Positions 1 to 64,000 of a stretch of 64,000 nt of DNA are shown here, piece by piece. Numbering within the stretch: position 1 is the stretch's first letter; the number at the start of each line of letters is the position of its first letter. Location of the stretch: the IMG/VR virus record IMGVR_UViG_3300032167_000083, positions 1 to 64,000 of that record. The stretch is one strand, 5' to 3'. Both the position numbers and the translations under genes were made by a program. This stretch comes from a virus. Lineage: Duplodnaviria > Caudoviricetes. Below the pieces are notes generated by a model. That model worked only from the letters and a program-made list of their open reading frames with translations. It was not told the origin of the DNA and did no database searches.

Positions 1-2
1 AG

Positions 3-383
3 CTATATTACTATGCATATAAAAAGAAACCTATTTGTTCAATTAATGAAAAAGAAGCTTTCTTTGATTTTAAACCTGATGAAAATGGGTGTAGATACCT
101 TGATATAAATGTATATCATGAGTTTTATTTTCTTGAAGATTGTTATCCTGAAGATGAAACAAAAACTTTAATTGAACCTATAAGTGTTTTAAAAAATGGT
201 TCTTTTTTTCCTTATAAAATTAGAGATTTTCTTGAAAGTATGCAAGAGGCAGGAATAAATTTAAATATTACATTACCAAAACAAGGTAGTAGACGATATT
301 GTAAAATAAAGGTGAGAAGATTAGATATGAAAAAAATTATAGATTTCTTTGAAGAAAATGATATTTATTTTGAAGAATGTTGA
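3..383 (+). CDS. hypothetical protein, 5'-truncated by window edge
   Basis: Open frame from base 3 (LYYYAYKKKP...) to TGA at 381-383. Confidence 0.6.
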   Translation, partial: LYYYAYKKKPICSINEKEAFFDFKPDENGCRYLDINVYHEFYFLEDCYPEDETKTLIEPISVLKNGSFFPYKIRDFLESMQEAGINLNITLPKQGSRRYCKIKVRRLDMKKIIDFFEENDIYFEEC

Positions 384-637
384 ATAAAGAAGTGGTTAAG
401 GCTTTTGATAGTACTATTTAAAATTTGAGAAAATGTAAGAAAATATAAAGGTTTTGAGATTGGTATTTTAGAATTAGGAATTTAAAAGTGATTTGAAGAT
501 GTTTTGGAGAGAGAAAAAGATAAGGAATTATAAGGGTTTTATTTTTAGACTTGGAATTTTTCCACACCCCTCTCTCCACACCAAAATCACCCAAACACCA
601 TAAAAAATAAGCAAAAACTCAAAATTCTCCAAAAAAG

Positions 638-700
638 TTATCCACACACTTATCCACACCATATAGTCACTTATCCACATTATTCACTAAGTTATCCACA
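638..700 (+). promoter_or_regulatory. cluster of DnaA boxes
   Basis: Four perfect TTATCCACA at 638, 650, 671 and 692, plus degenerate TTATTCACT at 680, all same orientation. Confidence 0.8.
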
Positions 701-720
701 CATAGAAAGGAAAATAAATA

Positions 721-1053
721 ATGAATAATAAATCATATGAGATAAAACATATAAACACAGGAAAGAAATTAACAGAGAGAAGCAGAGGACCATACCAAGA
801 TTATGCAGATTGTATAGATGATGATTGATGAGCAAGATTCTTGCGAATCTTACATTATAGTATATATGATGGAGATAGTCTAATATATGATGAGTTAGAC
901 ATATTTACAAAGAAAGAGAAAGAAGAATACATATTAGAGGAGAAGATATATGAAGAGTTTTCTGCTCAATTATATGGAGTGGGATATGAGTTTAGGGAAT
1001 GGTACAAGACATATAGTGAAATATATGATGTAAGTTTTAAATATGAAAAATAA
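721..1053 (+). pseudogene. interrupted ORF (in-frame TGA TGA at 826-831)
   Basis: RBS (AGAAAGGA) + ATG at 721 is in frame with track ORF 841..1053, separated only by two TGA codons. Confidence 0.4.
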
Positions 1054-1094
1054 AAATTTTCATTTTTATATGAAGAATAAATTTATTTTAGATG

Positions 1095-1123
1095 TTGACA
1101 TTTTGGGAAAAATATGATATAAT
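1095..1123 (+). promoter_or_regulatory. sigmaA promoter
   Basis: TTGACA-N17-TATAAT with extended TG. Confidence 0.8.
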
Positions 1124-1157
1124 GTATATATAAAATAGAACAAAGGAGAAATAAGAG

Positions 1158-1991
1158 ATGAGTAATAAAAGAATCCCACAGATACATGAAGATGCAATAG
1201 AAATCTACATAGATAAGTTTAACCTTTATGATAAGATTTATAAATACATTGGAAAAGATAAAGATGGTTTATTTTTATATGATTATATTCCTAATTATAA
1301 TAAAGAAAGAAATGTATTTAACATATTAAATGAAAAATATACTTCATATATAAGTAATTCAGAATATAATACAAATGTAGAGGAAGATATATTAGAATTA
1401 TTTAAAGATGGGGAGATAATAATAATATCAGAAGGGATTAAGAAGATAGAAACTCTTATTGATTCGTCTGTAGATAAATTATTTAAATTATTAAGTGAAG
1501 TTCAGGGTGTTGAAATTAAACCATATGATAGATTTGATATAAAAGATAATTGTATCACATATGGACCATATTATTTAGACAAAAATTTTAAAAGATATGA
1601 TGCTACATCCAACAGTGCTACCAATAATGAAATCATCTTAAAAGGAATATTAACAGGAGAAATGAAGATATTAAAGTGCAAGAAAACTGTAGTGTTGACA
1701 GAAGATGATATAATATGTTTAAAGTATTATTTAAAGAATGAATACAGATATATAGCAAATAATAAATATATTGATTTTGAAGAAGTTCATAAATTAAAAG
1801 GTTTTAAAAATGAGCCAAAGACCGAAAAAAGACCTGATAATCGTTGGGTTTATAATGATTATGATGAGGAAAGTAATCATTATCATATATGGTTAGATAT
1901 AAAAGACAAGTTAAGTTTTGAACATTATGATTATCCTGAAATTTGGGATATAGAGGAACTATTAGAACAAGAAAGGGTAAACAATGATTAA
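1158..1991 (+). CDS. hypothetical phage protein
   Basis: 277-aa ORF with AAGGAG RBS; C-terminus (YRYIA...GFKNEP...PEIWDIEELL) resembles 3211..3681. Confidence 0.75.
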   Translation: MSNKRIPQIHEDAIEIYIDKFNLYDKIYKYIGKDKDGLFLYDYIPNYNKERNVFNILNEKYTSYISNSEYNTNVEEDILELFKDGEIIIISEGIKKIETLIDSSVDKLFKLLSEVQGVEIKPYDRFDIKDNCITYGPYYLDKNFKRYDATSNSATNNEIILKGILTGEMKILKCKKTVVLTEDDIICLKYYLKNEYRYIANNKYIDFEEVHKLKGFKNEPKTEKRPDNRWVYNDYDEESNHYHIWLDIKDKLSFEHYDYPEIWDIEELLEQERVNND

Positions 1992-2145
1992 ACAAAAGAA
2001 ATGTGAATATTGTGAAAATGGACTTTGTGTATATTTTAGATCAGAGGAACAACAATATGATGATGAGCAAGATGGACTACCTACAGACTGGTGTGATGGT
2101 TCAGAAGAATATATGAAAGAGTGTGGAATGTTAGATGAAGACTAA
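1984..2145 (+). CDS. small Cys-rich protein (53 aa)
   Basis: MIKQKKCEYCENGLC...; overlaps upstream stop and downstream start. Confidence 0.55.
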   Translation: MIKQKKCEYCENGLCVYFRSEEQQYDDEQDGLPTDWCDGSEEYMKECGMLDED

Positions 2146-2335
2146 GACAATAAAAATACCTGATCAGGAATTAATATATTATATTGTAGATAATCATAGT
2201 AAATATGCCATGGTTACAGATAAACCAATTGAATTTTTAGCATTATATGAAATAGAAGATTTAGAAAAATATGGTTATTATTTAACTGAAGAAGAAGCTG
2301 AAAAACATATTCGTTATTCATATGAGTGTAAATAA
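2135..2335 (+). CDS. hypothetical protein
   Basis: 66-aa ORF in operon. Confidence 0.6.
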   Translation: MKTKTIKIPDQELIYYIVDNHSKYAMVTDKPIEFLALYEIEDLEKYGYYLTEEEAEKHIRYSYECK

Positions 2336-2363
2336 AATTAAATAAAAAATAAGGAGAGATATT

Positions 2364-3218
2364 ATGATAACCCATTTGAACTACATAGAAGATAAAGAAT
2401 TAAGAGATTATATTTATGATGAATTAAATAGAGTATGTAATAAAGGATATAATTATGTGGCTGTAGATGATGAGTTTTGGAGTGTAAATCAAAGTAAAAT
2501 ATATGGTTATACTGATCTGCCTATTAAAGAAAAAAAATTTTGGAGTGGTGATACTTCAATGAATCAAATTTTTTATGATAGTAGATATCTAACATCATCT
2601 CCATCTGTATATAATATATTTAATAATACAGAAAGAATATATGATATTAAAGAAATTCTTAAACATTGGGAAGAAGATCAAAAAGAAAACATCTCTTACA
2701 AACAATCAGAAGATATGTTAAACAAGATTTTGAATAACTTTGGATTAAAAATCAATAGTGTATTTCAACATAAAAATAATAAGAAATTCTTTAGAATAAA
2801 TAGACATGCAGATATTGAAGAATACATTAATAATGGTTGGAGAGTTACTGATCTATATGAATTCATTGATATAATTGATGATATGTATGATGAGGATTGT
2901 CCTGTATTTAAATTTAATGTTGAAAAACAATTTGAAGAGTTTAAAAATAAAGAAAAGTATGAAAAAACATTATCTGATGAAACTGAAAAAATTATAAAAA
3001 GTATTATCGAAATCAATTATGTTTTTATAAAAATTCATCCTCATGAAAATAAGATCAGTATTCATAAAGATACAAACCACAAAACATTATTTATTTATGA
3101 TATAGATAAAATAACTATTGAATGGTTTTTAAATTTTATTAAGAATAATACAACAGGAAATAAAATATTATATATAAGTAGATTAAAAACTTTTTGGGAG
3201 GAGTATAATCATGAGTAA
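2364..3218 (+). CDS. hypothetical phage protein
   Basis: 284-aa ORF, AAGGAG RBS; YNYVAVD...IYGY segment shared with neighbours. Confidence 0.75.
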   Translation: MITHLNYIEDKELRDYIYDELNRVCNKGYNYVAVDDEFWSVNQSKIYGYTDLPIKEKKFWSGDTSMNQIFYDSRYLTSSPSVYNIFNNTERIYDIKEILKHWEEDQKENISYKQSEDMLNKILNNFGLKINSVFQHKNNKKFFRINRHADIEEYINNGWRVTDLYEFIDIIDDMYDEDCPVFKFNVEKQFEEFKNKEKYEKTLSDETEKIIKSIIEINYVFIKIHPHENKISIHKDTNHKTLFIYDIDKITIEWFLNFIKNNTTGNKILYISRLKTFWEEYNHE

Positions 3219-3681
3219 TAGTTACAAAAATCATAGTGAAGAAATATTCAGTATGTTGGAAATTAAGCCAATTGAAAAATTTAGAATCAAAACTTTAAGA
3301 GAATACGAACAGAAAGAATATGATGGAATATTTTACTTATCAAGTGATTTAGTTGCTTATTATAATAATGGTATAGATTGTATAGATTATACTGATTATA
3401 CTGTATTGCCAAAACTTTTATCAGGTTCTTTTAAAATTATTAAAGGATTATCGACAAAGAATATCAAACCAACACCAGAAGAACAAACTGTAATAGATTA
3501 TTGTAAATTATGTGGTTATAAATATATTGCAAGAGATCTTGATGGTGAAATTTGGGCATATGAATGTAAACCAGAGAAATATTCAACAAAATGGAATATA
3601 TATGAGGGTAAAAATCTAGAAATAAAATATAATTTATCATTTCTCTCATGGGATGATGAAGAACCTTGGGTAATTGAATAG
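3211..3681 (+). CDS. hypothetical phage protein
   Basis: GYKYIARDLDGEIWAYECKP...LSWDDEEPW module common in Firmicute phages. Confidence 0.75.
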   Translation: MSNSYKNHSEEIFSMLEIKPIEKFRIKTLREYEQKEYDGIFYLSSDLVAYYNNGIDCIDYTDYTVLPKLLSGSFKIIKGLSTKNIKPTPEEQTVIDYCKLCGYKYIARDLDGEIWAYECKPEKYSTKWNIYEGKNLEIKYNLSFLSWDDEEPWVIE

Positions 3682-3721
3682 TGAATAATCTCGTATTACG
3701 AGCTTATAATAGAGGTGTAAT

Positions 3722-4297
3722 ATGAATAGATTAATTAATCTAATTATAAATAAAAGAATAAATAAAAATATAAATAAATTCACAATTGCTAAATTCGTAA
3801 ATGATTATAAAAAACAATTTATTTCTGGAGAACTTGATTTTAATTGTTTACATAACTTGCATATTATAATGTGGTCACGTATAGTACAATACTATGAGGA
3901 TTATATCTTTGGTCCAGTACGAATAAATAAAGTAAAACAAAAAATATTAAACAAAATGATGAAAGATATTAAAAAACAAACATCTTCTTTGCACTGTTGT
4001 GATAGATTTGAATTTATTAGTAATCTTAAATCTTTGTTCAGAACACTTAAAAAATATAATTTTAATTGTTTTGCTTGTTATTATTCTTGTAATTGTTATT
4101 CTGATCATTATCATGATTATAAAACATATAATGCTTGTGAATGTTGTCCTGTTCTTAGATGGAGAATTGGAAATTGTACTGAATATGCTAAATTATATCA
4201 AATTTCTAAATTGGCTGATGGTGGATATTTTAAATTACATAAAGTAGATATAATTAATTTATCTAAAGAAATTAGAGATTTACAATGGAGAAAATAA
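3722..4297 (+). CDS. Cys-rich hypothetical protein
   Basis: 191 aa; CFAC...CECCP motifs. Confidence 0.7.
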   Translation: MNRLINLIINKRINKNINKFTIAKFVNDYKKQFISGELDFNCLHNLHIIMWSRIVQYYEDYIFGPVRINKVKQKILNKMMKDIKKQTSSLHCCDRFEFISNLKSLFRTLKKYNFNCFACYYSCNCYSDHYHDYKTYNACECCPVLRWRIGNCTEYAKLYQISKLADGGYFKLHKVDIINLSKEIRDLQWRK

Positions 4298-4298
4298 T

Positions 4299-5042
4299 AT
4301 GAAACAAAAAGAAAAACAAGGAATGAACAATTACATAGGACAATATAGAGTGAGAACCCCTATTGGTCATAATGGAGAATTTACAGATAATTTTGATGAT
4401 ACATATATTAAAGGTAGAAAAGGTATTGAATTATATAGGTATTCTGATACATTATTAGCAATTTATATTCCGAATAAAACTATTACTCGTAATGTATATA
4501 ATCAATTAAAACAATATTTTACTTCTGAAACTATAGAACAATTAGAAGCAGATATTAGTAACAATAATATGGGCAATGAGTACATATTATACTTTGAAGA
4601 AAAATATTTCCAGGACCCTACAACAAATAGATTATTTAAAGAAACATTAAATCTTGAAACTCAGGGATCAAAAATCCCCCCTCGTAGTATAAAAAATCTC
4701 CCCAGAGATAAACAAAAATATATTCCTCAAAATGAAGATGATTATATTAATTTAAAAGATTCTATAAGTTCTATAGTTTCAGGTTTTGTATTTGATCATC
4801 AAATCAAACATAATCCAAAGTATTATATAAAAATTTATCAATACATAATGCAAGAATTAAATATAAAAAATGTTAGTCCTGCAAAAACTTTAATCTATTT
4901 AGATGAAAATAAATTGCTTGAAAATGCTATAAAAATAGTAGATAAATTAAGTGAAAATACTACAGAAATTAATAAAATATTATCAGAAAATTCAGAAAAT
5001 AAAGTTGTTGATTTTAGTGATGTGATTACTGGAGAGAGTTAA
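4299..5042 (+). CDS. hypothetical protein
   Basis: 247-aa ORF followed by terminator. Confidence 0.75.
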   Translation: MKQKEKQGMNNYIGQYRVRTPIGHNGEFTDNFDDTYIKGRKGIELYRYSDTLLAIYIPNKTITRNVYNQLKQYFTSETIEQLEADISNNNMGNEYILYFEEKYFQDPTTNRLFKETLNLETQGSKIPPRSIKNLPRDKQKYIPQNEDDYINLKDSISSIVSGFVFDHQIKHNPKYYIKIYQYIMQELNIKNVSPAKTLIYLDENKLLENAIKIVDKLSENTTEINKILSENSENKVVDFSDVITGES

Positions 5043-5057
5043 TACTCTCTCTTTTTT
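5032..5057 (+). terminator. intrinsic terminator
   Basis: GAGAGAGT-TAAT-ACTCTCTC followed by T-run. Confidence 0.8.
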
Positions 5058-5478
5058 ATTATGTGCAATTAATGAAAATAAAAAATTTTCATTTTTTATA
5101 TTGTTAGAATTTTTTATTCTTAGAGTCTTTTGAATAATATGAGGCTAAAATCGATTTTTATATGTTGGGGTATGAAAGTATATTATCGAGGTATTATTTT
5201 TGATTTTAGGTGGCATTTTGTTTAAAATTCTATATAGAATATTTTTTATTTTTTAGAGAGGACAGGGTAATCAGGAAAAAATCGCCATAAGAATGGGGTT
5301 AAGAGTAAAAGATTGGGCTGCCCTGATAATAAAAAAAGGGGGTCGCCCTTAATAAAAAAATCCCCCACTCTAAGAAAAAATATAAGGGCATGGGGATAAA
5401 AAATAGGGATTGTGTTAATTAAATCCCCTTACCTGTTATTTAACTCAAATTAGCATCACCTCCTTTCAAGATTAAACA

Positions 5479-5541
5479 TTAAAAACTACCTAATTTTACA
5501 AGTAGAACTAAGAATAAAACAAAGAATATAGAACCCATCAT
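5479..5541 (-). CDS. hydrophobic micropeptide MMGSIFFVLFLVLLVKLGSF
   Basis: RBS AAAGAGGT + ATG, 20 codons. Confidence 0.55.
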   Translation of the reverse strand: MMGSIFFVLFLVLLVKLGSF

Positions 5542-5578
5542 AAACACCTCTTTCTTAAATATTTTTCATTGATTTTTA

Positions 5579-5623
5579 TTAATCAATAAACAGAAATAAA
5601 AAGAATGCAATTAAAATCCACAT
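5579..5623 (-). CDS. hydrophobic micropeptide MWILIAFFLFLFID
   Basis: RBS AAAGGAG + ATG, 14 codons. Confidence 0.55.
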   Translation of the reverse strand: MWILIAFFLFLFID

Positions 5624-5659
5624 AGTATATTTCTCCTTTCTTTTGTTACAACTTGAATT

Positions 5660-5722
5660 TTATTTTCTCATTTCTTGAAAAATACAAACAAGAGCAATAA
5701 TACACATAAACATCCAAAACAT
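5660..5722 (-). CDS. hydrophobic micropeptide MFWMFMCIIALVCIFQEMRK
   Basis: RBS AAAGGAGTG + ATG, 20 codons. Confidence 0.6.
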   Translation of the reverse strand: MFWMFMCIIALVCIFQEMRK

Positions 5723-5739
5723 TTTATTCACTCCTTTCT

Positions 5740-5775
5740 TTAAAATAATGATATTAAAATAGCAAAACCGACCAT
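5740..5775 (-). CDS. hydrophobic micropeptide MVGFAILISLF
   Basis: RBS GGAGGA + ATG right after upstream stop, 11 codons. Confidence 0.5.
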   Translation of the reverse strand: MVGFAILISLF

Positions 5776-5776
5776 T

Positions 5777-5962
5777 TTATTCCTCCTCCTCATAAATTTC
5801 CAATGGATAACCATCCCATAATTCAACGTCAATAACTTTACTTAATTCTTTATGAAAATCAGGATGTTGAATTCTAAGCCATTGGATAGCCGATATAATT
5901 GGTTCATTTCTATCACCTTTAATGGCTATTTTATTTATTGCTTCTACTTTACTTGTTTTCAT
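5777..5962 (-). CDS. hypothetical protein
   Basis: 61-aa ORF with AAGGAG RBS. Confidence 0.7.
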   Translation of the reverse strand: MKTSKVEAINKIAIKGDRNEPIISAIQWLRIQHPDFHKELSKVIDVELWDGYPLEIYEEEE

Positions 5963-5990
5963 AATTCATATCTCCTTTTCTTTTTATTTT

Positions 5991-6626
5991 TTAATTTCTA
6001 TAACCATTAGCTTTCATATCAGACAATATAATTTCTTCAGGATATGCAAATAATTGTTTACCATCTTCGAATTCTATTAGCCATTGTGGTAATTGTTCTA
6101 TAAAAATACCATCATCTTCAGTTCCTCGTCTTATTATTTTAAAAGATTTCCCACCATAGATTTCATTTTCACTAAATGGAGACCAAAAAGTATCATTAAA
6201 TCCTTCTTTTTCATAAAGTTTAAAACAATCTTCAATGAACTTTCTATGTGTTTCATCAGACATTTCATATCTTTCTTCAGGATATTTCACTTTCATATCC
6301 TCCCATTTTATAACTTCTTTCATAATATTTCTCCTTTCAATACACTTCACACACATACATTCATCTGCAAGAAGTTTTTCTAATTCATCATTTTGATTGC
6401 ATATAAAAGTGTCCAGATTATAAATATAGCCATTAGTTCTAACACATTTATCTTTTTTACCCCATCTTCCTATTTGTTTCATTCCACGAACACTACCTGT
6501 TGCTGATATATTTGAATGAATTGAATAAATAAGACCTGTTGTCCCATCATTAATCCAAGCTACACCTGTAGAGGTATCTCTATACAATTTTACATTAGGT
6601 TTTACTTCTCTAATAAATTCTTTCAT
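5991..6626 (-). CDS. hypothetical protein, apparent two-module fusion
   Basis: 211 aa; internal RBS + in-frame ATG at 6323. Confidence 0.75.
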   Translation of the reverse strand: MKEFIREVKPNVKLYRDTSTGVAWINDGTTGLIYSIHSNISATGSVRGMKQIGRWGKKDKCVRTNGYIYNLDTFICNQNDELEKLLADECMCVKCIERRNIMKEVIKWEDMKVKYPEERYEMSDETHRKFIEDCFKLYEKEGFNDTFWSPFSENEIYGGKSFKIIRRGTEDDGIFIEQLPQWLIEFEDGKQLFAYPEEIILSDMKANGYRN

Positions 6627-6641
6627 ATTTAATTCTCCTTT

Positions 6642-6770
6642 TTATTTTTTCAATTCTAATAATTCTTCGACAATATCTTGAACATCTGAAGGACTCACAG
6701 GGATATCATATTTAAGACAATCTTCATACCATTTATTTTTTAATTCATTAATTATAGTTTGTGTTTTCAT
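6642..6770 (-). CDS. 42-aa protein, paralog of N-terminus of 17432..17689
   Basis: KWYEDCLKYDIPVSPSDVQDIVEEL vs KWYEDCLYHNIPVSPSDIKDFIEEL; AGGAG RBS. Confidence 0.75.
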   Translation of the reverse strand: MKTQTIINELKNKWYEDCLKYDIPVSPSDVQDIVEELLELKK

Positions 6771-6784
6771 TTTTATTTTCCTCC

Positions 6785-8156
6785 TTAATTATTAAACCAT
6801 TTTTCATTAACATATTTTCTCATTTTCCAGATATAATCGACCATTTGTTCATCTGGAATCTGAAGTTCTGGATTAAAAATATCTTGAAGATTTCCAAGTT
6901 TTTCTGTAATCCAAACTTTTTTAGTTTCTTGGTCTCTATAAATAAAGAAACAATGAGTTTTATTTATCTTATGAATAGAATAACCATCCCCTTGAACACA
7001 ATACTCTAAGAATTTTTTAGCATCATTTTTATTTTTAATTTTAAATCCATGTTCATGTCTTATTAACATAATAATTCTCCTTTCATTTTTTAAAATTTTA
7101 TCCAAAACTTATATAAATCTTCGTCAATAACAAAATCAATCAAATCTTCTTCAGACTCGTATTCATAAGTTTTTTTTAATTCTTCTAAATCTTCAAATTC
7201 TTCAAAATATTCTTTGAATTCCAATCTTGCACACTCTTTACAAAGTTTTGCTTTATCAATTTTATAATACCCATTATCTAATTGTTCTCCACAATATTCA
7301 CATGTTTGTTCTTCTTCATCTTCTTCATCAGGATACCATAACTCCATATCACGAGCATGTAGCATACTATCATCATTATTATTGTAATACATATTTCAAC
7401 ATCCTTTCTTTTGTTTTTTTCTTATTTTATAAAGTTTACAGATACCATTATCTAATACATTATAGCAAATAATTTCATTACTTACTGTTAGTTCAAGATA
7501 ATCTTTTTTTTGTTTCATTTTAAATTTTATATCCGATATACCATATTTTTCTTGAGTTTCTTCTCTGTATACATTTAAAATTTTAGAATCAAAAAATATA
7601 GGCAAAGAAGCATATTTATTCATTAGTATCACCTCTCTTGTTTTATCCACAATTACCAAAGTATTCTTGATATTCCTCACTCCATTCAAAAGCAACATAA
7701 TCATCAGTATAAAGCTTCATAGCTTGATTAATAGTAGCAATAGTGTGAGAGGACATGATGTCTAAACCATGTCCAAATTCTTTTTCAGCTTCATCATGCA
7801 ATTCCTGAAATATTTCTTGTTCTGTTTCTGGATAGATTATTAAATGCATTTCATCATCATCTATCATTGTAACAAGTTTAAAGACAATAGGATATCCATT
7901 ATCTACCCATTGTCCTTGAGATATTGCAAGGACTTCATTTACTTTTTTCCAATCTACTTTTTTCATTTTATTACTCCTCCTCTGTTAATGATGAAATAGT
8001 ACCATTATCGTTCCATTTGTACCCCATACCATGTAAGACATCTTCGATAAACCATTCTTCCTGAATACCATCTTGAACTTCTGCAAGCAGAGCATTACCG
8101 CAATAAATTTCCAATGTGCCATCATTTCTTAGATTTGTGTTAATAACGTTTTTCAT
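6785..8156 (-). CDS. run of five small hypothetical genes (6785-7105, 7090-7392 Zn-finger-like, 7396-7704, 7643-7966, 7971-8156)
   Basis: Closely packed ORFs with RBSs; true starts often at the internal Met after an RBS. Confidence 0.65.
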
Positions 8157-8277
8157 ATTTTTTCTCCTTTTCTGAGAGTCTTACCACCTACTCACAGGGC
8201 TTTTATTTTTTATTTTACATTAAAAAGCATCATTAATTCAGCACAGCAATCAGCTATAAAATCATATAATATTTTTT

Positions 8278-8859
8278 TCATTTTCTTATCTCCTTTTTAA
8301 AATATTGTTTAGCAGAAGGAATAGTGATAAAACCTTTATACTTGATTGGGAAAGTATAATACCAGTTAAAGAATGTTATATAATCTTCAGTTCTCCAATT
8401 TCTTTGCCAACAATCATCTTGAGATTCTTTTTGTTGACCTGATTTATCACCTTCATACACTTTAAAGAATATTGGTTTAGGTGATATTTTATTATTTTTT
8501 GTTGCATAATATGTTATTTCTCTGATAATATCTTGAACAATATAATCAGAGTCTATAACATTAAGAACACTAGTACAGATAAACACATCAGCTTGATACA
8601 TTTTATTCAATGAATCTCTGTTATAATCTCCAGGAAGATTAAATTTATCATATGGTATTAGTGTAATATCATAAGGTTCTAAAAATCTCATAATATTTCT
8701 CACAGTTTCAATCTTACCACAACCATAATCGAATACTGTTTTACCTCTAAACTGTTCCCAATCTATTTGATTATAGATAGCAGGAAGTTTTGAAGTGTTA
8801 ATTGAAGTGTTTTTTGATGTTCTAATTTGACCTTCATAAAAGTTATTTTGTGTTTTCAT
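8278..8859 (-). CDS. class I SAM-dependent methyltransferase
   Basis: VFDYGCGK motif I, YD at end of strand 2, SVLNVI motif. Confidence 0.8.
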   Translation of the reverse strand: MKTQNNFYEGQIRTSKNTSINTSKLPAIYNQIDWEQFRGKTVFDYGCGKIETVRNIMRFLEPYDITLIPYDKFNLPGDYNRDSLNKMYQADVFICTSVLNVIDSDYIVQDIIREITYYATKNNKISPKPIFFKVYEGDKSGQQKESQDDCWQRNWRTEDYITFFNWYYTFPIKYKGFITIPSAKQYFKKEIRK

Positions 8860-8888
8860 AATTTTTTGTCTCCTTTGTTTTTTATTTT

Positions 8889-10999
8889 TTAAATTAATTC
8901 ATATAATTCAGAAAATCCATATTCTTCACACCATTCACATTTAGAATGTTCTAAATCATCTGAATCTATATAATGTTTTAGTGTTGCTTGTGTACCTTCT
9001 CTACTTTGAATAGCTGCAAGACAATGATCGCAAACCCATAGATGTTCTCTTTCTTTTACAAATCTACAAAAATTTTCTTCATTAATATGAGTGATGTAAT
9101 CATCACCCCATTCTTCTTCTTGCAAATCTGTTCCAAAGCAATGCATTCCTTTTGGATTTGTTTCTGTAATCCAATCTTTTTCATATTCAATACTATCAAC
9201 TTTCAAAATATGTTCTACATAATCATGAGAATACTCATCATATACGATTACCTCATCACCTATTTCAATATCTAAAAAATCTTTTTTCATAATTAAATTC
9301 CTCCATTTTCTTCTGCTAATTCTATTAATGCATCAATTTCATTATAAGGTAAATCAATATCTCTCCAATCATAACATATATAACCTTCTTTTTCATCATA
9401 CTTAGTTGGTGAATATTCAACTGAAGCATATCCAGATGAAACATATTCTCTTGGACATTCAATACTAATTTTAACATTTTCTGCTTCAATATCTATATTA
9501 TCAAATAAATCTTTAGGTGCTGTAAAATAGAGAGTTATAGTATCATATTCTTCTTCTATATAGCTTTCATCAAATTTAATTCTTTTATCTAACATAATTA
9601 TTTCTCCTTTATTATTCTTTTAGCTTTTATATATTCTTTTAAATTTGTAAACCAAACCCAACCTTTATTAGCTCTATCAGGCTCCATATTAGGAAACCAT
9701 TGAATATTATGTTTATTTAATTCTGTAAACTTATTTTTAGGAACTAATAATTCAGGATATCTAATTTTATTAATGAATTTCATATATATTTTCCTTTCTC
9801 ATATTGGATACACTAATATATAATAATTACCAATTACATTAACCCATTCATTTTCTAATAAATCTTTTTCTGTTTTTTCAGGATTCTCAGGTGACAAATA
9901 ATTAGCAATATTTTTCCAATCATCAGACATACATTCCCAAGAAATGCATAGATATTTCATAAGTTCTTCGACACTATTTAGATATTTCATTTTATGAATA
10001 GTATCAGACATATATTCTTCTGGAGATATACTGTTCATTTTAGCAGTCTCTTCTACATCTTCCATATTAAAATAATCCATATATCTTTGTTTAGAATCAT
10101 AGATTTTAATTCTTTCTTTTTCTTCTTGAAATCCTATTTTTTCAATATAAAATGTTCCATAATTTGTTTTAATTGTTTGTAATTCTTGCATAATCACACA
10201 CCTCTTTCTTTAAAATTCTTAATAACTTCTTCTCCTGTAATAAACATACCTGTTTTTCTATTCCAAAAGGAATTAACCCAACATTTTTGTCCTTGAGATA
10301 AAACATAATATCCACCATTACTTTGATAATATATTTTTAATTTTTTATGTTTTATAAGACGATAAGATATTAAATCTATAACATAAAAATTATAAATATA
10401 CAAATGAGTAACATTAGTATTTTGATTAATATAAGAATATTTACCATAATATTTTCCTATTGAACCAAAACACATAAGTTCATTATCTTGAATATACTGT
10501 TCCATTTCCTCCTTTGATTCAAATTTAATTTTGTTTTTGTTTGTTAGTGTTTTCATAAATTTCTCCTTTCTAAAAATATATCATAAAGAGAGGTGATCTC
10601 TCACCTCTCCTATGTACAAAGTTAAAGTAATTCATCAAACTGAATTTTCCAACACCCTTCAAAATCTTGAACAGGCTGAAACCAAACTTTATGTAATAAG
10701 TTTAAAGATTCCAAAGTATCGATTACAATACATAAATCTTCAAAACTATAAACATAACGTTCTTCGAAAGCTCTACTAATTTTTTCAGCATTACCTTTCT
10801 TTTTAAAGTGTTTAACAATTTCTTGAATTGCTTCATCTCTATAAGAATAATTTCTTTGAGATATGTATTTAGAAGCTGCTTTTTTAACAACCTCTACATT
10901 AGATTCTTGTCTTAACAATTTACCATTTTGGATAGATATTGACAAAATCTGTTCAAATTCACCATAATCCATTTCTAATTCTAAAACTTTCAATTCCAT
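8889..10999 (-). CDS. run of six small hypothetical genes (8889-9290, 9293-9595, 9598-9783, 9799-10197, 10194-10556, 10622-10999)
   Basis: Tightly packed co-oriented ORFs with RBSs. Confidence 0.65.
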
Positions 11000-11034
11000 T
11001 TTTCATTTCTCCTTTTGTTTTTATATTTTTTATT

Positions 11035-11739
11035 TTAATGTTGTCTAAACACTACATCTTTTGTAGTATGCCAACATTTGTAACAAGTACTACAGCAACC
11101 AGTTCCATCTTGACAACAGAATGCATCTTTAGGAATTTCTGGATTTCTTGATTTATCATCAAAATCCACATAGGCAATTTGAAGATTAAAAGGATTATCA
11201 ATAATCCAATTTTTATCCCAAGCTGAAAAGTATATTTTTAAATTTTTGGGAATTTCATTATTAGTCTGTAAATATAAATTAACAATATCGTATTTTTTAG
11301 TATACATAAGAAACTTTACTTTTGGATTTTCTTTACAAACTTTAATAATACCTAAAAAGAAATCATAATCTGGTATATCCCCACTATCGAAAACCCTACA
11401 ATAGCAATATCCTGAAAACTTAAAGTAAGCAGACCATTTATCGAAGAATTCATTTCCTAATTCATGATACAATCTTAAATTCTTACAATAAGTTCCATAA
11501 ATGTTTGCAAATGCTTGAGGACCTTTATTACAATAGCAACCAACTCTACATGGAGCATCAGGTCTACAAGTTATAACATTTGGCATTGATAATCCACACA
11601 CTTGAGAACCCAATTTACGATTACCAGTTGCTATAGTGATTTCATCATTAATGTTGCAATAGTAATCAACTTTTTGTTCTCTTGTCCATTTTTCATTTCT
11701 CATTTGTTCCTTTGCAACCTTTTTGTTTTCATTGTTCAT
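11035..11739 (-). CDS. Gp88-like Cys-rich protein
   Basis: GNRKLG, TCRPDAPC..GCY, RVFDSGD, YTK and C-terminal C..C..CW motifs; ATG after AAAGGAG. Confidence 0.65.
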   Translation of the reverse strand: MNNENKKVAKEQMRNEKWTREQKVDYYCNINDEITIATGNRKLGSQVCGLSMPNVITCRPDAPCRVGCYCNKGPQAFANIYGTYCKNLRLYHELGNEFFDKWSAYFKFSGYCYCRVFDSGDIPDYDFFLGIIKVCKENPKVKFLMYTKKYDIVNLYLQTNNEIPKNLKIYFSAWDKNWIIDNPFNLQIAYVDFDDKSRNPEIPKDAFCCQDGTGCCSTCYKCWHTTKDVVFRQH

Positions 11740-11868
11740 TGTTAATTTTCTCCTTTCGATTTTACCATCCATAAATGGATTTGTTAATAGTTCAGGACCG
11801 AGATTCTTTAACGTGATTTTATTACTCTTTATTCCTTACACGCAGTTTGAGCATAACAATATTGTACA

Positions 11869-14104
11869 TTATTCCTCCTTTTCTTTATTTTCTTCTAATT
11901 CTTTTAAATAATCTTCTACAGTATAATTCTTAACATATTCTAATGTTTCTATATGATCTTTATATGCTTGTTTAAGATTATTGATATTTTCATCAAATTC
12001 TTTTTGAGTCATAGGAGTATAAGAATAATCTGAAAATAACTTACCTATTTCTTGTATTTTAATACGAGCATTAAAATGCAAATTACCAAGATATTTCACA
12101 TTTTCTTTACCATATAATTCATTCCCATTATCATCAATTAAATAAAATATTTTAAAAATTGAATCTCCTTCTTTTTTATATTTATATTCAATATTAAAAT
12201 CAGATAATGGAAGATATAAATCATAAGTCACATCTCCAAAACTATCATCATATTTAATGACAAATGGTTGATTTTTAGAAAAATCCATTTTAATTTTTCT
12301 CTTAATTGGTTTAGATGTTGATAGCCTAACATCAAAAGAGGTATTTGAAAATTCTGAATTAAACCAACCATGTCCTGTTTGATAGACAACATCATTATTG
12401 TCATAAAATAAGATATTATTTAATTTATATCCTATATCTCCTACATGAGCAAATAAAGGCTGATACCAAGAATTTGATTTATATAAAACTATCGTATTTG
12501 TTTTTTCTGTATTTTTCATAATATTATCATCTCCTTTCAAATTAACCATAAATTTCTTTTAAATATGGAACTAAACTTCTTGTATATCTTGTGATATCCT
12601 TTTTAGTTAATGTTCGATTTAATATTTTAGGAACAATTTGAGTATCCCAATATTTATCATCTTTTAACTCTCTAAAAGTATAATAATTTGTTCCATCATG
12701 ATGATGTTCAGTACATTTAACATCATATCTATCATAATACCAATGAGCATCATCAAAAGAACCAATTTCAAAAATATGATTAAGATTAGAACCAAGAAGT
12801 TTACAAGCTTGTTTTCTACCATCCCATAATCCTAAATCTGCAATAATGATAATTTTATTATCCAAATATTTATCAAGATTTGTAGCTTCATCATCAAGCA
12901 TCCATCTATTTTCTTCAACAATAAGTTCATATTGTTTATCTTCATCATTAATAGCTTCAGGATGCATTTCTTCTATCCATTCTTTCCAATCTTCGAGATT
13001 GATTTCGCTATTCCAAATAGTTTTTTGTTTTAGTGTCTTTGTTTTCATAATTATTACTCCTCCTCTTCATCTTCATCTTCATCTTCATCTTCATCTTTAT
13101 TATAAATGTAATTGTCTAAAGCATCTGATAAAGACTCCAATCTTTCATCTTTCCAATCCTGATCATCTAATAAAGCTCTAATAGAATTAGGAATTCCATT
13201 TTTTCCTCTATTTTGAATATACAATTCAGCTTCATCTTCTGGGTCAAATCCTACATAATAATCTCTAACTTCATTAACAAAATCTTTTTCAGTTTCATCA
13301 AAGACAATACACACCCACCAATCTTCTCCTAATGGAGTTGATTGATTCAAATCAGCACAATAGCCATTTGGTTGTTTATCAACTTGTACTGAAAATCCTT
13401 CCTTTTCAATTACCTCAATAATTTCTTTGCTTAATGGTTTCATTTTTCATTTCTCCTTTTCTTTTTTTATTATAAAAAGAGGGTTTCATTAAACCCTCTC
13501 ATTATTCTTTATATCCTCGATTTATTAATTCTTCTTCTGCTAAATCCCAAATATCATCCAATGTTGCATCATCTGCTTTATCGAGATATCCATCAAATAC
13601 ACAATCACAGATTTCTTCATATTCTTCTTCAGTTATATCACACCCAAGAGGAAGTAATACATCTACTGTATCTGCAATTACTGGTTGTAATAAAAGTATT
13701 CCATTATCATTTAAGAATTTTATCATTTCAGAATATTTTATTTTTTTCTTTTCTGTAGAATTTGTGTTTTCTGTTACTATATCATAATATGAAACATCCC
13801 AATAATCATCTCCATCCCACATTCTTATAATAGCATCATGATCTCCATCTAAATCAGCAATAAATACTCTAGTGTGTGGTGTATTATTAGCATCTGGTTC
13901 ATTTAATGATGATAATTCATCATTCATTGAATGTAACATATAAATCTCTGCTTCTTCTCGTGTTGTAAAATTTATATCTGTTCCAATTTCTTCTTCATAA
14001 GATTTAATTTCTGGATTATAATCCATTGCAGTTAATATAATTTTATAAGTCATTTTATTATTCTCCTTTTCTGTAATAATTGTGTTTTTTTCTAAATTTT
14101 TCAT
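11869..14104 (-). CDS. four hypothetical genes (11869-12549, 12542-13048, 13054-13443 with DE-repeat tail, 13502-14104)
   Basis: Co-oriented ORFs of 129-226 aa with RBSs. Confidence 0.7.
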
Positions 14105-14751
14105 ATTGTATCTCCTCTCTCAATTAACTCATAATTATCTTCAAAACATTCCATCATTCGTTTTGAAAAATAACTATTAGTATTTAATATAAACCAACGA
14201 GTCCTATTCCCCCATTTTATTTTTATTAATTTTACAACATCTCCTTCTTTACGATATTTTGTATCCCAAGGCAATACTACTTGAATAATAGTATCTTCAG
14301 GAAGATTTTTTAAAGCATTAGGACTTTTTTGTTTTTCAATCTTGTCATAGCATTTTTTCCTCCATTCCTTTGCATATTCACTATCTGTTGGACTCAAAAC
14401 ATCTAAAATACTTTTAGGACAATCATAAGAGTAAGGTCCAACTGTTTCGTCCATATCTTTATAACTAAAATTATAATAATCTTTCATATTAGTAGATGTT
14501 AAGAATATAACAGCAAAAGTTTCTTGTTCAGATGGAGGAATATCAGTATATTGATATTCCCCTTCTTCATTTTTACCAGTACATTTTTTTAATGTTTTAA
14601 CAGCAGCATAATATGTTGAACCAACCATTCTTGATTTCACTACTTTGAAGTGTCCTTCATTCAAACCTCCTTCCCAATAGTAATCACATTCTGCTTTTCT
14701 ATCAACTGTTCCATTTTTATAATGTGTGGCATGTATTCCTGTCCAACCCAT
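14101..14751 (-). CDS. DUF6927-like protein
   Basis: MGW start; YKDMDETVGP..DCPKSILD.LSPT.SEYA.EWR motif. Confidence 0.65.
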   Translation of the reverse strand: MGWTGIHATHYKNGTVDRKAECDYYWEGGLNEGHFKVVKSRMVGSTYYAAVKTLKKCTGKNEEGEYQYTDIPPSEQETFAVIFLTSTNMKDYYNFSYKDMDETVGPYSYDCPKSILDVLSPTDSEYAKEWRKKCYDKIEKQKSPNALKNLPEDTIIQVVLPWDTKYRKEGDVVKLIKIKWGNRTRWFILNTNSYFSKRMMECFEDNYELIERGDTI

Positions 14752-14768
14752 AATTAATTCCTCCTTTA

Positions 14769-16402
14769 TTATAAATATTCTTTAATTTGAATCAAATCGA
14801 CAATATTTTCAAGATGCTCAATTTTATCTTGATCTTCCATATATTCATGATTTACTTGATAATAATCAATTAATTTATTTATTGTACTATCTATAACTTC
14901 ATACACTGTTCTTCCTGATATTGTATATATCTTTTTGTTTGTATTAAATTTTAAATCTCTTGGATTCATATCATTCTCTCCTTTTTGTATATTTCATATT
15001 CTTCGTTTGTCAACAATTCTTTCATATAATCTTTATCTTGATATTCGTTATCTAAAAATTCTGGATAACAAACCCATACAATATCATTAAAACCTGTAAA
15101 GATTTCAAAATCATCTAAACATTCTTGTAAGGACATTGATGGATCATCATTATGAATTTCTTGTATTTTATCAATTAAATCTTCTAATGTGTACCCATGT
15201 TTTAACATCCAATCAAGCTTATATTTATTAAAAGCTATCTTTTTAATATTCATAATTTTATTCCTCCTTAATGTAATTCATTTAAAGTTGTATTTGTGAA
15301 ATGTTTTATTGTATCTTTTAAGAATTCATAATCATTTTTCACATCTTCAAGATAACCAATATAATTCCACAAATCTGTAATATTTCTACAACCGCATTTT
15401 TCTAATAATTTATTTAAATCATTCATATTTATTCCTCCTTAATACACATTCACTATTTTATCTAACCCAAGAGTCATCATTTCAGGCTTTTCCGCTTGTT
15501 GTTTCCAGAAGCTTGGTTGCATCACACCTTTTTCTTGAAGTTCTTGTTTAGAAATAGGCATACCATTTAACAAATACATTGTTGTTGGTTTACCATGATT
15601 TGGATATAATGCGACATAATATTGTTCTTTTGTATTATGTTTTAAAAGCATTTTATCTACGTGATGATACCAAGGTTGTTTATCTGATGGAATATAATTT
15701 GGTTGACTTCTTCTTGCAATTACTGTTTTTAAATTGGAATAATTAATTCCTTTTCTTACTGAAATAGTTGTTAATTTTGTAACATTATAACCTTTAAAAG
15801 CAGCACTTACTTTACTATTACAATCTGTATAATACTGAATTCTAAAATAAGCACCATTTCTTTTTGCATCAAGTGCTTTCAATGTGTTGATTTCTTTTGT
15901 TGATAAATTTAATCCTATTCTTGTGGTTTTCATAGTTTTAATCTCCTTTATTTTTAATTTATTATTGTATTTGTGAATAATTATATTTTACATCTTTATA
16001 ATCCTTTATATAATCAAGAATTCTTTCAATGTTTTGCCAATGAGATAGTTCACTATCAGCTACTTTTTGATAAATAATAAATATTGTATTAACATCTTGT
16101 TCAATTAAATGGAAATCATCTTCTGAAACATTATGTCTCTCAGATAATATATAAAGAAAATCATTTAGAATATCTTCTTTTTCTATCTCATTCTGATAAT
16201 GTTCTACAATTTCGTGCCCTGCTAAATCAATAGTCAATGGTATAATTTTTGTTTTATATCCATCTCTAATTGCAACAAGTTGTTTATTTTCGGCAGTATT
16301 CATTGTTTCAAATAGTTGATACCATTCTTTATTATCTTTTGTAGTTCGTAATAAATATCTTTTAATCATAATAATTTCTCCTTTTGGGTAAATATTTTTC
16401 AT
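14769..16402 (-). CDS. five small hypothetical genes (14769-14969, 14966-15253, 15268-15426, 15439-15933, 15962-16402)
   Basis: Co-oriented ORFs with GGAGG RBSs. Confidence 0.65.
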
Positions 16403-16409
16403 TTTAGTA

Positions 16410-16593
16410 TTGACAATTGTAAAAAATTATGTTATAATATTGATAATGAGTGAGTTTGTGAGCCTCACTCATCATAATATTATTTATGAATTATCTGCAA
16501 GCAGGAGCAGAAAACTCACTACGATTTTCGCTGATAATAATCTTTTTAGATGTATCAGCTTTGAATGACTTCTGAATGGAGTCATTCTTTTTT
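16410..16593 (+). ncRNA. antisense sRNA candidate 1 with own promoter and terminator
   Basis: TTGACA(16410)-N17-TATAAT, 5' hairpin, AATTATCTGCAAGCAGGA core, terminator GAATGACTTC/GGAGTCATTC+T-run. Confidence 0.65.
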
Positions 16594-16610
16594 ATTATCA
16601 AATCACCCAT
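16491..16610 (-). CDS. 39-aa peptide ending PACR
   Basis: RBS AAGGATGTGA + ATG; MGDLIIKKNDSIQKSFKADTSKKIIISENRSEFSAPACR. Confidence 0.6.
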   Translation of the reverse strand: MGDLIIKKNDSIQKSFKADTSKKIIISENRSEFSAPACR

Positions 16611-16692
16611 AATATCACATCCTTTTAATTAAAATCTCAAAATAAAATGCTCACAATCATTCTTTAAAATACAATCATAAACATCACTCCTT

Positions 16693-19600
16693 TTAATCTA
16701 ATTCATTTAATAAACTTAATGGATGTTGCCAATCTACTGATTCAAATAAATATTCAGGATTACACCTTGTTCCATAACATAAATATTCAAAATCTCTTCT
16801 TGTATAACAAGAGTCTACATCGATTTGTTTTTTTTGAGTATCATCTGAATAGCAATATTCAGGAATATAACAAATATATTTATCAGACATATTCTTATAT
16901 TGTCCCAACATCCAAGCTTCATACGATTTATAACCCCAACCTTGACCAATATTTTCAAAACCCATTTCATCTTGAATTTGTCTAAAAGTCATTCCTTTAT
17001 CAATCATATCTTGAACATCTTGTTTTGTGAATAATTTTAACATAATATTTCCTCCTATCTTAATATTCTTTTAAGTTCTTTTACGACTACATGTAAATTT
17101 TCAGGGAAACCATCTTCCCAACCTATATCAAGCATACCATTCCAATTGTTATGATTATTTTTCATTTCATCAAATGGGTCAAACCCAAGAAAATCAGCAT
17201 TATATTTATCACAAAATTGTCTTAATTCTTCTAATCTCTTATCATATTTATTTGAAGTATATGGAATATTTAATTCATATAAATCAGCTAAATTTTGATT
17301 AATATTATTTTTATCTACAATCTTTTGACATTCTTCACAAACAAAATTGTTATTCTCATAATCCAACCAATGACCTTGACATATTGGACATTGAGCACTT
17401 GTACTAACTTTTAACATAATTAATTCCTCCTTTAAAATACGTTTATATTATGAATTTTTCCACAACGAGAACAAACATATAAACCATTCCAATTGTTTTC
17501 TTTAGTTGGTTCTATTTGAATTCCAAACTCATCACATGGAAAGAATCCATCTGTATAAGTTTTATTTCCACATTCACATGATAGTTCTTCTATAAAATCT
17601 TTAATATCAGATGGACTAACTGGTATGTTATGATATAAGCAATCCTCATACCATTTATCTCTTAAAGTATTTTGAATATTATTTTTCATAGTTTATTACC
17701 TCTATTCTATTGTCAAATCTATAAACGAATCATCACGTACTGGACATACAATCTCATCATTATATTCAGAAGTACCAAGTTTTCTATGACTTACTTCCTC
17801 AGGAGTATGTGTATTCATCCAATCCCACACCTGTTCTTCATTTTCTGCTTCAACAAATAATTCAACAGTATGTGTCATTTTGATTTTATATTTACTCATA
17901 ATCCTAATACATCCTTTCCTCTTATTACTTTTTCATATGATGCAATTTCCGCAAGAGTTTTAACACCTGTTAAGGCATGATAATAGAATGTATCATATGT
18001 CATTTGTATATATGCATCAGGAGAATGTTCAGGATAATGAACATACATCAAACAATTAAAATCGATACAATCTCTTTTTTTACCATCTATTTTATGTCTA
18101 CTTACTTTTTGATCAATCATTTTCATTCACCAACTTTCTTAATTCATTTATAGTTATTTGTTCTTTTACCATTGTTGTATGTTTATCATCCCATACATCA
18201 ATATCAATACATACTTGATAATAATTATTTGCAAAATTATGTTTTATTGTTGCTCTAATTGTTTTATAGTTACAATCAAAAAGACCATTATACATATCAT
18301 AATTATAACCTTTTAAATAAATACATAAATTTTCAAAAGTGTCATGAAATTTACTTACTTTATAAACAAGTTCATCATAATCTTTAATAGCTTGTTTATA
18401 TATTTTTTGTTCAATAGAAGAAGGACCTAAATCATACACATCGGTTGGATTTATTTCATCTTCATCTAATGCATTTGATATTGTCATTGCTGTATCGTAT
18501 GTGATTTCTAAATTAAATAAATTCATTAAAATAATCCATCTATCTAAATCAGCAGGATGATAATTCTTCAAAACTGCTTCATCAATTTGATTTTGATATT
18601 TTTCAGCATCAACATAATGCATAATTTGTTCATTTGTTGGATTTGGATCACCATTCTTTTTAATGTAATCAATTATTGTCTGTATTGATAGTTTTGTCAT
18701 CTTTCATTTCTCCTTTTAGTTATACGAAATATTTTCATCTTTAAACACTATTGTAATTTCTGTTGCTTCATATGGAACAGCACAGATATCACAATACTCT
18801 TGCCAAATATCTACTCTATAATCTTCTGCATAGAGAGTTATACAATTCATTTTTCTTCATCTCCTTTAAATAGATTATTATTTTGAATATCTTTTATAAT
18901 CTCTTTTAAAGCTCCAACAGAACACTTGTAACTATAATAGTCTCTATGATGTTTCCATTCTTCTTCAACTTCTTCTAATCTTTTCAACTTTTCAACTAAA
19001 TGAGAAAGAGTATAAAATTTATTTAAATAAGCTTTTTTGTATATTTGATAAAATTCATCATAAGTTGTTAATGGTTTATAAGTTGTGAATGATTCATTAG
19101 AAACATCTATATTTTTGTTATATAAACTCATAGTTAATACACATCCTCTCCAATATAGAAACCAGATTCACCATATTCTTTAATTAATGCTCTAAACAAG
19201 ATACAAGCATCTTTAAAGATTTCTTCATTCTCTGCACACATCATTAATTCGTCATCATCTGCTTGATCAGGAATTAAATAAATCCAATCATCACAACATG
19301 GAATTTCGTCATTCATTGATTTAATAATGAGATTCATTGCCTTCATGATTTCGAATTTTTCCATTAGTGTTTTGTTTTTATTTGTTTTCATTATGAATTT
19401 TCCTTTCTTAATTAAAGTATATAGAGAAGTTAAATGCTTCACCCATTTCATAATATGCATTATATTTTTCTAAGACTGCTAATAATTTTGAAATGTCTCC
19501 ATGATAATTTATCCATTCATAGAAGTCACTATCAAATACAACTGTTACTGTTTTTTCATTAGCATATTCAGTCCAGTTCTTGGGTGAATCAATGTCTTTA

Positions 19601-22456
19601 TATTCATAAATACCATTTACTGTACCAATATCATCTTCAAATGGTGGAGAAATTAATTCTCCTTTAAAAACATTCCATTCTTTTTCTGATGATAATGCCT
19701 TATTGTTGAAGAATATGCAAATGTCTGTCCAACAGTAGATAGATTTAACAAATTCAATAATATCTTTTGCAATTTGTTCATTTCTTTCTTGTTCTTTTTT
19801 TGTTAATTTAATCATTATTCTTTTCCTCCGTTTTATATAATACTAATCCATTTTCTCTTTTTATTTCAATCATTTCTGTAGTATCTTCATCCTCAAGAAT
19901 AAATGGTGAATTGATGAAATCACTTAATAAAGCATATTCATATATATGATGATTAAGTTCTGTTTCATATTCTTTTTCCCAATTTTGAGCTTGTTTAATT
20001 ATTGTATCAACATCTATCAAGTCTCTTGAATGAATCATCAAATAACTTTTAATTTCTTCTATTGTCCTTTGATTGTTCATTTTAATCATCCTTTCTTAAA
20101 AATAATATATTTCTTGTTTTATTTTTACATTTTTATCTCTATGAATTTTATTTAATTCTTTTAAATATGTTTCACAGTTATAAATATTGGATACTAATTG
20201 TTGGATATTGTCATTTTCTACAAGATATTCATTAACCTTATAATAAGCCATTTGTAATTCTTTATAACCTGTTGAAGCTCCATTATATTCAGTCATATAT
20301 CCACTTGCTCCAAAAAATGGATTATCATCAAATCCAATAAAGTAAATATTTTCTTCATCATAGGTATATTTTAAATATGTTCCTATAACTTTTTCAATTG
20401 TACCATCGTTCAATTTAATCAACTTCGGTGAACAACTTAATATTTTTGCTCCTTTCTTACTTATTTGTTCAGCGAATTTTGTCAGAGCTAAAGATATTAA
20501 TTGTGAAGCACTTCTAGCATAATGAACATGATCTGTAATTCCTGACATAATTTCTTCAAATGTTTTCATTTTTTATCTCTCCTTTTATATTTTATATTTT
20601 ATATTTTATATTTGAAAAGAGAGGTATTAAACCTCTCTTATTCATTTAATTAAATTATTTTGGAATATATATTTCCAAGCTTCTGCACATGTTTTAAATT
20701 GAGGAACATTACCATTTTTATCATAATATAATTCATTTTTCCAATCAACTAATTCATATTTATAACATTCATTCTTATCGTCAATTCCAGATAAATGCAT
20801 ATTTATACTAGGAGTAATTGGATAATCCATTATATTTTTATAGTTTTGATATAACGATTTGTTCATTTTTAAAACAAGTGATTCAGGGTAAGTACTACCA
20901 TCCTTACAAACTTTTAATCGACTGAGAGAAATACACCAATTATACTTAGCATAATATCCTAATGAATTTGCACGTTGACAATAATAATTAAATTCCGTTA
21001 TGATATTTTCCCAATTATTTTCATCAGGAGTATCTATCCAGATTGATTCACGTCTCCAAACTTCGGAACAGTGCATATCTTCCGTCCATCCTGAAAGAAC
21101 ATACATTATCTGTTCTGTTTCTTCTTTTATTTCTTCTATATCTTTAGATACATTATAATATTCATCTAATATATTAGTAATATAATTATCATGCGTATTA
21201 TTTATAAATTCACTCATACAAGTATATTCTGATTTTGTTTCATCATTATAAAGAGATGATAAGAAATCCTTATACACTTTATGACAAACATAAAATGCTG
21301 TATCTATATCTAATTCTAATTCATTCAATTCTTTTTGTAGAAGATCATAACCCAATACAAAAATATTAAAGTTTTCATAATTTAATTCTTCTGGTTTTAA
21401 TTTATTATTCATATTTTTACATCCTTTCTAATTTCAAATTCCGATTTCATTACCATTAAGCAACTTTAAAATCGCCATTCATAATACTTTCTAATTTACC
21501 TCTACCATCTTCGTCTGCCAACAACCCCACCCAATCATGAGGCAAAATAACTATTGGTTCTGAATACCAACCCTCTAAATCATCAATAAATAATTTCAAA
21601 ACATCATCTGTATTGTTTTCTATGTGTGCAATAAAATCATAGTCGTGCCCTATTGTTTTAACTTCAATTTCTCCATAACCTTCATATTTTGACTTAACTA
21701 CCATAATCCCAATCTCCTTTTCTACTTTAAAATCACTCTTTCATCTGCTTTATTCATTATAAAAGCCGATAATGTTCAAATAGCGTACTAATTCTTCTCT
21801 TGTGTCATAGTGTTCTGTATAGGGCATATCTCCTTTATCAAAATACGCTCTAAATTTTCCATTTTCCTCAACTATTGTTGCAAAAGTCATATCGTCATTT
21901 ACAAAACTATTTTCTTTCATAATATAAACCCTCCTAAATTTTAGTAATAAATCTCTGATTTTATATTTTACCATCCGAAATAAAAATGTTTATTAAAATA
22001 TTCAAGTTTTCCTTTTTTATCTTCTTTAGACAATAACGTAAAACCTAAATCTTCCATCTTTAATCTCAACTTCTTCTCTAAATAGTCACAAACGTCATCT
22101 TGAATGCTTCTTAATTCAATGGTTTTATAATAATGACTTTCCCATCCTTCTTTATTTTCTGGATTATACCAATATAACCCTGCACAATAAAAACTAGTTG
22201 TAGAACATCCAGAAGCATAATTCCAAAATTCTATTATTATAAGTTTTTTTCTTGCCTTTATATCATCTTCTTTAATGTTTGCTCTTAAAAATTTTTCTAA
22301 TTGGTCACTATTCAAATAATTATCGAAATATTCTTTGATTTCTGAAATAACTTCTTGTTTTTTATTATCAGCATTGTTTGATTTTATTCTTAATTCATTT
22401 ATTAAACTCATAATATTTTCTCCTTTCATTATAACAAAACAGGGAGTATATTTCAA
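16693..22456 (-). CDS. run of ~16 small hypothetical genes
   Basis: Tightly packed co-oriented ORFs (65-256 aa) with RBSs; several CxxC Zn-ribbon proteins (17055-17417, 17432-17689). Confidence 0.65.
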
Positions 22457-22475
22457 CTCCCTGTCATAAATTTAA

Positions 22476-23462
22476 TTAAGCAGCTATTCTACTTACAAGC
22501 TGAATAAAATGACTCATTAAAGATGGGTCAAAGGTTACTGCAACAAATTGATTTTCTTTCGCAGTTGATGTCTTTCTGCTTGGTTCTTTATGTGTGATAT
22601 AATCTGAATACGCATTGATTAATCCCCACATAGAGTTTCTGAAATTGCCATTATCATCAGCCTTATAAGCTTTAATAAATTGAGCTTTATTATCTTCAAC
22701 TCTTTGAATTTGAAAATCTTTCATGTCTTGATTAATAGGGAATAATTCATTAATAATTTGTTCAATTTGTTGATTTGATACTTTATTAGTTGCCCAAAAT
22801 TCTGCTTGTTTATTAAGTTCTTTCATATATTCAGCAGTACCTTTTAGAACTCTTGTAGCTTCTTGTAATCTAATTTCAGCCATAGATGAATGTCTTATAG
22901 TTATTGTGTTTGGTGATTCTCTAAATGCTACATTGAATTGATTTTGACATACAATTCTTAATGGACATATTGTTGCTTGTAATTGAAATCTTCCATTATG
23001 AGAATTTCTAAATATCAAATATGGCTGATATGAGTCTCCAAGTATATTCATCTTTTCCATTGAAGCAATGAGATAAATCATACCTGTTTGAGTTTCACCA
23101 ATTTTCTCAAATTTAATATCATCTGACATTTCATCAATAAAACCAAATGCATCTCTGTTTTGTACAATTTGATATTTGTCAGATACAATACCATAAACAT
23201 GATTATCTGTATTTCTAACAGTTGCATTTTGCCCATTGATTACTGTACCATCTGCAAGATATATTGGTTGTTTTTGGACCTCATAATTCAATCCACCAAT
23301 ATTTAATGCTTCTTCAACTGATGTAGCTCCAATTGTTTGTGTTCCAAGATTTGAGAATGTATTTTCTCTTGTTATAATCCTTGAAATAGGTTGTTCTTGT
23401 GGAATAATAATTGTGTTTGTGTTTTCTCTTATGTTTCTGAATTCGTTAATGTTTGTAATCAT
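22476..23462 (-). CDS. DUF932/DUF945 phage/plasmid-like protein
   Basis: L.YEV.K.P, GIVSDKYQIVQN.DAF.F, NSHNG, PLRIVCQN, IRH and WGL.NA motifs; ATG after AAGGAG. Confidence 0.8.
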   Translation of the reverse strand: MITNINEFRNIRENTNTIIIPQEQPISRIITRENTFSNLGTQTIGATSVEEALNIGGLNYEVQKQPIYLADGTVINGQNATVRNTDNHVYGIVSDKYQIVQNRDAFGFIDEMSDDIKFEKIGETQTGMIYLIASMEKMNILGDSYQPYLIFRNSHNGRFQLQATICPLRIVCQNQFNVAFRESPNTITIRHSSMAEIRLQEATRVLKGTAEYMKELNKQAEFWATNKVSNQQIEQIINELFPINQDMKDFQIQRVEDNKAQFIKAYKADDNGNFRNSMWGLINAYSDYITHKEPSRKTSTAKENQFVAVTFDPSLMSHFIQLVSRIAA

Positions 23463-23587
23463 AATATTTCTCCTTCTGTGGTCTTTAGGTGTCACTTAAC
23501 CATTTTTCTTAAGTATTTTTGAGACTGAGGTTCTTTTACGTGATTTTATTACTCTATCTCTACACGCTTTTGTTACAATGATAAATA

Positions 23588-24818
23588 TTATTTTTCACCT
23601 TCTTTCATTTGTTTACTAATTCTATCTAATGATTGTTTAAATGGATCTATACCATGTAATATTCCATCTAAAAAATCCCAATTTGTTGTACCTATCATAT
23701 TCATAACTTTATCTAAATATATAGCTCTTAATCGTTCAGTGCATTCAGCAACTATTGAAGCAGATAATAAATATTTAGAAATTTCTTCATTATTCTCATC
23801 AAATGTATTAAAATCCAAATCAGGACGTTCTGAATGAAGAATAGGAAATTGACTATAATTCATCAAATCCGTAATATGAATTTCATCCTCATCACCCATA
23901 CAATAATCTTTCATGATTTCTTGTTTAATAGAAATATGAAAATAATCTCTTGTAGGATATAAATACAAGTTTGATACAAGTATTTCATTATCATCATCAT
24001 CAGAAGAATCTAACTCTAATATTTGTAATTCTAATATTAAATTAAAATCAAAAACTCTATTTTCTTCAGGAGAATCATATCTATATAATTCTTTAGAAAT
24101 GAATAACATTTGGTCATCTGTGTCATATACTAAATCCCAATAATCCTTCCAATCTGTTCTTGTATGCTTCTGTGGTGTACATCCAAAAACTGTCATATAA
24201 TCACTCATCTTCATCTTCCTCCTCATCATCAAATTCAATATCATCAATATCAAATTCATCTGAATTTTCAACATATTCTGCATCACTTGCCACTGGAATT
24301 TCATCTAAATGATCTTTTGCATATTCATATGCTATTGCATATTGTTCTTCCTCTGACTTTCCTTCCAGAAGAGAAACAGGAATATCGATTCCTGTAGTTC
24401 CTACAAATGTGTACCCCATTGTAATGTATAATCTTTTTGTTTTCATTGTTTTATTTCTCCTTTCTAAATCATCAAGAATTTCAATTGTGGATTTTTCTTT
24501 ATCAACTTTATATATTGGTGGAAGTGTAAGACATTTATCCCATACAATATATTCGGATAATTCATTTGTTCTTACAATATTTACAGCTATAAATATTTCT
24601 TCAGAATCATAATATTCACCATCTTTTTCAATAGTAATATTGACACATAAATTACCATTTGGAAATCTTTCAATTTCACAAGCTTGAAAAATTATATCTT
24701 CAAATTCCTCATTCGTCATCTTGTGGTCTGATTCTAATAGATATTCATGTGGTTCAGTATCACCAAATTCACCATTTAAGAGTGGTTCATAAATATTAAC
24801 ATAATTTTTGAATTCCAT
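23588..24818 (-). CDS. two acidic hypothetical genes (23588-~24208, 24201-24818)
   Basis: ORFs with overlapping stop/start; the second has an internal RBS+ATG at 24446. Confidence 0.65.
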
Positions 24819-24819
24819 A

Positions 24820-25152
24820 TCACTGTTCCTCCTTATATAAGTGTTTATTTATTTCTTCCATATTGAATTTAAATTCAGGATATTGTACATATCCACTCCA
24901 ATTTGTATTTCCTGTTGATGTTCCTAAATTATTATCAATAAGCCATTGGATTATATTAGGATTATTATTAACATCAATATAAGAATAATTTTCTTCACAT
25001 TTAATTCCAATATTAACTGTTAAATCTCCAAATGGCTCTGGATAACCCTCACTTGTAGTTATCATACCTACATATAAATTATCATTTTCTATATAGTTAT
25101 CAAGAATTAAATAAATATCGAATTCTTTACCATATGAATTTAGTTTCAACAT
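24820..25152 (-). CDS. DUF4313-like protein
   Basis: Y..N.NLYV, PEPFGDLTVN, YIDVNN, SGYVQYP.F.F motifs. Confidence 0.7.
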   Translation of the reverse strand: MLKLNSYGKEFDIYLILDNYIENDNLYVGMITTSEGYPEPFGDLTVNIGIKCEENYSYIDVNNNPNIIQWLIDNNLGTSTGNTNWSGYVQYPEFKFNMEEINKHLYKEEQ

Positions 25153-25186
25153 TTTTATTTTCTCCTTTCAAAAACTGTCAAATACA

Positions 25187-26102
25187 TTACTGTTCTTCAC
25201 CATCATAAACATAATCATATTTTAACCCATATAAATTTTCGTTAATTATATTTCTATGATGATTTTTAAAGTCAAATTTAAAATTTTCAATTTGTTGATT
25301 TATCGAATATGCTCGATTACTTCCATAAAACACATATTCATTTCCTTCCTTTAATTTTTTAATGATGAATTGTTTTAATTTTGTAACACTTGTTGTTGCC
25401 ATAATTACATGTAATGGTTGGTCTAATACATTACAACAATATACCATATAAATTTGTTTTTTAGATTTGTTCATATTATTCACCTCCCTTTAATAAATTT
25501 TCTAATGTTGAAATATATCCTGAAATAATTTCAATCAAATCAAGATTTCCTGTATTCTTAAATTCATTATTAGCATCAAATAACGATTCAAGAATATTTG
25601 TTATTGTTGTAGCTGAAAGCTTTGTTTGAAAACTTTCAAATGCTTCATTAAGTTTATTAATTTCTTGTGTTGTTCTTTTAATATAATCTTCAAACATTTG
25701 AATTGTTTTCTTTTCAACTCTCTTTATGATTTCTTCTTCATTTATATTTTGAATAATTTTTGTTGTTACTGCAAAATATCTATAATCACTATCAGTAATA
25801 TTTTTATCATTTAAAAATACATTTCGTGATATACCACTTGTTTTTAAATTCCAATCTGCACCATTTCTATGATAATTTAAATATGCAAAATTATTTTTTT
25901 CATCTTTTATAGAAATATCATAGCTTGCTGCAGTGTCTGGAATTAATTTTGCAATTTCAGAATAAGGTTTGAGAAGATTGTATAATGTGTTTAATTTCTT
26001 AATTACAATTTGTTTTCCTTGTTTAAGACTTGTCTCTTTTGTTCTTTTAAGCTCTTCTGTGATTTTTGTCATTTCTTCAACTTTTAATAATAATTCTTTC
26101 AT
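25187..26102 (-). CDS. two hypothetical genes (25187-25483, 25476-26102 coiled-coil)
   Basis: ORFs with RBSs. Confidence 0.65.
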
Positions 26103-26156
26103 TTTAATTTCTCCTTTTCTTTTTAAAAAATATTTTTGAAAACTGTCAAATAATTC

Positions 26157-26350
26157 TTGACATTTTCTTTAAAGTGTGTTATAATAAAATTAAGATAAAG
26201 AGAGGATGTTGAGTCCTCTCGATATCTGTCAGAATTAATTATCTGCAAGCAGGAATAACTAATTCTTTTTTATGCTCGTTGTGAGTCACCGATCCTGACT
26301 CAACAACTAATTTCCAGATGGTTTCGTTTTGGAAGCCATCTTTCTTTTTT
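26157..26350 (+). ncRNA. antisense sRNA candidate 2 with own promoter and terminator
   Basis: TTGACA(26157)-N17-TATAAT, 5' hairpin GAGAGGA/TCCTCTC, AATTATCTGCAAGCAGGA core, terminator AGATGGTTTC/GAAGCCATCT+T-run. Confidence 0.65.
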
Positions 26351-26361
26351 AGATTAACCAT
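26239..26361 (-). CDS. 40-aa peptide ending PACR
   Basis: RBS AAAGGAAGTGA + ATG; MVNLKKKDGFQNETIWKLVVESGSVTHNEHKKELVIPACR. Confidence 0.6.
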   Translation of the reverse strand: MVNLKKKDGFQNETIWKLVVESGSVTHNEHKKELVIPACR

Positions 26362-26788
26362 AATATCACTTCCTTTCATGTAAATTATGCTTAACGTTAT
26401 TCGTCACCCAACAAAATACAATTAAATCATTTCAATATTTGATGAAAATCCAAGTCTTGCATCATTACAAACCTCATTAATTATATCTTTTCCGATATTT
26501 TCCATGGTATCTTTCCCATACAAATTACAAAGATTTTTCCAAATCTCATAATTCAACATGCCTTTTGATAAATAATAGTTAATGCTATGTACTATCATTT
26601 CCTCTTTAATCATCACTTCTGTTTTCATTTTTTTCTCCTTTCGATTTCTTAATTGTTTCTTCTGCTTCTGAATATGTGTCCTCAGAACCAATGAATTCAC
26701 CATTAAAATAAATTTCATAATGTCCTCTATTGTTGATAATTTCATAGTTATCCATAATATCACCTCTTTTTCATTATATTTATATAAA

Positions 26789-27253
26789 CTACTTCAAAAC
26801 ACCTCTTTCTATTAGGAGTTTATATGTAGTACCAATCAACATAGCTAATTTACTATTTCTCCTTGCTTGACCTGATGAATATAAGGACCAATCAAATGTC
26901 TTTAGCAAATGGTTAACACCTGCATATGATCCCTCTCTAATATCTCTTAGATATTCATATTCATCTCTTGACAAATAGCTGCAATTGAAATATACATCAT
27001 GAGCATATTCAAATTGTAAATCTGCTAATTGACTTCCTGTTTGTTTAATATTGCATTTTGATAAATAACAATCAGGTTTCTTATTTTGAGTTGATTTCAC
27101 CAAATCTCTTGTGAAATCCCAAATCCATCCTTCTTTGAATAGATTATCTTCAATATTATAACAAAGAACTTTCTTGTTTTGTTTGTTAACTTTTAAAATG
27201 GATATAATTACCCATTTTTTGTTTATTATTGAACCGATATCATATTTAATCAT
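26789..27253 (-). CDS. hypothetical protein
   Basis: 154-aa ORF with AGGAGG RBS. Confidence 0.7.
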   Translation of the reverse strand: MIKYDIGSIINKKWVIISILKVNKQNKKVLCYNIEDNLFKEGWIWDFTRDLVKSTQNKKPDCYLSKCNIKQTGSQLADLQFEYAHDVYFNCSYLSRDEYEYLRDIREGSYAGVNHLLKTFDWSLYSSGQARRNSKLAMLIGTTYKLLIERGVLK

Positions 27254-27268
27254 TTGATATTCCTCCTT

Positions 27269-27604
27269 TTATTTTACACTTTTTATTATATAGTTTTTAT
27301 CCCAATCTGTCAACTCATCAAAGATAACAGTTATCATTGTATCTTCTTCGAATTGTTCTGGATTGTCTGTTGTGAAGCTATATAATTTGTCATTAGGATG
27401 TCTAATAATAATTGTATTACCTTCAATTGAATGTATTGCACATTCTCTTGTTCTGTTAGATTTAACATACAAAGGTGTGATTAATAAAGCTAAAATAGAA
27501 ATAAATACAATTACCCCAAGTATTCGCTTGTTTCTCCTTTCTCTCTTTTTTCTTTGAACTTCTCTGAGGAATCTTCTTCCCTCAAATGAATAGTTTTTCT
27601 CCAT
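27269..27604 (-). CDS. membrane-anchored protein, paralog of 32860..33297
   Basis: Basic N-terminus, one TM; R.C.I...I.HPN...Y.F...I.V.F.EL shared. Confidence 0.7.
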   Translation of the reverse strand: MEKNYSFEGRRFLREVQRKKRERRNKRILGVIVFISILALLITPLYVKSNRTRECAIHSIEGNTIIIRHPNDKLYSFTTDNPEQFEEDTMITVIFDELTDWDKNYIIKSVK

Positions 27605-28391
27605 AACTATTCTCCTTTCGTAAAATATTAGAGTGTTGACCACTCAAGTAAAGCTTAATAATATTAAACTTGACTTCAATAGTCAACTGCGGAAATCCAG
27701 AAATTTCGCCTATATAGAGTTTTATTTTTAAAAATATTCAGTTTGAAAATATTTTTCTATTTTTTAATCGCCCTATAACATTAAACCCTCTGGGATTTTC
27801 ACAAAACCCATACAGTATTTCACAATAAACCATAGGCTGTCTGGGATAAAATGTTTTGTCTTTCTTTAAAACATTGCCAACATTACCTAACACACCGAGT
27901 CCTTCCTGTTCCACTGTACTTTTTCACCTCCTTATCTTATGTACAAGGTGGATTTCCCACACCAAATAGTTCTTTGAAGGGTGAACATTTCAATTTCCCA
28001 TGTAAACAAATTCAAATAATTAACACGCATAGCCTTCCACAACTATGCATATTAATTGTGTATTTTTGAATTTGCTGAGATATTATATAATATCTCTTTA
28101 AACACATCAGAAATTATTTCTATATTTCTAATATGCTTAAAGAGACACTACATAAGTGCCTCTTGTTTTTTATTAGTCGAACTTTGTAGCCCAACCACTA
28201 TCATCTCTTTCTGGATTGTACATTTAAATCACCTCCATATTCTCATCAGAGTATTTTAACTCTTTTGAGTAATATTCCTCTATTGATATCTTTCCATCAA
28301 GATAATCTTTATCTCTTTGAGAAAGTCCATCATAGTCTTTAAGTGATAAATAACAATATAATGAATATGCATTCATTTTCAATACATCCTT

Positions 28392-30047
28392 TCATATAGT
28401 ATAATATTCTTCATTCCAATCATCATTGCAAGCATAATGACTTCTACCTTGTTTCTCTAAAGAATAAGTACTAACCTTGATTTCTCCACAATGTCCTTCT
28501 GTTACAATCTCTGCAACAAAATCCATATATTCTGGATTATCATTATTATACTTATTTTTTATAAGCATATGGATATATTTATTTTTGTAAGAAGAATCAA
28601 CATAATAATAACGTTTTTTATAACCATTAGTTCTCAGCCAACTTTTGATTACTCCCTTTAATTCTCTCTTCGTTCTTCTTTCTTCTCTTGTTTTCATAAT
28701 ATATTTCCTTTCCCCACCAAGCCAATGGTAAATCATTATTCACTTGCTTGTATCTTTTATTATTTTTTGTTCGCAAATAATGACTGTTTATTATGAAGTA
28801 TAGAGTATTAAATACTCAATCGAGAACAAGATAATGTGTTGCTTGTGATGTTATATCTTACTCTTGCTCTCTGTTCAGTATTTAATGATTAATTACACTC
28901 ATAATACAATACGTTTTTCCATCGGATACTTTTACATAATATGGTCCTGCAAAACTATAAAACACTTTTGCGTTCGGAAAAAGTTTTTTGACAGCCAGTT
29001 TTGGTGTTCTGGCTTCTACTTCAATAGTAGGACCTTTTTCGTTTTCTAATGTTAATGTAAATTTCATATCAATTACTCCTTTCTTGACCCTTATACGTAT
29101 AGGAAGATATGTATTGAAACCCATACAAGAGTTTATTTTTTCTTTAGAGTATTAAATACTCAAAAAGAGAGAGGAACATTTATTCCGCAATTCCGCATTG
29201 TTCCTCTCCTATTTTCAGTATTTAATTATTTAACTGACAATAATTCAAAAAGAGTATTGGCTTTTTCAAAATCATTACCTTTATATATTACTCCTTTATT
29301 TTCAAGCAATACCTCTACTTCTGAAATTTTTCCTTTTCCATCATCAGATATCGAAAAGATATAGATTAATGCTATGTATTCATTTTCGTTTGTTTTACCA
29401 AACCTATCCATACTTGCGGCTTGTACGAACAAAGAATGTTCTTCATCTGTTATATAGTCTATTGGATAGCATTTTCCTTCAATTACTCTGTATTCACCTT
29501 TGTACCCATCTGTCAACATGAACTCTTGATATAAACTACCATCTTCATCAACATGCCATTCAAATGGATCTGGAGAATACATATCTCGCATCATAGCTTC
29601 TTCATTGTCGTCTATACGTTTCTTTGAACGTATTCCGTTGCCACCATTATATAAGCGTTCCCAACGGATATCTCTTCCTGCTGTTTTGCTCTTGCCGTAA
29701 TTGAGGTAATCTTTACCTCTTATGTTTCGAGATTTGTGAAAAATATTTGCTTTACGTGTTCTTCTTCTGGCTTCTTTATTTGGATTAACAAATAATTCAT
29801 TATCCAGAAGGTTATCTTCTTCTTCAAACAGCATCATTATTTCATATGCTTTGAAATCATCATACAAATCTCCGAAAAGACTCGCTTCATCGATGCCACT
29901 TAAATTTGTTTCTAATTCCTCAAGTCTTGAGGTTTTTTCTGTTTCTTTTTTGTTGTTTTCTACAACAAGTTCCTCCACTGCTGCCTCAAATAAAGCTTTA
30001 TCAAAAGCTTCTTCTGCTTTCAGCAATGCTTTTTCTAATGTTGTCAT
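28392..30047 (-). CDS. three hypothetical genes (28392-~28697, 28882-~29067, 29226-30047) separated by structured spacers
   Basis: ORFs with RBSs. Confidence 0.65.
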
Positions 30048-30386
30048 ATTAAATCATTCCTTTCGTTTAACTTATGTACCCATCTCATAAGACTACACCT
30101 ATGACACTGAGCTATGCTCAAAATGTAGTTTTGTAATTATATCAGGTATAGAGTAATTTAATACTCAAGCAAGCACACGATAAAGCTCGTATGCTTAATC
30201 AGTATTAAATTGTAATCAAGAATATCAAGTCGCTTTAGGTAAAAATGAGACAACTCAGCAATATCTGAGGTGGTTGCTCCGTCTTTGCTAAAGATATTCT
30301 CTAAAGGAATATATCCTCTTTAAATCACACAATAAAACTCGTATGATTTAAGGAAGAGGGTTCAAGCTGAACCCATTCCTGTTTTA

Positions 30387-31292
30387 TTATCTTTTTAATA
30401 ACCAATCTGAAATTGATAATACTTTTTTGTTGGTTGATTGACCTGAATTAACAGTTAACCATCTCTGGTATTCTAATTCACCATAATGATTAACAATATA
30501 ATCAACAGCAGCACCTAATGTGCTGAATCTCTCTGCCCAAAGAGTGTTACTGTCACTCTTTTCGAACCAATACAAATCAACTTTATCTGTGTTTGGATAA
30601 CACAATATAACAGCAGGCTCTGTATTTGTCCACCCAAACCCTATCGCTTTAAAACATTTTGAGATATTGTATCTCATCATATTTAAACGATATTCCATTT
30701 CTTGTGCCTTTTCCAAGCTGTTAAATTTTTGTTCTTGAAGTACTGGAGCAAAAGGAACATTAAGTTTGTAACTCTTTTCAATAAGAGCATACATCTCTTC
30801 CTCATTGCCCAAATCATCATAGACAGTTGTTTTACCATCTAATTTAATTTCCTCTGTAATCGTATTAGAAATCTTATTGATGATAACAGGACGATTATCT
30901 GACTTCAATAACTCAGAGAGCTTTTTAGCAGCTTCTTCAGCTTCTTTGATAAGCTCATCTGTTGTCCATTTATGTCCATCAGAGGCATAATTGAATGTCA
31001 TATAATCTCCATAATGAGCATAATCCCATCCAATCCATACTCCATCAGGATGATAATCTAACTTACCATTAAAAGTAAGTCCACCATGTACATCTAATGG
31101 AATCTCATCATAATGAGTATTCTCATATTTAGTACCCTTAACATTGAGGTAAGTACATGGATGTGTTCCAAGATTAAGAATAATCCATTCTACATCATCT
31201 GTAGTTCCTGTAGCTAAAGGTCCTACATATCTGGTTTCTCTGCTGTAGTTCATTTCTACAATCTTGTGTGTTCTGTTCATGTTCTTTTTCAT
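30387..31292 (-). CDS. hypothetical phage protein
   Basis: N-terminal HPCTY...VHGGLTF...WIGWDYAH module common in phages. Confidence 0.7.
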   Translation of the reverse strand: MKKNMNRTHKIVEMNYSRETRYVGPLATGTTDDVEWIILNLGTHPCTYLNVKGTKYENTHYDEIPLDVHGGLTFNGKLDYHPDGVWIGWDYAHYGDYMTFNYASDGHKWTTDELIKEAEEAAKKLSELLKSDNRPVIINKISNTITEEIKLDGKTTVYDDLGNEEEMYALIEKSYKLNVPFAPVLQEQKFNSLEKAQEMEYRLNMMRYNISKCFKAIGFGWTNTEPAVILCYPNTDKVDLYWFEKSDSNTLWAERFSTLGAAVDYIVNHYGELEYQRWLTVNSGQSTNKKVLSISDWLLKR

Positions 31293-31426
31293 AGCTTTAA
31301 CCTTTCCCTCACCTATCCAATGAGTCAACTCTAACCATGCAGCTCTTTGAGCACTTGATAGTTTATAATATATTTACTCACCATCAGAGTCGTTTGCTAT
31401 AAATGTCCGAAATTTGTTGCCAATGA

Positions 31427-31483
31427 TGTCTGTTTCGGCTCATGCCATCATCAGGTCCTGGACTTTTACCAGAACGACAGACA
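31427..31483 (-). ncRNA. type III hammerhead ribozyme
   Basis: UGUCU-GUC^-GUUCUGG/CCAGGAC-CUGAUGA-U-GGC AUGA GCC-GAAA-CAGACA: complete catalytic core and stems I-III. Confidence 0.9.
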
Positions 31484-31511
31484 AGAGGAGTTGTTTCACT
31501 CCTCTTTTTGT

Positions 31512-31679
31512 TTAACTTATCATTGCTATGGCTGATAGTATCCATATTGATGCAAATGATACTCCGACAAAAGAGAGTAATTCAAAAAATATTTTTATAT
31601 TTTCTCTCTTTTCGGCTTTTCTTTTTTCTTGTCTTGCGACAAATTCTTCTCTTGTTGATGGTGTTGTTCTTTTTTTCAT
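31512..31679 (-). CDS. small protein with C-terminal TM helix
   Basis: AAGGAAGGA RBS, basic N-terminus, hydrophobic C-terminus. Confidence 0.6.
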   Translation of the reverse strand: MKKRTTPSTREEFVARQEKRKAEKRENIKIFFELLSFVGVSFASIWILSAIAMIS

Positions 31680-31980
31680 AATTATTCCTTCCTTTCCACA
31701 CATCAGTAAAACCCAGAAAAAGTTCCTATATAGTAAAGATTTATATGAACTTTACACTTCTGAGTTTTACTACTTCTACCCATTTCGCCCCACAGTCTAA
31801 AACTTTTATAGGAGCTTAAGAAAAGCTCAAAAGATTACTAAGAAAGTAATCAATTTACTACTAAAATAAGTAGTTATGTACTTAAGATAAGCACTACTTC
31901 TCTTAACCTATATTACACTAATATAGGATTTAATGAAGGTTTTTCGTTCAAGGGGATAACCTACAACCCCATTTTACCTC

Positions 31981-32352
31981 CTATTGAGGAGCAACTACCA
32001 AGCATCCTAATGATGCATAATAATTGGTATCAACATCAACTTCACCATCACAATAAATTAATGGCTCAATTGTTGTGTATTCATCTTCATATGATGCTAT
32101 TCTTGAACCATAACAACATACTACTTTTAGATGAATATTACTACCAATCATATTTGATAGCTCCTCAAGAGTATATTCCTCATCATCAAGAAGAATATAT
32201 CCATCTTCTGTTCCATGACAAAACATAAGTAAGCCATGAGAAGATGAATTAACTACTGCAAAGTCAGCTTGATCAAGACCAACTCTACAAACGTCATTGA
32301 ATTCTTCTTGATTTATAAAGATATACTCTTTGGTACTTACACTATTAATCAT
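31981..32352 (-). CDS. acidic protein, possible caspase/CHAT-fold peptidase
   Basis: LLMFCHG...G.I.L.D...T.EEL...LKVVCCYG spacing resembles the His-Gly/Cys dyad of CHAT domains. Confidence 0.45.
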   Translation of the reverse strand: MINSVSTKEYIFINQEEFNDVCRVGLDQADFAVVNSSSHGLLMFCHGTEDGYILLDDEEYTLEELSNMIGSNIHLKVVCCYGSRIASYEDEYTTIEPLIYCDGEVDVDTNYYASLGCLVVAPQ

Positions 32353-32539
32353 AGTGAATACCTCCCTTCTGTTGTCATATCCAAAGGTTCCGACTATAGC
32401 GACAACTACTATAACCTTGCTTATATGCTCAAGACATATAAGACTAAAGGAAATCTCTTTCCTTTTACTAAACTCTATATAAAATTAACTATATAAAGTT
32501 TAATAAAAGAAAAGAGACTCATTTCTGAGCCTCATTCCT

Positions 32540-32752
32540 TTAATAAATTTCATTCCTGATAATATCATCAGGAGTGTATTTTTTTGTAAGGAGAGCAAAT
32601 TTTATAACGAATATGAAATCTGGCTCTGTTTTCCCATTTTCATAGCTCGACAAAGTCGCTCTTGTGATACCTAAAGCATCGGCAAGTTCTTGTTGAGTAA
32701 AACCAATTTTCTTTCGGGCATTTTTTATTCCGTTTGCAATATCGTATGCCAT
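32540..32752 (-). CDS. XRE/Cro-C1 family HTH regulator
   Basis: IKNARKKIGFTQQELADALGITRATLSSYENGKTEPD. Confidence 0.9.
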   Translation of the reverse strand: MAYDIANGIKNARKKIGFTQQELADALGITRATLSSYENGKTEPDFIFVIKFALLTKKYTPDDIIRNEIY

Positions 32753-32859
32753 ATTTTTTCCTCCTATAAGTATTTTTACCTGTAAAGCTTGTTTGTGTAT
32801 CACCAATTACGATTAACTAACCCGATACACTTAGATTAGTTAAAAGTTGAACATCAATT

Positions 32860-33297
32860 TTACTCGTTAATATCTTTGATACTTACAAGCTTAAGTTCCT
32901 GTTCTAATACAGGCTTTTCGACATCTTCTATAGAAACAAGATTTTGTTCTAATACAGGCTTTTCAACATCTTCTATAGATTTTAAAACTTCTTTTGGATT
33001 TCCTGAATTAACAGTATAATCCTCTTTGTTAAGCTTTAATTCATTAAAAGATACTTTTATTATAGTATCTTCTTTGTATAGATTACTATCATAAGCAAAG
33101 AAATCATAGTATTCTCCATTTGGATGAAGTACTGTAACTACTTTATCAGCTTCTTGAATAACTCTACAATTTCTAACTGTATGAGCTTTACTATAGGCTG
33201 TATAACCCAATGTCATTACTACTACTAACCCTGCAACCAATAAACCTTTTTTCATAACTTTCTCCTCAGCTCTTGATACTATCTCCACTGACCTCAT
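32860..33297 (-). CDS. membrane-anchored protein with duplicated SIEDVEKPVLEQ repeat
   Basis: N-terminal TM/signal; paralog of 27269 gene; near-perfect internal tandem repeat. Confidence 0.7.
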   Translation of the reverse strand: MRSVEIVSRAEEKVMKKGLLVAGLVVVMTLGYTAYSKAHTVRNCRVIQEADKVVTVLHPNGEYYDFFAYDSNLYKEDTIIKVSFNELKLNKEDYTVNSGNPKEVLKSIEDVEKPVLEQNLVSIEDVEKPVLEQELKLVSIKDINE

Positions 33298-33321
33298 CTT
33301 GAGGATTTAAATATTTTTATT

Positions 33322-33390
33322 TTTCTCCACTCTGCATTTACAAGGGCTTGTGACCTTCTATACTCGTCAATATAGGCTGCATTAGAGAAA
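33322..33390 (-). ncRNA. twister ribozyme (P1 type)
   Basis: UUUCUC U^AA UGCA GC-[P3 CUAUA/UAUAG]-AAG GUCACAAGCC CUU-GUAAA-UGCA GAGUG GAGAAA fits the twister consensus and both pseudoknots. Confidence 0.88.
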
Positions 33391-33410
33391 GGGAGTTTTA
33401 ACTCCCTTTT

Positions 33411-33695
33411 TTATTCGAAAGATACACTTTCAAGGAATTTTTTATATTCCTCTTCTTGTATTTTTTCCAGTTCTTCTTTTATGTTCGGTTCTTCTTCGAA
33501 CATTTCATAGGTTATGTCTTTTGCCCAATTTTCAAGAACTTTCATTCTTGTTTCTTCGTCAGCTTTTAAAAAAGCTTCGAATATAAAATTAAACAACTCG
33601 GTATCCATTTCGAATACTTGATATTGTTCTGGGCTTTCTACAACTATGTTAGTTGTATTTTTAATCTTGTTGTCTGTGATTGTAAATTCTTTCAT
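33411..33695 (-). CDS. acidic hypothetical protein, first gene of the minus-strand block
   Basis: ATG after AAAGGA RBS. Confidence 0.7.
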   Translation of the reverse strand: MKEFTITDNKIKNTTNIVVESPEQYQVFEMDTELFNFIFEAFLKADEETRMKVLENWAKDITYEMFEEEPNIKEELEKIQEEEYKKFLESVSFE

Positions 33696-34289
33696 GATTT
33701 TTCCTTTCTTGCCTTTTCGGGCTGACAACTTTCACATTTAATTAGGATAAGATGTCAAGCTTACCTACCTCATCTTTTGTGAGGATTTAATTAATGAATA
33801 CGTTAAAGTCGTTTCATTTATTCGACTTTACATATTCATTCATTTTTTTTATACATATCATATAATATCCAGTCTATTTCCAAAACTGAAAATTCTGAAA
33901 AAAATTTTTTTACCCACCAGAAACCCTACCTTTTCTCCCACTCCACAATTTTAAACAAAAAAAGAGAGATTGCAAAACACAACCCCTCCAAAAAGAAACA
34001 TAGACAAATCATCTTTCAAACCTCTCTCACATTCAAATCTTAATCTTTTTCAAACAATCCAACACCAAATCCTCACCAACTCCATCTATCCATCAACTTA
34101 TATTATCAACTCCAAAAAATCGATTCTACGTCTCTATCATTCAAAAAACTCTAATAAACAAAAATGAGATGAATAAATCATCTCAAAAAAAAAGAGAGAT
34201 TACCAAAGTAACCTCTCTTAATAAATTTATTTATATAATTTACGAATGAACTTACATTATTCACTTCGTTCACAGATGAACTCACATTA

Positions 34290-37200
34290 TCAATCTAAAG
34301 CTTCTAATGATAATAAAGGAATTATATTATTATCTTTACCATTAAGTTCTTTTTTCATATTTTCAACAAACACATTATAAGCCTTCACAACATCAACAAT
34401 TTTAGTAATTATTATTCCATCTTCATTTTTAACACATTTAAGGTAAGGAATAGAAGACTCATCTAAGCAAAAAGCATCATCAATCATATCCTTAAATCTA
34501 CATAAAGATAAGACATCATATCCATATGCTAATAACTCTGGGTTAATATTTAAATCCCATTTTGCATTAGGATGTTGTAAAATTTTATCTACTGTTATAA
34601 TAAATAATTCAGCAGATTCAAAATAGAATTCATTAAAATTTTCAGGATATTTTTTATATATTGGACCTCCAAATACATCATTTTTATCGTTAATATAACA
34701 ACTATAAATTACAAGTTTAACATCATTGTAATCATATTCATTTTTTCCAACTTTTAAAATACATTTCATAATAATCGTCTCCTCAAAAAATTTCAATTTT
34801 CACAACTCGACAAAAAATACAAACCTTCTATATCATCTTTCTGTTCTTTTTTAACTTCAAATTCTTTAATACATGCATCAATAGAATCAATCAATTCAGG
34901 GTCAATATCATCAAACAGATATAATTTAGCTCTATGTCCTCTAATTATACTATTTTCTGGAGCTTTTATTGTTATAACATTATTTTCCATTTTTTTCCAC
35001 CTGAGTGTTTTTTGATGATTCAATAGTTCCAGTAGAAATTTCAACAACTCCAAAATTTATAAAATTACGAGGATCGAATTCACGTTCATAATGATAAGAA
35101 ATAGCATCAACAGAATAAACATTTTTATCAAATGAATATAATTTTTCATTTATTAATCCTTCATTTGCTTGAATACCTGAAATGTTATCAACTGTTTGAA
35201 TCAATTTAACACGATTACCATCATCTATAATTCCTGCAAATACCTGAATCTGGTCATAATAAGTATAGTAAGGTATTATTATTTTAAAATGCTGTTTGAA
35301 ACTCATAGGGGATGCATGAAGATTATTAGTTACGCTTTTTGCCATAATAAAAGGTAAATCTTTAACAAGACCTTGGGAATCATGCAAAATATATAAATGA
35401 TCAATCGAATATTTAAAATCATCTAAACTTATAGTATCAAAAGTTTCTTTTTTATTTTTATTACAATTGCAAGACATAATTTAATTCCTTCTTTCTTAAT
35501 TTTACTATACCCTATAAAGTATAGTTTATTTTTTATTTTCTCCTATTATACCTTATAGGGTATAATTTTTAAAATTTATAATATTCGCCTTCCACATATG
35601 TTAATTCATTTTGTTCAATAAATTCTTCAACTTTATCAGTATCAACATAAATTATCAATTTTTCCATTGGTATACTTTTATCTTCATTTTCATCATTTAA
35701 AATGATATTTTCGGTATTGCAACGAAACATATCTAAAATTTTTTCTGATTCATTTTCTAATTGAGTTTCTTGTTTTTCTTTCTCCAAAACTCTATCTAAT
35801 TCTTCTCTAAGTTCTTCTCTATATCTTTCAGAAAAATAGAGTTTCAATCCTTCAATAGAAGCCTTTTTACCTTTTTCTTTCACACGTTGAGCAAGTGTTT
35901 TAATAGTATCTCCATCATATTGAAGAGTCCACTCAGAGAATTTTTTAAGAGCATCATCTACATTGAATTCAATCTTTTTTCTTTTACAATAGTTATAATA
36001 TCGAATCAATGTTTTTAAATGATATCCAAGCATTTCTTCTTCATGAGAATCAGGATAAGATTTAGAAGAAAGGTGAATAACATGTTTATTTTCTGCGTTA
36101 TTATGATAAGCCATTCCAATAATATGAGCATAATAAGGAACAATATCTGATTCTTTTTCAAAATGAAGAAGTTTTTTATTATATGTACCATCAGGTTGTT
36201 TTTCATATATGTAAACTTTTGAATTTTTTATTAAATTATCAAGACCATCATGAATTTCTATATTATCAAACAGGTCACACTTGCCAGAAAAACGACTTAT
36301 GATAATCACCTTCTTTCTTTAAAATCATCAATTAAAACTCTTTCAAAACTTCTTTTTCTTCATCTGATTTTTGTTTTAATTCTTTAATAATTTCATCCCC
36401 ATCATTATCAAAATCTTTAATATCATGTGCTTGTAAAATTTCTGCATCAACTGTATTATTAACTATTATGATAGGTTTTTTATAACTTCTTTTATTTTTC
36501 TTTTTATTTTTAGAATTATTAGATTTTGATGTTTTAGTATCTGATGAATCAGTTGAAGTATGTTTTCTTTTTGCATCAAGTTCAACAAATTTTTCATAAA
36601 CTTGAGAAACAGACATATTTGCAAATTGTGCGATATTTGTTAGACCAATATTATTAATATATTTCAATTCTCCTCTAATGATAAACATATCGTTATATTT
36701 ATCTTCATTATACCTAATAGCCATATAAAAGTTACAATATTCATCTACCAATAAATTAATTCCTTCATTCCAAAGTTTGCTTTTTAGAAAATAGAAGAAA
36801 TAGTATTGATTATCATAACCTAAATCATAATTTGTAACATTTTTATTTTCTTTCATATATAATAAATGATAAGGATAACAAGTAATCAATCCACCATCAG
36901 AAAAAACATTACTCTTTATCCAATTAAAAGTTTGTTCTTTAGCCCCATCATACCATAATTCATTAAATTTTTCTTCATAGATTTTATATAAATCTTTTTT
37001 TGTCATTAATTCATCTCTAAGCATTTTAATACCTCTTTCTATTTTTTAATTATGTTATTTACTCATCATCACTAATCAATGCTCTAAATTTAGTAATAAT
37101 TTTTGAATTTTTACCTTGTTGTTCTTTTAAATGATTTTCAGTTGCTTCTAATTTAGTTTTAGCTTCTTCAATTTCAAAAATAGTTTTATCAATTTCTTCA

Positions 37201-37328
37201 TTTATATCAGATAGATTATTAATTGTATTTGTAACTAAATCTAAAGCTGATGATGATTTGTTTTGCAAAAATTCCAACTTTGCCTTTTTACTTTCAATAA
37301 AATCCTTTTCTTTTGTCTTAAAAAACAT
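34290..37328 (-). CDS. six hypothetical genes (34290-34796, 34793-35053, 34980-35477, 35569-36309, 36332-37024, 37059-37328)
   Basis: Co-oriented ORFs of 86-246 aa. Confidence 0.65.
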
Positions 37329-37350
37329 AATAAATTCCTTCTTTCTTTTT

Positions 37351-37920
37351 TTAAATATTTTCTTTTAATTCTTTTAAAAAATTATTTTTTATTTTTTCAT
37401 TATTGATAATAGTATCTCTAACTTTCATTAAAGTAAATCCTAATAAATTCAAACCCTTCCAATTGGTAGGATTTTTTATTTTACCATTATCATTTTCTAT
37501 ACTTAATCCAATACCCCAAATTTTATCATAAGGAGAAGCTTCAACTAATATTCTATCTTTTGTTGAAATAATATAATTTCTTAAAATTTCATTTTGAGTG
37601 AACTTTGCAAGATTACCTGTAAATACAATATTTTCTTTATTTAAATCCCAAAGTGCCTGATTAAAATTTTTTATTTTTCTGCCAAATGATTTAATTTCTT
37701 TTTGATTATCACTCAACATAATCTTTTTTAATATTTCATTATCTTGAAATAGTCGAGCTTTTTCAGCCATCATATATTGTTCTACACACCAATACGTTAT
37801 ATTGTCTATTGTGAATTCAATAGGATACCAGTTAGATAAATATGACCTGCTATGCCAAAAGAATAAAAAGTCAAAATTTTCTCCTTCATTATATCTTTTA
37901 CATAATTCTTTTTTATCCAT
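37351..37920 (-). CDS. NADAR (YbiA-like) family protein
   Basis: FFW, LSNWY, EQYMMAEKARLF.D, K..GR, KF.QN, LVEASPYDKIWGIG, G.NLLG..LM.VR. Confidence 0.92.
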   Translation of the reverse strand: MDKKELCKRYNEGENFDFLFFWHSRSYLSNWYPIEFTIDNITYWCVEQYMMAEKARLFQDNEILKKIMLSDNQKEIKSFGRKIKNFNQALWDLNKENIVFTGNLAKFTQNEILRNYIISTKDRILVEASPYDKIWGIGLSIENDNGKIKNPTNWKGLNLLGFTLMKVRDTIINNEKIKNNFLKELKENI

Positions 37921-37922
37921 TT

Positions 37923-38636
37923 TTAAATCTCCTCATATAAATGTTTATTAAAATCATTATCCACTATTGTAAAATAGTCGAAAGCATAAGGATAAATAGT
38001 AGACTGTGCATTTTTATCTCCAGAAGGATTATCTTCTGCAAGTTGTAAATATTGTATATAATATCCTTTCATTTCGTAAGGATCTTCAAATTCATCATAA
38101 TAGTCAGTATCGCAAAAATGTCCATATTCAACTATTGCTATACCATAATCAGATTTTAAAATATCATTAGTAAAAATAAATTCTAAAGTAATATTATCAA
38201 TATATTTATTTTCATCAAACCTATCTTTTCTAACACTTTCAACTATTTCTGATTCAGTAATAATAGCTTTAACAATACCAGTATCTTTGTCAATATGTAC
38301 TTTAGATAATATATCAATATTATCTTGATTAGCAACATCAAATACATAATCTACTAATGGTATTCGATTCATACCTTCATCTGGACCAGAGTAAATATCT
38401 TGAGAAATAACCCAACCTGTAAATTCACATAATGTATATGGAAGAATTTCAACTCCTGAATTAATATTTTTACCAAGTGGAATTATGAATGAATGATTTT
38501 CTGATTCTGTATCCATACCAAAAAAATATCCCACAACCCAAGTATTAGGTTCGTATTGTAAATTTTGATTTTCAAAGGTATCTTTAACTTTAGCTTTAAA
38601 TAAAATAAGTTTTTTATTATTTATGTTATTATTCAT
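37923..38636 (-). CDS. YopX-like protein
   Basis: ILFKAK...WVVG...EI.P.TLCEFTG...IF..DIL motifs. Confidence 0.6.
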   Translation of the reverse strand: MNNNINNKKLILFKAKVKDTFENQNLQYEPNTWVVGYFFGMDTESENHSFIIPLGKNINSGVEILPYTLCEFTGWVISQDIYSGPDEGMNRIPLVDYVFDVANQDNIDILSKVHIDKDTGIVKAIITESEIVESVRKDRFDENKYIDNITLEFIFTNDILKSDYGIAIVEYGHFCDTDYYDEFEDPYEMKGYYIQYLQLAEDNPSGDKNAQSTIYPYAFDYFTIVDNDFNKHLYEEI

Positions 38637-38637
38637 T

Positions 38638-39185
38638 TTATATAATTATCCTTCCTGTAGCTTGTGTTATTACATCATCAAAATCAACATATCCAAATAA
38701 AGCAGTATTTACTTCTTTATTAAAAATATTATTAATTTTCCATATTTCATCTTTTGTCAAATCATCAATAACATAATTGCTATTACTTACTTTAATATAA
38801 TAAGTATTGTTATTAATATCATTATCATTTTTTATATCCCAAAATAATTTAAAATCTTTAATATCTGTATTGAAACCAAGACTCATAGAAAAAATTCTCA
38901 TATATAATCACCTTCTTCATTATTTAATTCAGCTATTGAAAAAACATCAACACCCATTTCAGCAAAATCAATTGGCTTATCGTTGTTTAAACAATTTAAA
39001 ATATAATAATATATTTGTTTTTGAGAGTGATTATTTGATTCTAATGTTATTTTTAAGTTTTTCCAACTATATTCCTTTGTTTTAGGTTCATACCAAGGAA
39101 TTTTTACAATTATTGAATATTCATTTAAAGGAAAATATAGACTTAATTCTGATAGTTTTTTATTTACTTGTATTTTATCACTCAT
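38638..39185 (-). CDS. two small hypothetical genes
   Basis: ORFs 38638-38901 and 38898-39185. Confidence 0.6.
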
Positions 39186-39357
39186 AATTATTTACCTCTT
39201 GTCAACTAATTCTTCAGCAATACCAAGTATTTCAGCAATTAAAATACCTGATGCTAATACAGTAATACTTTTTGTAAATATTGCAACTACTGATGAAATA
39301 ATTCTAATTCCTGATTTAGCAATTGAAATAAATAAATGTCCTTTACTGTTCATAATA

Positions 39358-40137
39358 TCATCTCCCTTCCATCTCTTCCATCAACCATTCCCAAAAATGT
39401 TCTGATTCAATATGAGAAGTAAAGAAGGAATAATAATTAATATGATTTTCCATTAAAAAGTTCATTATTTCACTATGTAATTCTTCAGCTTGGTTCTCTG
39501 TTTGAAATCTTCCTTCTTGTTTATAATCATGATCTCTCATTAAACATATATTAAGATTATTAAATTGATTAAAATGATATAGTTCTAATTGTTTTAATAA
39601 TTCTTTAGATTGTTCATCTTTTTCATAAAAATGAGGAAGAATTATAGGACTATCAGTAACAATAATATCAACTTCATCAGACATTGAATGCATTTTATAT
39701 AATTGTTTTCCAAATATATAAGGTTCACAAGTAAATACTTTTTCTGAATGTTCGTAAAGTTTTGATTTTGCGAATTCAGGTAAATATTCAACTTTAAATC
39801 CATTCTGTTTTAATTTAGCTGATAAATACCAGCTTGCCCATGATTTACCTGCTCCTGGTTCTCCAATAAAATTAATAATTAAGGGTCTGTTTATTTTCTT
39901 TATTGTTGTTTTAATTTTATTATTTTTAGAAATATTTGATTGTATTTGAATTTGTTTTTCATATATTTCATCAATTATTTTTTTAAATTCTGATAAATCA
40001 ATTTTGTAATCATTAGGGAAAGTATCTATTAGTTTTTTATATGTATAATTTGAGATAATTCCTTTATCTGCTTCGTCAAATAAAGAATCTAATAAATTAT
40101 TTGTCATACTATAAATGTTTTCATTCATAAATATCAC
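39358..40137 (-). CDS. P-loop NTPase/kinase (AAA_28/NadR-like)
   Basis: INFIGEPGAGKS Walker A; EFAK; IVTDSP; GRFQ. Confidence 0.8.
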   Translation of the reverse strand: MIFMNENIYSMTNNLLDSLFDEADKGIISNYTYKKLIDTFPNDYKIDLSEFKKIIDEIYEKQIQIQSNISKNNKIKTTIKKINRPLIINFIGEPGAGKSWASWYLSAKLKQNGFKVEYLPEFAKSKLYEHSEKVFTCEPYIFGKQLYKMHSMSDEVDIIVTDSPIILPHFYEKDEQSKELLKQLELYHFNQFNNLNICLMRDHDYKQEGRFQTENQAEELHSEIMNFLMENHINYYSFFTSHIESEHFWEWLMEEMEGR

Positions 40138-40160
40138 CTCTTTTATTTTTATTTTATCTT

Positions 40161-40189
40161 AGTATAACATATTTTTTAAAAAATGTCAA
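40161..40189 (-). promoter_or_regulatory. sigmaA promoter
   Basis: TTGACA-N17-TATACT, extended TG. Confidence 0.75.
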
Positions 40190-40207
40190 TAGTAAAATAA
40201 AAAATTT

Positions 40208-40930
40208 TTAATTTTTTATGTAATACCAACCATTAAAATCAATTTTTTTAGAACTTACACTGTTTTTTAATAATTGTAAATTTTGAGAATTATTGTCACA
40301 ATTCAAAGTTGTATAAACTTGCATATATTTTACAACTTTTTTATTAGTCGTATAATACATTTTATAATTATATAACAATCCTACATTATGTAAAACATCA
40401 AGCATCTTCATAAAAGTTTTTTTAGAAATTTTATTCATTTCCATAATTCTTTCATGATACCAATAACAATTAGGCACAGAATCAGAAAAATTCATAAAAG
40501 ATTTTATTAACAAATATAATGAAACTAATTTATCAACATAAACACCATATTGTTTTTTACAATTTTTTAATTTTAATAATTCTTCATCAGTTAAAATAAC
40601 AAATTGTTTATTTTTTAACCAAGAATAATTATTTTTTGAATCTCTTTTAAATCGAATTGTTATTTTTTCAGCATTTGCTAATTTACTTAAATCACAATCT
40701 GTTTCAATGAAATTTTCTTTTTGTAGAGAAATTAAACAATCTCTTAATGTATCAGGTATTTCACCTTTTTTATTTGTTCTTTGATATTCCCAATAATCAA
40801 TAATATCATTAATTGAAAATTCAATATCTCCATTTCTTTTTTCAATCTGATATAAATATAAAAACACAAGAAGCATTTTTTTATATTCAGGATTTTCTAT
40901 GTATTTTTTTGAAATACTTATATTATACAT
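40208..40930 (-). CDS. putative winged-helix DNA-binding / replication initiator
   Basis: Two repeated L.VFLYL...I..L..L...G.I segments typical of tandem wHTH; next to repeat region. Confidence 0.45.
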   Translation of the reverse strand: MYNISISKKYIENPEYKKMLLVFLYLYQIEKRNGDIEFSINDIIDYWEYQRTNKKGEIPDTLRDCLISLQKENFIETDCDLSKLANAEKITIRFKRDSKNNYSWLKNKQFVILTDEELLKLKNCKKQYGVYVDKLVSLYLLIKSFMNFSDSVPNCYWYHERIMEMNKISKKTFMKMLDVLHNVGLLYNYKMYYTTNKKVVKYMQVYTTLNCDNNSQNLQLLKNSVSSKKIDFNGWYYIKN

Positions 40931-40975
40931 TTAAATCACTCCTTAAAAATATATTTTAAAATTTTAGTAATTTAA

Positions 40976-41004
40976 ATTATAACATAGAATTTTATAAATG
41001 TCAA
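40976..41004 (-). promoter_or_regulatory. sigmaA promoter
   Basis: TTGACA-N17-TATAAT; upstream flank duplicates that of the 40161 promoter. Confidence 0.75.
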
Positions 41005-41210
41005 TAGTAAAATAAAAAATTTTTTTATGAGTCTCAAGAATAAGAATAATCAAAAAATGAAATTTAAAAGAGTGGACTTTGGGATTCGAAGAATACCATT
41101 GTCCCTCTTTTTTTCATTTTGAAGATTTTCTTTTCTGAGGCTCTTTCTTTTATTATTCTTTTTTTATTTTCTTATTGTTCTCTTATTATATTATTATTCT
41201 GTGGGGAGAG

Positions 41211-41333
41211 TTCCTAAAAAGAGTATAGGAAAATTCCACTTTAAAATTTTATGGTTTCCAATATGCTACATAGGGATTTTTCCACTTTGGGTATATTTCA
41301 GTTCCTATATGTTGTCATAGGATTGCTAACTTT
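41211..41333. repeat. three imperfect ~33-bp direct repeats with 45-46 bp period (iteron-like)
   Basis: TTCC..A.....ATAGG.....CCACTTT-like units at 41211, 41256 and 41302. Confidence 0.6.
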
Positions 41334-41440
41334 AATTTTTGAGATAATAAGTGAATAAGACATACTTTATAGAAAATAGAAATAATAATAACAGATGTTT
41401 TTTAATTAACAAAAATTATAAAAATATTTAATAAAAACAC

Positions 41441-41469
41441 TTGACAATTTTTATAAAATATGTTATACT
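41441..41469 (+). promoter_or_regulatory. sigmaA promoter
   Basis: TTGACA-N17-TATACT. Confidence 0.8.
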
Positions 41470-41514
41470 AAGATTAAGTTATTTACAAGAATAACACAAT
41501 CTAAAAGAAAAGAG

Positions 41515-42159
41515 GTGAGGGATATGGATTTCGCTACAGGATTAAATAAAAGAGATGTAAATAAATTAACATTATATGTAGATATAGATGGAGTAGTATT
41601 AAGAACATCAGAAGCTTTTATAACTCATTATTGTAAAAAACATAATATTAATAAAACATTTTATAATTTAAAAGATTATAATTTTAAAAGTATTGATAGA
41701 AATATAGAACTTCAAGATTTCTTTAAATATGTTGAATCAAAAGACTTTGTGAATGAAGTTGAATTTTTTGAAGAATTTGTAGAGTATTATAAAAAGAGAA
41801 AAAATGATTTTAATTGGATATTTATTACAAAAGGAACGATTAATTTTTTTAATATAAAGCAAAAGATACTTGAAAAAAAATTGGGATATGATATAGAATT
41901 AATACATATAGGTCCTGGTCAAGAAAAAAATATTGTTGACATGAATAATGGAATACAGATTGATGATTTTTACTGTAATTTAAACACAAATGCGAAAACA
42001 AAGGTCCTTGTAAAGAATTTTATAGATACAGATTACAATTTTGTACCAGACATAAGGGAAGATTTATACATAGTTAATGATTGGAAAGACATTGGAGAAT
42101 GTCTTGATTGGTTTAAAAAAGAATGGGACTTAGAAAATAATTTTGAGGATTATGTGTAA
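41515..42159 (+). CDS. HAD-superfamily 5'(3')-deoxyribonucleotidase-like protein
   Basis: LYVDIDGVV motif I; FITKG; K...IQIDD motif IV. Confidence 0.75.
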   Translation: MRDMDFATGLNKRDVNKLTLYVDIDGVVLRTSEAFITHYCKKHNINKTFYNLKDYNFKSIDRNIELQDFFKYVESKDFVNEVEFFEEFVEYYKKRKNDFNWIFITKGTINFFNIKQKILEKKLGYDIELIHIGPGQEKNIVDMNNGIQIDDFYCNLNTNAKTKVLVKNFIDTDYNFVPDIREDLYIVNDWKDIGECLDWFKKEWDLENNFEDYV

Positions 42160-42237
42160 TATTAAACAAATAAAAGAAGAATTTTATTATATGTTTTGTG
42201 TATATTGAATAAAGATAAAAAAATGTATAAAAATCTA

Positions 42238-42486
42238 TTGACATTCATAAAATATTATGTTACAATAAATTCAAATTTAATCATGAGAGAGACGTAGAAT
42301 ACTCTTAAAAAACGCTCACTGCAGATGGGGTGAAAGGTTGCAGCGTGGGAGAACAATGAAATTAAACGGTCAGACAAAAGGCTGAATTAACTCCTGAAAA
42401 TCGTAGAACAATAGCAAATGGATGCGTTCACGTGGGATAATTACTATCCCTTCTAATTCCCCTTGATCCAGGTAATGCTGACGAAA
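42238..42486 (+). ncRNA. promoter plus ~200-nt structured RNA candidate
   Basis: TTGACA-N17-TACAAT; GC-enriched non-coding stretch with several nested stems. Confidence 0.5.
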
Positions 42487-42539
42487 CAAAGATAGAAGAA
42501 AAGTAATAATAAAATACATAATAAAGAAGGTGAATTTGA

Positions 42540-42926
42540 ATGAATAATTCACAACAAATGAGCCAATATGAACAAATTCTTGCTATTCGTAAAATGAATA
42601 GAAAAGATAAAAGAGCATTGGCTAAGAAATTAAAGATTAGTTATAATCAACTTCTTGAAATGATAAATTTTGAGATTGCAGATGTAACTGTAGAACAATT
42701 ACCTGAGGGAACTAAGGTTAAGCTCAAGACAGATAGAATTCTTGAAAGAAAAGAAGAACTTTCTGACAGGTATGTTGATTGGGTTGAAAAACATAAGGAT
42801 GATATATTTACTTGTGAAAGAGACCCAGAGTTTCCAGATGATTCTAAAAGAGTTGTGTTTAAAGAAGATGAAAATGAAGTAAAATGGAGTTTTCATGTAA
42901 CTGATTTAGAATTGGTTTTGGATTAA
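42540..42926 (+). CDS. hypothetical protein
   Basis: 128-aa ORF with AAGGTG RBS; EG.KVKL...W.F...DL SH3-like pattern. Confidence 0.75.
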   Translation: MNNSQQMSQYEQILAIRKMNRKDKRALAKKLKISYNQLLEMINFEIADVTVEQLPEGTKVKLKTDRILERKEELSDRYVDWVEKHKDDIFTCERDPEFPDDSKRVVFKEDENEVKWSFHVTDLELVLD

Positions 42927-43023
42927 TTTCGTAGTAAAAATTGTATAATTTTTTCTATAAGTATGTACATTTACAACTGAATATTGTAAAAATAAAACTA
43001 CTAAAAGAAATGGAGGGTATTAT

Positions 43024-45038
43024 ATGCCCAATAGATTATTTTATACAGCTAAGTTAAAGAGTAGTTTTATTATTGAGAATCACTGTGATATACATAAAAA
43101 TTTCTATGAACTACTTATGGCAAATAATATAATTTCATTAGCTGATTCTCAAATGTTGAGAACTATTCGACAATTAACAAATCATGAAATTGATTTGGAA
43201 AAATTGGAAGATTGGTATCGGGAACGAGATATTATTAAAAGACGAAAAAATTCTAAAGAAAACAAAGAACGAATAAGACAATTACAAAATAATATTTATA
43301 ACATGATGTTTATACCCGAATATATCACTGTGGTGATAGAAAAAGAAAAAGATTATGATTTATTCTTTAAAAGAGGATTTAAATTTAATGGTGATAAATA
43401 TACGAGATTGTCTTGCTCTGCTTCTCAGGCAAGAGTAAATACTGTTGTTTTTATAAAAGATGAACTTAAACAACAAATGCAGGATATTCTTAATAATGGA
43501 CGAAAGATGGATAAGCCGATGGCTCCAAGTAAATTTAATGCTTATTTTGGGTTGTATTCATCTGCTACAAAACAAGTAACATATCCAAGATTTTGTATTA
43601 TTCCAGATTATTGTGAGATGGATAGAGTTAAGGTTGATTTTGTAACTACTACAGATGATTTCTCTGATGATATTCTTGATGAAAGAACTATTGATGTGGA
43701 GTTTAATCGTTTTGATGGAAATGGATTAATTAGTCCTCAAATGGCTGAACAATGGAGTATAGATATTGGTATTTATAATCCTAATGCAGAAAATGAAGAT
43801 GATAAAGGATATATTGCTTGTCAATTTTGTATTAGACAAAGTTTTACAAAAGGCATGTTATGTACTTTTGATTTTCTTAAATTTTGTAAGGAAAAGAATA
43901 ATGAAAATTATATTATTAAAGATGTTTATGGACATAATGTTGATTTAAGAGAGATTGATGTTATTCTTACTGAAGGACAAGTTAAAATGTTCGATCATTT
44001 TGGATATGAAAAAGATGGTGAATGGATTCCATCTCAAGAAGTCTTTGAAAATAATATTAAGAAAAATAATTTATTTTGGGGTGTGACTCGTTTTACACCT
44101 GAACAAGATGATAGAGTTCTTATTACCAATTATCAATTTTTACAAACCTTAAAAATGACAGATGAAGATATAGAAGAATTATGTCAAGATACTGTTAATT
44201 ATTTTAAGGGTGTTTGTTCTGGAGATTATAATTATGCGTTATTGTTTATGCTTGGAGATAGTATGAATGAGAGAAAGATGCAGAATTATATGAAATCCAG
44301 TGATAATTATTGGTTAAAAAGTTTAATATGCAATCCTAATTTATTCAATGATAAATATACAAAGCAAAAGATTAAAGATTGTATTGAAAGAAGAATAGAA
44401 CAGGCTTGTATAGGAAAAATTTTGGTTGAAGGAAATTTTCAGGTTCTTATTCCAGACAGTTATGCTTTTATGGAGTGGTGTTGTTATAGAGATCCAATGA
44501 AAGTAAAAGGTTTATTAAAAGCAGGACAATGCTATAGTAAATTTTGGAAAGACAAAGATAAACATAAAATTTTATCACAAAGGTCTCCATTAACTCATTT
44601 TAGTGAATGTCATTTAATGGATGTAGTTTGGAATGATGATATTGATGAATGGTTTAAATATAGTTATACTGGATTTTATACAAATATACATGATGAAAGT
44701 GTTATGCTTTGGTCTGGTGCAGATTTTGACTATGATATTTGTGCGAGTACATCTAATCCAGTAATGATTAGATGTGTTTATAAAAACCAGAAACCAGTAA
44801 CATATGATGTTCCTAAACCAAAGAAAATGTTATTTACAGAAACAGATTTATATAATTTTGATAAAAAAAGTTTTGGTTCTTTAATAGGTCCTCTTACGAA
44901 TCATGGAACAAGTATTATATCTTTAATTTCATATTATAGAGATAGATATAATAAATATCATGATGAACTTGATTTAAGAAAGTTAAGATTATTAGAAGAT
45001 AGATTAAAGATGGTATGTGCAGGTCAGTCAAGACAGAT
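43024..45038 (+). CDS. YonO-like single-subunit RNA polymerase, exon 1
   Basis: SASQAR, FDGNGLIS, FCIR..FTKG, NYQFLQ, RSP and GADFDYD motifs; synteny with HU, terminase and capsid as in SPbeta. Confidence 0.85.
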
Positions 45039-46359
45039 GAAATATTGTCTGCGTATATGGTAACATATATGAAAAATTAGTGGTGAACCTATAAATATAG
45101 GGTGTATAATTTACGGTAAGGAATCGTAGGAAATGACGATTAGAAATTATGCTAACAGGGGATTCTAAGGATTTTTATTAATCTATGAAAATCCTGTGGT
45201 AAGCTATTTTTTGGTGGTTGTAAAAATTAAAAAGGAGGTGAAAAAGGGTAAAATGAAAGAAGGATATAGACCTCATAATTTTATTGATAGAACGAATATG
45301 AGATTTGGAAAATTAGTATGTCAAGAATATTTAGGACAAGGAAAATGGAAATGTTTGTGTGATTGTGGAAACACACATATTGTAAAAGGTGATGATTTAC
45401 CTGTGAATAGTAAAAAAAGAGGAGTTAAGTCTTGTGGGTGTGGGCATTTAAGTAAAACTTGTCCTGATATTAATTATTTTAAAAACATTAATACTTCTGA
45501 AAAAGCATACATACTTGGATTATTAGCATCTGATGGAAATATTTATAATTATAATAATAGTTATTATGCTACGATTAGATTAAAATATACAGATGTAGAT
45601 ATCTTAGAAAAAGTAAAAAAAACTATGAATATAACTTCAAAAATCACATATCAAGAAGAAAATGTTGTTTTCCCACAAGGTAATCAAGGTATTGCTAAGA
45701 TGTGTTGTTTAAGGATTTATGGAAAAGAAATTATTAATGATTTAATTTCGTATGGTTTAGTTCCAAATAAAACATTACATTTGAAAGTTGATTATAAAAA
45801 AATACCAAAAGAATTCGTAAGAGATTATTTAAGAGGATTATGGGATGGAGATGGAACTTTTGGTTTTTATGAACGACAAAATAATTCTCATACATATGAA
45901 GTTCATTATATTGGCTCTTCTGAAATAGTTAATGATATTAAAGATATTATCTTAGAAAATTTTCCACATTACAAAATTGATACTTGGCATGCTAAAGAAT
46001 GTAATGAAAATATTTTTAGATTAGGGTTATCTCGTAGAGATGATTGTATAGAATTTTTAAATTTTTTATACAAAGATGCTAATATATATTTAGATAGAAA
46101 ATATCAGAAGTATATTGATTGTATAGATTTAGTTAAATCTATTCCTTTTAAAAAATCACCATGTAGAAATTAGAAACTTAATCGACTATCCCAAATGGAG
46201 GTGGAATTCCTCAATAGGAGTAGGGGAGAGGTGAAAATCCTTTCTGGGTGAAACCCCCTTAAATCGAAGTGCCACAATCCTAATTATTTAGGATTAAGAT
46301 ATAGTCAAAACCGACTCATATGAGTGTTAAAGTACTATGAAAATAGCGGTATGTAAATG
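45039..46359 (+). mobile_element. group I intron (IA2-like) with homing endonuclease
   Basis: Exon ends in U, intron ends in G; P3 GTGGT/GCCAC, P7 GACTAT/ATAGTC, S element AAGATATAGTC, P8 AATCCTAA/TTAGGATT; splicing restores Q-I-D-K-T-K-I-G. Confidence 0.9.
45253..46173 (+). CDS. intron-encoded LAGLIDADG homing endonuclease
   Basis: YILGLLASDG and YLRGLWDGDG motifs, YL.RKY; N-terminal RFGKL..WKCLCDCG..SCGC module. Confidence 0.88.
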   Translation: MKEGYRPHNFIDRTNMRFGKLVCQEYLGQGKWKCLCDCGNTHIVKGDDLPVNSKKRGVKSCGCGHLSKTCPDINYFKNINTSEKAYILGLLASDGNIYNYNNSYYATIRLKYTDVDILEKVKKTMNITSKITYQEENVVFPQGNQGIAKMCCLRIYGKEIINDLISYGLVPNKTLHLKVDYKKIPKEFVRDYLRGLWDGDGTFGFYERQNNSHTYEVHYIGSSEIVNDIKDIILENFPHYKIDTWHAKECNENIFRLGLSRRDDCIEFLNFLYKDANIYLDRKYQKYIDCIDLVKSIPFKKSPCRN

Positions 46360-47233
46360 AGATAAAACAAAAATTGGACAAGAAGTAAAAGCAATAGCTA
46401 AAATATGGAAAACATTTCGTCCAATAAAAGAGACTGACACAGAACAAGAAAGAGAAGAAAAAGAGTTTTATAATTCTATTCTTTCAGATAGAAAACCATA
46501 CTTTTTTAAGTATTTATATAAAGATTGTAAAACAACCTATAATACAGCTTATAAAAGTTTTGATAAAGAGTCTCGTAGGAGATATGGAATAACATTAAAA
46601 GAATTAATGAATATAGAAAATATAACAGAGGAACAAGAGAAATTAATTAATCATTTTATTTCAGAAACAAGACTTATTATGTCTGACTGTGAAATGAATA
46701 GATTATGTAAACATATAGAAAATGCTAATTTTGAAATTAAATTAAATATAAGAGATGATTCTAAATTTGATTATATGTATTTTTTTGATGAAAATATTGA
46801 ATGGAAACAAGAAACATATGAGAAAATTTTTGAATTAATGAAAATGTTTAGTTTAAGTAAAAAATCTAATAAACTTGCTAATTCTTTAAGAGAAAATCAG
46901 AAAATAGGAGTCAAATCTGATAACGAAGTAACTAATGGTAAGAAGCTTGAAATAGAAGTAATGAGAAACAGATTGCTTGAAGAAGGGACTTCAGATAGTC
47001 GTGAGTTATGTAATTATCTTTTGAAGATTTTTTATGAAGATAAGAGAAGTTGGGATAAAGGATTGTTGTGGAAATTAGTTGGAGATATTTTATATGAACG
47101 TTGTTTTAATAAAAGTAATGGAAATATAAGAGTTCCTGTTTTAGATAATGATGGAGATATTATTTTTTATAATGATAAATTTAGTGTAAGAGATGTGAAT
47201 ATAAATAAAGATGAGGAAGTGAACCCATGCTAA
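46360..47233 (+). CDS. YonO-like RNA polymerase, exon 2
   Basis: Open frame from 46361 (DKTKIG...DRKPYFFKYLY) continuous with track ORF 46607..47233; spliced product 962 aa. Confidence 0.85.
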
Positions 47234-48246
47234 GAATTTTTGATACTCCAAAATACATCGAAGATAATATAAAGTATGGGTTCAGAGACCCTAATACTTG
47301 GAGATCTGATGCTGCATTATTTGTAAGATGGAAACATGCGTTAGAGCCAGATCTTAAAAAAAGAGAAGTAAAAGAAATACTTATAAAGAAGTGTAAAAAG
47401 AGTGTACCAATGTATGTACATGATTTACAATATAACACAATCAATAGAATAATGGATAAGAATTGGAATGAAGAGTTTGTTCCAATAAAAATAAAATCTA
47501 TACAAATGACCCAAGGAGTTATAGATTGGTTTATTAATCAAAACTTAAAGAAAAATGAATTAAAGTTTTTATTTGCATTATATGTAGGTTATATTTTAAA
47601 CAGATGTAGTAAACATGAATCTAAAATTAAATACATATATGATAATGGAACAGATAAGATGTTTTTAAGAAATAATACATCTATGCCAAAAAATTATTCA
47701 ACATTTAGTATGTTTAATAGAATGGAAGAATTAGGGTATGTACAGATGTATAGAGAATGTTCGACATTATTATTTATTGCTGATCCTGAATTAAGTATTT
47801 TTTCAGAAATAAAAGATGATAAACCTAAAGAATACATATATAAGTTTTATTGTGGAAGTAGTAATCCTGAAGATATGAAATACACATTTACTACTGAAGA
47901 TTTATATGATTTTGGAGATAAATTTTGGAAGATAACACAAGGTTTTATTACTTGCAAAAGATGTGGGAAAGTTGTTGAAAAAGTGACTAATCGTAAATAT
48001 TGTGAAGAATGTGCTAAAATTGAAAACGAACATTTTGTTCCAAAAGATAAACAAATAAAAAAAGTAATTTGTTGTGATTGTGGAAATGAATTTGAAACTT
48101 CTTCCAAAAATAATAAAAAGGAATACAGATGTCCAGATTGTTATAAAGTATATAGAAGAAATAAAAAAACAGAAACCATGAGACAATTAAGAATTAAAGA
48201 AAAGCCTTTTGTGGTCAGCACTAATTCGGATTTTGAGAAAATGTAA
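47227..48246 (+). CDS. protein with C-terminal Zn ribbons, coupled to RNAP gene
   Basis: CKRCG...YCEECA and CCDCG...RCPDC. Confidence 0.75.
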   Translation: MLRIFDTPKYIEDNIKYGFRDPNTWRSDAALFVRWKHALEPDLKKREVKEILIKKCKKSVPMYVHDLQYNTINRIMDKNWNEEFVPIKIKSIQMTQGVIDWFINQNLKKNELKFLFALYVGYILNRCSKHESKIKYIYDNGTDKMFLRNNTSMPKNYSTFSMFNRMEELGYVQMYRECSTLLFIADPELSIFSEIKDDKPKEYIYKFYCGSSNPEDMKYTFTTEDLYDFGDKFWKITQGFITCKRCGKVVEKVTNRKYCEECAKIENEHFVPKDKQIKKVICCDCGNEFETSSKNNKKEYRCPDCYKVYRRNKKTETMRQLRIKEKPFVVSTNSDFEKM

Positions 48247-48455
48247 AATCACATTTTACCCAAGGATTATATAGGGAAAATCGATTTATGATTTATTTTT
48301 TAGGGAATTTATAAGTTATGAAAGGGAAAGAAAAGTATTTCTTTACTTATGTCGCATATGAGACATTAAACCATATGCATTGGAGAGGTGTCACTCCTAT
48401 AAAACACGAAAAATATAATAAAAATTTTTAAAGGTTGAAAAGGAGACGAAAGATT

Positions 48456-48728
48456 ATGAAGAGAGATGAATTTGTATCTGCAGTAGCAGAAAGAGTTAAG
48501 TTTACAAAGAAGGATGTAGCCGAAGTACTTAGAGGTATTGAAGAAGAGGTTGAACATGTGGTAACAACTGAAGATTCATTTAAATTTAAGTTTGGTACAA
48601 TTGGTGGTAAGACAAGAGAGGCAAGTGTTTGTAGAAATCCAAGAACAGGTGAAAAGATTGATGTTCCTGAGAGACGTGGATATCCATATTTCAAACTTTC
48701 ACAAACAATTAAGGATGCTTCAAAGTAA
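48456..48728 (+). CDS. hup: HU-family DNA-binding protein
   Basis: F..AVAER...TKKD, FGT, R...RNPRTGEKIDVP...P.FK.S..IKD. Confidence 0.9.
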   Translation: MKRDEFVSAVAERVKFTKKDVAEVLRGIEEEVEHVVTTEDSFKFKFGTIGGKTREASVCRNPRTGEKIDVPERRGYPYFKLSQTIKDASK

Positions 48729-48748
48729 TTAATGCATATTGAAAATTA

Positions 48749-48779
48749 GAGTGAGTCAGAGATGGCTCACTCATTTTTT
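48749..48779 (+). terminator. intrinsic terminator
   Basis: GAGTGAGTCA/TGGCTCACTC + T-run. Confidence 0.8.
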
Positions 48780-48942
48780 AAATATATAAAACTCAGTTTT
48801 TATTAGGTAAAATGATATTAAAATTTCTTATGTATAAAATAAGAAAAATAGTTGATTTTTAATAAAAAATATGTTATAATAAGTGTAGTATAAAGTATTT
48901 TATACATAACAAATTTTAATAAATAAAAAAAGGATAAAAGGA

Positions 48943-50304
48943 TTGGTGAATAATATAATGAGTAATGATATGTTAAAAGATAAAAAAGAAAGTTTTTTAG
49001 AGTTTGCAAATAGAATTGTGACAGATGAAAACATTAAAGAATATGGTATTTTACATATATTTAAGAGTTTATTTGAGAATGATAATGTGTCATATGATAA
49101 TGCTCAAAGACAACTATTAGGTATTAGAAAATTTTTAAATGAATATCGTAAAGATTTAATAGATAAAGAAATGGAACAATTAGATAAGTCTTTAGATTCA
49201 GTGAAAGATGTTGTTCAACAATTAGATATTTCAATTAATGCTGATGGTAGTCAGACGAGTAATGCGTTATTACAATTAAGTGAAGAACAAATAAAAACTC
49301 CAAAATTGTTATTAGAAGCACATGGATATGATAATGATATGTGGGAATTAGTTAATTCTAAAAATTCCATGTGGCATCAAAATAGCAATAAAAATGGACT
49401 TAAAACATTATATTGCAGTAAAATTACAGTAAAACCACGAACGGAAATTTCTATAGAAAAAGTTCAGGAAATTTTTGAAAAAATGGATAGAGAATATCAA
49501 ATTCCATTTTATGATAATGGTTTAGAATTTAGTAATAAAGATGAATGTATGGTTTTGAATTTCTTTGATGTCCATTTTTCTAAATTAGCTCATTCTTCAG
49601 AATCAGGGGAAAATTATGATTATAAAATAGCTAAAAAAAGAATTATGGATAGTATATATGAATATAAGAATCGTTTTATAGGAAGGTCCTTTCATAATAT
49701 TTATTTTGCTATAGGTCAAGATTATTTTAATTCAGAACCCACAGGAAATACTGTTGGAAATACAAAACAAGATAATGATAGTAGATATTCAGTAATGTTT
49801 GAGGAAGGTGTTAAAACATTAATTGATGTTATTGAAATTTTGAAAACAATGGGGATAAATATAATAGTTCCATTAGTACAGGGAAATCATAGTACATATA
49901 CTGAATACTACGCTGCACAATATTTAAAAGCATGGTATCGTAATGATACATATGTTACAATTTGTGCAAGTCCATTACCAAGAAAATATTATACATTTGG
50001 AACGAATCTTTTTGGATTTACGCATAATAGTGAAGAAAAAAATAGAATATATACATTAATGCAAGTTGAAGCCGCTGAAGAGTGGGGGAAGACAGTAGAA
50101 CATACTTGGTTTACAGGACATTTACATTGTGAGGATGTCAAAGAAGGTGGAGGTGTCTATATTAGACAAGCTCCTACATTATGTGGGACAGATGCTTGGC
50201 ATAAAAGATCTGGGTATGTTAATCCAATAAAAAGAACACAGGCTTTTGTTTATGATTATGATTTAGGATTGGTAGAAAGCCATTATGTTCGAATAATAGA
50301 ATGA
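48943..50304 (+). CDS. calcineurin-like metallophosphoesterase
   Basis: DVH, GQD, GNH, FTH and GHLH motifs. Confidence 0.8.
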   Translation: MVNNIMSNDMLKDKKESFLEFANRIVTDENIKEYGILHIFKSLFENDNVSYDNAQRQLLGIRKFLNEYRKDLIDKEMEQLDKSLDSVKDVVQQLDISINADGSQTSNALLQLSEEQIKTPKLLLEAHGYDNDMWELVNSKNSMWHQNSNKNGLKTLYCSKITVKPRTEISIEKVQEIFEKMDREYQIPFYDNGLEFSNKDECMVLNFFDVHFSKLAHSSESGENYDYKIAKKRIMDSIYEYKNRFIGRSFHNIYFAIGQDYFNSEPTGNTVGNTKQDNDSRYSVMFEEGVKTLIDVIEILKTMGINIIVPLVQGNHSTYTEYYAAQYLKAWYRNDTYVTICASPLPRKYYTFGTNLFGFTHNSEEKNRIYTLMQVEAAEEWGKTVEHTWFTGHLHCEDVKEGGGVYIRQAPTLCGTDAWHKRSGYVNPIKRTQAFVYDYDLGLVESHYVRIIE

Positions 50305-50369
50305 TAAAAGATGAGATTTCTCATCTTTTTCTTTTTGTATAAAAAATAAGATAGAAAGGGATGAGAATT

Positions 50370-50692
50370 GTGACAATATTAGAAAAAATATATTATATTC
50401 TCCAGAAAATATATTATGTGATTCGTATGATATAAAAATAGAAAAAGCAGATATTTTAAAAATTCAAATATCAGGAGAAGGCTCTTGTGATATAAAAATT
50501 TATGGAAAGTTAAGTTCTCAGGGGACAGATGAGAAAATATGTGTAGTAAATGATGCAGATTACAGTATAACGAATGAAATTACAAAATCAGGAATTTATA
50601 CAATATCTTGTGAATGTTATTATTCGATAAAAATAGAAGTTATAAGTACAGATAATAATATGTCTTGTCTTATAGTAAAGGGGGCATATTAA
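50370..50692 (+). pseudogene. frameshifted ORF (-1 at GAAAAAAT, 50382-50389)
   Basis: RBS+GTG frame stops early; the -1 frame stays open ~100 codons and its TAA overlaps the next ATG. Confidence 0.55.
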
Positions 50693-51033
50693 TGGTTGAT
50701 TTTGTAGCAAGAGCATTAGCTCAACAAGCATTATCTGGGTCTGGAGAGTCTGGTAATTATGATGATGTAAAATTAGAATTTGATGATAATAATAATTTGG
50801 TTGTCACTATAAATGGTAAAACTTTAAAATTTGCTTCAATTGAAGTAATAGACGAACCATACTTGACAATAGATAACAATGGCACATATTTATCGATTGA
50901 CAATAATAATACAAATTTAACTATTGAGGGAACTAAACAAGAAAATAAATCATATTTAACCACAGATAATAATAATACATATTTAAGAACAGATAATGAT
51001 AATACATATTTAATAGTTGAAGAAAATATATAA
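50692..51033 (+). CDS. hypothetical protein with YLT.DN.N repeats
   Basis: MVDFVARALA start coupled to upstream stop; about six 10-aa repeats. Confidence 0.7.
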   Translation: MVDFVARALAQQALSGSGESGNYDDVKLEFDDNNNLVVTINGKTLKFASIEVIDEPYLTIDNNGTYLSIDNNNTNLTIEGTKQENKSYLTTDNNNTYLRTDNDNTYLIVEENI

Positions 51034-51050
51034 TTTTAGTAGGTGGTAAA

Positions 51051-51320
51051 ATGGCTAAAAAGAAAAAAGAAAAACAAAAGGGATTATTTAGTAAGTGTAT
51101 TGTTGTGTTTTGTGTTATTGAAATGATGTTAATGCAAGCATGGGGAATGTGGATTGCTGACAGCGATACATACAGTACTGATAGTTTAATAGTTGCTAAT
51201 CACGCTGTTTTTGGAGGAGAATTATTAATGCTTTGTTTAAAAAGGCTATTAACAAAAGATGACCCTAATAAAAATACTCAAGAAGAAGTTAAGAAAAATG
51301 ATGAGATTATATATGGATGA
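51051..51320 (+). CDS. two-TM membrane protein (holin-like)
   Basis: FSK.IV...FGGELL..C.K pattern, two hydrophobic segments. Confidence 0.6.
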   Translation: MAKKKKEKQKGLFSKCIVVFCVIEMMLMQAWGMWIADSDTYSTDSLIVANHAVFGGELLMLCLKRLLTKDDPNKNTQEEVKKNDEIIYG

Positions 51321-51345
51321 TTTATAATAGAAAGGGTGAATTTTT

Positions 51346-51711
51346 ATGAATATAAATAAGGAAAAGATTATTGATGCAATAGTTGTGTTAGCTGTCTTAG
51401 TAAATACATTTTTGACAATGTTGGGGAAAAATCCAATTCCATATTCTGAAGAGGAAATATATGTAGGGATTAGTTCAGTTGCTTCAGTTTTATCAACTCT
51501 CTACATATGGTGGAAGAATAATAAAGCACAAAATCAAGTAAAAGAGATTTCTGATGAAAATAAACAGCTTTCATCAATAATAGCAAAGGATAAACAAATG
51601 ATTGTAGAACAGTCTGAACAAATTGAAAAACTTGAACAATACGTTGAAAAATCTGACCTTCAAATTAAAAACCTTGAAAATAAAATTGTAGTTTTAGCGA
51701 AAGGCGAATAA
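51346..51711 (+). CDS. SPP1-family holin with coiled-coil extension
   Basis: LVN..LTMLGKNPIP..EE...WWKNN signature. Confidence 0.8.
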   Translation: MNINKEKIIDAIVVLAVLVNTFLTMLGKNPIPYSEEEIYVGISSVASVLSTLYIWWKNNKAQNQVKEISDENKQLSSIIAKDKQMIVEQSEQIEKLEQYVEKSDLQIKNLENKIVVLAKGE

Positions 51712-51714
51712 TCT

Positions 51715-52950
51715 ATGGCAACAAAACATAAAAATGATGTCAGAAAAGCAATAGGTCCTACAACTCAGAAAATACAAGATTTGCATGCAAAAATTCGTGA
51801 AAATATAAAAGAAAATTTAATTTTTCCAACTGAAGAAGAGATACAGGCAAAAAAGACATGCAGTATGTGTAATAAATCTTTGCCAGATGAAGATTTTTGG
51901 AAAACTTATTCTTATGCACAATCAGGGAGGCTGTCTGAGTCTGGTAAAATTTTTTGTCCTGTATGTAGAAGTTGTGGACAAAAATTATTTGATTTTTATT
52001 ATGAAGTAATTCATAAAAAAGATCTTATGAAAGCATTAGAACATACTTGCTGTGATTTAAATATCTATTGGGATATTGAATTATTCAATGAATGCAAAAG
52101 AATATATGAAAACAATGAGAGAAAATTACATATATTATCCGAGTATATTGCTTCAGTAGGAAGAAAAGGATTTGCTTATATGGGAAAAACATATTGGGAT
52201 AGTCCTAAAATTGTCAATAAAGGTAATGAAGGTTCAGATGGAGATTCTGAGGTTAAGACCGACTATTATGGTTGGGATACTCCTATAGAATGGAGTAAAG
52301 AAGATGCTGAAAATAGAAGAAAGGTTTTGAGAGTCTATAGATACGATCCTTTTGAGGAAGATGGAGATGATGATCGTAAGGCACTATATAGGGATTTAGT
52401 TGCTATGCTAGATGATGCCATGGAAGATGATTATGTAAAATCCAGAGGTGCATTAGAAGTTGTTAGAGGATTTAATAGACTTGAAAAATTAGGAAAACAG
52501 ATTGCAGAATTAGAAAGAGATGACCCTGATAATATTGTTCAAATTCAAAAAATATCTGATATAAAAACAAAAGAGCGTAATGCTATTAGTTCTTTTTGTA
52601 AAGATAATGGATTTGCTGCTTCTTATCAGATGAAAAAATCAAAAGGTGCAGGAACGTTATCAGGGGTACTTAATGAAATTAATGAAAAACAATATGAATC
52701 TGGTTTATTGAACATGTATGATGTTGAAACCAGTGAAAGTATTGGACAAGCTGCGAAAGCTTCCATGCAAGCAATATTTGATCAGTTGAATTTTGGTGCT
52801 AATGAATCTTATTTAGTAATTCAAAATCAACGTGATATGATAAGAAAATTAGATAATGATAATAAAAGATTACAGGAAGAATTAAGAAAAGCCAATTGTA
52901 AGATTACAGAAATGAAACTCAAAAAAGAATCGAAAGAAGGTGCTTCTTAA
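51715..52950 (+). CDS. Zn-finger protein upstream of terminase (possible small terminase)
   Basis: CSMC...CRSC; position directly before TerL as in SPbeta-like phages. Confidence 0.55.
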   Translation: MATKHKNDVRKAIGPTTQKIQDLHAKIRENIKENLIFPTEEEIQAKKTCSMCNKSLPDEDFWKTYSYAQSGRLSESGKIFCPVCRSCGQKLFDFYYEVIHKKDLMKALEHTCCDLNIYWDIELFNECKRIYENNERKLHILSEYIASVGRKGFAYMGKTYWDSPKIVNKGNEGSDGDSEVKTDYYGWDTPIEWSKEDAENRRKVLRVYRYDPFEEDGDDDRKALYRDLVAMLDDAMEDDYVKSRGALEVVRGFNRLEKLGKQIAELERDDPDNIVQIQKISDIKTKERNAISSFCKDNGFAASYQMKKSKGAGTLSGVLNEINEKQYESGLLNMYDVETSESIGQAAKASMQAIFDQLNFGANESYLVIQNQRDMIRKLDNDNKRLQEELRKANCKITEMKLKKESKEGAS

Positions 52951-55277
52951 TGATTAATGTAATTTTTAATAAATCAGATTATGAAATTTCTCAAAGAAAG
53001 ATGGAAATGTATGATAAATATCTTAAAGTTATTCAATGGGGTAGAAGACATCCTGTTCGCTTTATGGAGATGATATTTGGATTGCAATTTACAGATCATC
53101 AAAGATATGTATTGTTATCTACTTGGACAACAAGATATGCAGTTTGGCTAATGTCAAGAAATAGTGGAAAAGCGACATGTTTAGATACTATTGTATATAC
53201 TAATAATGGTGAAAAACAAATTGGTGATTTGAAAATTGGTGATTTGATTTATGATAATAATAATGAATTAACTGAAGTAATACATTTAAATCCGATTATT
53301 TTTGAACAAGTTTATGAAGTTGAATTTGATGATGGAGAAATTATTAAATGTAATGCAGAGCATTTATGGTGTGTTTGCAATTCCAAAGATTCATTATTTA
53401 ATATAGTAGAAACTAGAGAATTATATGATTATTTAAATAATTCAATTGGTAATATAATAACAATACCAGATTTAAATGGTACAAAAAATATTATAAAAAT
53501 AAGAAAAACAAATGAGAAAAAAGCTATGAGATGTATAACTGTATCAAATGATACAGGTCTTTTTTTATGTGGAGAAAATAAAACTATAACTCATAATTCT
53601 TATTTATCAGCACCATATATGATGGCAAGAAGTATTTTAATACCAAATCATAAAAGTTATATTTTATGTCCATCAGGTAATCAGGCACAACAGACTTTTT
53701 CTAAAATAGAAGACTTAGCAAAAGGCAAAGTTGCTTCTGTTAAAGGTTCTACAGGTGTCTTTTTAGCAGAATTAATGAGAGCGAATGCAGGAACAGACCC
53801 ATTTGTACATGATAAACATTCACATCATTGTGAATTGTATAATGGTAGCAGTATTTGGACTGTTAATAGTGTTGCTAAAAATGCAGTGGGTATTCGTTCA
53901 AACCTTAATTTTTATGATGAGGCAGGTAAAGTTGAACGAGAATTTTTTGCTTTAACTGAACCTTTCTGTACTCAGGATACAAACTTTGCAACTGGTGCAG
54001 ATTTTAATATAAAATGTTATCCTCGTCAACTGCCGAATCAAATTATATATGCAAGTTCAGCAGAGACGATTGATAGTCAACTTTATGATGCATACAAAGA
54101 TGGAGCAATGCGAATGATTGCAGGAGATCCAGAATATTTTGTGTGTGATATTACATGTGAATTAAGTTTAAATCCATATATGGATGGAAAGCCTTATAGT
54201 GCGTTGTTATCTAGAGAAGTTATAGATGATGCAATGAGAAAAAATGAATATAAAGCTACACGAGAATATTATAATAAATTTGATATTGCAGGTGGTCAAG
54301 ATGCATTAGTTAAAAGAACAACACTTATTGCAAATAGTTATGCTTATGCTCCTATTTATCAGAATGAAAATGATTTAAAACAGTATATTATAGCATATGA
54401 CCCTGCTACAAAATTAGATAATAGTATGATTGGTATTGGTGAAATATTTACACATCCAGAGAATGGATTAATGTTAAAAATTGTAGATATGATTAATCTT
54501 ATAGAAAAAGGTGGCAATGGGGAAAAGAAAGTAATTCAAAAACCAGACCAGGTTGAGATTTTAAAAAAGATATTATTAAAATATAATGGAAGAGTTCCAG
54601 ATTATGATAATCTTATTAGAGTTCTCATAGATGCAGGATCTGGTGGTGGTGGATTCGATATTGCTCAATACTTGTTAAGAGATTGGATTGGTGTTGATGG
54701 AAGAAAACATCTTGGATTAATTGATTTACAAGATAAATATTTAAAAGAAGAAAAAGACAAGTTCCCAGGAGCTGTCGATAAATTAACTATGGTGAGCTTT
54801 ACTAAATACAAGACCGAGATATATACTGAATGTCAGAATATGATCAATCAAGGGTTAGTAATGTTCCCAAAATCGTTGAATTTAAAGGGAGAGATGGAAT
54901 TTGAAGAAGAACAACCAGATGGAACAATTAAAATAATTACTGAAAGAATGAATTCAGATGAAATTAAAAGTTTAGTTGAAATAGATTTGCTTAAGGAAGA
55001 ATTAGTAGCAATGCAGAAAACACAAAATGGTAGTACAATTAAATTTGATTTATTGCCAAGTAAAAAATTAGAGGGAATGCATGATGATAGAAGTGACGTA
55101 TGTGCAATGATGTGTTGGCAATTAGCAAAAATGAGAAGTAAAGATTTGCTTCATGTTGAGAGAGGAAATAATCAATTTGATAAACTTTTTAAACATGGAG
55201 TTTCTTATAATTCTAATCCTTTAAGTAAAAATAAAAATCCATTTGCAAATTCTAAACCAAATCCATTTTTAAGATAA
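52950..55277 (+). CDS. terL: terminase large subunit (intein-containing)
   Basis: Walker A SRNSGK|S after intein removal, FYDEAG Walker B, YDPA and HDDR nuclease motifs. Confidence 0.92.
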   Translation: MINVIFNKSDYEISQRKMEMYDKYLKVIQWGRRHPVRFMEMIFGLQFTDHQRYVLLSTWTTRYAVWLMSRNSGKATCLDTIVYTNNGEKQIGDLKIGDLIYDNNNELTEVIHLNPIIFEQVYEVEFDDGEIIKCNAEHLWCVCNSKDSLFNIVETRELYDYLNNSIGNIITIPDLNGTKNIIKIRKTNEKKAMRCITVSNDTGLFLCGENKTITHNSYLSAPYMMARSILIPNHKSYILCPSGNQAQQTFSKIEDLAKGKVASVKGSTGVFLAELMRANAGTDPFVHDKHSHHCELYNGSSIWTVNSVAKNAVGIRSNLNFYDEAGKVEREFFALTEPFCTQDTNFATGADFNIKCYPRQLPNQIIYASSAETIDSQLYDAYKDGAMRMIAGDPEYFVCDITCELSLNPYMDGKPYSALLSREVIDDAMRKNEYKATREYYNKFDIAGGQDALVKRTTLIANSYAYAPIYQNENDLKQYIIAYDPATKLDNSMIGIGEIFTHPENGLMLKIVDMINLIEKGGNGEKKVIQKPDQVEILKKILLKYNGRVPDYDNLIRVLIDAGSGGGGFDIAQYLLRDWIGVDGRKHLGLIDLQDKYLKEEKDKFPGAVDKLTMVSFTKYKTEIYTECQNMINQGLVMFPKSLNLKGEMEFEEEQPDGTIKIITERMNSDEIKSLVEIDLLKEELVAMQKTQNGSTIKFDLLPSKKLEGMHDDRSDVCAMMCWQLAKMRSKDLLHVERGNNQFDKLFKHGVSYNSNPLSKNKNPFANSKPNPFLR
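53172..53597 (+). mobile_element. class 3 mini-intein (142 aa)
   Basis: Starts with Ala (ATCLDT), block B HLW, block F MRCITV, ends THN followed by Ser; no endonuclease domain. Confidence 0.88.
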
Positions 55278-55286
55278 GGTGTTATT

Positions 55287-55652
55287 ATGATTTATAAAAT
55301 AAATGTAAATATAGAAAACATTATAGGTTTATTAGATAAGATTAGTAAAAAATATAATGTTTACTTTAAAAATAATATATTATATATATCTTCTATAGAT
55401 TATAAAATTTTCACGATTAAAGATGTAAAAAAGCTATTTAATCAAGATAATATATATATAGAAGAAATTAATGAAACAAATTTAAAATATGAACCATCAG
55501 ATGTTATTATCTGGTGTAGAGATTATTTTGTTCAAAGGGATTTAAAAAAGTATGAAGAGGAACATCAAGATGATATTTCTAATTATATGAAGGTTTTAGA
55601 TAAATTTGAACAAAATCTTGAACGAATATATAAAGAGAAAGTAGGTGAATAA
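55287..55652 (+). CDS. hypothetical protein
   Basis: 121-aa ORF between terminase and portal. Confidence 0.7.
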   Translation: MIYKINVNIENIIGLLDKISKKYNVYFKNNILYISSIDYKIFTIKDVKKLFNQDNIYIEEINETNLKYEPSDVIIWCRDYFVQRDLKKYEEEHQDDISNYMKVLDKFEQNLERIYKEKVGE

Positions 55653-55657
55653 AATAA

Positions 55658-57499
55658 ATGGCAGAAGAAAAGAAAAAAGTAGGAAGACCAAAGAAAAAAG
55701 AACCTACTACAACTAATGAAAAAAAAGAACAAATTACTATGACACAAACTATGACAGTACAAGAACCATATACTAGAATAAGATCTATATTTACAAAATA
55801 TGCAGATAAAGGATTGAATTCTAATGATTTTTTATCAGCAATGGGACAATCTTTTACGAATAATCCATTTATACAGAATTCTCGATTAAAGAGAATTAAT
55901 TCACCTATTAGTCCAAAAGAACAGGAGCAAGTTGATAAAGCATTGGAGAATCCTGCACATCATGAATCTTTATTATGTGAAGAATCTCAAGCTTTATATT
56001 TTCAAAATTATGTATATAATAATTTATTAAAATTAAATAGAGAAGTTCCTCAGTATTTTAATTATGTTGTACCAACAAATGTAACAAAAGAAGATTGTAA
56101 TAGTGAGGAATTTAAGAGAGAAATGCATTTTGTTAATGAAATTATTGATAAAATGAATTTAAGAAAAGTAGGTAAAGATATTGCAATGGATGTCGCTATA
56201 GAGGGTAAGCGTTCTTATGTTTTTAGATCAAGTTATGATAGAAATAAAGGGACTGTAGATTATGCATTGTTGCAAAAATTACCTTCTCCTTGGGTTAAAT
56301 ATACATCAATAGGAAGTAGTACAGATTATATTACTTCTTTTGATTTTATGATGTTTTTACAACCTGGAGAATCAGTAGATTTTTATCCTCCGTTTTTTAG
56401 AGAAATTTGGGAAGATTTAATTGGTGAAAGAATTATTATTACTGATAAAAATGGAAATAAACAATTTAATCCGACTGGATTAAAAAATTCAAGTCGTAAA
56501 AAAGATAGTTTTGAAATAAAAGATGGTAGATGGTTTTATTGGGTAGAGCTACCTCAAGGAGAGGTTTTTGAATTTGGTTCTGATAATAGTCATACACTTC
56601 AATTGCCTGATACTATCGGATTATTTAGTGATTTACGTGGATTGAATGATTATAAATGGCTGCAGAACCAATTATTATCGAAAGCAGTAAACAGTGTTTT
56701 AGTAGGTACAGTTCCTTTAATAAAAGATCATAATCTTGCAGGAGGAGACCAAACAGCAATTTCAATGGATACAATTATTGGTTTTAGTGATATGTTCTCA
56801 CAGGCTGTAAGTAATAATATTATGCCATTTTTTGCACCATTTGAGGATTATGATTTATTATCATTACCATTACCTCCTGATGCAAAAGAAATTAATAATA
56901 CTGCTTTAAAAAATTTAATTAATACATCTGGTATGGGTGCATTAATTACAACAACAGATAAACCAAGTATTATTTCAGTAAAGACATCACAACAATTAAT
57001 TGAATCTAAGAGTGAATATTTAATGTTGCAAATTCAAAAAGCTGTAAACAATATTATAAATAATAATTTAGGTTTAAAATATTCATACAAAGTCACCATA
57101 TGGGGTGGTTTATTTACATATTTAGATCAAGCTAAATTTTTAAAAGAATTAGTTATGACAGGATATACATCATTATTACCAAGATTGTTAAGTGTATTTA
57201 ATCAAAGTGTAGAAGATAGTGATTCTGTGATGAATTATTTAGATTCATTGGGTGTTTATGAGAAATTTATGCCTATGACTGTTGTTACTCAACAACATAA
57301 TCAAAAAATAACTACAGAAGCTGAAAACGAACGAGCTAAAATATCTCAAAAAACTTCTACTCAATTAACGAAAGAACAAACAGAAGAAATAACTAAAACT
57401 ACAACTATAGGAAGACCACCAGTTGGTGACAATATAGAAAATGATAATACTGCTATTTCTATAGACCAAGGGAATAATGTTAGTGATATAAAAGATTAA
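55658..57499 (+). CDS. portal protein
   Basis: 613 aa, downstream of TerL; C-terminal GRP tail typical of SPbeta-like portals. Confidence 0.7.
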   Translation: MAEEKKKVGRPKKKEPTTTNEKKEQITMTQTMTVQEPYTRIRSIFTKYADKGLNSNDFLSAMGQSFTNNPFIQNSRLKRINSPISPKEQEQVDKALENPAHHESLLCEESQALYFQNYVYNNLLKLNREVPQYFNYVVPTNVTKEDCNSEEFKREMHFVNEIIDKMNLRKVGKDIAMDVAIEGKRSYVFRSSYDRNKGTVDYALLQKLPSPWVKYTSIGSSTDYITSFDFMMFLQPGESVDFYPPFFREIWEDLIGERIIITDKNGNKQFNPTGLKNSSRKKDSFEIKDGRWFYWVELPQGEVFEFGSDNSHTLQLPDTIGLFSDLRGLNDYKWLQNQLLSKAVNSVLVGTVPLIKDHNLAGGDQTAISMDTIIGFSDMFSQAVSNNIMPFFAPFEDYDLLSLPLPPDAKEINNTALKNLINTSGMGALITTTDKPSIISVKTSQQLIESKSEYLMLQIQKAVNNIINNNLGLKYSYKVTIWGGLFTYLDQAKFLKELVMTGYTSLLPRLLSVFNQSVEDSDSVMNYLDSLGVYEKFMPMTVVTQQHNQKITTEAENERAKISQKTSTQLTKEQTEEITKTTTIGRPPVGDNIENDNTAISIDQGNNVSDIKD

Positions 57500-57525
57500 A
57501 AGGTATTTGAAAGGTGGAAATACAT

Positions 57526-57684
57526 ATGGTGAAAACTGAGAATATTAATGAGAAAAAATGCAATCATGATTATAAGGATAATGAGAATACATTAAGAAAA
57601 ATGTCAAAAGTTGAGATGGTATATCCTCCTACGGATACATATTTCTGTAAAGTATGTCATAAATACATAAAATTTCCTAAATAA
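57526..57684 (+). CDS. small Zn-binding protein (52 aa)
   Basis: AAGGTGG RBS; CNH...CKVC. Confidence 0.55.
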   Translation: MVKTENINEKKCNHDYKDNENTLRKMSKVEMVYPPTDTYFCKVCHKYIKFPK

Positions 57685-57737
57685 TGAATGGTTTTTTCTC
57701 TAATATAAAAATATTAGGGAAAGGAGTGATTCAATAA

Positions 57738-58427
57738 ATGGATTATATTGCTGAATTAAAACAAGTAGATTTTTGGACTTTATTGTTTTGGCTAGTTATA
57801 ATTTTAAGTTCTTGGAAATTTTTATCTAGTCTATTTGATTGGTTTGTTAATAAATTTGGTATTGAAACAAGAGTTACAATAGAGAAAAAAGAAAATAAAA
57901 AGATTTTAGATGAGACTGCTAAATTAGCACGAGAAACAGCTAAAAATTTAAAAGAGTTACAAGATAGACATCTACATGACGAAACAGAATTTAGAACAAA
58001 CTTAAATAATTATATGAAAGAAAGTCGTGAAGATAGAAAATCATTACATGATGAAGTGGTTACTTTTACTAACAACAGAACTAATGATAGAGCACAAAGT
58101 CTTGAAATCCAAAAACAATTAACAAATTCAATTGAGGCTATAGCAAGAAGACAAGATGATAGAGATGAGAAAATAAAAGAATTAACTTCTATTTTTGTTG
58201 AAAAGCAAATTTCAGATTATCGTTGGGAAATAATTAGCGTGGCTGATAAAATATCTGCAGGTAAAAAAGTAAGTAAAGAAGCAGCAAGACATGCAATTTC
58301 AACTCATAGAAAATATGAAAAAATTATTGAAGAGCGTGGTTTAACTAATGGTGAAGTTGATATTAGCATAGCAATAATTATGGAATTTTATTTAGAAAAC
58401 TATGGAGTTTATAATGAAGACAAATAG
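57738..58427 (+). CDS. N-terminally membrane-anchored coiled-coil protein
   Basis: Hydrophobic N-terminus; R..I...YE......NG.V C-terminal pattern. Confidence 0.7.
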   Translation: MDYIAELKQVDFWTLLFWLVIILSSWKFLSSLFDWFVNKFGIETRVTIEKKENKKILDETAKLARETAKNLKELQDRHLHDETEFRTNLNNYMKESREDRKSLHDEVVTFTNNRTNDRAQSLEIQKQLTNSIEAIARRQDDRDEKIKELTSIFVEKQISDYRWEIISVADKISAGKKVSKEAARHAISTHRKYEKIIEERGLTNGEVDISIAIIMEFYLENYGVYNEDK

Positions 58428-58437
58428 GTGACGATAA

Positions 58438-58752
58438 ATGATTTATTTTATTACGGATGTAACCTATATAAAAATAGGTTATACAAAAAATGATGTACAA
58501 AAAAGATTAAAACAATTACAAACAAGTAATGCCAAAAAACTTTATTTGTTAGGTTGGATGGAAGGAACTATGGAAGACGAAAAAAGATTACATACTATTT
58601 TTGGAAAATATAAAGTTAGATATAATGGAGAATGGTTTAGACCAGATAAGTCTTTAATAGATTTCATAAATAAGAATAATTTAAAAGAAAACTGTCGAGT
58701 TGAAAATATCGATGGACAAATAATGAGTTTTCTTTCAATTAAAACAATATAA
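58438..58752 (+). CDS. GIY-YIG (MUG113/T5orf172-like) nuclease
   Basis: IYFI...IKIGYT...RLKQLQT...E..LH..F...GEWF. Confidence 0.8.
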   Translation: MIYFITDVTYIKIGYTKNDVQKRLKQLQTSNAKKLYLLGWMEGTMEDEKRLHTIFGKYKVRYNGEWFRPDKSLIDFINKNNLKENCRVENIDGQIMSFLSIKTI

Positions 58753-58771
58753 TATAATTTTGTAGAAAGGG

Positions 58772-60490
58772 GTGACAAAGATGACGAAAAAAGTATTTCA
58801 ATTTAATTTGGATTCTTCGTCTTTAAAGATAAAAGAAGTTTTAACTACTAAAGATTTTATTATGATAGAATTATGGGGAATTTCAAATGAATATCCAACG
58901 AATAACAATAGTCATTTCCCTTTACATACAATGGAACAGAATGTTAAAAATAATACATTCTTTGGAAAACCAATTTTAGGCAAATTTAATAATGTTACTA
59001 ATAATTATGAGGTACATAATTCTAAGGAGAAATATGACCCTGAGTTTGATATTGCTTATTATGACTATGAAGATGGTGAAAGACCTTTAGGATATGTTCG
59101 AGAAGGTGTTAATACAGTTAGGATAGAAAAAGATGATAATGGATTGTCTTGGATTGTTTTTACTGCTGTATTATGGGTTAAGTACAATTATCAAGGAATT
59201 AAAAAATTATTGAAAGCGAAAAGAAGTAAAGTTTCAGTAGAAGTTACTATTAATGAATCTCATGAAGATGAAAATGGTGTAGAAATTTTTGATGATTGGG
59301 TCTTTGATGGAGCAACAATTTTAGGTTATCGTCCACATAGTAGAGTAGAAGCAAAAGAAGGTATTAATAATGCTCATATGACAATAGTTGAAAAGATGAA
59401 AAAGGAAACTTTTTCTCAAAGGATGAAAAAAATAACTTTTGCTTATGACAATATTGATGAAACTGATATAAAAGAGATAAATTCTCGTTTATATATAGAA
59501 GATACATTGCAGAAGGAGGCGAAACCATTGACTGAGGATGTTAAAAAGAATGAAGAATTTGTTCAGGAAGAACAGGTAGAATCTAAAGAAGAATTTGTTG
59601 AAGATACTGAAAAAGTTGAAAATACAGAAAATTCTGATACTAAAAAAGAAGAGGAAGCTTGTAAAGAGAAAGAAAATGAAACAGTTGAAGAGTCAAAAGT
59701 AGAAGAGTCTTGTGAGGGAAAAGAAACTGAAACATGTGGTGATGAAGAAAAATGTTCAGAAGAAGAGTCTAAAGATGATAACTGTGGAACTTTTGAAAAT
59801 CCTGAAGAAGAAAAAGTTGAAGAATCTAAGGAAGGGATTTGTGAAAATTTTGAAGAAGATGATTCAGAAGATGGAAAAGATGATATAGATCATCCAGACG
59901 ATCAAGATGGAGACAGTGATGATTCAAAAGAAGAAAATTCCGAAGATTCTGAAGAGAACTGTGGTAAGTTTGAGGAAGAAAAAGCTGAAGACGAAAAAGA
60001 AGTTAATACAGATGATGAAAATCAAGAAGATGTTAAGATGTCTGTAGAAATGTTTACTATTGATGGTGTAGAATATACAGGTCAGCAACTTTTTGAAAAA
60101 TATCAAACAGATATAGCTAATTTTGAGGAAAAGTATAATACTTTAAATCAGAATTATATAACAGCTAGTGACAGACTTGCACAATTTGAAAAAGCAGAAA
60201 AAGAAGCCTTTATAAAGAAACTTTGTGAAGATGTAAAATCTTTTGCATCTGAAAAGAAAATTAATATAGGTTCAATGGATTCCATTTTAGATAAATGCGA
60301 AAAAGGAGTGTTTACTACTTTTGAGGAAGCTAAAAAGGAAGTTGTATATGAAGCTTATAAAGAAACAGAAGTTATTCCAACAAAGGCTGAGTTTTCAACA
60401 AAAGCAGATGACGTAAGAAAATATGTATCATCTGAAAATAAAAAAGTAAGTCCATTAGAAGGACTAAATAATTTTATTAATAATAAATAA
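58772..60490 (+). CDS. prohead protease/scaffold
   Basis: N.N.SHF, KPILG, H, SVEV, F.G.TILG protease-like N-terminus; acidic linker and coiled-coil C-terminus; precedes capsid genes. Confidence 0.7.
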   Translation: MTKMTKKVFQFNLDSSSLKIKEVLTTKDFIMIELWGISNEYPTNNNSHFPLHTMEQNVKNNTFFGKPILGKFNNVTNNYEVHNSKEKYDPEFDIAYYDYEDGERPLGYVREGVNTVRIEKDDNGLSWIVFTAVLWVKYNYQGIKKLLKAKRSKVSVEVTINESHEDENGVEIFDDWVFDGATILGYRPHSRVEAKEGINNAHMTIVEKMKKETFSQRMKKITFAYDNIDETDIKEINSRLYIEDTLQKEAKPLTEDVKKNEEFVQEEQVESKEEFVEDTEKVENTENSDTKKEEEACKEKENETVEESKVEESCEGKETETCGDEEKCSEEESKDDNCGTFENPEEEKVEESKEGICENFEEDDSEDGKDDIDHPDDQDGDSDDSKEENSEDSEENCGKFEEEKAEDEKEVNTDDENQEDVKMSVEMFTIDGVEYTGQQLFEKYQTDIANFEEKYNTLNQNYITASDRLAQFEKAEKEAFIKKLCEDVKSFASEKKINIGSMDSILDKCEKGVFTTFEEAKKEVVYEAYKETEVIPTKAEFSTKADDVRKYVSSENKKVSPLEGLNNFINNK

Positions 60491-60504
60491 GGAGGAAATT
60501 AAAA

Positions 60505-61062
60505 ATGGCTAAGAAATTATTTTGGAAAAATTATATGGCATCAGAAGATGTTGGTTCTAAATTAGTACATGGTAGATTTTATAACGATGCTGATGAAACA
60601 GCAGAAATTTTTGATGGAGCATTAGTTACTATTGGAGATTTAGAAGATCATGCATTCTATCCTGGTGTAAAAGATTTAAATGTAAGAAAGATTAAGTTTG
60701 CTACTGCTGATACAGACGAGGTGGCAATCGTAGATATCGTTGAGAGATCTCATGGCGATATTATGGGTGTTAACTATCGTGAAGGTATTAAGACTGCAGG
60801 CATGACAGCTTTGGCAGGTATTCCTGTAAGAGTTAGAATCCTTGATAAGCTTGATAGTTTTAATATTGGTTCAGGAAACATTAATGGTGAGGCTGTTATA
60901 GGTGAATATTTAATTCCTGAAGCTGGCACTGGTCTTTGGGTTCCTTCAACAGAAAAAGTAGAAGGTAAGACAACTGTTAAAGTTGAAGGTACAAGTCCTT
61001 TAACTGAGGGTGTAGTTGATACAGATGTTAAATATTTGTGTACAATTGTATCATTGGCTTAA
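60505..61062 (+). CDS. head decoration/minor capsid protein
   Basis: Strong RBS, between scaffold and major capsid. Confidence 0.55.
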   Translation: MAKKLFWKNYMASEDVGSKLVHGRFYNDADETAEIFDGALVTIGDLEDHAFYPGVKDLNVRKIKFATADTDEVAIVDIVERSHGDIMGVNYREGIKTAGMTALAGIPVRVRILDKLDSFNIGSGNINGEAVIGEYLIPEAGTGLWVPSTEKVEGKTTVKVEGTSPLTEGVVDTDVKYLCTIVSLA

Positions 61063-61087
61063 TTATTATAAAAGGAGGTAGTTTGAA

Positions 61088-62197
61088 ATGAGTAAAGTTT
61101 ATACATTTGCAAGTGCAGGACAGAATGAAGTTATGGATAACTTAGTTGCTGTTTTTAGTGAAATCGTAGATGAAAGAAAATCAAAGAATTTTGTAAATAA
61201 TGATTCTTATAAAGAAAAGAATAAATCATTTAGTGAAGCTTTGTTAAAGTATTGTTTCGAAGAGTCAGGTAAAGAATATACTGGTCTTGATATGGTAAAG
61301 AACCCTATGAATGTTAATAGAACTTCATTCAAGGAAACTTTTGATACTGTTATCGCACAGGTAATTACACCTGTTATGCCCAAATTGACATCAGAAAGAT
61401 ATGCTTCTTTATTTGATGTTGATCAGGTAGGTTTTGGTGATAATGCAAAATATGAAGTAGATTCAAATGAGTTGTTTATTATTAGTGAAGCTGCTGAGGG
61501 TATTGCTCGTGGTGGTATTCAGACACTTTATAACACAGAGTACACAGTAAGAGCAACAAAGAGAACTGTTACTGTTGGTCTTGATTGGTATCATGTTGCT
61601 GCAGGAGTTCAAGATTGGGGACTTTGGGGAATGAAACTTTCTAAGTCATTTGAAGCATATATTATTGCTGCTGTTGTAAAAGCTCTTACTTCTGTTGTAA
61701 GTACTGCAGAAGGTAGAACTGCACAAGGTATTGGTGGTTATTTTGCTAATGGTATTGATGATAAGAACTGGTTGCAGTTAAGACAGAATGTATCTTTAGC
61801 TAATGGTGGAGTTCCTGTTTATGCATTGGGTACTTCAATTGGTTTAGGAGATATTCTTCCTTCTTCAGAGATGGGATTCAGATTTGGTTCAGATGATCCT
61901 TATGTAACTGTTGGTCATCTTCCTATTTATAAGGATGTTCCATTAATTGAGGTTGATAATGCATTGATTCCTAATACAATTAATAATACACCTGCTTCAT
62001 TGATTGATGACAATTATATCTATATGATCGCTATGGGTTCACATAGACCTGTTAAGGTTGTATTCGAAGGTAATCAGGTAACTGTTGCTAACGATCCAAT
62101 CCAGAGTAAAGATAATACATATGCTATGACAATTGATATGAGAATTGGTGTTGATGTAATTGCAGGTTCTAAGTTTGGTGTAATTATTAAAGAGTAA
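61088..62197 (+). CDS. major capsid protein
   Basis: 369 aa, strong RBS, high-expression codon usage, position in head module. Confidence 0.75.
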   Translation: MSKVYTFASAGQNEVMDNLVAVFSEIVDERKSKNFVNNDSYKEKNKSFSEALLKYCFEESGKEYTGLDMVKNPMNVNRTSFKETFDTVIAQVITPVMPKLTSERYASLFDVDQVGFGDNAKYEVDSNELFIISEAAEGIARGGIQTLYNTEYTVRATKRTVTVGLDWYHVAAGVQDWGLWGMKLSKSFEAYIIAAVVKALTSVVSTAEGRTAQGIGGYFANGIDDKNWLQLRQNVSLANGGVPVYALGTSIGLGDILPSSEMGFRFGSDDPYVTVGHLPIYKDVPLIEVDNALIPNTINNTPASLIDDNYIYMIAMGSHRPVKVVFEGNQVTVANDPIQSKDNTYAMTIDMRIGVDVIAGSKFGVIIKE

Positions 62198-62254
62198 TTT
62201 TTTAATATAAAAAGATAAATAGATATTTTAAAGGTTTTAAAGGAGGATTTTTTT

Positions 62255-63061
62255 ATGGCAGGGAATAAAACAACTATAAAAAAGACAGAGACTAAAGAAG
62301 TACAATCATCTCCTGAAATGATAAAAATGATGGAGATGATGTCTTCTTTTCAGACACAACTAACAGAATTATCAAAAATGAATCAAAAATTGAAAGAAGA
62401 ATTGGAAGATTCTAAAAATTCTAATAAAGAATTACAAAGTCAATTAGATGAGGTTAAAGCTCAGTCTAAAGAAACTGTAGTAACATTAGAACCAGTAGAA
62501 TTAATTGGTGAGTCAGTTACTCCAGATTATTTGATGACAGATAATAATAGAGTTATTAGAGTTTATCATATGCAAGAAATGATTGGTGGTATGGCTACAG
62601 TTATTAATCTTACAAATACAAAAAGAAGATTGCAGAGAATGGGTGAGTTAGTTACTTTAAAAGTAAATGACTTTGAAGAACTTGTTGGAAAGTATCGTTC
62701 TTTCTTTGAAAGAGGAGTGTTAGCTGTTGATGCATCAGATATTGATTATGCACAGATGTATGATTTGCCAATATATGATATAAGAATGAAAAAGAGCTAC
62801 AATTCAACTGTATTAAAACAAGTTGTTAATTATAATTATGAACAGCTTCAAGAATTTTATAAGAATCTTTCAGAAAATAATAAAAGAGCATTTTTATCAT
62901 TCTGGTTAGGTAAAGTTTATAATAAGGAAGAAGGTTATTATGACGAGGAAAAGATGCGTTGGTTGAATAATTTCTCTAATACAGAAACTTTTTCAGCTAT
63001 TTTGTTTGAAATTGAACAAAATCGTACTCGTCAGAGAACTACAACAATGGAAGTGAGATAA
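62255..63061 (+). CDS. virion-module protein with N-terminal coiled coil
   Basis: 268-aa ORF after capsid gene. Confidence 0.65.
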   Translation: MAGNKTTIKKTETKEVQSSPEMIKMMEMMSSFQTQLTELSKMNQKLKEELEDSKNSNKELQSQLDEVKAQSKETVVTLEPVELIGESVTPDYLMTDNNRVIRVYHMQEMIGGMATVINLTNTKRRLQRMGELVTLKVNDFEELVGKYRSFFERGVLAVDASDIDYAQMYDLPIYDIRMKKSYNSTVLKQVVNYNYEQLQEFYKNLSENNKRAFLSFWLGKVYNKEEGYYDEEKMRWLNNFSNTETFSAILFEIEQNRTRQRTTTMEVR

Positions 63062-63076
63062 TAAAAACAGAAAGGG

Positions 63077-63790
63077 GTGTTGGGCTTGATAAAATTTGAT
63101 GAAATTTATCGACAGGCAATTGTTTTATTTGACGATCCAGAAATAACTAATGCCTATGATAATAACAAAATACAATTTTGTAAATTAATGTACCCTTTTT
63201 TAAATGCATCAATTTCATTATTTACTAACCCCTCTATGATTGGTCCATTATTGACTGATTATGATGCTCCAGATGGAAAAATGGAAGTCTTTGAATCAGA
63301 TGGAAATACTAAAACATTTGAGTTGTCTCTTGAATATAGAGATGGTTCATTAGTAGAGTACATAAGTGATGGAAATATTATTAACGGAAAAATCATTCAA
63401 GATGATAAAACAGGAAAGACATATGTTGAGTTCTCTGAAATCCCAGAATCAGGAAAGAATTGCAGTGTGCAAATTTATTTTGTAGGCTGTTTGAATAATG
63501 ACTTTAAGATTACTGGAAATATACAAAGAGATGCAGGAATTAGAGGACAAATTGTAAGTATTTTAGCAAGATTACTTATTCGTTCTTGGTCTGAACATAC
63601 TCGTAATTTTTTATTAGATATTCAAAATATATTAACGGATACTGATTTTAAATTACATCCTGCTTCAGCAGCTTTGAGAAGTAAAAATGAATGGTTAGCT
63701 TCTGTTATAGCTGAATTACACGATTTACAAACAAAATTATCTTTTAATATTAGATTCTCCTCCAGTAGTAATTGGGGAAGGAGGTTCTAA
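63077..63790 (+). CDS. putative head-tail adaptor
   Basis: F.EIY...DD N-terminus; D.DFK.H..A..L C-terminus; synteny. Confidence 0.5.
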   Translation: MLGLIKFDEIYRQAIVLFDDPEITNAYDNNKIQFCKLMYPFLNASISLFTNPSMIGPLLTDYDAPDGKMEVFESDGNTKTFELSLEYRDGSLVEYISDGNIINGKIIQDDKTGKTYVEFSEIPESGKNCSVQIYFVGCLNNDFKITGNIQRDAGIRGQIVSILARLLIRSWSEHTRNFLLDIQNILTDTDFKLHPASAALRSKNEWLASVIAELHDLQTKLSFNIRFSSSSNWGRRF

Positions 63791-63793
63791 GAT

Positions 63794-64000
63794 ATGATAA
63801 CTGAAAATAATATTGAACAAAATGATTTTGAATTAAATGTTGAATTAACACAAGAAGAAAGAGAATTTGTTTTGAAAGATATTAGAAAAAGGATTATAAG
63901 GACATTATATGTCTATGAACAGATGATGTTAAATAAGGAAGGATATAACTATAAAGTTTACCTTAATAGCTTAATATTATTTGTTTTGAGTTCTAATTAT
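63794..64000 (+). CDS. hypothetical protein, truncated by window edge
   Basis: ATG after GAGG, open to end. Confidence 0.55.
   Translation, partial: MITENNIEQNDFELNVELTQEEREFVLKDIRKRIIRTLYVYEQMMLNKEGYNYKVYLNSLILFVLSSNY

What the first reader, a model, noticed from the sequence alone, without database searches (positions are those of the whole stretch)
16410..16625. Two-copy 'PACR' cassette: ~40-aa peptide fully overlapped by a promoter-driven antisense sRNA (copy 1; copy 2 at 26157-26376)
Seen: two loci ~10 kb apart share one architecture inside minus-strand operons. The plus strand has a perfect TTGACA-N17-TATAAT promoter, a 5' hairpin, an identical 18-nt core AATTATCTGCAAGCAGGA and an intrinsic terminator, giving a ~150-nt RNA. 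The minus strand has RBS AAGGA.GTGATATTATGG and a 39/40-codon ORF whose stop falls at the same position in the core, so both peptides end PACR*. The middle has diverged but the frame is preserved. Established: this layout is that of type I toxin-antitoxin loci. Inference: the peptides are hydrophilic with no TM helix, unlike Fst/TxpA/Hok-type toxins, so this may be an undescribed soluble peptide/antisense family (addiction, host takeover or signalling through the C-terminal Cys motif). Neither ORF is in the ORF track.
Basis: partly seen in the sequence, partly recalled or inferred. Interest (0 to 1): 0.85.

Follow-up and report, generated by a model that had tools for sequence, protein, structure and literature searches.

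The report
Phage peptide gene with antisense RNA
Two spots in this gut phage each hold a tiny protein gene faced by a strongly promoted antisense RNA gene, a reusable module built like a type I toxin-antitoxin pair but encoding soluble peptides of unknown function.

Summary
Both loci carry, on the + strand, a perfect TTGACA-N17-TATAAT promoter with TGT, a 5' hairpin and an intrinsic terminator, which predicts RNAs of 149 and 159 nt. On the - strand each has a strong RBS and a 39/40-codon ORF ending PACR.

A 117-kb relative (G001) has five cassettes of the same design. Two carry the same peptide family (ends PACK, PICR). Three carry a second, unrelated peptide family. Metagenome proteins add 18 clusters for each family.

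- The 18-nt "core" is not conserved as nucleotides in G001 (TGC>TGT, AGA>AAA, GCT>ATA), so selection there acts on the peptide.
- The Cys is absent in 8 of 18 family-1 clusters, so the Cys-signalling idea fails.
- The RNA covers 68-91% of the ORF and never reaches the RBS or start codon.
- The peptides are hydrophilic, have no confident predicted fold, and match no Pfam, PHROG or NCBIfam family. The loci match no Rfam family.
- Cassettes sit in different slots in the two phages.

Best reading: a modular, convergent peptide-gene/antisense-RNA cassette in the early region of a distant SPbeta-like phage of Bacillota. It is laid out like yonT/SR6 or bsrG/SR4, with the RNA gating peptide expression. 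Toxicity is untested. There are no expression data.

The parts
16410..16438 (+). Copy 1 antisense promoter: TTGACA, 17-nt spacer ending TGT, TATAAT. An A/T-rich tract lies upstream.
16445..16593 (+). Copy 1 predicted antisense RNA, about 149 nt. The start is inferred as 7 nt after the -10. The end is at the terminator T-run.
   Evidence: fold z = -5.24
16446..16472 (+). Copy 1 5' hairpin, 9 bp and all Watson-Crick. On the - strand it forms a hairpin 20 nt after the ORF stop.
   Evidence: -11.3 kcal/mol; under 1% of random 42-nt windows
16490..16507 (.). 18-nt core, identical in both copies. On the - strand it reads ..P A C R stop plus 2 nt.
16530..16559 (+). Copy 1 middle hairpin of the RNA.
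16563..16593 (+). Copy 1 intrinsic terminator. The 10-bp stem has one U.G pair, which would be an A.C mismatch on the - strand, then T6. It lies inside codons 6-16 of the ORF.
16491..16610 (-). Copy 1 small ORF, 39 aa (MGDLIIKK...SEFSAPACR*), peptide family 1.
   Evidence: (P0008)
16620..16626 (-). Copy 1 ribosome-binding site AAAAGGA, 9 nt before the ATG.
16664..16693 (-). Conserved left border of the cassette: SD-like AAAGGAG plus the mini-ORF ATG ATT GTA TTT TAA. It can also be read as a TRTG-type extended -10.
26157..26185 (+). Copy 2 antisense promoter: TTGACA, 17-nt spacer ending TGT, TATAAT.
26192..26350 (+). Copy 2 predicted antisense RNA, about 159 nt.
   Evidence: fold z = -6.48
26200..26220 (+). 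Copy 2 5' hairpin GAGAGGA...TCCTCTC. On the - strand it is terminator-like, followed by TTTATCTT.
26237..26254 (.). 18-nt core, copy 2.
26278..26307 (+). Copy 2 middle hairpin of the RNA.
26316..26351 (+). Copy 2 intrinsic terminator: 10-bp stem with one U.G pair, then a T-run.
26239..26361 (-). Copy 2 small ORF, 40 aa (MVNLKKKDGFQNETIWKLVVESGSVTHNEHKKELVIPACR*), peptide family 1. Gene callers start it 6 codons earlier, at an ATG that is not conserved.
   Evidence: (P0002)
26370..26376 (-). Copy 2 ribosome-binding site AAAGGAA.

Best explanation
Each locus is a self-contained convergent gene pair, and one member of a family of modular cassettes in the early, minus-strand gene block of a large phage of Bacillota with a YonO-type RNA polymerase.

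The - strand encodes a translated 39/40-residue soluble peptide that is probably unstructured on its own. It has a conserved C-terminal stretch, [SN]-E-x-x-x-E-[LIF]-x-x-P-x(1-2)-[RK]-stop.

The + strand encodes a non-coding RNA of about 150 nt. It is made by the host sigma-A polymerase from a consensus promoter with an extended -10. It starts with a 5' hairpin and ends at an intrinsic terminator inside the 5' part of the peptide gene. This RNA is perfectly complementary to the last 86-91% of the ORF and to its 3' UTR, but not to the RBS or start codon.

Most likely mechanism (inferred, not shown): the abundant antisense RNA pairs with the 3' part of the peptide mRNA. The long duplex is cut by RNase III and the mRNA decays, as for yonT/SR6, txpA/RatA and bsrG/SR4. 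The peptide would then be held off while the antisense promoter fires, and be made only when that RNA falls.

The hairpin next to the promoter probably serves both strands, as a terminator for the peptide mRNA and as a protective 5' stem for the RNA. What the peptide does is unknown. A short docking peptide acting on a host protein is my guess.
For: Antisense transcription unit:
- A perfect promoter with TGT, a 5' hairpin and a hairpin-plus-T-run terminator are present in 7 of 7 cassettes (2 here, 5 in relative G001). RNA lengths are 137-159 nt.
- All 7 5' hairpins fold at -6.8 kcal/mol or better, against 7.5-8.7% of random 42-nt windows. All 7 terminators fold at -12.7 or better, against 0.4-0.5% of random windows.
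- Stem sequences differ between cassettes while the four-hairpin layout stays.
- U.G pairs in the terminator stems fit the + strand only.

Coding:
- An ORF of 39-54 codons with AAGGAG-type RBS at normal spacing occurs in 7 of 7 cassettes. Each ORF arose in only 0.4-2.9% of shuffles.
- In G001 the C-terminal codons change by a synonymous step (TGC>TGT) and conservative steps (AGA>AAA, GCT>ATA), and these break the 18-nt core.
- There are 18 family-1 and 18 family-2 protein clusters in metagenomes. E43, E47 and P51 are invariant in family 1.

Module behaviour:
- Cassettes occupy different slots in the two phages.
- The homologue of the gene upstream of copy 1 (46% identity) is followed in G001 by a family-2 cassette.
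- The homologue of the gene downstream of copy 1 has no cassette in front of it in G001.

Context:
- The RNA polymerase is 42.5% identical to the YonO homologue of Spbetavirus BUCT082.
- SPbeta itself carries 3'-overlapping type I pairs.
Against: - There are no expression data.
- The RNA leaves the RBS and start codon free, so a direct block of translation is not expected.
- No convincing sigma-A promoter for the peptide gene was found. There is only a TRTG-n-TTTAAT-like element in 5 of 7 left borders, and it is equally readable as a mini-ORF.
- Codon-position differences show position 2 lowest but no third-position excess. Pooled over 9 non-independent pairs the counts are 166/122/173, so purifying selection on most of the peptide is weak or confounded by RNA constraints.
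- Some 'conserved' residues coincide with the RNA's terminator T-run and stem: K18 and G20 in family 1, EQIK in family 2. These need not be protein-level constraints.
- DNA is in hand for only 7 cassettes from 2 genomes.
Confidence: 0.55

Rival explanations
1. True type I toxin-antitoxin (addiction or abortive) module. The peptide is a growth-arresting toxin acting in the cytoplasm, and the antisense RNA is its labile antitoxin.
For: - The layout matches: small ORF, convergent 3'-overlapping RNA, and a far stronger promoter on the RNA side.
- The module has several diverged copies per genome and moves between slots, as type I families do.
- Cytoplasmic type I toxins exist: SymE and RalR (passage of PMC6562991).
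- The phage is a distant SPbeta relative.
Against: - No TM helix. GRAVY is -0.18 to -1.00 in all 18 family-1 sequences scored (4 cassette ORFs and P0001-P0014).
- No match to any toxin family in Pfam or NCBIfam, or to any antitoxin RNA in Rfam.
- No integrase or repressor was seen in the 66%-complete record, which is rich in homing endonucleases. This weakens the case for addiction.
- The peptides have no predicted fold. SymE and RalR are folded enzymes.
Confidence: 0.2
2. The + strand unit is chiefly a transcription-boundary and recombination element. It would be a composite terminator/promoter like the PeSLs of T4-type phages, but facing backwards. It would insulate or attenuate the minus-strand operons and promote cassette shuffling. 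The peptide gene would be an ordinary early gene, and base-pairing would be incidental.
For: - The hairpin beside the promoter is terminator-like on the - strand, with a T-rich tail overlapping the -10.
- The borders are conserved (left TIR-like block, right hairpin plus promoter) while the ORF bodies are swapped. One syntenic slot holds family 1 in one phage and family 2 in the other.
- PeSLs are described as composite terminator/promoter motifs tied to indels (passages of PMC4122927).
- G001 also has a perfect + strand promoter facing the end of a 103-codon open minus-strand frame.
Against: - A boundary element needs no dedicated terminator 140-160 nt downstream, yet 7 of 7 have one.
- It also needs no conserved four-hairpin RNA.
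- The orientation is opposite to the genes, so it cannot drive the next gene.
Confidence: 0.13
3. The ORF is a cis-acting leader whose nascent C-terminal residues stall the ribosome at the stop codon. This would control the hairpin just downstream and so control read-through into the next gene.
For: - Conservation is concentrated in the last 12 or so residues, with a variable N-terminal part and no predicted fold.
- In G001 cassettes a and b the hairpin starts 7-9 nt after the stop, within reach of a terminating ribosome.
Against: - In the two window copies the hairpin starts about 20 nt after the stop.
- The downstream genes are unrelated between cassettes.
- Family 2 is conserved along its whole length, not only at the end.
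- The reading does not explain the antisense promoter or terminator.
Confidence: 0.07
4. Only the RNA is functional and the ORF is a by-product of RNA conservation. A variant is that the RNA is a guide or repeat mimic for an RNA-guided nuclease. The core loosely recalls a Cas12a repeat handle (recalled, not tested against a repeat), and the phage encodes a TnpB.
For: - The RNAs are strongly structured.
- Parts of the peptide conservation map onto RNA stems and the T-run.
- A gene with OrfB_IS605 and Cas12f-like TNB domains lies elsewhere in the record.
Against: - ORF and RBS are kept in 7 of 7 cassettes and in 36 protein clusters.
- The core is not conserved as nucleotides in G001, while the residues are.
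- There is no repeat array. The 18-mer occurs only twice.
- No common RNA scaffold sequence is shared by the seven RNAs.
Confidence: 0.05

Closest known systems
yonT/SR6 and bsrG/SR4 (type I toxin-antitoxin pairs of Bacillus prophage SPbeta); also txpA/RatA
   Same: - A small ORF (under 60 aa) on a possibly polycistronic mRNA.
- A convergent antisense RNA of 100-200 nt that overlaps the 3' part of the ORF and not the RBS.
- RNase III-dependent decay as the known mode of control (PMC5848175, abstract start; PMC6562991, passages).
- The carrier is an SPbeta-type phage lineage by its RNA polymerase.
   Different: - The peptides here are hydrophilic or acidic, with no TM segment and no sequence similarity to those toxins.
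- The RNAs match no Rfam family.
- Toxicity is unknown.
- The antisense terminator lies inside the ORF.
- Two unrelated peptide families share one cassette frame.
PeSL composite terminator/promoter cassettes of T4-type phages
   Same: A short conserved stem-loop-plus-early-promoter motif flanks small ORFs of unknown function in a plastic early region. It is associated with insertion, deletion and replacement of those ORFs (PMC2839356, listing and abstract start; PMC4122927, passages; here).
   Different: Here the promoter points against the genes and has its own terminator, so it makes a discrete antisense RNA. The host is Gram-positive. That PeSL promoters point with the genes is recalled, not read.
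Phage cis-antisense RNAs such as lambda OOP (against cII) or P22 sar (recalled, no call)
   Same: A short, terminator-ended RNA from a constitutive promoter, complementary to the 3' part or start of a phage regulatory gene, with RNase III involvement.
   Different: Those are single, gene-specific regulators of known proteins. They are not a multi-copy exchangeable cassette with its own peptide families.

Membership tests
Type I toxin-antitoxin system (general) | Small protein whose expression arrests growth or kills the cell | not testable with these tools
   No functional data exist. Two small ORFs are present in the window and five in G001.
Type I toxin-antitoxin system (general) | Antisense RNA gene overlapping the toxin mRNA | tested here: met
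   This holds at sequence level only. Promoter, terminator and 103-119 nt of perfect complementarity to the ORF are present in 7 of 7 cassettes. No transcript data exist.
Type I toxin-antitoxin system (classical membrane toxins: Hok, Fst, TxpA, BsrG, YonT, Ibs, Ldr ...) | Hydrophobic peptide with an alpha-helical TM domain (PMC6562991) | tested here: not met
   The best 15-residue hydropathy window is 0.71 or lower and GRAVY is negative in all 18 family-1 sequences scored. Family 2 was not scored; its sequences are rich in acidic and polar residues.
Known type I toxin / antitoxin families by homology | Match to a Pfam or NCBIfam toxin model, or to an Rfam antitoxin RNA model | tested here: not met
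   Pfam, PHROGs and NCBIfam give no hit at E <= 0.01-1. Rfam gives 0 matches at gathering score in 64 kb. At E <= 5 the best matches are 20-30 bits below threshold; SIB_RNA scores 14 bits against 56.
Bacillus-type 3'-overlapping type I pairs (txpA/RatA, bsrG/SR4, yonT/SR6) | Convergent transcription with the overlap at the 3' ends and the RBS left free | tested here: met
   The RNA covers 68-91% of the ORF from its 3' end and stops 8-48 nt before the ATG in 7 of 7 cassettes.
Bacillus-type 3'-overlapping type I pairs | Toxin gene has its own promoter | tested here: inconclusive
   No - strand site scoring 10/12 or better lies next to either copy. A TRTG-n-TTTAAT-like element occurs in 5 of 7 left borders, but it can also be read as SD plus Met-Ile-stop.
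PeSL-type mobile regulatory cassette | Conserved composite stem-loop/promoter motif flanking variable ORFs, linked to indels between related phages | tested here: met
   The borders are conserved and the bodies swapped. Slot occupancy differs between G000 and G001.
PeSL-type mobile regulatory cassette | Promoter drives the adjacent downstream ORF (recalled) | tested here: not met
   The promoter faces the ORF's 3' end, and the unit terminates after 137-159 nt with no conserved + strand ORF.
CRISPR repeat mimic / guide RNA (Racr, Cas12a-type handle, TnpB omega-RNA) | Conserved repeat or scaffold sequence shared by copies and by a host or phage array | tested here: not met
   The 18-mer occurs twice only, with no array. 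The core nucleotides are not kept in G001. The seven RNAs share no common scaffold.

The most novel reading that the evidence does not exclude
A previously undescribed class of phage cassettes. One exchangeable frame (left translation-start block, right bidirectional hairpin plus consensus antisense promoter) carries at least two unrelated families of soluble, intrinsically disordered 40-55-residue peptides. Each peptide is gated by its own cis-antisense RNA. The peptides would be short docking inhibitors of host proteins, for takeover or anti-defence, or cytoplasmic toxins. Their release would be timed by the fall of host sigma-A transcription. In effect this is a soluble-effector branch of type I toxin-antitoxin logic that shuffles like PeSL cassettes.
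Probability: 0.3. Interest if true: 0.75.

Novelty: new variant of a known kind. Interest (0 to 1): 0.58.

Why it matters
Type I toxin-antitoxin pairs and phage antisense RNAs are both known. Almost all known type I peptides are membrane poisons, and each pair is a fixed locus.

Here the same convergent design is used as an exchangeable cassette for two unrelated families of soluble peptides. There are seven copies in two uncultured ruminant or animal gut phages and about 36 protein clusters in metagenomes. None matched any Pfam, PHROGs, NCBIfam or Rfam family, and only 2 of the 36 clusters carry a source name, 'hypothetical protein'.

If the RNA gates the peptide, this gives a compact natural timer for small effectors. 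It also gives a handle for finding what such peptides target in Bacillota.

The case also shows how overlapping RNA and protein constraints shape a 120-nt gene. The terminator T-run and stem dictate Lys/Asn and Gly codons.

Tried and rejected
**Known RNA and tRNA genes.** Rfam at gathering score over the whole window gave 0 matches. Rfam at E <= 5 on both loci gave only sub-threshold noise. No tRNA or tmRNA was found.

**CRISPR-like or guide reading.** I dropped it. The core is not conserved as nucleotides and there is no array.

**Collection scans for the cassette.**
- The exact 18-mer in IMG/VR gave 2 hits, both unrelated coding DNA.
- Promoter plus CTGCAAGCAG gave 9 hits, all chance.
- Promoter plus P-x-C-[KR]-stop gave 3 hits in IMG/VR: 2 are G001 and 1 is chance. 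The same pattern gave 2 chance hits in species-representative genomes.
- -10 plus the RBS block in JGI metagenomes gave 11 hits, all chance. This shows that the RBS block is a common strong Firmicute start region.

**Relatives by protein.**
- The 208-aa neighbour found none.
- The 146-aa neighbour and the RNA polymerase each found G001 only.
- Peptide profile A5 in IMG/VR found G001 only.
- GenBank phages have no tblastn match to either peptide family at E <= 1 and no DNA match to window 14-29 kb.

**Structure.**
- AlphaFold2 gave mean pLDDT 53.5 for family 1 and 60.5 for family 2, with no secondary structure. No fold search was run because the models are too poor.
- The ESM Atlas gave no usable hit.

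**Other checks.**
- hhalign of family 1 against family 2 gave probability 3%.
- A profile search of 1.84 billion representatives gave 12 hits at E <= 0.001. Nine are short family members. Three are long proteins: one, when inspected, is a tandem-repeat protein matching only a short stretch, and P0037 and P0039 were not inspected.
- No extra hidden copies turned up by tblastn in either phage.
- A + strand ORF in the RNA is not conserved between copies.

**Expression.** No RNA holder was listed.

**Literature.** Six full-text searches surfaced no description of this cassette. They were not exhaustive. No supplements were consulted.

Full report
**What the window is.** The window is bases 34935-98934 of a 102-kb IMG/VR virus record (G000), estimated 66% complete. 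Its GC content is 24-32%. DNA runs that hold it are animal gut and faeces metagenomes.

It encodes a portal, a terminase-like ATPase, many HNH endonucleases, a Thg1-like enzyme and a double-psi-barrel RNA polymerase. The closest cultured relative of that polymerase is the YonO homologue of Bacillus phage BUCT082, an Spbetavirus, at 42.5% identity. Next come Clostridium and Enterocloster phages. The host is therefore most likely a low-GC member of Bacillota. Genes from about window 5,000 to 41,000 run on the minus strand.

**The observation.** Both loci are as described.
- Each has TTGACA, a 17-nt spacer ending TGT, and TATAAT. Only three 12/12 promoters exist in 19 kb, and two are these.
- In the whole record there are 11 perfect promoters, 9 of them with TGn. 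These two are the only ones that oppose the minus-strand genes.
- Each promoter is followed by a hairpin at about +2 to +28, the shared 18-mer, a middle hairpin and a terminator.
- The predicted RNAs are 149 and 159 nt and fold far better than shuffles (z = -5.2 and -6.5).
- The terminator stems each contain a U.G pair, which would be an A.C mismatch on the other strand. The T-run follows only on the + strand, so this terminator belongs to the + strand.
- On the minus strand an AAAGGA RBS stands 9 nt before an ATG, and the frames stay open for 39 and 40 codons. That happened in 2.4% and 2.9% of shuffles.
- The RNA covers 86% and 91% of the ORF but stops 14 and 8 nt before the ATG. 'Fully overlapped' is therefore slightly wrong.

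**Relatives.** DNA-pattern scans of IMG/VR, JGI metagenomes and species-representative genomes found no other phage lineage with the cassette.

A protein neighbour led to one related record, G001 (117 kb, 67% complete). Its shared early proteins are 30-82% identical and its RNA polymerase 75%. G001 has two cassettes with the same peptide family: a is 54 aa ending REISFPACK, and b is 52 aa ending EELILPICR.

It also has three cassettes (c, d, e) built in the same way around a second peptide family of 41-44 aa, M..EQIKETT..EVV..SNILFDxNLGFNPxLDF[IV]P..EFK.

All seven cassettes share these features:
- a perfect promoter with TGT or TGA and an A/T tract upstream;
- a 5' hairpin;
- the ORF stop codon 33-53 nt after the -10;
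- an RNA of 137-159 nt;
- a terminator inside the 5' part of the ORF;
- an AAGGAG-type RBS.

No further copies are hidden in either genome.

**Is the ORF real?**
The residues P-x-C-[RK]-stop are kept.
- A profile of the four peptides found 14 clusters among 5.8 billion proteins (E from 1e-16 to 1e-4). A full HMMER pass over 1.84 billion representatives added four more. Family 2 found 18 clusters.
- In family 1, E43, E47 and P51 are invariant across 12 aligned sequences, while their neighbours vary conservatively.
- I therefore take the ORFs as coding.

Three cautions apply:
- Pairwise codon comparisons show fewest changes at position 2 but no third-position excess.
- The near-invariant K18 and G20 of family 1, and EQIK of family 2, lie exactly on the antisense terminator's T-run and stem, so they may be RNA-driven.
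- The Cys is missing in 8 of 18 family-1 clusters (PAYR, IPIR, PDYR, one truncated). Exact PACR is found only in the window's own two, and one member ends in Met.

The Cys-motif idea is therefore not supported. What is conserved is [SN]E-x3-E[LIF]-x-x-P followed by a basic end (17 of 18).

**What the peptides are.**
- The family-1 sequences scored are all hydrophilic, and family 2 is rich in acidic and polar residues.
- They have no hit in Pfam, PHROGs or NCBIfam and no ESM Atlas neighbour.
- AlphaFold2 gives no fold (pLDDT 53.5 and 60.5).
- The two families are not detectably related (hhalign probability 3%). The one shared stretch, G[MF]NP...F[IV]P, is at DNA level an inverted repeat.
- A short, disordered peptide with a conserved linear motif suggests docking onto a partner. 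That is inference.

**Modularity.**
- The early regions of the two phages are heavily rearranged.
- The homologue of the gene downstream of copy 1 has no cassette in front of it in G001.
- The homologue of the gene upstream of copy 1 (46% identity) is followed in G001 by a family-2 cassette, where G000 has a family-1 cassette.
- Copy 2 sits before the 208-aa gene, whereas cassette b sits after that gene's homologue.
- The borders are conserved across families. On the right is the hairpin plus promoter.
- On the left is a near-copy of the ORF's own start region, followed by ATG ATT TAA/TGA, in 5 of 7 cassettes.
- This is the behaviour described for PeSL terminator/promoter cassettes of T4-type phages, except that here the promoter faces backwards and makes a discrete RNA.

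**Mechanism.**
- Shown by sequence: two convergent units with 103-119 nt of perfect complementarity within the ORF, an RBS left free, and a far stronger promoter on the RNA side.
- Established for the closest analogues: in B. subtilis, RatA, SR4, SR5 and SR6 pair with the 3' ends of their target mRNAs, and RNase III cleavage starts decay. The SPbeta toxin yonT is transcribed on a polycistronic mRNA.
- Inferred: the RNA here holds the peptide mRNA down in the same way. The border hairpin serves both strands.
- Speculative: the peptide appears when host sigma-A transcription of the RNA drops.

**Family membership.** I do not file this as a type I toxin-antitoxin system. The TM-helix feature and homology to known families were tested and not met, and toxicity cannot be tested here.

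**Verdict.** This is a real, conserved and unannotated module. It is a new variant of the cis-antisense / type I-like kind. Its interest lies in the soluble peptides and the exchangeable cassette frame. There are no expression data.

Noticed in passing
window 43024-45063, 45253-46173, 46310-47203 (+): The YonO-type RNA polymerase gene is split. Residues 1-646 of the BUCT082 homologue align to 43024-45039 and residues 623-924 to 46310-47203. A LAGLIDADG homing-endonuclease ORF lies in between. This could be an intron, an intein-less split or a free-standing endonuclease insertion.
   Followed up: partly
G000:C1:15312-16463 (+), outside the window (L056): The phage encodes a 383-aa TnpB-like protein with OrfB_IS605 and Cas12f1-like TNB domains (PHROG 'transposase'). 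A perfect sigma-A promoter lies about 500 nt downstream. I found no link to the cassettes.
   Followed up: partly
window 16664-16693 (-); G001:14494, 24107, 35114, 36617 (-): In 5 of 7 cassettes a strong SD plus a two- to four-codon mini-ORF (Met-Ile-stop in four) lies 30-70 nt upstream of the peptide gene. In copy 2 the same ATGATTTAA forms the end of the upstream ORF. It recalls the lambda bar minigenes (AUG AUA stop; recalled, and the minigene literature was seen only as a listing). It can also be read as a TRTG-n-TTTAAT extended -10.
   Followed up: partly
G001:10709 and G001:39519 (+); G000:C1:4578 and 32728 (+): These are further perfect promoters with no ORF close behind. G001:10709 opens an AT-rich non-coding stretch with tandem 'aaactttaaaa' repeats. 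G001:39519 faces the 3' end of a 103-codon open minus-strand frame. They may be further phage small RNAs.
   Followed up: no
window 26606-26755 (-) versus 26422-26763 (-): A 49-aa ORF with the same strong start block has a 54%-identical homologue in G001. It overlaps, in another frame, a 113-codon GTG-started ORF. The short one is the better-supported gene.
   Followed up: partly
P0004 versus G001 cassettes a and b: Metagenome peptide P0004 joins the N-terminal half of the cassette-b type to the C-terminal half of the cassette-a type. This suggests recombination inside the peptide genes.
   Followed up: no

Follow-up and report, generated by a model that had tools for sequence, protein, structure and literature searches.

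Bacteria, plasmids and prophages provide well-known examples of cis-antisense control and of type I toxin-antitoxin pairs, and the type I pairs include those of Clostridioides difficile phiCD630 as well as txpA/RatA and bsrG/SR4 of Bacillus subtilis. A comparable antisense pair of phage origin is sar and ant of P22, while the promoter-early stem-loop (PeSL) elements are mobile regulatory cassettes of T4-type phages. To our knowledge, the early regions of large lytic phages have rarely been examined for cis-antisense or type I pairs. Expression of the OOP RNA, which comes from a constitutive promoter, is described as suppressing the activities of phage lambda CII (PMC5869508).

The locus described here lies within a 64,000-nt stretch of phage DNA, referred to below as the window, and comprises a small ORF on the − strand and a convergent, predicted antisense RNA on the + strand (copy 2). 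The first-pass annotation had presented it as the second and diverged copy of a small-ORF/antisense-promoter cassette, and all the features that it named are found in place, together with the diverged paralogue (copy 1) at 16410–16625. Judged by its sequence, the locus is a previously undescribed small-protein/antisense-RNA family of an already familiar regulatory kind, and it is filed here as one that would work like a cis-antisense or type-I-style pair, outside any described family. The favoured explanation, which stands somewhat better than an even chance of being right, is that a small phage protein made early is held in check by a cis-antisense RNA, in a layout like that of type I toxin-antitoxin pairs or of lambda OOP/cII.

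Like type I pairs, the locus combines a short ORF that has a strong Shine-Dalgarno (SD) sequence with a predicted convergent small RNA for which a strong promoter and a separate terminator are present, and it is likewise phage-borne and present in more than one copy. Unlike them, it encodes a hydrophilic peptide that lacks a membrane helix and finds no sequence or model match, its overlap spans almost the whole ORF and not just the 3' end, and its carrier looks lytic. By sequence it also resembles lambda OOP/cII and P22 sar/ant, in that a short antisense RNA ended by a terminator would be transcribed inside an early operon against the coding sequence of a small protein, but it has no homology with either, occurs as two paralogous pairs in one genome and belongs to an uncultured low-GC phage that is not lambdoid. 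As in PeSL elements, a module of promoter and hairpins recurs between small early genes and has recombination joints at its margin; in contrast to them, the promoter here is on the + strand, antisense to a − strand gene block, and a conserved ORF is part of the module.

The window corresponds to bases 34935–98934 of a 102,205-base virus record which is rated 66% complete, and has a G+C content of 27%. Its right part contains + strand genes for an exonuclease, a holin, the large terminase and a portal protein, and small − strand ORFs fill a 35-kb run (5991–40930) inside which both copies of the cassette are situated. A search against PHROGs assigns a named function to only one ORF of this leftward block, a thymidylate-kinase-like match, and the block has the look of the early or host-takeover region of a large lytic phage. 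GC skew tracks gene direction, with its only turning points at ~5 kb and ~41 kb, away from the cassettes, and a replication origin at the cassettes was dropped for this reason. The portal protein has a single match among GenBank phages (25% identical), and a search of IMG/VR with the portal protein and with a downstream 208-aa protein returned no match, and no close relative is present there. The DNA runs containing the sequence are metagenomes of animal gut or faeces, bovine and goat samples among them; no RNA run is among the 24 runs listed as containing the phage, and a search of the sequence for tRNA and tmRNA genes found none.

The antisense promoter of copy 2 (26157–26185, + strand) consists of the −35 hexamer TTGACA (26157–26162), a 17-nt spacer with TG, and the −10 hexamer TATAAT (26180–26185), and scores 12/12 with an extended −10 (TTGACA-17-TGnTATAAT), from which a + strand RNA is predicted to start near 26192. 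Loose promoter matches are no more frequent in this A/T-rich DNA than in shuffles, and only perfect matches exceed chance: the 102-kb genome contains 11 of them, whereas 300 block shuffles average 0.40, and in nine of these 11 the TG is combined with a 17-nt spacing, which no shuffle reproduces. Five perfect promoters are inside the window, the copy 2 promoter among them. In the leftward block, the two cassette promoters are the only perfect ones on the + strand, both at the same position relative to their paralogous small ORFs; the remaining + strand perfect promoters head + strand operons. Several of the + strand perfect promoters have an upstream ATTTTA-type motif, which is present in copy 1 too. 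Conservation of the cassette promoter is seen between the two paralogues alone, because the single readable relative, the metagenomic locus L042 described below, is cut before the promoter.

Some further promoters are recorded for completeness. The early promoters have a common upstream ATTTTA(G/T)ATA motif. A perfect − strand promoter at genome position 22217 was discarded, as it sits inside a + strand ORF, lacks the TG and has no structured RNA downstream. Upstream of the window, at genome positions 4578 and 32728, the + strand has two more promoters of the perfect extended −10 type, each followed by at least 200 nt of hairpin-rich sequence with no ribosome site, which makes these sequences candidate phage non-coding RNAs.

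The predicted 161-nt RNA of copy 2 folds with −51.4 kcal/mol, against −31.7 ± 3.6 kcal/mol for its shuffles, and the z scores of RNA folding are −5.42 (this RNA), −5.19 and −4.08, each with 0/200 shuffles as good. Four hairpins are predicted in it. The 5' hairpin H1 (26200–26220, + strand; GAGAGGA/TCCTCTC) has an energy of −12.7 kcal/mol (z −4.2, 0/200 shuffles as good), a slight advantage over the −10.2 kcal/mol of the − strand, on which it follows the small ORF and resembles a weak terminator; on the same strand, the H1 of copy 1 has no U tract. The second hairpin, H2 (26231–26266, + strand), is an A/T-rich stem, AGAATTAATTAT/ATAACTAATTCT, around CTGCAAGCAG (26243–26252) and is followed by TTTTTT. 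With one A.C mismatch in its stem, H2 is marginal on the + strand (−6.1 to −6.6 kcal/mol, z −2.0, 10/200 shuffles as good) and stabler on the − strand (−10.2 kcal/mol), and the stop codon of the small ORF sits within its arm. H2 is possibly an early terminator that would yield a short RNA isoform of ~75 nt, and it may also matter for the mRNA.

The third hairpin, H3 (26278–26307, + strand; GTTGTGAGTCA/TGACTCAACAAC), reaches −12.5 kcal/mol (z −4.2, 0/200 shuffles as good) and overlaps the hypervariable central codons 19–28 of the small ORF. It had been annotated as an extra hairpin of copy 2, a description that does not hold, as copy 1 has a counterpart at the equal relative place (16530–16559; −11.0 kcal/mol, z −4.1, 0/200 shuffles as good). 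H4 (26316–26350, + strand) is an intrinsic terminator hairpin with a U tract, formed by a 10-bp stem (26316–26341) and then TTCTTTTTT, where the U tract overlaps Lys codons 5–7 of the small ORF. Its energy is −13.9 kcal/mol on the + strand versus −8.3 kcal/mol on the − strand, and the terminator hairpin of copy 1 behaves alike (−12.4 versus −7.8 kcal/mol); both contain G.U pairs, which turn into A.C on the opposite strand. A + strand terminator thus has good support from the predicted energies, and its greater stability on this strand in both paralogues favours a real antisense RNA. No Rfam family matches at its gathering score, and the best models in an E-value scan are ctRNA_pND324 (25.3 bits, cut-off 45) and SIB_RNA (14.1, cut-off 56). 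The 5' hairpins of the + strand also contain ATG ORFs of 10 codons, MLSPLDICQN (26206–26238) and MSEFVSLTHH (16448–16480), which were rejected as genes; they have no SD spacing and no mutual similarity, and are probably an accident of the hairpins.

The small ORF of copy 2 (26239–26361, − strand) has 40 codons and a stop codon, and its translation, MVNLKKKDGFQNETIWKLVVESGSVTHNEHKKELVIPACR, ends in PACR. It is preceded by the SD sequence AAAGGAAGTGA (26376–26366), which with its spacer occupies 26362–26376 (− strand), outside the antisense RNA, and by a leader (26377–26412, − strand) that is kept in L042 and contains at best a weak promoter, TTGGGT-16-CATAAT. The SD motif AAAGGA[A/T]GTGA, 4 nt before the ATG, is kept in copy 1, copy 2 and L042, and the 20-nt SD/start block as a whole is conserved in both paralogues and L042, although it lies beyond the antisense terminator. 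The predicted protein is hydrophilic (GRAVY −0.54) and basic (pI 9.0), and that of copy 1 has a GRAVY of −0.56 and a pI of 9.4. As the best 15-residue Kyte-Doolittle windows reach only 0.17–0.23 across both peptides, neither is predicted to contain a membrane helix. Pfam returns nothing above any cut-off for the peptide, the best score in the Atlas look-alike search is 0.78, and the AlphaFold2 model (mean pLDDT 59.9, pTM 0.23) is too poor for use. The small ORF is very probably a real translated gene, as indicated by its relatives, by the codon comparison with L042 and by an SD/start block that is kept outside the antisense RNA. K5, K6, D8 and F10 are among the residues kept in both peptide subtypes (see below), and their codons fall within the U tract and stem of the antisense terminator, where constraints on RNA and protein are thus superimposed.

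The sequence shows a promoter, a terminator, folding and coding constraint; transcription of the RNA, its pairing with the message and a resulting drop in the protein are inferred. In the sequence of events proposed here, leftward early transcripts, for which a perfect promoter lies ~950 nt upstream at 27313, would reach the ORF of the basic, soluble protein of 40 residues, and the + strand promoter of consensus host type would give rise to an RNA of ~160 nt with four hairpins, possibly along with the ~75-nt form ending at H2. The antisense RNA would stop at its own terminator ~9 nt short of the start codon, and its complementarity would therefore extend over codons 4–40 and the 3' untranslated stretch and leave out the ribosome site. 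Owing to the perfect complementarity, a 155-nt duplex, and with it action in cis, would be unavoidable if both RNAs are made. Pairing would lead to cleavage of the duplex or a block of translation, by which the small protein would be limited or timed, and it may also affect downstream genes of the same transcript. Cleavage and loss of translation are known outcomes of such duplexes and are reported as the action of type I antitoxin RNAs in PMC6563280 and PMC8594479.

Phage SPO1 is described as having an early block whose host-takeover proteins are potentially cytotoxic (PMC6873191), and by analogy a need to limit such a protein appears plausible. That the protein of the present locus is a host-takeover factor needing a low level is a guess; the pattern of a soluble 40-residue product, fast-changing in its middle and conserved at both ends, would be in keeping with a factor in contact with a host target. 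The locus, provided that the RNA is real, would offer a compact and self-contained example of a phage limiting its own early protein, as well as two natural paralogues for studying the specificity of RNA–RNA control.

The same layout would be expected of a true type I toxin-antitoxin module, in which a toxic peptide and a labile RNA antitoxin serve addiction, the exclusion of competing phages or timed killing. Typical of such modules are the strong SD, the ORF length below 60 codons and the predicted small RNA that would converge on the ORF and overlap it under a stronger promoter, and the presence of two copies is common among them; type I pairs are described on prophages of low-GC Firmicutes (PMC7699646), and RalR is described as a type I toxin of the non-membrane kind (PMC4041452). 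However, type I toxins are characterised as usually small and hydrophobic (PMC6563280), whereas both peptides here are hydrophilic, no Pfam family is found at its curated cut-off and no Rfam family at its gathering score, and the carrier looks lytic with a long early block, where addiction would have no obvious use. A toxin-antitoxin function in this strict sense is thus considered unlikely, and limitation of an early protein by a cis-antisense RNA is preferred.

Copy 1 is built on the same plan. Its antisense promoter (16410–16438, + strand) also scores 12/12 with TG, and its predicted antisense RNA (16446–16596, + strand; z −5.19, 0/200 shuffles as good) contains H1 (16446–16472), an 18-mer shared with copy 2 (16489–16506), H3 (16530–16559) and a terminator (16563–16587) with a T tract. 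The small ORF of copy 1 has 39 codons (MGDLIIKKNDSIQKSFKADTSKKIIISENRSEFSAPACR) and likewise ends in PACR, occupies 16491–16625 of the − strand together with its SD, and has P0011 as its relative. The two peptides are 39% identical, and alignment of the two copies reveals only three conserved blocks, namely the promoter hexamers, the exact 18-mer and the 20-nt SD/start block. The 5' and terminator hairpins had been said to differ in sequence between the copies and yet keep their pairing, and this is borne out, as both fold in both copies. Since the RNAs are unrelated outside the three blocks, it is a fair inference from the sequences that pairing would be mainly cognate. The duplexfold energies of the non-cognate RNAs are −75 and −79 kcal/mol against a background with a mean of −49.5 and a minimum of −75.4 kcal/mol, but these long-range energies are too crude for use. 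When three sequences are folded jointly with RNAalifold, copy 1 is out of register and double changes occur in only 3 of the 20 predicted pairs, too few to be informative. The family profile, run against 2610 six-frame ORFs of the genome, matches the two copies and no third (next E-value 0.58). The proteins flanking copy 1 are unrelated to those flanking copy 2, and L042 has a different left flank, so the cassette is a unit of its own and not the leader of one particular gene.

The shared 18-mer, AATTATCTGCAAGCAGGA (26237–26254, + strand in copy 2), spans the P-A-C-R codons with the stop codon and two more bases, and its two exact copies in the 102-kb genome are those of the two paralogues. 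The first-pass annotation had read a conserved CUG-CAAG-CAG core hairpin into this region. This could not be upheld: the stem has only 3 bp, copy 1 folds CUGC/GCAG with an 8-nt loop instead and has no A/T-rich outer stem around the core such as that of copy 2, and in L042 the outer stem of H2 is retained with the loop CTTATTGG in place of the core. The decamer CTGCAAGCAG occurs three times in the window (0.02 expected) and three times in the 102-kb genome, always on the + strand, and two of these occurrences are the cassettes. The third, TCTGCAAGCAG (window 8081–8090, + strand), lies inside an early ORF of 61 codons on the − strand (7971–8156) and has no + strand promoter nearby; it may be due to chance, or may be a target in trans of the antisense RNAs. 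In genome_contigs, which represents 185,579 species by one genome each, the 18-mer gives 28 scattered single matches, about the number expected by chance, with no shared context. An RNA anti-CRISPR or solitary CRISPR repeat was also considered and rejected, as these 28 loci have one match each and no arrays. A 16-mer of the core matches 39 loci in IMG/VR, in none of which a related ORF is found.

Plain cis-antisense control gives no account of an exact 18-mer in otherwise diverged paralogues. By its sequence, the shared 18-mer would put the message of either copy within reach of the other's antisense RNA, and its identity would also be expected if the + strand RNAs were mainly trans-acting sRNAs using it as a seed for a common phage or host message, with an incidental overlap of the ORF. 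The third decamer would suit such a function too, as it is on the same strand and the message of the early ORF 7971–8156 would bear its complement. However, the motif is absent from L042, and most type-2 peptides (14 of 16) end in PIR or DYR and so would lack it as well; the matches in genome_contigs are at about the chance number and without shared context, and the perfect complementarity to the overlapping ORF would impose action in cis in any case if both RNAs exist. A mainly trans-acting role is thus distinctly unlikely.

Relatives of the peptide were collected by protein searches throughout, which return broken copies only if their fragments have been called as genes. The word-indexed protein search yielded six proteins from six candidates, four of which are relatives other than the window's own, and the profile search of 1.84 billion protein representatives gave six matches, comprising four true short relatives (one of the copy-1 type) and two long repetitive proteins, P0009 (1726 aa) and P0010 (362 aa), which match over short stretches only and were set aside as spurious. 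Adding the cluster members gave 18 distinct peptides in two subtypes (alignment A5), 16 of them beyond the window's own and from gut metagenomes. About 20 contigs in ENA, Logan and IMG encode P0004–P0024 and P0011, several of them 2–5 kb and two above 100 kb in length. Type 1 is represented by P0001 and P0011. Type 2 (n = 16) is characterized by MVNLKKKDGFQNETIWKLV, about eight variable residues and NEHKKELVIP, followed by the end IR, ACR or DYR. As most type-2 peptides end in PIR (13/16), while ACR (2/16, the window's copy 2 and P0020) and DYR (1/16) are rarer, PACR does not define the family. P0020 combines the PACR end with the other central allele, an ENPKIEV centre, so the parts assort. 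The three indels found among the peptides (−2, −3 and +1 residues) are all in frame, and no frameshifted or fused form was returned by the length-unrestricted profile search, although protein databases reveal broken copies only partly.

Nucleotide searches add one locus. The metagenome scan reduced 265 pattern matches to L042, a contig of 1250 nt that ends inside the cassette before the promoter. In IMG/VR, the peptide profile gave 69 pattern matches, none confirmed, and the pattern of the SD block hit at least 110 loci, where none of the 31 short ORFs among the matches listed is related. None of the 66 pattern matches of the peptide profile in genome_contigs was confirmed either, and GenBank phages gave no match to blastn (301 nt) or to tblastn with both peptides. 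As far as these searches reach, the family appears confined to one lineage of animal-gut phages.

Over 37 aligned codons, L042 differs from the window in 14 (6 synonymous and 8 non-synonymous), and seven of the 14 are found in the contiguous codons 20–27, each with 2–3 base changes, which looks like a block replacement. Outside codons 20–27, six of the seven differing codons are synonymous (including TTA to CTC) and one changes Val to Ile, an excess that holds only with this block, chosen post hoc, set aside and is thus indicative only. In H4, a U.G pair of the window is U-A in L042. The replaced block affects H3, which is weak in L042 (−5.2 kcal/mol, z −1.35, 20/200 shuffles as good), and conservation of this hairpin through the replacement can therefore not be claimed. 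The similarity between L042 and the window stops at ...CACCCAAC, which places the boundary of the cassette at 26412. Directly beyond it, window positions 26413–26645 contain an ORF of 69 codons (26422–26631) with a ribosome site which is absent from L042, so that this indel abuts the boundary.

An extended version of the favoured reading assigns a double role to ~25 nt, which would encode the hypervariable middle of a host-directed protein and at the same time the specificity hairpin H3 of the antisense RNA, so that strains would diversify both together, while through the shared 18-mer the two pairs would regulate each other as a single circuit that may reach the early ORF 7971–8156. This proposal is speculative, and the chance that it is correct is small.

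The locus may alternatively be a boundary or shuffling cassette, the hairpins and head-on promoter of which punctuate the leftward operon by termination, polymerase collision or duplex cleavage and perhaps provide recombination joints, with the ORF as a passenger. The end of the L042 similarity exactly at 26412, where the window has the extra 69-codon ORF, the mosaic alleles exemplified by P0020 (ENPKIEV centre with the PACR end) and the terminator-like H1 of copy 2 on the − strand are consistent with such an element. On the other hand, the promoter faces against the genes, which is not the case in PeSL elements, the H1 of copy 1 has no U tract on the − strand, and the coding constraint and conserved SD of the ORF indicate that it is not a mere passenger, all of which makes this explanation very unlikely.

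The − strand transcripts also fold better than their shuffles (z −3.4 and −4.3), and with hairpins predicted on either strand, some of this structure could be of use to the mRNA. That the promoter matches are inactive altogether and the hairpins belong solely to the small ORF's mRNA, for its stability or for attenuation of downstream genes, would agree with this folding on both strands and with the better H2 of the − strand, but is highly improbable in view of the perfect extended −10 promoters that both of the diverged paralogues have at matching positions, with 0 such sites in 300 shuffles, and of U-tract terminator hairpins that are 4.6–5.6 kcal/mol better on the + strand in both copies.

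Two further regions of the window deserve mention. On the − strand, ~27690–28160 comprises ~450 nt without a convincing ORF, is somewhat G+C-richer than its surroundings and contains a 17-bp hairpin (28018–28057) and another at ~28140–28165; with no Rfam match and no tRNA found in it, this stretch may be another non-coding RNA. In the right part, an HNH endonuclease ORF (45196–46173) is located between two ORFs that match positions 62–625 and 689–821, respectively, of the 847 positions of phrog_8308, and the region as a whole (43024–47233) looks like a gene split by the insertion of a homing endonuclease.

Follow-up and report, generated by a model that had tools for sequence, protein, structure and literature searches.

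The four hairpins described here, each lying in a gene gap of an uncultured tailed phage, are probably intercistronic processing signals for a host enzyme of the RNase III type, and we put the chance of this at about 60%. A predicted cut would release a downstream RNA that starts flush with a second, smaller hairpin. This reading is drawn from the core that the hairpins share with sites annotated in phage SPO1, from the presence of sites with SPO1 words in the same arrays as sites of the new type, and from exchange of the hairpin with ribozymes. The element is most likely a variant of the SP82/SPO1-type signal that was not previously known. The window analyzed is a stretch of 64,000 nucleotides from viral record IMGVR_UViG_3300032167_000083.

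Four hairpins between minus-strand genes

The four copies are listed below, with pair numbers and energies for the exact hairpins.

Copy 1, 27630..27687, minus strand: long hairpin 27687-27635 (5' arm 27687-27678, 3' arm 27644-27635; 23 pairs, dG -23.3 kcal/mol); mismatched G's at 27677 and 27645; alternative 5-bp hairpin GAGUG..CACUC at 27645-27631, then the tail UA.
Copy 2, 28802..28886, minus strand: long hairpin 28886-28807 (5' arm 28886-28877; 22 pairs, dG -23.1 kcal/mol); mismatched G's at 28876 and 28817; alternative hairpin 28817-28803.
Copy 3, 29146..29226, minus strand: long hairpin 29226-29151 (5' arm 29226-29217; 28 pairs, dG -29.8 kcal/mol); mismatched G's at 29216 and 29161; alternative hairpin 29161-29147.
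Copy 4, 30150..30211, minus strand: long hairpin 30211-30155 (11-bp lower stem, 5' arm 30211-30201; 23 pairs, dG -24.6 kcal/mol); mismatched G's at 30200 and 30166; alternative hairpin 30166-30151.

The sequence-only reading had placed four elements on the minus strand at these positions, and this was confirmed. All four share one plan. A lower stem of 10-11 bp (10, 10, 10 and 11 bp for copies 1-4 in the descriptor scan) closes with a U-A pair; above it come a G.G mismatch and then an upper hairpin that differs from copy to copy, and the tail on the 3' side is able to re-pair with the 3' arm as GAGUN...NACUC. The minimum-energy folds of the minus-strand RNA (dG -24.8, -23.9, -30.8 and -25.4 kcal/mol for copies 1-4) are single long hairpins, in each of which the two G's are left facing each other, as expected from the claim that the basal stems always pair with the same G-G mismatch. 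Wobble pairs in copy 1 had been described as specific to the minus strand; indeed, its plus-strand fold reaches only -11.6 kcal/mol versus -24.8 for the minus strand, since two U.G pairs turn into C.A mismatches. The proposed alternative 3' hairpin, GAGU(A/G)...(U/C)ACUC, was likewise found at all four copies and covaries across relatives. A generic bacterial RNase III substrate has about 20 or more near-continuous base pairs, and the window copies have 22-28. A K-turn or tandem G.A register was considered by eye and rejected, because copies 1 and 2 would then lose the register of their stems.

All copies occupy gaps on the minus strand with minus-strand genes on both sides, the open reading frames of the window being mechanical calls. 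They had been assigned to four consecutive spacers. They do lie in four gene gaps, but these are four of the five successive gaps between 30387 and 27604, and the 15-nt gap 28377-28391 is without a copy. The stop codon TAA of the upstream gene (28884-28882) lies inside the 5' arm of copy 2, and in copy 3 the 5' arm begins with the final base of the corresponding TAA (29228-29226). No stop codon anchors copies 1 and 4, copy 4 starting 176 nt past the upstream stop. The gene downstream of copy 1 has its ATG at 27604 and its Shine-Dalgarno sequence (SD) 17 nt beyond the 3' arm. The upper hairpin of copy 3 is terminator-like in look, because its stem is G+C-rich and is accompanied by an A-tract and a U-tract.

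Chance does not account for the repetition. The pattern TTGAGT-N6-10-ACTCTA occurs four times in the 64-kb window, each time at a copy, with 0.06 occurrences expected from shuffles and none of 100 shuffles reaching four. The descriptor scan of both strands of the 102,205-base record gave seven hits with a stem of at least 6 bp against a shuffle mean of 2.72, and the sole further hit with a long stem (11 bp, genome positions 29638-29699) is without the ACUC tail.

Relatives and the core shared with SPO1

Homologs with covariation were sought and found in three other contigs, L005, L003 and L004, which we compared with the record of the window's phage (G000). L005, a relative of 75% identity, has one copy of the design (4080-4143), to which copy 3 is the nearest of the window copies. 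L003 and L004 have five sites each, in consecutive gaps and on the coding strand, with the flanking genes of the L003 sites sharing that strand as in the window; the two are 86% identical, so their sites are not independent. Neither has a tblastx match at 1e-4 to G000, L005 or SPO1. A model built solely from the window and L005 copies (R3) returned L003/L004 sites as five of its six hits in a search of 435,374 bases, individually weak at E 0.14-1.1.

All 15 sites of the window, L005, L003 and L004 keep the core of the element, which consists of the U-A pair, the G.G mismatch, the pair that follows it, and GAG in the 3' strand; the pair after the mismatch covaries as A-U, U-A or C-G. The sites have 18-28 pairs (18-25 in L003, L004 and L005) and dG of -18.5 to -29.8 kcal/mol; outside the helices only U-G, G-A-G and C-U-C, about 8 nt, are invariant. 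All 80 cells of the lower stem in nine sequences (100%) are paired, partly by construction, since the descriptor used to pick the L003-L005 sites demands pairing; double changes are present at three pairs, and the covariation score of this stem is reached by none of 500 shuffles. Compensatory changes are found in both folds across the sites of the window, L005 and L003/L004. In the refolded hairpin, positions 4, 5 and 6 covary (GAGUA/UACUC, GAGUG/CACUC, GAGCA/UGCUC), and the spacing of the half-sites of this 3' module is 3 to 6 nt. GAGUN...NACUC begins exactly at the mismatch G, and at each of the 15 sites an RNA fragment beginning at that G folds from its very first base into a hairpin. Of 14 chance descriptor hits, only 4 possess a refolding hairpin of this sort.

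The SPO1 record AF031901 annotates 'RNAse III site RS-A..F', reportedly by its authors through likeness to sites mapped in SP82; Bs-RNase III processing sites of the Bacillus phages SP82 and SPO1 are said to go back to work by Panganiban and Whiteley in 1983 and by Mitra and Bechhofer in 1994. In the folds of RS-A to RS-D, and of one further site, U17 pairs with A52 and C19 with G50, G18 faces G51, and an upper hairpin follows. A model built solely from these five sites (R2) matches L003 at 7234-7288 (27.7 bits, E 1.8e-6) and 7861-7922 (20.7 bits, E 3.6e-4) and L004 at 2216-2271 (20.3 bits, E 4.9e-4). The matches are two of the five L003 sites (d and e) and site d of L004; they read GUUG(C/U)UAG...CUAU(G/A)GAG and stand in the same arrays as sites of the window type. 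R2 found no match at E<=10 in the four window copies or L005, and model R1 found none in SPO1. Thus the link to SPO1 consists of a short common core and the mixed L003/L004 arrays, not of direct homology.

Comparison with Rfam gave nothing at gathering score in the window, where a twister match falls just short, only microRNA-like noise at the copies (E 0.74-2.3), nothing at E<=0.05 in the rest of the window, and nothing at E<=0.1 for the SPO1 module.

Positions 27000-31000 had no megablast match among named phages; a neighbouring protein had only distant matches there (below 40% identity) and the L003 protein none. Protein searches with the 273-aa neighbour yielded no further relatives and those with the 184-aa protein of L003 only itself. 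The 145-aa gene belongs to a family of 19 homologues, which led to only the L005 contig among the viral contigs and to none among the metagenome and genome contigs searched. A 19-mer word search gave three loci, one of which (L002) is a chance match. The word TTGAGTATT-N2-6-TACTCTA was found in at least 117 stretches, with the motif in none of the 80 loci examined and a best R1 score among them of 25.8 bits. The two-part word gave 38 metagenome loci, all by chance (39 matches in JGI metagenome contigs, with lower stems of just 3-5 bp), and the L003-type words gave 12 new loci, none real.

Predicted cutting and refolding, and rival readings

The hairpins had been described as sitting next to two ribozymes, of which one is a twister-P1 and the other a weak hammerhead-like match:

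33324-33388, minus strand: twister-P1 (RF03160), 67.0 bits against a gathering score of 67.2, E 7.9e-14.
31427-31483, minus strand: weak hammerhead-like match, 20.6 bits, E 1.7.

At equivalent gene junctions these elements replace one another. The L005 gene 4229-4570 has the hairpin before it; its window homologue (33297-32860, 68% identity) is preceded by the twister, and a paralogue of 29% identity (27643-27269) by copy 1. The L005 gene 6031-6402 is preceded by a pistol ribozyme (RF02679, 59.6 bits), and its window homologue (32352-31981) by a perfect duplex of about 29 bp. Mosaic joints between G000 and L005 coincide with these elements.

We propose that the four signals would punctuate a single long early message of minus-strand genes, dividing it into hairpin-capped pieces of one gene each. 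A double-strand-specific endonuclease, most likely host RNase III, would bind the two-turn helix and nick its 3' strand at or beside the mismatch, by analogy with Bs-RNase III at the SP82/SPO1 sites; for internal-loop-bearing SP82 targets, a single cut in the downstream strand is described (PMC1935012). The upstream message would then end in the upper hairpin, which may protect its 3' end. The freed 3' arm would pair with the conserved tail, and the resulting GAGUN...NACUC, whose fold is computed and whose role we infer, should as a flush 5'-terminal hairpin shield the downstream monophosphate end from 5'-dependent decay of the RNase J1 type. RNase III products without such protection are described as rapidly degraded by RNase J1 (PMC4838370). 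Twister and pistol would do the same job at other gene junctions of this phage group. The enzyme would have to be the host's, since the phage record, which is 66% complete, contains no match to PF14622 (RNase III). Strong AGGAG-type ribosome sites and TTGACA-17-TATAAT promoters suggest that this host may be a Firmicute.

The sequence-only reading had left a choice among processing site, antitermination element, bistable switch and self-cleaving motif. Comparative evidence favors RNase III-like processing. Both folds behind the term 'bistable' are real and the alternative one covaries, but we read it as refolding after the predicted cut rather than as a regulatory switch.

It is unlikely that the sites are processed by some other endonuclease, either a single-strand-specific host enzyme like RNase Y or a phage RNA endonuclease recognizing the symmetric U-G-N/N'-G-A core. 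Reported RNase Y cleavages, such as those in cggR-gapA and sae, fall 3' of a G in AU-rich RNA with a stem-loop close by downstream. Here it would cut beside GAGUN..NACUC once a terminating ribosome had opened the lower stem; a stop codon does lie in or beside the 5' arm at 8 of 10 distinct sites, so that such a ribosome would melt this stem and release the 3' arm. Conservation of the invariant words G-A-G and C-U-C is stricter than pairing by itself demands, and most genes nearby belong to no known family. However, the long helix and the G.G mismatch are conserved and covarying, which a single-strand nuclease would not need, the same core is present in the SPO1 sites annotated as RNase III sites, and no candidate phage nuclease was identified. 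We give slightly less weight to the idea that the G.G hairpin is no ordinary RNase III site but a distinct cut-and-refold signal with its own reader, swapped freely by phages with twister, pistol and hammerhead; the reader could be a dedicated phage or host nuclease for the symmetric 5'-UGN/N'GA core, or the RNA itself. Were this true, the long-unexplained phage ribozymes would be protein-free versions of the same mRNA-cutting device.

A transcription switch (a leaky intrinsic terminator, attenuator or antiterminator with the long and the 3' hairpin as alternative states) is improbable. The two mutually exclusive folds are both conserved, a simple scan flags the 3' hairpin of copy 1 as terminator-like, and the upper stems of copy 3 and the L005 copy are flanked by A- and U-tracts. 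But these are the only 2 of the 15 sites at which a G+C-rich stem leads into a U-tract, and no long hairpin is flagged by the terminator scan. What comes after GAGUN..NACUC is UA(A/U) rather than a U-run, and the complexity of a sensor or ligand pocket is absent. Antitermination in particular is disfavored because the motif is met again at almost all gene junctions and not just once per operon behind a promoter.

Translation control, by which the uncut ACUC tail would pair with the downstream SD (GGAGU) until cutting or melting frees GAGUA to capture the tail, is compatible with the processing reading rather than opposed to it, but has very little probability on its own account. In L003 four of the five downstream SDs are GGAGUG, 15-20 nt past the tail, and that of copy 3 is GGAGUA. 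In the window, 65-93 nt separate copies 2-4 from their SDs, GAGU is missing from the SDs of copies 2 and 4, and the pairing would be only 4-5 bp; as a general reading it was rejected, since it fits the L003 array only.

A new small self-cleaving ribozyme is more improbable still. The motif shares its operon with twister-P1 and the hammerhead-like core, L005 carries a pistol, the positions upstream of homologous genes are equivalent to those of ribozymes, and pistol and hatchet are themselves said to have been found by searching next to twister and hammerhead. Yet only some 8 nt outside the helices (U-G, G-A-G, C-U-C) are fixed, there is no junction, pseudoknot or conserved loop able to build an active site, Rfam ribozyme models find no match to the copies at E<=5, and the separate small hairpin ahead of both ribozymes here is missing from the motif. 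Just as remote is a role of the motif at the level of DNA, be it as an operator bound by a dimeric protein at the palindrome GAGTA-N-TACTC, as a promoter for the phage's own RNA polymerase or as a recombination joint: although the 3' module is a near-palindrome, genes for an HTH regulator (32540-32806) and a YonO-like polymerase (43024-45063) are present, and G000/L005 mosaic joints fall at these elements, the half-site spacing varies, half-site changes preserve pairing, U.G pairs function on one strand only, and the joints may simply follow from repeated sequence. The promoter version was rejected, sigma-70-like matches being at chance level (47 versus 41.9 expected) and in no fixed register to the motif.

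Comparison with known processing signals

Like the SPO1 sites, the window copies are found on the coding strand in the gaps that separate small early genes, and they span about two helical turns in total. Both kinds of site end the lower stem in a U-A pair; next come two opposed G's, a single Watson-Crick pair and an upper hairpin, and the 3' strand carries G-A-G. In contrast to SPO1, they are without the words GUUG(C/U)UAG...(C/U)AUGGAGCC, their lower stem is A+U-rich, and their helix is nearly continuous where SPO1 has a 2x3 internal loop. In all 15 sites the separate ACUC tail makes a flush 5' hairpin; the SPO1 counterpart of this sequence belongs instead to the extended lower stem. Over the regions compared, the window phage and the L003/L004 phages have no relation to SPO1. 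The class of SP82/SPO1 signals, itself without an Rfam family, would be extended to uncultured, unrelated phages. It may be this minimal common core that the nuclease actually recognizes, and with the built-in tail a single cut would leave both new ends, 3' and 5', protected.

The early mRNA of T7 carries RNase III processing signals R0.3, R0.5, R1, R1.1 and R1.3. These too are repeated intercistronic hairpins of about two turns in which a helix defect restricts cutting to one strand, as we predict here, and in both cases the hairpin would remain on the upstream product. The sequences are not alike, and where the window copies have a single G.G mismatch, T7 has an asymmetric internal loop. We know of no conserved refolding 5' hairpin for the T7 signals. 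The 5' stem-loop stabilizers of ompA, papA, ermC and aprE resemble GAGUN..NACUC in that it would occupy the extreme 5' end of the downstream product; unlike them, it would form only once the cut frees its 5' half, and its protective effect is a prediction. Stem-loops at the 5' terminus are said to protect RNA from decay that depends on the 5' end (work cited in PMC3997798 and PMC7509114).

Finally, in the operons of G000 and L005 the hairpin holds the same positions as twister-P1, pistol and hammerhead, ahead of genes that are homologous. Unlike these it has no ribozyme core and would need a protein nuclease, and the predicted downstream products would begin with a 5' phosphate after the hairpin and a 5' hydroxyl after the ribozymes. 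A role of intercistronic self-cleaving ribozymes in the processing of polycistronic transcripts has been suggested but is not settled (PMC6765202). The swap of hairpin and ribozyme lends comparative support to such a role for self-cleaving ribozymes of bacteria and phages, and the exchanged junctions offer a system in which the idea can be tested.

Conserved hairpins in the gene gaps of an operon

The sequence-only reading described four minus-strand hairpins in consecutive spacers, and all four are present at 27630-27687, 28802-28886, 29146-29226 and 30150-30211 (copies 1-4); four gene gaps do hold copies, these being four of five successive gaps. The window is taken from a 102,205-base IMG/VR virus record (bases 34935-98934), whose completeness is estimated at 66%. 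By mechanical ORF calls, all sizeable ORFs around the copies are read from the minus strand; strong ribosome sites of the AGGAG type go with these ORFs, and for the majority neither PHROG nor Pfam gave a matching family. The upstream gene's stop codon falls within the 5' arm, or touches it, in copies 2 and 3.

The pattern TTGAGT-N6-10-ACTCTA occurs four times in 64 kb, solely at the copies, with 0.06 occurrences expected from shuffles and four reached in none of 100. A descriptor scan of the whole record returned the copies, with lower stems of 10, 10, 10 and 11 bp, and one further long-stem match without the tail. Each copy folds as minus-strand RNA into a single long hairpin (dG -23.9 to -30.8), in which two G's remain opposite each other. 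The strand argument made for copy 1 holds, half of its stability being lost on the plus strand (dG -11.6 versus -24.8), and the alternative hairpin GAGU(A/G)..(U/C)ACUC was found in all four copies. As a chance control, these words were matched 39 times in metagenome contigs, and there the lower stems reached just 3-5 bp. A free-standing repeat of the copy 4 upper hairpin (30171-30196, minus strand) is seen about 140 nt upstream, at 30322-30349 (minus strand), with changes that by eye preserve pairing (G-C to U-A).

Like sites were found on three other contigs. L003 and L004, obtained by an exact 19-mer search and 86% identical to each other, carry five sites apiece on the coding strand, in gene gaps that follow one another; in L003 the upstream stop codon is inside the 5' arm at four of the five and abuts the arm at site c. 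L005, obtained through a neighbouring protein, is a relative at 75% identity on a 117-kb contig, and in its one copy (4080-4143) the UGA of the motif doubles as the upstream gene's stop codon. No tblastx match at 1e-4 links L003/L004 to the phage record (G000), L005 or the SPO1 module (a region of the Bacillus phage entry AF031901); the independent lineages compared are three, namely G000/L005, L003/L004 and SPO1, the last with a different variant.

When nine sequences are aligned, all 80 cells of the lower stem are paired and three of its pairs show double changes; this full pairing is partly by construction, as the outside sites were chosen with a pairing descriptor. The covariation score of the stem was reached by none of 500 shuffles, and pairing drops to 26-45% in slid controls. 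The model built from these sequences (R1) gives 54-66 bits on its nine training sites and at best 25.8 bits, among the matches listed, in 701 kb of phage DNA with chance 3' words. A model from the window and L005 copies only (R3) has L003/L004 sites as five of its six matches in 435 kb, all weak (E 0.14-1.1). Word and protein searches gave no further members among the matches listed.

Anatomy common to the 15 sites (four in the window, one in L005, five each in L003 and L004)
Lower stem: 8-12 bp
Closing pair of the lower stem: U-A
Mismatch: G opposite G
Pair after the mismatch: covarying, A-U, U-A or C-G
Upper hairpin: variable in sequence
3' strand: G-A-G
Total pairing: 18-28 pairs, about two helical turns
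Tail: complementary to the first part of the 3' arm

RNA starting at the 3' mismatch G forms a hairpin from its first base at all 15 sites (dG -2.7 to -7.6), with covariation at its positions 4 to 6 (GAGUA/UACUC, GAGUG/CACUC, GAGCA/UGCUC, GAGUAC/GUACUC); only 4 of 14 chance descriptor matches have one. At L005 3723-3775 (plus strand) lies a two-state element without the G.G mismatch, where the 3' arm of a long hairpin (..UAUAGAG) overlaps a second hairpin, GAGAUAU-UUA-AUAUCUC; it is the same cut-and-refold logic in different letters.

Ribozymes and duplexes at equivalent junctions

Self-cleaving RNA candidates in the same operon as the copies and in the L005 early operon
33324-33388, minus strand, window: twister-P1, 67.0 bits, 0.2 below the Rfam gathering score, E 7.9e-14
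31427-31483, minus strand, window: hammerhead-like core, weak, 20.6 bits (Rfam)
5849-5910, plus strand, L005: pistol ribozyme, 59.6 bits (gathering score 34.5)

The twister lies between genes 33411-33728 and 32860-33255. The hammerhead-like core, which has CUGAUGA ... GAAAC, a GUC site and good stems I and III, is located after a small gene and a hairpin; its activity is doubtful, given a stem II that seems defective and a score of no more than 20.6 bits. Ahead of each ribozyme a small hairpin stands directly after the upstream gene, for the twister right after the stop codon.

L005 gene 4229-4570, behind the hairpin, is 68% identical to window gene 33297-32860, behind the twister, and 29% identical (E 8.6e-10) to gene 27643-27269, behind copy 1; the leader behind the L005 hairpin is homologous to that of copy 3 as far as the start codon. 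L005 gene 6031-6402, behind the pistol, is 31% identical to window gene 32352-31981, itself preceded by a near-perfect RNA duplex of about 29 bp (32447-32524, minus strand), extended by an outer 10-bp stem and likely a second kind of double-strand-nuclease target. Thus homologous genes stand behind a hairpin or a self-cleaving RNA, the two being exchanged at the same junctions, as would be expected if both cut the message. According to a review (PMC6765202), such a role of bacterial ribozymes has been suggested and needs further work.

A 679-aa protein (43024-45063, plus strand) matches the Pfam RdRP family PF05183 (E 1.6e-12), which has the fold of single-subunit phage RNA polymerases of the YonO/crAss type; the phage is likely to supply an RNA polymerase of its own. 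A LAGLIDADG-domain protein adjoins it (45196-46173, plus strand). Within the 3' end of gene 27269-27604 there is a perfect TTGACA-17-TATAAT match (27285-27313, minus strand), from which the genes that follow may be transcribed as from an internal promoter. In addition, a TTGACA region with an inverted repeat (TTGACAT...TGTCA) is conserved between window 33740-33800 (minus strand) and L005 3020-3070 (plus strand), upstream of the operon's first gene in both phages, and is probably an early promoter or operator.

Proposed cleavage and other readings

The folds, their conservation and the common core are established. We propose that host RNase III would bind the two-turn helix and make a nick in its 3' strand, either at the mismatch or next to it; the upper hairpin would stay as the 3' end of the upstream product, and the downstream product would refold into a flush 5' hairpin shielding its 5' phosphate. 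No RNase III gene was seen in the phage record (66% complete), therefore the enzyme would be the host's.

Cutting by another nuclease, for instance RNase Y once a ribosome has opened the stem, or an enzyme of the phage, is unlikely. A terminator or attenuator switch is distinctly less probable: a U-tract is present at just 2 of the 15 sites, and a terminator scan flags none of the long hairpins. Translational switching through pairing of the tail with the SD fits the L003 array, but that array is its sole fit, and we give it very little credence. A new ribozyme is very unlikely, the fixed bases being too few and Rfam giving no match, and a DNA-level signal is equally so, since spacing is variable, changes keep pairing, the wobble pairs function in just one strand and matches to promoters occur at chance level.

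Relation to the SPO1 and SP82 processing sites

In SPO1 (AF031901), 'RNAse III site RS-A' to 'RS-F' are annotated between early genes. Four of these, RS-A to RS-D, and a fifth site that lies between genes 57 and 58 have a lower stem ending GGUU/AGCC; they show U17-A52, G18 opposite G51 and C19-G50, as well as an upper hairpin and a small internal loop. This core is the same as in the 15 sites. A model from these five SPO1 sites only (R2) matches L003 site e (27.7 bits, E 1.8e-6), L003 site d (20.7 bits, E 3.6e-4) and L004 site d (20.3 bits, E 4.9e-4). R2 has no match to the window copies at E<=10, nor R1 to SPO1. The copies in the window therefore represent a variant, and what links them to the SPO1 type is the common core together with the L003/L004 arrays, in which both forms are mixed.

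SP82 targets, which contain internal loops, receive a single Bs-RNase III cut, made in their downstream strand (PMC1935012). In B. subtilis the targets of RNase III are stem-loops that carry small bulges, and RNase III products without protection are quickly removed by RNase J1 (PMC4838370). The present sites are of value mainly for their minimal common core, for a refolding cap that is built in and for their exchange with ribozymes. The RNase III-like processing site listed first in the sequence-only reading, while unproven, is backed by the SPO1 core and the mixed arrays, and comparison supports the view that the copies are a variant of the known SP82/SPO1-type processing sites.

Follow-up and report, generated by a model that had tools for sequence, protein, structure and literature searches.

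The ribozyme locus and its anatomy

The window, by which we mean the whole 64,000-nt stretch of DNA analysed here, comes from an IMG/VR virus record that is 102,205 bases long and has a CheckV completeness of 66%. The record encodes a terminase, a portal protein and a single-subunit RNA polymerase of the Pfam RdRP family (Pfam and PHROG matches), and the stretch is present in DNA runs from animal faecal and gut metagenomes, no RNA run being listed for it; the carrier of the hammerhead described below is a large gut phage. The RNA polymerase has its best named relative in Bacillus phage BUCT082 (Spbetavirus), at 42.5% identity, followed by relatives in Enterocloster and Clostridium phages. We take this protein to be a YonO-type single-subunit phage RNA polymerase, an enzyme that may transcribe part of the phage genome. 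The family model of the hammerhead found no copy in any of the five named phages with a related RNA polymerase, and a search of named phages returned no close DNA relatives for either the region 30300–32400 or the 57-mer itself.

The hammerhead occupies a spacer within a long block of minus-strand genes, mostly small and mostly without known families, and lies on the strand of both flanking genes (Table 1). The product of the upstream gene is basic in its N-terminal half and has a hydrophobic stretch towards the C-terminus; it is probably a small membrane protein, and the longer 63-aa reading of the gene has no PHROG or Pfam match. The downstream protein matches phrog_2164, a family of unknown function, at E 6.1e-13; it has no Pfam family and no PDB relative by sequence, and a pattern search plus tblastn found no relatives of it in IMG/VR. 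Its gene most likely starts at the ATG rather than at the TTG of the mechanical ORF, and this ATG is preceded by GGTGAGGGAAAGG and begins 134 nt after the ribozyme, on the same strand. The same prediction described a terminator-like hairpin just before the ribozyme. The hairpin is indeed there, but the U-tract is not: on the gene strand the hairpin is followed by GUCUGUCGUU with no U-run, and the terminator scan flagged the opposite strand only.

Further upstream, a terminator-like hairpin (32533–32514) follows the gene of the HTH_3 regulator. Between a 123-aa gene (32352–31981) and the 55-aa gene, about 300 nt of the minus strand (31680–31980) hold no ORF, and a GGGG...CCCC hairpin stands immediately past the stop codon of the 123-aa gene. 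No Rfam match was obtained in this ORF-free interval at E up to 0.1 (621-nt search); it could provide room for a promoter or a novel RNA.

Table 1. Position, strand and defining evidence of the features at and around the hammerhead locus (window coordinates)
Feature	Position	Strand	Basis or remark
RNA polymerase, 679 aa	43024–45063	+	Pfam RdRP PF05183, E 1.6e-12; phrog_8308
HTH_3 (Xre/Cro-type) regulator, 88 aa	32540–32806	-	Pfam, E 1.9e-15; about 1 kb upstream of the ribozyme
Upstream gene, 55 aa	31512–31679	-	GGAAAGGAAGG before ATG; stop 28 nt before the ribozyme
Hairpin, 9 bp, loop of 6 nt	31483–31506	-	Abuts the 5' strand of stem III, sharing U31483
Type III hammerhead ribozyme, 57 nt	31427–31483	-	Sequence, fold, covariation, leave-out model
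Stem III, 7 bp, UGUCUGU/ACAGACA	31483–31477 / 31433–31427	-	Opens with A15.1–U16.1
Cleavage triplet GUC, C17 = 31476	Cut between 31476 and 31475	-	Sequence
Stem I, 7 bp (one U–G), GUUCUGG/CCAGGAC	31475–31469 / 31461–31455	-	Sequence
Loop 1, UAAAAGU, 7 nt	31468–31462	-	Sequence
Core CUGAUGA	31454–31448	-	Agrees with C3 U4 G5 A6 N7 G8 A9 of the hammerhead
Extra U between A9 and G10.1	31447	-	Sequence
Stem II, 3 bp, GGC/GCC	31446–31444 / 31439–31437	-	Sequence
Loop 2, AUGA	31443–31440	-	Sequence
G12 A13 A14 (GAA)	31436–31434	-	Agrees with the hammerhead core
Downstream gene, 301 aa, function unassigned	30387–31292	-	Start ATG 31292; mechanical ORF from TTG 31328

Read along the minus strand from 31483 to 31427, the element is UGUCUGUC GUUCUGG UAAAAGU CCAGGAC CUGAUGA U GGC AUGA GCC GAAA CAGACA. 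The parts named in the original prediction are all recovered to the base, namely the complete CUGAUGA...GAAA core with its GUC triplet and cut position, the pairing strands of stems I, II and III, and the additional U after A9. Stems I and II are closed by loops and stem III is open, carrying the 5' and 3' ends, which is the type III topology; it is also the topology of all 53 distinct relatives among the matches listed. At the junction, A31433 pairs with U31477 as A15.1–U16.1, and the cleavage-site nucleotide H17 is not a G, being C31476 after GU. The G10.1–C11.1 pair is present (G31446–C31437), but U31447 intervenes between it and A9. The minimum-energy fold of the 57 nt is the three-way junction, at -19.5 kcal/mol (z -3.25; 1 of 200 shuffles folds equally well), and this junction is kept together with the upstream hairpin in the fold of a 141-nt context. 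The three-helix junction is thus given both by the minimum-energy fold and by the covariation of the stems described below.

Scores, phage-borne relatives and covariation

At the curated gathering thresholds, Rfam gives no match in the window. The Rfam check proposed with the original prediction came out below threshold: at relaxed thresholds RF00008 aligns with the site end to end, but at 20.6 bits it stays below the gathering score of 48.5 bits, with an E value of 0.055 in the 321-nt search with all families and of 0.004 for RF00008 alone over the whole 102-kb record. Seven of the 14 control genomes also give weak RF00008 matches (E up to 10). A lenient hammerhead descriptor, with stems of at least 4/3/4 bp, finds one site in the window and a mean of 0.033 in 300 dinucleotide shuffles, ten of which contain one site. 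Taken alone, the window's own evidence for a hammerhead over a chance match is suggestive only. The relatives score below the Rfam cut-off too, with none of 19 hammerheads in 17 loci reaching the gathering score, and routine threshold-based annotation therefore omits the whole phage subgroup. By comparison, model R2, made from 19 relatives without the window's own copy (three rows of the L002 type, shifted by MAFFT, were dropped), scores 31427–31483 at 78.5 bits with an E value of 1.5e-22, the next match being at 18.2 bits.

The hammerhead is present as a single copy in the window and in the entire 102-kb record. Two candidates for a second copy, both proposed by model R1, were rejected: the stretch 60971–61027 (18.7 bits) has the loop-1 motif but no CUGAUGA/GAAA and lies inside a gene, and in the stretch 38359–38412 (13.6 bits) the stems are broken.

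The exact 23-nt core plus stem II, from CUGAUGA to GAAAC, recurs in 25 other IMG/VR contigs, in which stems I and III differ from those of the window with the pairing kept (stem I being, for example, UACGUGG/CCAUGUA, GUCACGG/CCGUGGC or UACAUGG/CCAUGUA). A second scan, keyed on loop 1 and CUGAUGA with stem II left free, gave at least 117 stretches. Across 126 loci and the window there are at least 129 pattern matches in 127 sources, of which at least 92 are complete hammerheads and 37 incomplete, where complete means that the parser required at least four stem III pairs, favouring the inner part of stem III and leaving stem I free. The complete hammerheads on IMG/VR phage contigs, at least 92 in number, include 53 distinct sequences among the matches listed.

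MAFFT, given the full set of 53, put the 3' part of the group with a short stem II in the wrong place; covariation was therefore assessed in a subset of 23 sequences with a GGC/GAC stem II and in a model-based alignment of 83 matches (47 distinct, among the matches listed). In these two sets, whose rows were chosen by sequence patterns and include many close kin, 93.9% and 91.0% of the cells are paired, respectively, and 11 and 15 of the 17 pairs have changed on both sides. None of 500 shuffles reaches the covariation score in either set, and the paired fraction falls to 27–46% when the partners are slid by one to three columns in the 23-sequence set, and to 33.5–44.0% with slid partners in the 83-match set. 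The core columns are invariant in the 23 family sequences, with CUGAUGA forming part of the search patterns and GAAA demanded by the parser, and H17 is C, A or U and never G among the matches listed, G17 having been allowed by the parser. Because the core of the relatives is constant, their stems I, II and III covary and the leave-out model matches, the window site is a genuine hammerhead, and the type III identity given in the original prediction is upheld.

Conservation at shorter range points the same way. One relative contig, about 97% identical over 31250–31750 (501 nt), carries 15 substitutions and two gaps, none of them in the 57 nt; about 1.7 changes would be expected there by chance, and the observation gives weak support. 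Its sole change in the upstream hairpin element, at 31491, is in the loop. In the same samples, other contigs share a 40-nt core with unlike flanks, which agrees with the spread seen in IMG/VR.

The loop-1 pattern also occurs at 120 or more loci in bacterial and archaeal genomes, at least by this count; among the matches listed there, 11 have an R1 E value of up to 0.01 and five score 50 bits or more, these five being a Lachnospiraceae bacterium, two Woesearchaeota MAGs, L231 and L241. As the pattern has 16 fixed bases and was sought in 596 Gb, most of these matches are chance, and no inference about the host is drawn. The genome contigs L145 and L176, from Candidatus Woesearchaeota MAGs, have model scores of 66 and 63.6 bits; the Woesearchaeota matches reflect either use of the subgroup by archaeal viruses or phage contigs misbinned into MAGs.

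Loops, stem II and the extra nucleotide in the phage subgroup

The phage subgroup has a conserved loop 1, GGUANNAGUCC, an ANGA loop 2, a stem II of two or three pairs and an optional extra nucleotide after A9. With stem II and loop 2 as the search key, loop 1 is recovered as UANNAGU closed by GG/CC; with loop 1 as the key, loop 2 is ANGA in 50 of 53 distinct sequences, the exceptions being two longer loops and one that ends in AGGAU beside a G–U closing pair (all among the matches listed). Each loop is thus conserved when the other serves as the key, as expected if both loops make tertiary contact. Stem II takes the forms GGC/GCC, GAC/GUC, which is a compensated change, and the shorter GC/GC. 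The extra nucleotide is present in 15 of the 53 distinct sequences among the matches listed (U in eight, C in five, A in two) and absent from 38. Since it varies in the family between U, C, A and none, it is a tolerated insertion and not a defect of the window's copy. The best-known example of a hammerhead with an additional nucleotide between A9 and G10.1 is reportedly the CChMVd (+) hammerhead, said to have been described by De la Pena and Flores in 2001.

Among the matches listed, members with a 3-bp stem II divide into eight distinct sequences that lack the extra nucleotide and are cut after GUA, and 15 that carry U, C or A and are cut after GUC; this split may be a lineage effect, or position 17 may be linked to the insertion. 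In loci L002, L004 and their relatives (e.g., L004:3428–3483), stem I has 6 bp (GGRCGG/CCGUCC), C3 is adjoined by an unpaired C, and the loop of the upstream hairpin holds GGGUAAAAGUC, a look-alike of the loop-1 motif.

Predicted cleavage, gene order and comparison with known hammerheads

We consider it about 85% probable that the element is a functional self-cleaving type III hammerhead in an intergenic phage spacer, where it would uncouple two cistrons. What the analysis establishes directly is the presence of the motif, the way it folds, and the conservation and covariation that it shows. Catalysis is predicted from the identity of the core with that of proven hammerheads, and from the arrangement of the locus we infer co-transcription of both genes and the fate of the cleavage products; a promoter may lie inside the 134-nt spacer, which would count against co-transcription. 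The most likely role, by analogy with other phage-borne hammerheads, would be self-cleavage of a multi-gene phage transcript, and such polycistronic processing fits the same-strand gene order at the locus. On transcription of the spacer, the three stems would form around the conserved core and loops 1 and 2 would dock, upon which the 2'-OH of C31476 would attack its own 3' phosphate and cut the RNA between C31476 and G31475. The upstream RNA, with the 55-aa gene, would then end in the 9-bp hairpin, 7 nt and a 2',3'-cyclic phosphate, and the downstream RNA, with the 301-aa gene, would begin with a 5'-OH at G31475 and the 7-bp hairpin of stem I. In this way, the stability and translation of the two cistrons could become uncoupled.

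Our comparison of the flanks across the family reveals a recurrent gene order. A same-strand ORF stop lies at a median of 15 nt upstream of the hammerhead (found in 39 of 53) and a start with a purine-rich ribosome-binding motif at a median of 21.5 nt downstream (42 of 53); among these listed matches, the window's distance of 134 nt from ribozyme to start is among the longest. The start comes within 12 nt after stem III in 11 of 42 cases among the matches listed (e.g., GAAACGGAGG, with the start 7–8 nt on), and this places the ribosome-binding site inside or next to the 3' strand of stem III. Close to the outer end of stem III (10 nt or less), 37 of 52 distinct hammerheads among the matches listed have the end of an uninterrupted hairpin with 6 bp or more, compared with 447 of 1958 random windows (22.8%) from the same loci. 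The 45 nt upstream have a mean minimum free energy of -15.3 kcal/mol for hammerheads among the matches listed, compared with -6.6 kcal/mol for random windows. In 353 same-strand gaps of the same loci that hold no hammerhead, by comparison, the best 45-nt window averages -13.7 as against -15.3 kcal/mol (p 0.025), and the first 45 nt past the stop average -7.9 kcal/mol (p 2e-13). Hammerhead-free gaps thus also mostly hold a strong hairpin, which makes the hairpin a common piece of intergenic furniture, and the distinctive point is that the ribozyme is placed directly after it. The flanking ORFs are rarely assignable, with three of 63 giving any PHROG match at 1e-5 among the matches listed (63 of the 81 listed flanking ORFs were scanned, near-duplicates and the window's own being left out), in agreement with a 2017 review that described small and non-conserved proteins beside phage hammerheads. 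Typically, the setting is a stop codon, a hairpin, the hammerhead, a ribosome-binding site and a start, amid small genes of unknown function.

This order raises the possibility, which we hold only tentatively, that hairpin, hammerhead and ribosome-binding site form a conserved three-part mRNA-processing cassette of phage accessory regions; such a cassette would extend the main explanation rather than compete with it. The hairpin would serve as a cap for the 3' end newly formed on the upstream mRNA, whether or not transcription had stopped there, and in some relatives it would also act as an intrinsic terminator, with the 5' strand of stem III providing the U-run. The downstream cistron would gain a protected 5'-OH hairpin end, and in a subset the Shine-Dalgarno sequence would stay sequestered in the 3' strand of stem III, so that translation would be licensed only once the RNA had been cut and the product released. 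The enrichment of hairpins beside stem III and the starts that follow stem III closely are consistent with this arrangement, as is a group of loci (L090, L122, L125, L044, L119 and L123) in which a 12-bp GC-rich hairpin is followed by UUUUUCUGU, so that the U-run of an apparent intrinsic terminator doubles as the 5' strand of stem III. Against it, hammerhead-free gaps usually hold a strong hairpin as well, and hammerheads may simply land between a hairpin and the next gene; the rows represent non-independent lineages; and the ribosome-binding site in the window is about 120 nt away, so that the unmasking idea does not apply there. If the cassette is real, it would correspond, as a natural device, to synthetic ribozyme insulators, in a subgroup unseen by Rfam-based annotation. 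In synthetic insulators of the RiboJ type, a type III hammerhead before a gene gives the mRNA a defined 5'-OH end with a hairpin, whatever lies upstream. RiboJ is engineered and the window's hammerhead is natural, and the resemblance concerns the suggested effect only.

It is unlikely, in our estimate, that the element is a hammerhead by descent which in the present phage is slow or inactive and survives as a relic or a structured spacer only. It could be crippled by the extra U after A9, by the 3-bp stem II or by poor contact between the loops; the score is under the Rfam cut-off, the extra nucleotide adjoins the core, and slow phage variants with core changes are described in passages of Perreault et al. 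2011 (PMC3088659). The extra nucleotide is, however, shared by the 15 distinct members noted above, and their stems have covaried since, which indicates selection on the fold; according to the same passages (PMC3088659), active hammerheads often have a stem II of just two pairs, and the relative contig without change in the 57 nt argues, weakly, in the same direction. Least probable by far is a functionless chance match to the hammerhead consensus: the motif is short, its Rfam score is sub-threshold and the lenient descriptor matches some shuffled windows, but the core recurs with covarying stems in dozens of relatives from unrelated phage contigs, and these covariation sets together with the leave-out model exclude such a match on sequence grounds.

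The preferred reading, that of an active hammerhead which processes a polycistronic transcript, has precedents in phages and prophages. In the parts of Perreault et al. 2011 (PMC3088659) that concern prophage and phage hammerheads, these are proposed to cut long transcripts into gene-length mRNAs, and polycistronic constructs of about 2 kb are reported to be cleaved in vitro and, in one case, in E. coli. As those parts describe them (PMC3088659), the prophage hammerheads resemble the present one in being intergenic, on the strand of the flanking genes and beside small genes of no constant identity, and also in their consensus core and in a stem II of down to two pairs. They differ in that the common bacterial form is there (PMC3088659) a type II hammerhead with a loop-tail pseudoknot, whereas the window holds a type III hammerhead with apical loops 1 and 2. 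Furthermore, the window's hammerhead has no evident Watson-Crick pseudoknot and is a single copy in the 102-kb record.

Among Rfam families, RF00008 (Hammerhead_3) shares the open stem III, the same core and a 7-nt loop 1 closed by G-G / C-C. It differs from the window's copy in modelling three pairs for stem I where the window has seven, in its longer stem II and loop 2, and in lacking the inserted U.

For the contact between the loops of natural hammerheads, excerpts of Dufour et al. 2009 (PMC2632901) give the motifs UNmYN and RNnA. Loop 2 of the window (AUGA) fits RNnA with its 3' A, and loop 1 (UAAAAGU) has the 5' U of UNmYN and is, like that of CChMVd in those excerpts (PMC2632901), a heptaloop starting with U. 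By comparison, loop 1 of CChMVd is given there (PMC2632901) as UGAAGUG and UGACGUC, with a penultimate pyrimidine, whereas the pyrimidine of the window's loop 1 is last. The CChMVd hammerheads belong to a circular RNA replicon and the window's to a DNA phage, and the extra nucleotide is U in the window and C or A in relatives.

HHphage of the haloviruses HF1 and HF2 is likewise phage-encoded and, according to passages of Perreault et al. 2011 (PMC3088659), lies 13 nt upstream of a start, compared with the family median of 21.5 nt among the matches listed; a 5' end was mapped near its cut site (PMC3088659). HHphage is described in these passages (PMC3088659) as a core variant that needs high Mg2+, in contrast to the window's hammerhead with its canonical core and a gene 134 nt downstream.

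Hammerheads in phage and prophage operons have been in print since 2011, as have bacterial type III forms and stems II of two pairs. Our literature search, outside whose reach most subscription journals lay, found nothing on the present phage subgroup or on the order of hairpin and hammerhead, and members of the subgroup may already be among the Dataset S1 alignments of Perreault et al. 2011. The present results place a natural ribozyme, with good support, in a gut phage and describe the populous phage subgroup of type III hammerheads to which it belongs; they refine known biology rather than change it. The purpose of phage hammerheads was listed as an open question in the 2017 review, and the regular succession of stop codon, hairpin, ribozyme and start offers a concrete, testable idea of it.

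Several observations were made on other hammerhead-bearing contigs. Copies are sometimes clustered, as also described for prophage hammerheads in parts of Perreault et al. 2011 (PMC3088659): hammerheads within 0.5–0.8 kb flank single small genes at L107:1145–1983 (three copies), L032:9579–10403 and L015:2355–2884 (two copies each). The match L092:5045–5128 is 84 nt long and scores 48 bits over the full model, so that it must carry an insertion of about 27 nt; this locus also has tRNA genes and a permuted tmRNA. Other Rfam orphan RNAs, namely drum, skipping-rope and gut-2, score above threshold on hammerhead-bearing contigs (L066:6039–6163, L028:9181–9261, L067:5550–5597 and L031:6734–6781).

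Follow-up and report, generated by a model that had tools for sequence, protein, structure and literature searches.

A hairpin set directly against a type-P1 twister ribozyme in a gut phage, in a layout general among phage twisters

Between two small genes of a large phage lies a genuine, active-looking type-P1 twister ribozyme, its cleavage predicted from sequence, with a stable hairpin set directly against its 5' edge; the same hairpin-then-twister layout is general among phage P1 twisters. We consider it probable that the twister cuts a short phage transcript between two cistrons, and that the cut leaves the upstream message capped by the hairpin. More tentatively, as a possibility worth taking seriously, we propose that the hairpin is an integral half of a transferable “cut-and-cap” cassette, one that would let the polymerase carry on and still provide the upstream cistron with a 3' end that is terminator-like and exonuclease-proof, and that may do so across ribozyme classes. 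The DNA analysed, called the window here, comprises 64,000 nucleotides (positions 1 to 64,000 of the IMG/VR record IMGVR_UViG_3300032167_000083).

The ribozyme occupies positions 33324-33388 of the minus strand and matches the Rfam type-P1 twister model (RF03160) over its full length (model positions 1-68 of 68) with 67.0 bits, at an E-value of 2.4e-15 in a search of 301 nt and of 5e-13 in the whole 64-kb window. This is far beyond chance, and the original prediction, which had named a twister here and proposed a covariance-model search as the check, is borne out. Please note that a scan of the whole window at Rfam gathering thresholds returns 0 matches, because the twister scores 67.0 bits and the cut-off of RF03160 is 67.2; the shortfall of 0.2 bits arises mainly because P3 and P4 are short and AU-rich.

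Read along the minus strand after the hairpin, the order of parts is UCUC U^AA UGCA GCC, an AU-rich hairpin, AAG-GUCACAAGCC-CUU, and GUAAA UGCA GAGUG GAGA. By both sequence and minimum free energy (MFE) fold, stem P1 pairs UCUC (33388-33385) with GAGA (33327-33324), P2 pairs UGCA (33381-33378) with UGCA (33336-33333), P3 is a short AU-rich hairpin (33375-33358), and P4 is AAG/CUU around the loop GUCACAAGCC (33357-33342). The sequence further gives the GCC after P2 (33377-33375), GAGUG (33332-33328), and the T1 pseudoknot, in which CAC of the P4 loop (33352-33350) faces GUG (33330-33328) in the strand before the 3' side of P1, with A33351-U33329 as the middle pair. In solved twister structures, the partners of the T2 pseudoknot are the GC of the GCC after P2 and the GC of the loop AAGCC; both are present and complementary here, and both are invariant in the set of phage twisters described below, which leaves no covariation at T2 to count. 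Alignment to the Rfam consensus UAA puts the predicted scissile bond between U33384 and A33383. The conserved core at 33384-33328 is complete (U-A at the cut, AA, GCC after P2, the loop GUCNCAAGCC, UAAA, and GAGNG), and every conserved twister position agrees with the Rfam consensus, with none mutated. The MFE fold of 33322-33412 reproduces P1, P2, P3, P4, and the upstream hairpin, with helices P1, P2, and P4 in place and P1 at the open end. This fold has a z-score of -4.15, and its stability is equalled by 0 of 200 shuffles. Sequence, Rfam alignment, and MFE fold therefore agree with the helices and cleavage site as they were first read.

The hairpin, AAGGGAGU-UAAA-ACUCCCUU in the MFE fold (33408-33389, minus strand), begins 2 nt past the stop codon of the upstream gene (TAA, 33413-33411) and ends 0 nt before P1, so that the twister does, as the original prediction had it, directly follow a hairpin after a gene. 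The further description of this hairpin as terminator-like holds for its shape only: the terminator scan does not flag 33408-33389 on the minus strand, and what follows the GC core is UUUCUCU, that is, 5 U in 7 in an AT-rich phage. In a four-way alignment with relatives, the stem carries compensatory changes (GGGAG/CUCCC, GGCGG/CCGCC, and CAGGGAG/CUCCCUG), and the sequences of P1 and the core are unchanged while the hairpin stem varies.

How general this layout is can be judged from a degenerate twister core pattern, with which a scan of IMG/VR viral contigs found at least 111 stretches. Among the matches listed, 114 pattern matches (the window plus the loci) were thinned to 106 with a P1-type 5' half, 105 with at least 80 nt upstream, 91 unique sequences, and finally 73 clusters by upstream sequence. 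The thinning removed, again among the matches listed, 8 without a recognisable 5' half, 1 too near the end of its contig, 14 duplicates, and 18 cluster mates. One exact-match pattern and a crude upstream k-mer clustering produced the 73 representatives, which are related sequences and not phylogenetically independent. P2 pairing within them is imposed by the search pattern, and the open reading frames (ORFs) used for stop and start distances and for control spacers were called mechanically.

Among the matches listed, the middle T1 pair is Watson-Crick in 73/73 (A-U 60, U-A 6, C-G 5, G-C 2), the three P4 pairs form in 70, 73, and 73 of the 73, and the base before the cut is U in 71/73 and C in 2/73; P4 and P1 covary. 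P1 itself is 3-5 bp in 70 of 105 listed matches. Upstream, the 50 nt leading up to the cut have a hairpin of -6 kcal/mol or better as their final structure in 64 of the 73 listed representatives, leaving 9/73 without one; in 60 of these 64, the distance from hairpin to cut is 0-7 nt. When P1 was left out of the fold (45 nt before P1, for the 60 listed representatives with a P1 of at least 3 bp), 45 hairpins were obtained, of which 41 end 0-2 nt before P1 and 28 at 0. As controls, we took 50-nt segments directly behind the stop codons of other co-directional ORFs from the same loci (n=149). An MFE of -10 kcal/mol or lower was reached by the 50 nt upstream of 58/73 twisters among the matches listed versus 38/149 of these other intercistronic spacers (Mann-Whitney p 4e-15, on related sequences), and the fold is weaker than -10 kcal/mol in the remaining 15/73. 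Few T follow these hairpins: among the matches listed, the next 8 nt hold 3 or fewer in 53/64 and 5 or more in only 4/64, and most are therefore not canonical intrinsic terminators. The canonical terminators of the window phage have T-runs of 5-9. The intercistronic setting recurs as well. Among the matches listed, 54/73 have a same-strand stop codon at most 100 nt upstream (median 30 nt; 27 nt in the window), and 36/73 have a Shine-Dalgarno sequence with a start codon at most 100 nt downstream (~33 nt in the window).

Hairpin and twister also appear to travel together. When the 7 kb surrounding the twister were compared by blastn with 50,697 phage records, a single GenBank phage matched, and only over 33316-33414, at 78%. 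In the metagenome comparison, which covered contigs of four DNA runs, unrelated contigs match only 33325-33412 or 33324-33438 and then diverge. The part common to the relatives of the cassette is only the hairpin plus the twister. With tblastn, seven flanking proteins, compared with 117 other loci (111 twister-pattern loci among the matches listed, five hammerhead-hit loci, and the MT835475 locus), gave no homologues save one generic HTH match, and the ORF upstream of the twister gave none in the same 117. From these alignments, the hairpin-plus-twister cassette would seem to be a unit that moves.

The source is a large phage of animal gut metagenomes. Its IMG/VR virus record is linear, 102,205 bases long, and by estimate ~66% complete, with a GC content of ~26%; near-identical DNA occurs in animal faeces and bovine gut metagenomes, every one a DNA run, and a search for 30300-34300 gave no RNA run. 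One half, on the plus strand, holds terminase, portal, and exonuclease genes; on the minus strand, a run of small genes extends from ~40.9 to 6.0 kb. Consensus promoter-like sites lie near 41.0 kb, which places the twister ~7.6 kb into the minus-strand run; the original prediction had placed this twister and a neighbouring hammerhead at the first genes of a 28-kb block, and a run that starts at ~40.9 kb does not fit this. Nor does the picture of a single block punctuated by ribozymes fare well. The twister is the sole one that an Rfam covariance-model scan finds in the 102-kb record, the Rfam scan gave no other ribozyme family at E≤5 in 5.5-27.5 kb or 34.4-41.5 kb, and the unity of the block is weakened by canonical terminators that separate twister and hammerhead. 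Both ribozymes lie in a GC-richer island at ~28000-34000 (0.31-0.34 versus 0.23-0.27 around it) with unusually long intergenic spacers. Part of this island looks like an exchangeable module, to judge from a 10-kb contig of run X8 that aligns to 30646-32792 (100 differences) and is unlike the window on either side of this segment.

Locally, the twister sits inside a 113-nt spacer between two co-directional small genes, for neither of which a Pfam or PHROG family was found. The upstream ORF (33411-33728, minus strand; 105 aa from TTG) has an in-frame ATG at 33695, preceded by the Shine-Dalgarno-like tract AAAGGAAA, and is the first gene after a terminator cluster. The downstream gene (32860-33255, minus strand; 131 aa from ATG 33255) has the Shine-Dalgarno sequence GAGGAG at 33267-33262; in its product, the N-terminus is hydrophobic and a SIEDVEKPVLEQ motif is repeated. 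Among the flanking genes, Pfam and PHROGs put a name only to one PHROG of unknown function and to an HTH_3 (XRE-type) regulator (32540-32806, minus strand; PF01381, E 1.9e-15), whose gene is located between twister and hammerhead, with a canonical terminator after it. A small hairpin and direct repeat, TAAATCCTCA-AGATGAGGT (33291-33309, minus strand), is found in the downstream gene's 5' leader, and a second copy of it lies at 33767-33789 on the same strand; the spacing from TAAATCCTCA to AGATGAGGT is 0 or 4 nt, and a 10-mer of the repeat has 2 exact copies in the window. Both copies can fold into a 5-bp hairpin, and each precedes a gene start (33255 and ~33695). Judging by sequence and position, the repeat could serve the nearby HTH protein as an operator, or it could act as a leader stem-loop.

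The terminator scan reports five minus-strand sites with T-rich tails (34219-34192, 34185-34165, 33989-33963, 32533-32514, and 30374-30358), three of which have 6-9 T. The first three form a cluster of canonical terminators (33963-34219, T-runs 5 to 9) upstream of the transcription unit of the twister, within a 560-nt ORF-free gap (33729-34289, minus strand) that also holds a G/T-rich tract between the terminators. An L20-leader-like Rfam match at 34182-34272 is weak (23.9 bits, E 0.25) and probably noise. After the HTH gene, between twister and hammerhead, lies the canonical terminator at 32514-32533 (8-bp stem, tail UUUUCUUUUA); just past it, a long hairpin (32447-32524, minus strand) gives weak microRNA-precursor-like matches (27 bits, E 0.06). 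With terminators between and around them, the two ribozymes are probably in different short transcription units; there would probably be two such units, in each of which a single ribozyme follows the first small gene.

The original prediction had set the twister 1.9 kb from a hammerhead on the same strand and in the same layout. The layout stands, and the identity of the second ribozyme is only probable, given a score of 20.6 bits for RF00008 with a gathering cut-off of 48.5. This probable type III hammerhead lies at 31427-31483 of the minus strand, with a predicted cut after C31476, 1,908 nt downstream of the twister cut. In its favour, it has the expected order of parts (stem III, GUC, the stem I hairpin, CUGAUGA, an extra U, a 3-bp stem II, and GAAAC) and a complete CUGAUGA...GAAA...GUH core, in which the one extra U stands between CUGAUGA and stem II; moreover, its MFE fold is a three-way junction of stems III, I, and II with stem III open (z -5.06), and otherwise unrelated metagenome contigs match only 31430-31473 of the region. 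Its E-value is 0.14 for a search of 801 nt and 0.004 for one of the 102-kb record, it is not among the Rfam matches of the whole window at E≤1, and RF00008 at E≤10 also matches 7/14 control genomes. Directly before its stem III, with zero gap, is again a hairpin in the MFE fold, AAGAGGAGU-GAAACA-ACUCCUCUU (31483-31506, minus strand), which follows the stop of a 63-codon gene, is itself followed by UUGUCUGUC, and is not flagged on the minus strand by the terminator scan. Hairpin-then-ribozyme is thus a layout common to twister and hammerhead. In both pre-ribozyme hairpins (33389-33408 and 31483-31506, minus strand), a Shine-Dalgarno-like purine strand (AAGGGAG, AGAGGAG) is paired with an anti-Shine-Dalgarno-like pyrimidine strand (CUCCCUU, CUCCUCU).

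Further hammerheads were sought in several ways. No hammerhead was found upstream of the twister at 34900-35700. In the viral contigs, a strict hammerhead DNA pattern gave 0 stretches and a looser one gave 68, 0 of them with a type III signature; these 68 are chance matches in coding DNA, except for one (L157) that looks like a permuted hammerhead. RF00008 was also run on 50 of the at least 111 twister-pattern loci, hand-picked and favouring long contigs: 5/50 matched at E≤0.001, none above the cut-off, and on reading all five are type I hammerheads. At the locus L105 (record G050, 130 kb, 91% complete), a type I hammerhead comes directly after a stop codon, and a twister lies ~1.9 kb downstream on the same strand (sites ~2540-2660 and 4480-4580); the 3' half of this twister is identical to that of the window twister, and the spacing is the same with the order of the ribozymes opposite. 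The L105 hammerhead has no added hairpin because its own stem III precedes the cut.

The reading we prefer, cutting followed by capping, may be set out as follows. RNA polymerase would pass the hairpin at 33408-33389, which lacks a proper U-tract, and the twister would then fold and cut between U33384 and A33383. Cleavage by ribozymes of the twister class yields an upstream fragment that ends in a 2',3'-cyclic phosphate and a downstream fragment that starts with a 5'-OH. The 3' end of the upstream message would accordingly consist of the stable hairpin plus UCUCU with a 2',3'-cyclic phosphate. Such an end would look like that of a terminated transcript, and it should withstand both 3' exonucleases and tailing; from what is generally known of bacterial mRNA decay, a single-stranded tail of 5 nt would be too short for the usual 3' exonucleases, and a cyclic-phosphate end would be untailable. 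In the downstream message, a 5'-hydroxyl and the folded ribozyme would come first, and the gene's own Shine-Dalgarno sequence and ATG after them. In this way, the two genes could be co-transcribed and yet decay, and possibly be translated, independently. A rule across classes may underlie this, namely that a stable hairpin precedes the scissile bond by at most ~7 nt; the hairpin may be added where the cut is at the 5' edge of the ribozyme (P1 twister, type III hammerhead) and may be built in where the cut follows the ribozyme's own stem, for example in the type I hammerheads L115-L119.

Other explanations have been weighed. If the hairpin were a leaky intrinsic terminator, most transcripts would stop there, and the twister would trim the read-through minority and define a structured downstream 5' end. 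The UUUCUCU that follows the GGGAG/CUCCC core, the UUGUCUGUC after the hammerhead hairpin, and the near coincidence of the predicted termination point with the ribozyme cut are what such a terminator would give; yet the scan flagged neither hairpin on the minus strand while reporting the five T-rich-tailed sites nearby, the 8 nt that follow contain no more than 3 T in 53 of 64 phage twister hairpins among the matches listed, and a Shine-Dalgarno sequence and gene are close downstream, and on balance we rate this explanation as unlikely. The hairpin might instead be a folding aid with no role in stability, insulating a short P1 from the upstream coding sequence and stacking on it. A zero-nt gap between hairpin and P1, as coaxial stacking needs, is found in 28 of 45 listed cases, and P1 is indeed short (3-5 bp in 70 of 105 listed matches), whereas the need for a stem-loop in the expression of upstream cistrons, described for an engineered system (PMC9872166), would be left unexplained. 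As the whole account of the hairpin this seems improbable to us; the folding-aid role and the cap role are compatible and do not exclude each other.

That the twister match is an inactive relic or a chance look-alike is very improbable: a score 0.2 bits below the gathering score is offset by an E-value of 5e-13, by the lack of mutation at any conserved position, by an intact pseudoknot pair, and by the same cassette being kept in other phages. It is hardly credible that the ~1.9-kb RNA between the twister and hammerhead cuts is circularised by a host RtcB-type ligase, for which the only pointers are the end chemistry expected of the two classes (5'-OH; 2',3'-cyclic phosphate) and their same-strand order with the twister first; the canonical terminator 32533-32514 stands between the ribozymes, and the order in the related record G050 is hammerhead, then twister.

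The capping reading also has to be placed beside published work. The description of the twister class is credited to Roth et al. 2014 in the review PMC6765202, which also states that bacterial twisters and hammerheads have gene neighbourhoods in common and lie near phage genes, that a part in processing polycistronic transcripts has been suggested for them, and that their role is largely unknown. The pistol paper repeats the phage association (PMC4604425). Tandem hammerheads in prophage polycistronic RNAs were described by Perreault et al. 2011, with native 2-kb RNAs that cleave in vitro and, for one case, cleavage in E. coli (PMC3088659). RNase-independent mRNA segmentation, which the original prediction had suggested, is thus a hypothesis already published for such ribozymes (PMC6765202, PMC3088659). 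The window contains a real twister in an ordinary place for a twister, and ribozyme-punctuated phage operons are already in print; this instance adds nothing new for the twister class itself. In a full-text search of articles, no paper had an upstream U-tract-less hairpin as a regular partner of natural twisters, and such an account may be in print.

A testable function, protection of the 3' end of the upstream cistron, is suggested by the tight association, widespread among phage twisters, of their 5' edge with a hairpin that lacks a U-tract, and at ~90 nt the hairpin plus twister is a simple assay system. If such protection were confirmed, it would explain two unrelated ribozyme classes in the same genomic slot and provide natural parts for operon engineering.

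Several known systems invite comparison. In the early mRNA of T7, RNase III sites need the host enzyme, which cuts inside a hairpin. The likeness lies in a long phage transcript cut between genes, with an upstream product that keeps a 3' hairpin; the difference is that the window RNA is predicted to cut itself 5 nt past the hairpin and to leave a cyclic phosphate. Against the twisters of RF03160 there is no structural difference, only a score 0.2 bits under the cut-off; the U-A cleavage site, P1, P2, P4, the optional P3, the pseudoknot partners, and the proximity to phage genes are all the same. With the clustered prophage hammerheads (PMC3088659), the window phage shares self-cleaving ribozymes between co-directional small genes of phage origin; it differs in having two classes, each present singly and with its own hairpin, with a terminator between them and cleavage that is predicted. 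The closest parallel is pRAP, an engineered system for ribozyme-assisted polycistronic expression built in the order ORF, stem-loop, twister, RBS, ORF (PMC9872166). The purpose of its stem-loop is to put a hairpin at the end of every released cistron, and without it the upstream cistrons are poorly expressed and only the last cistron well, as its authors report. The order of parts is identical to that in the phage; pRAP is synthetic and works in E. coli with T7 polymerase, whereas the phage version is natural and has its hairpin directly against P1. Synthetic biologists reached the hairpin-plus-twister design independently.
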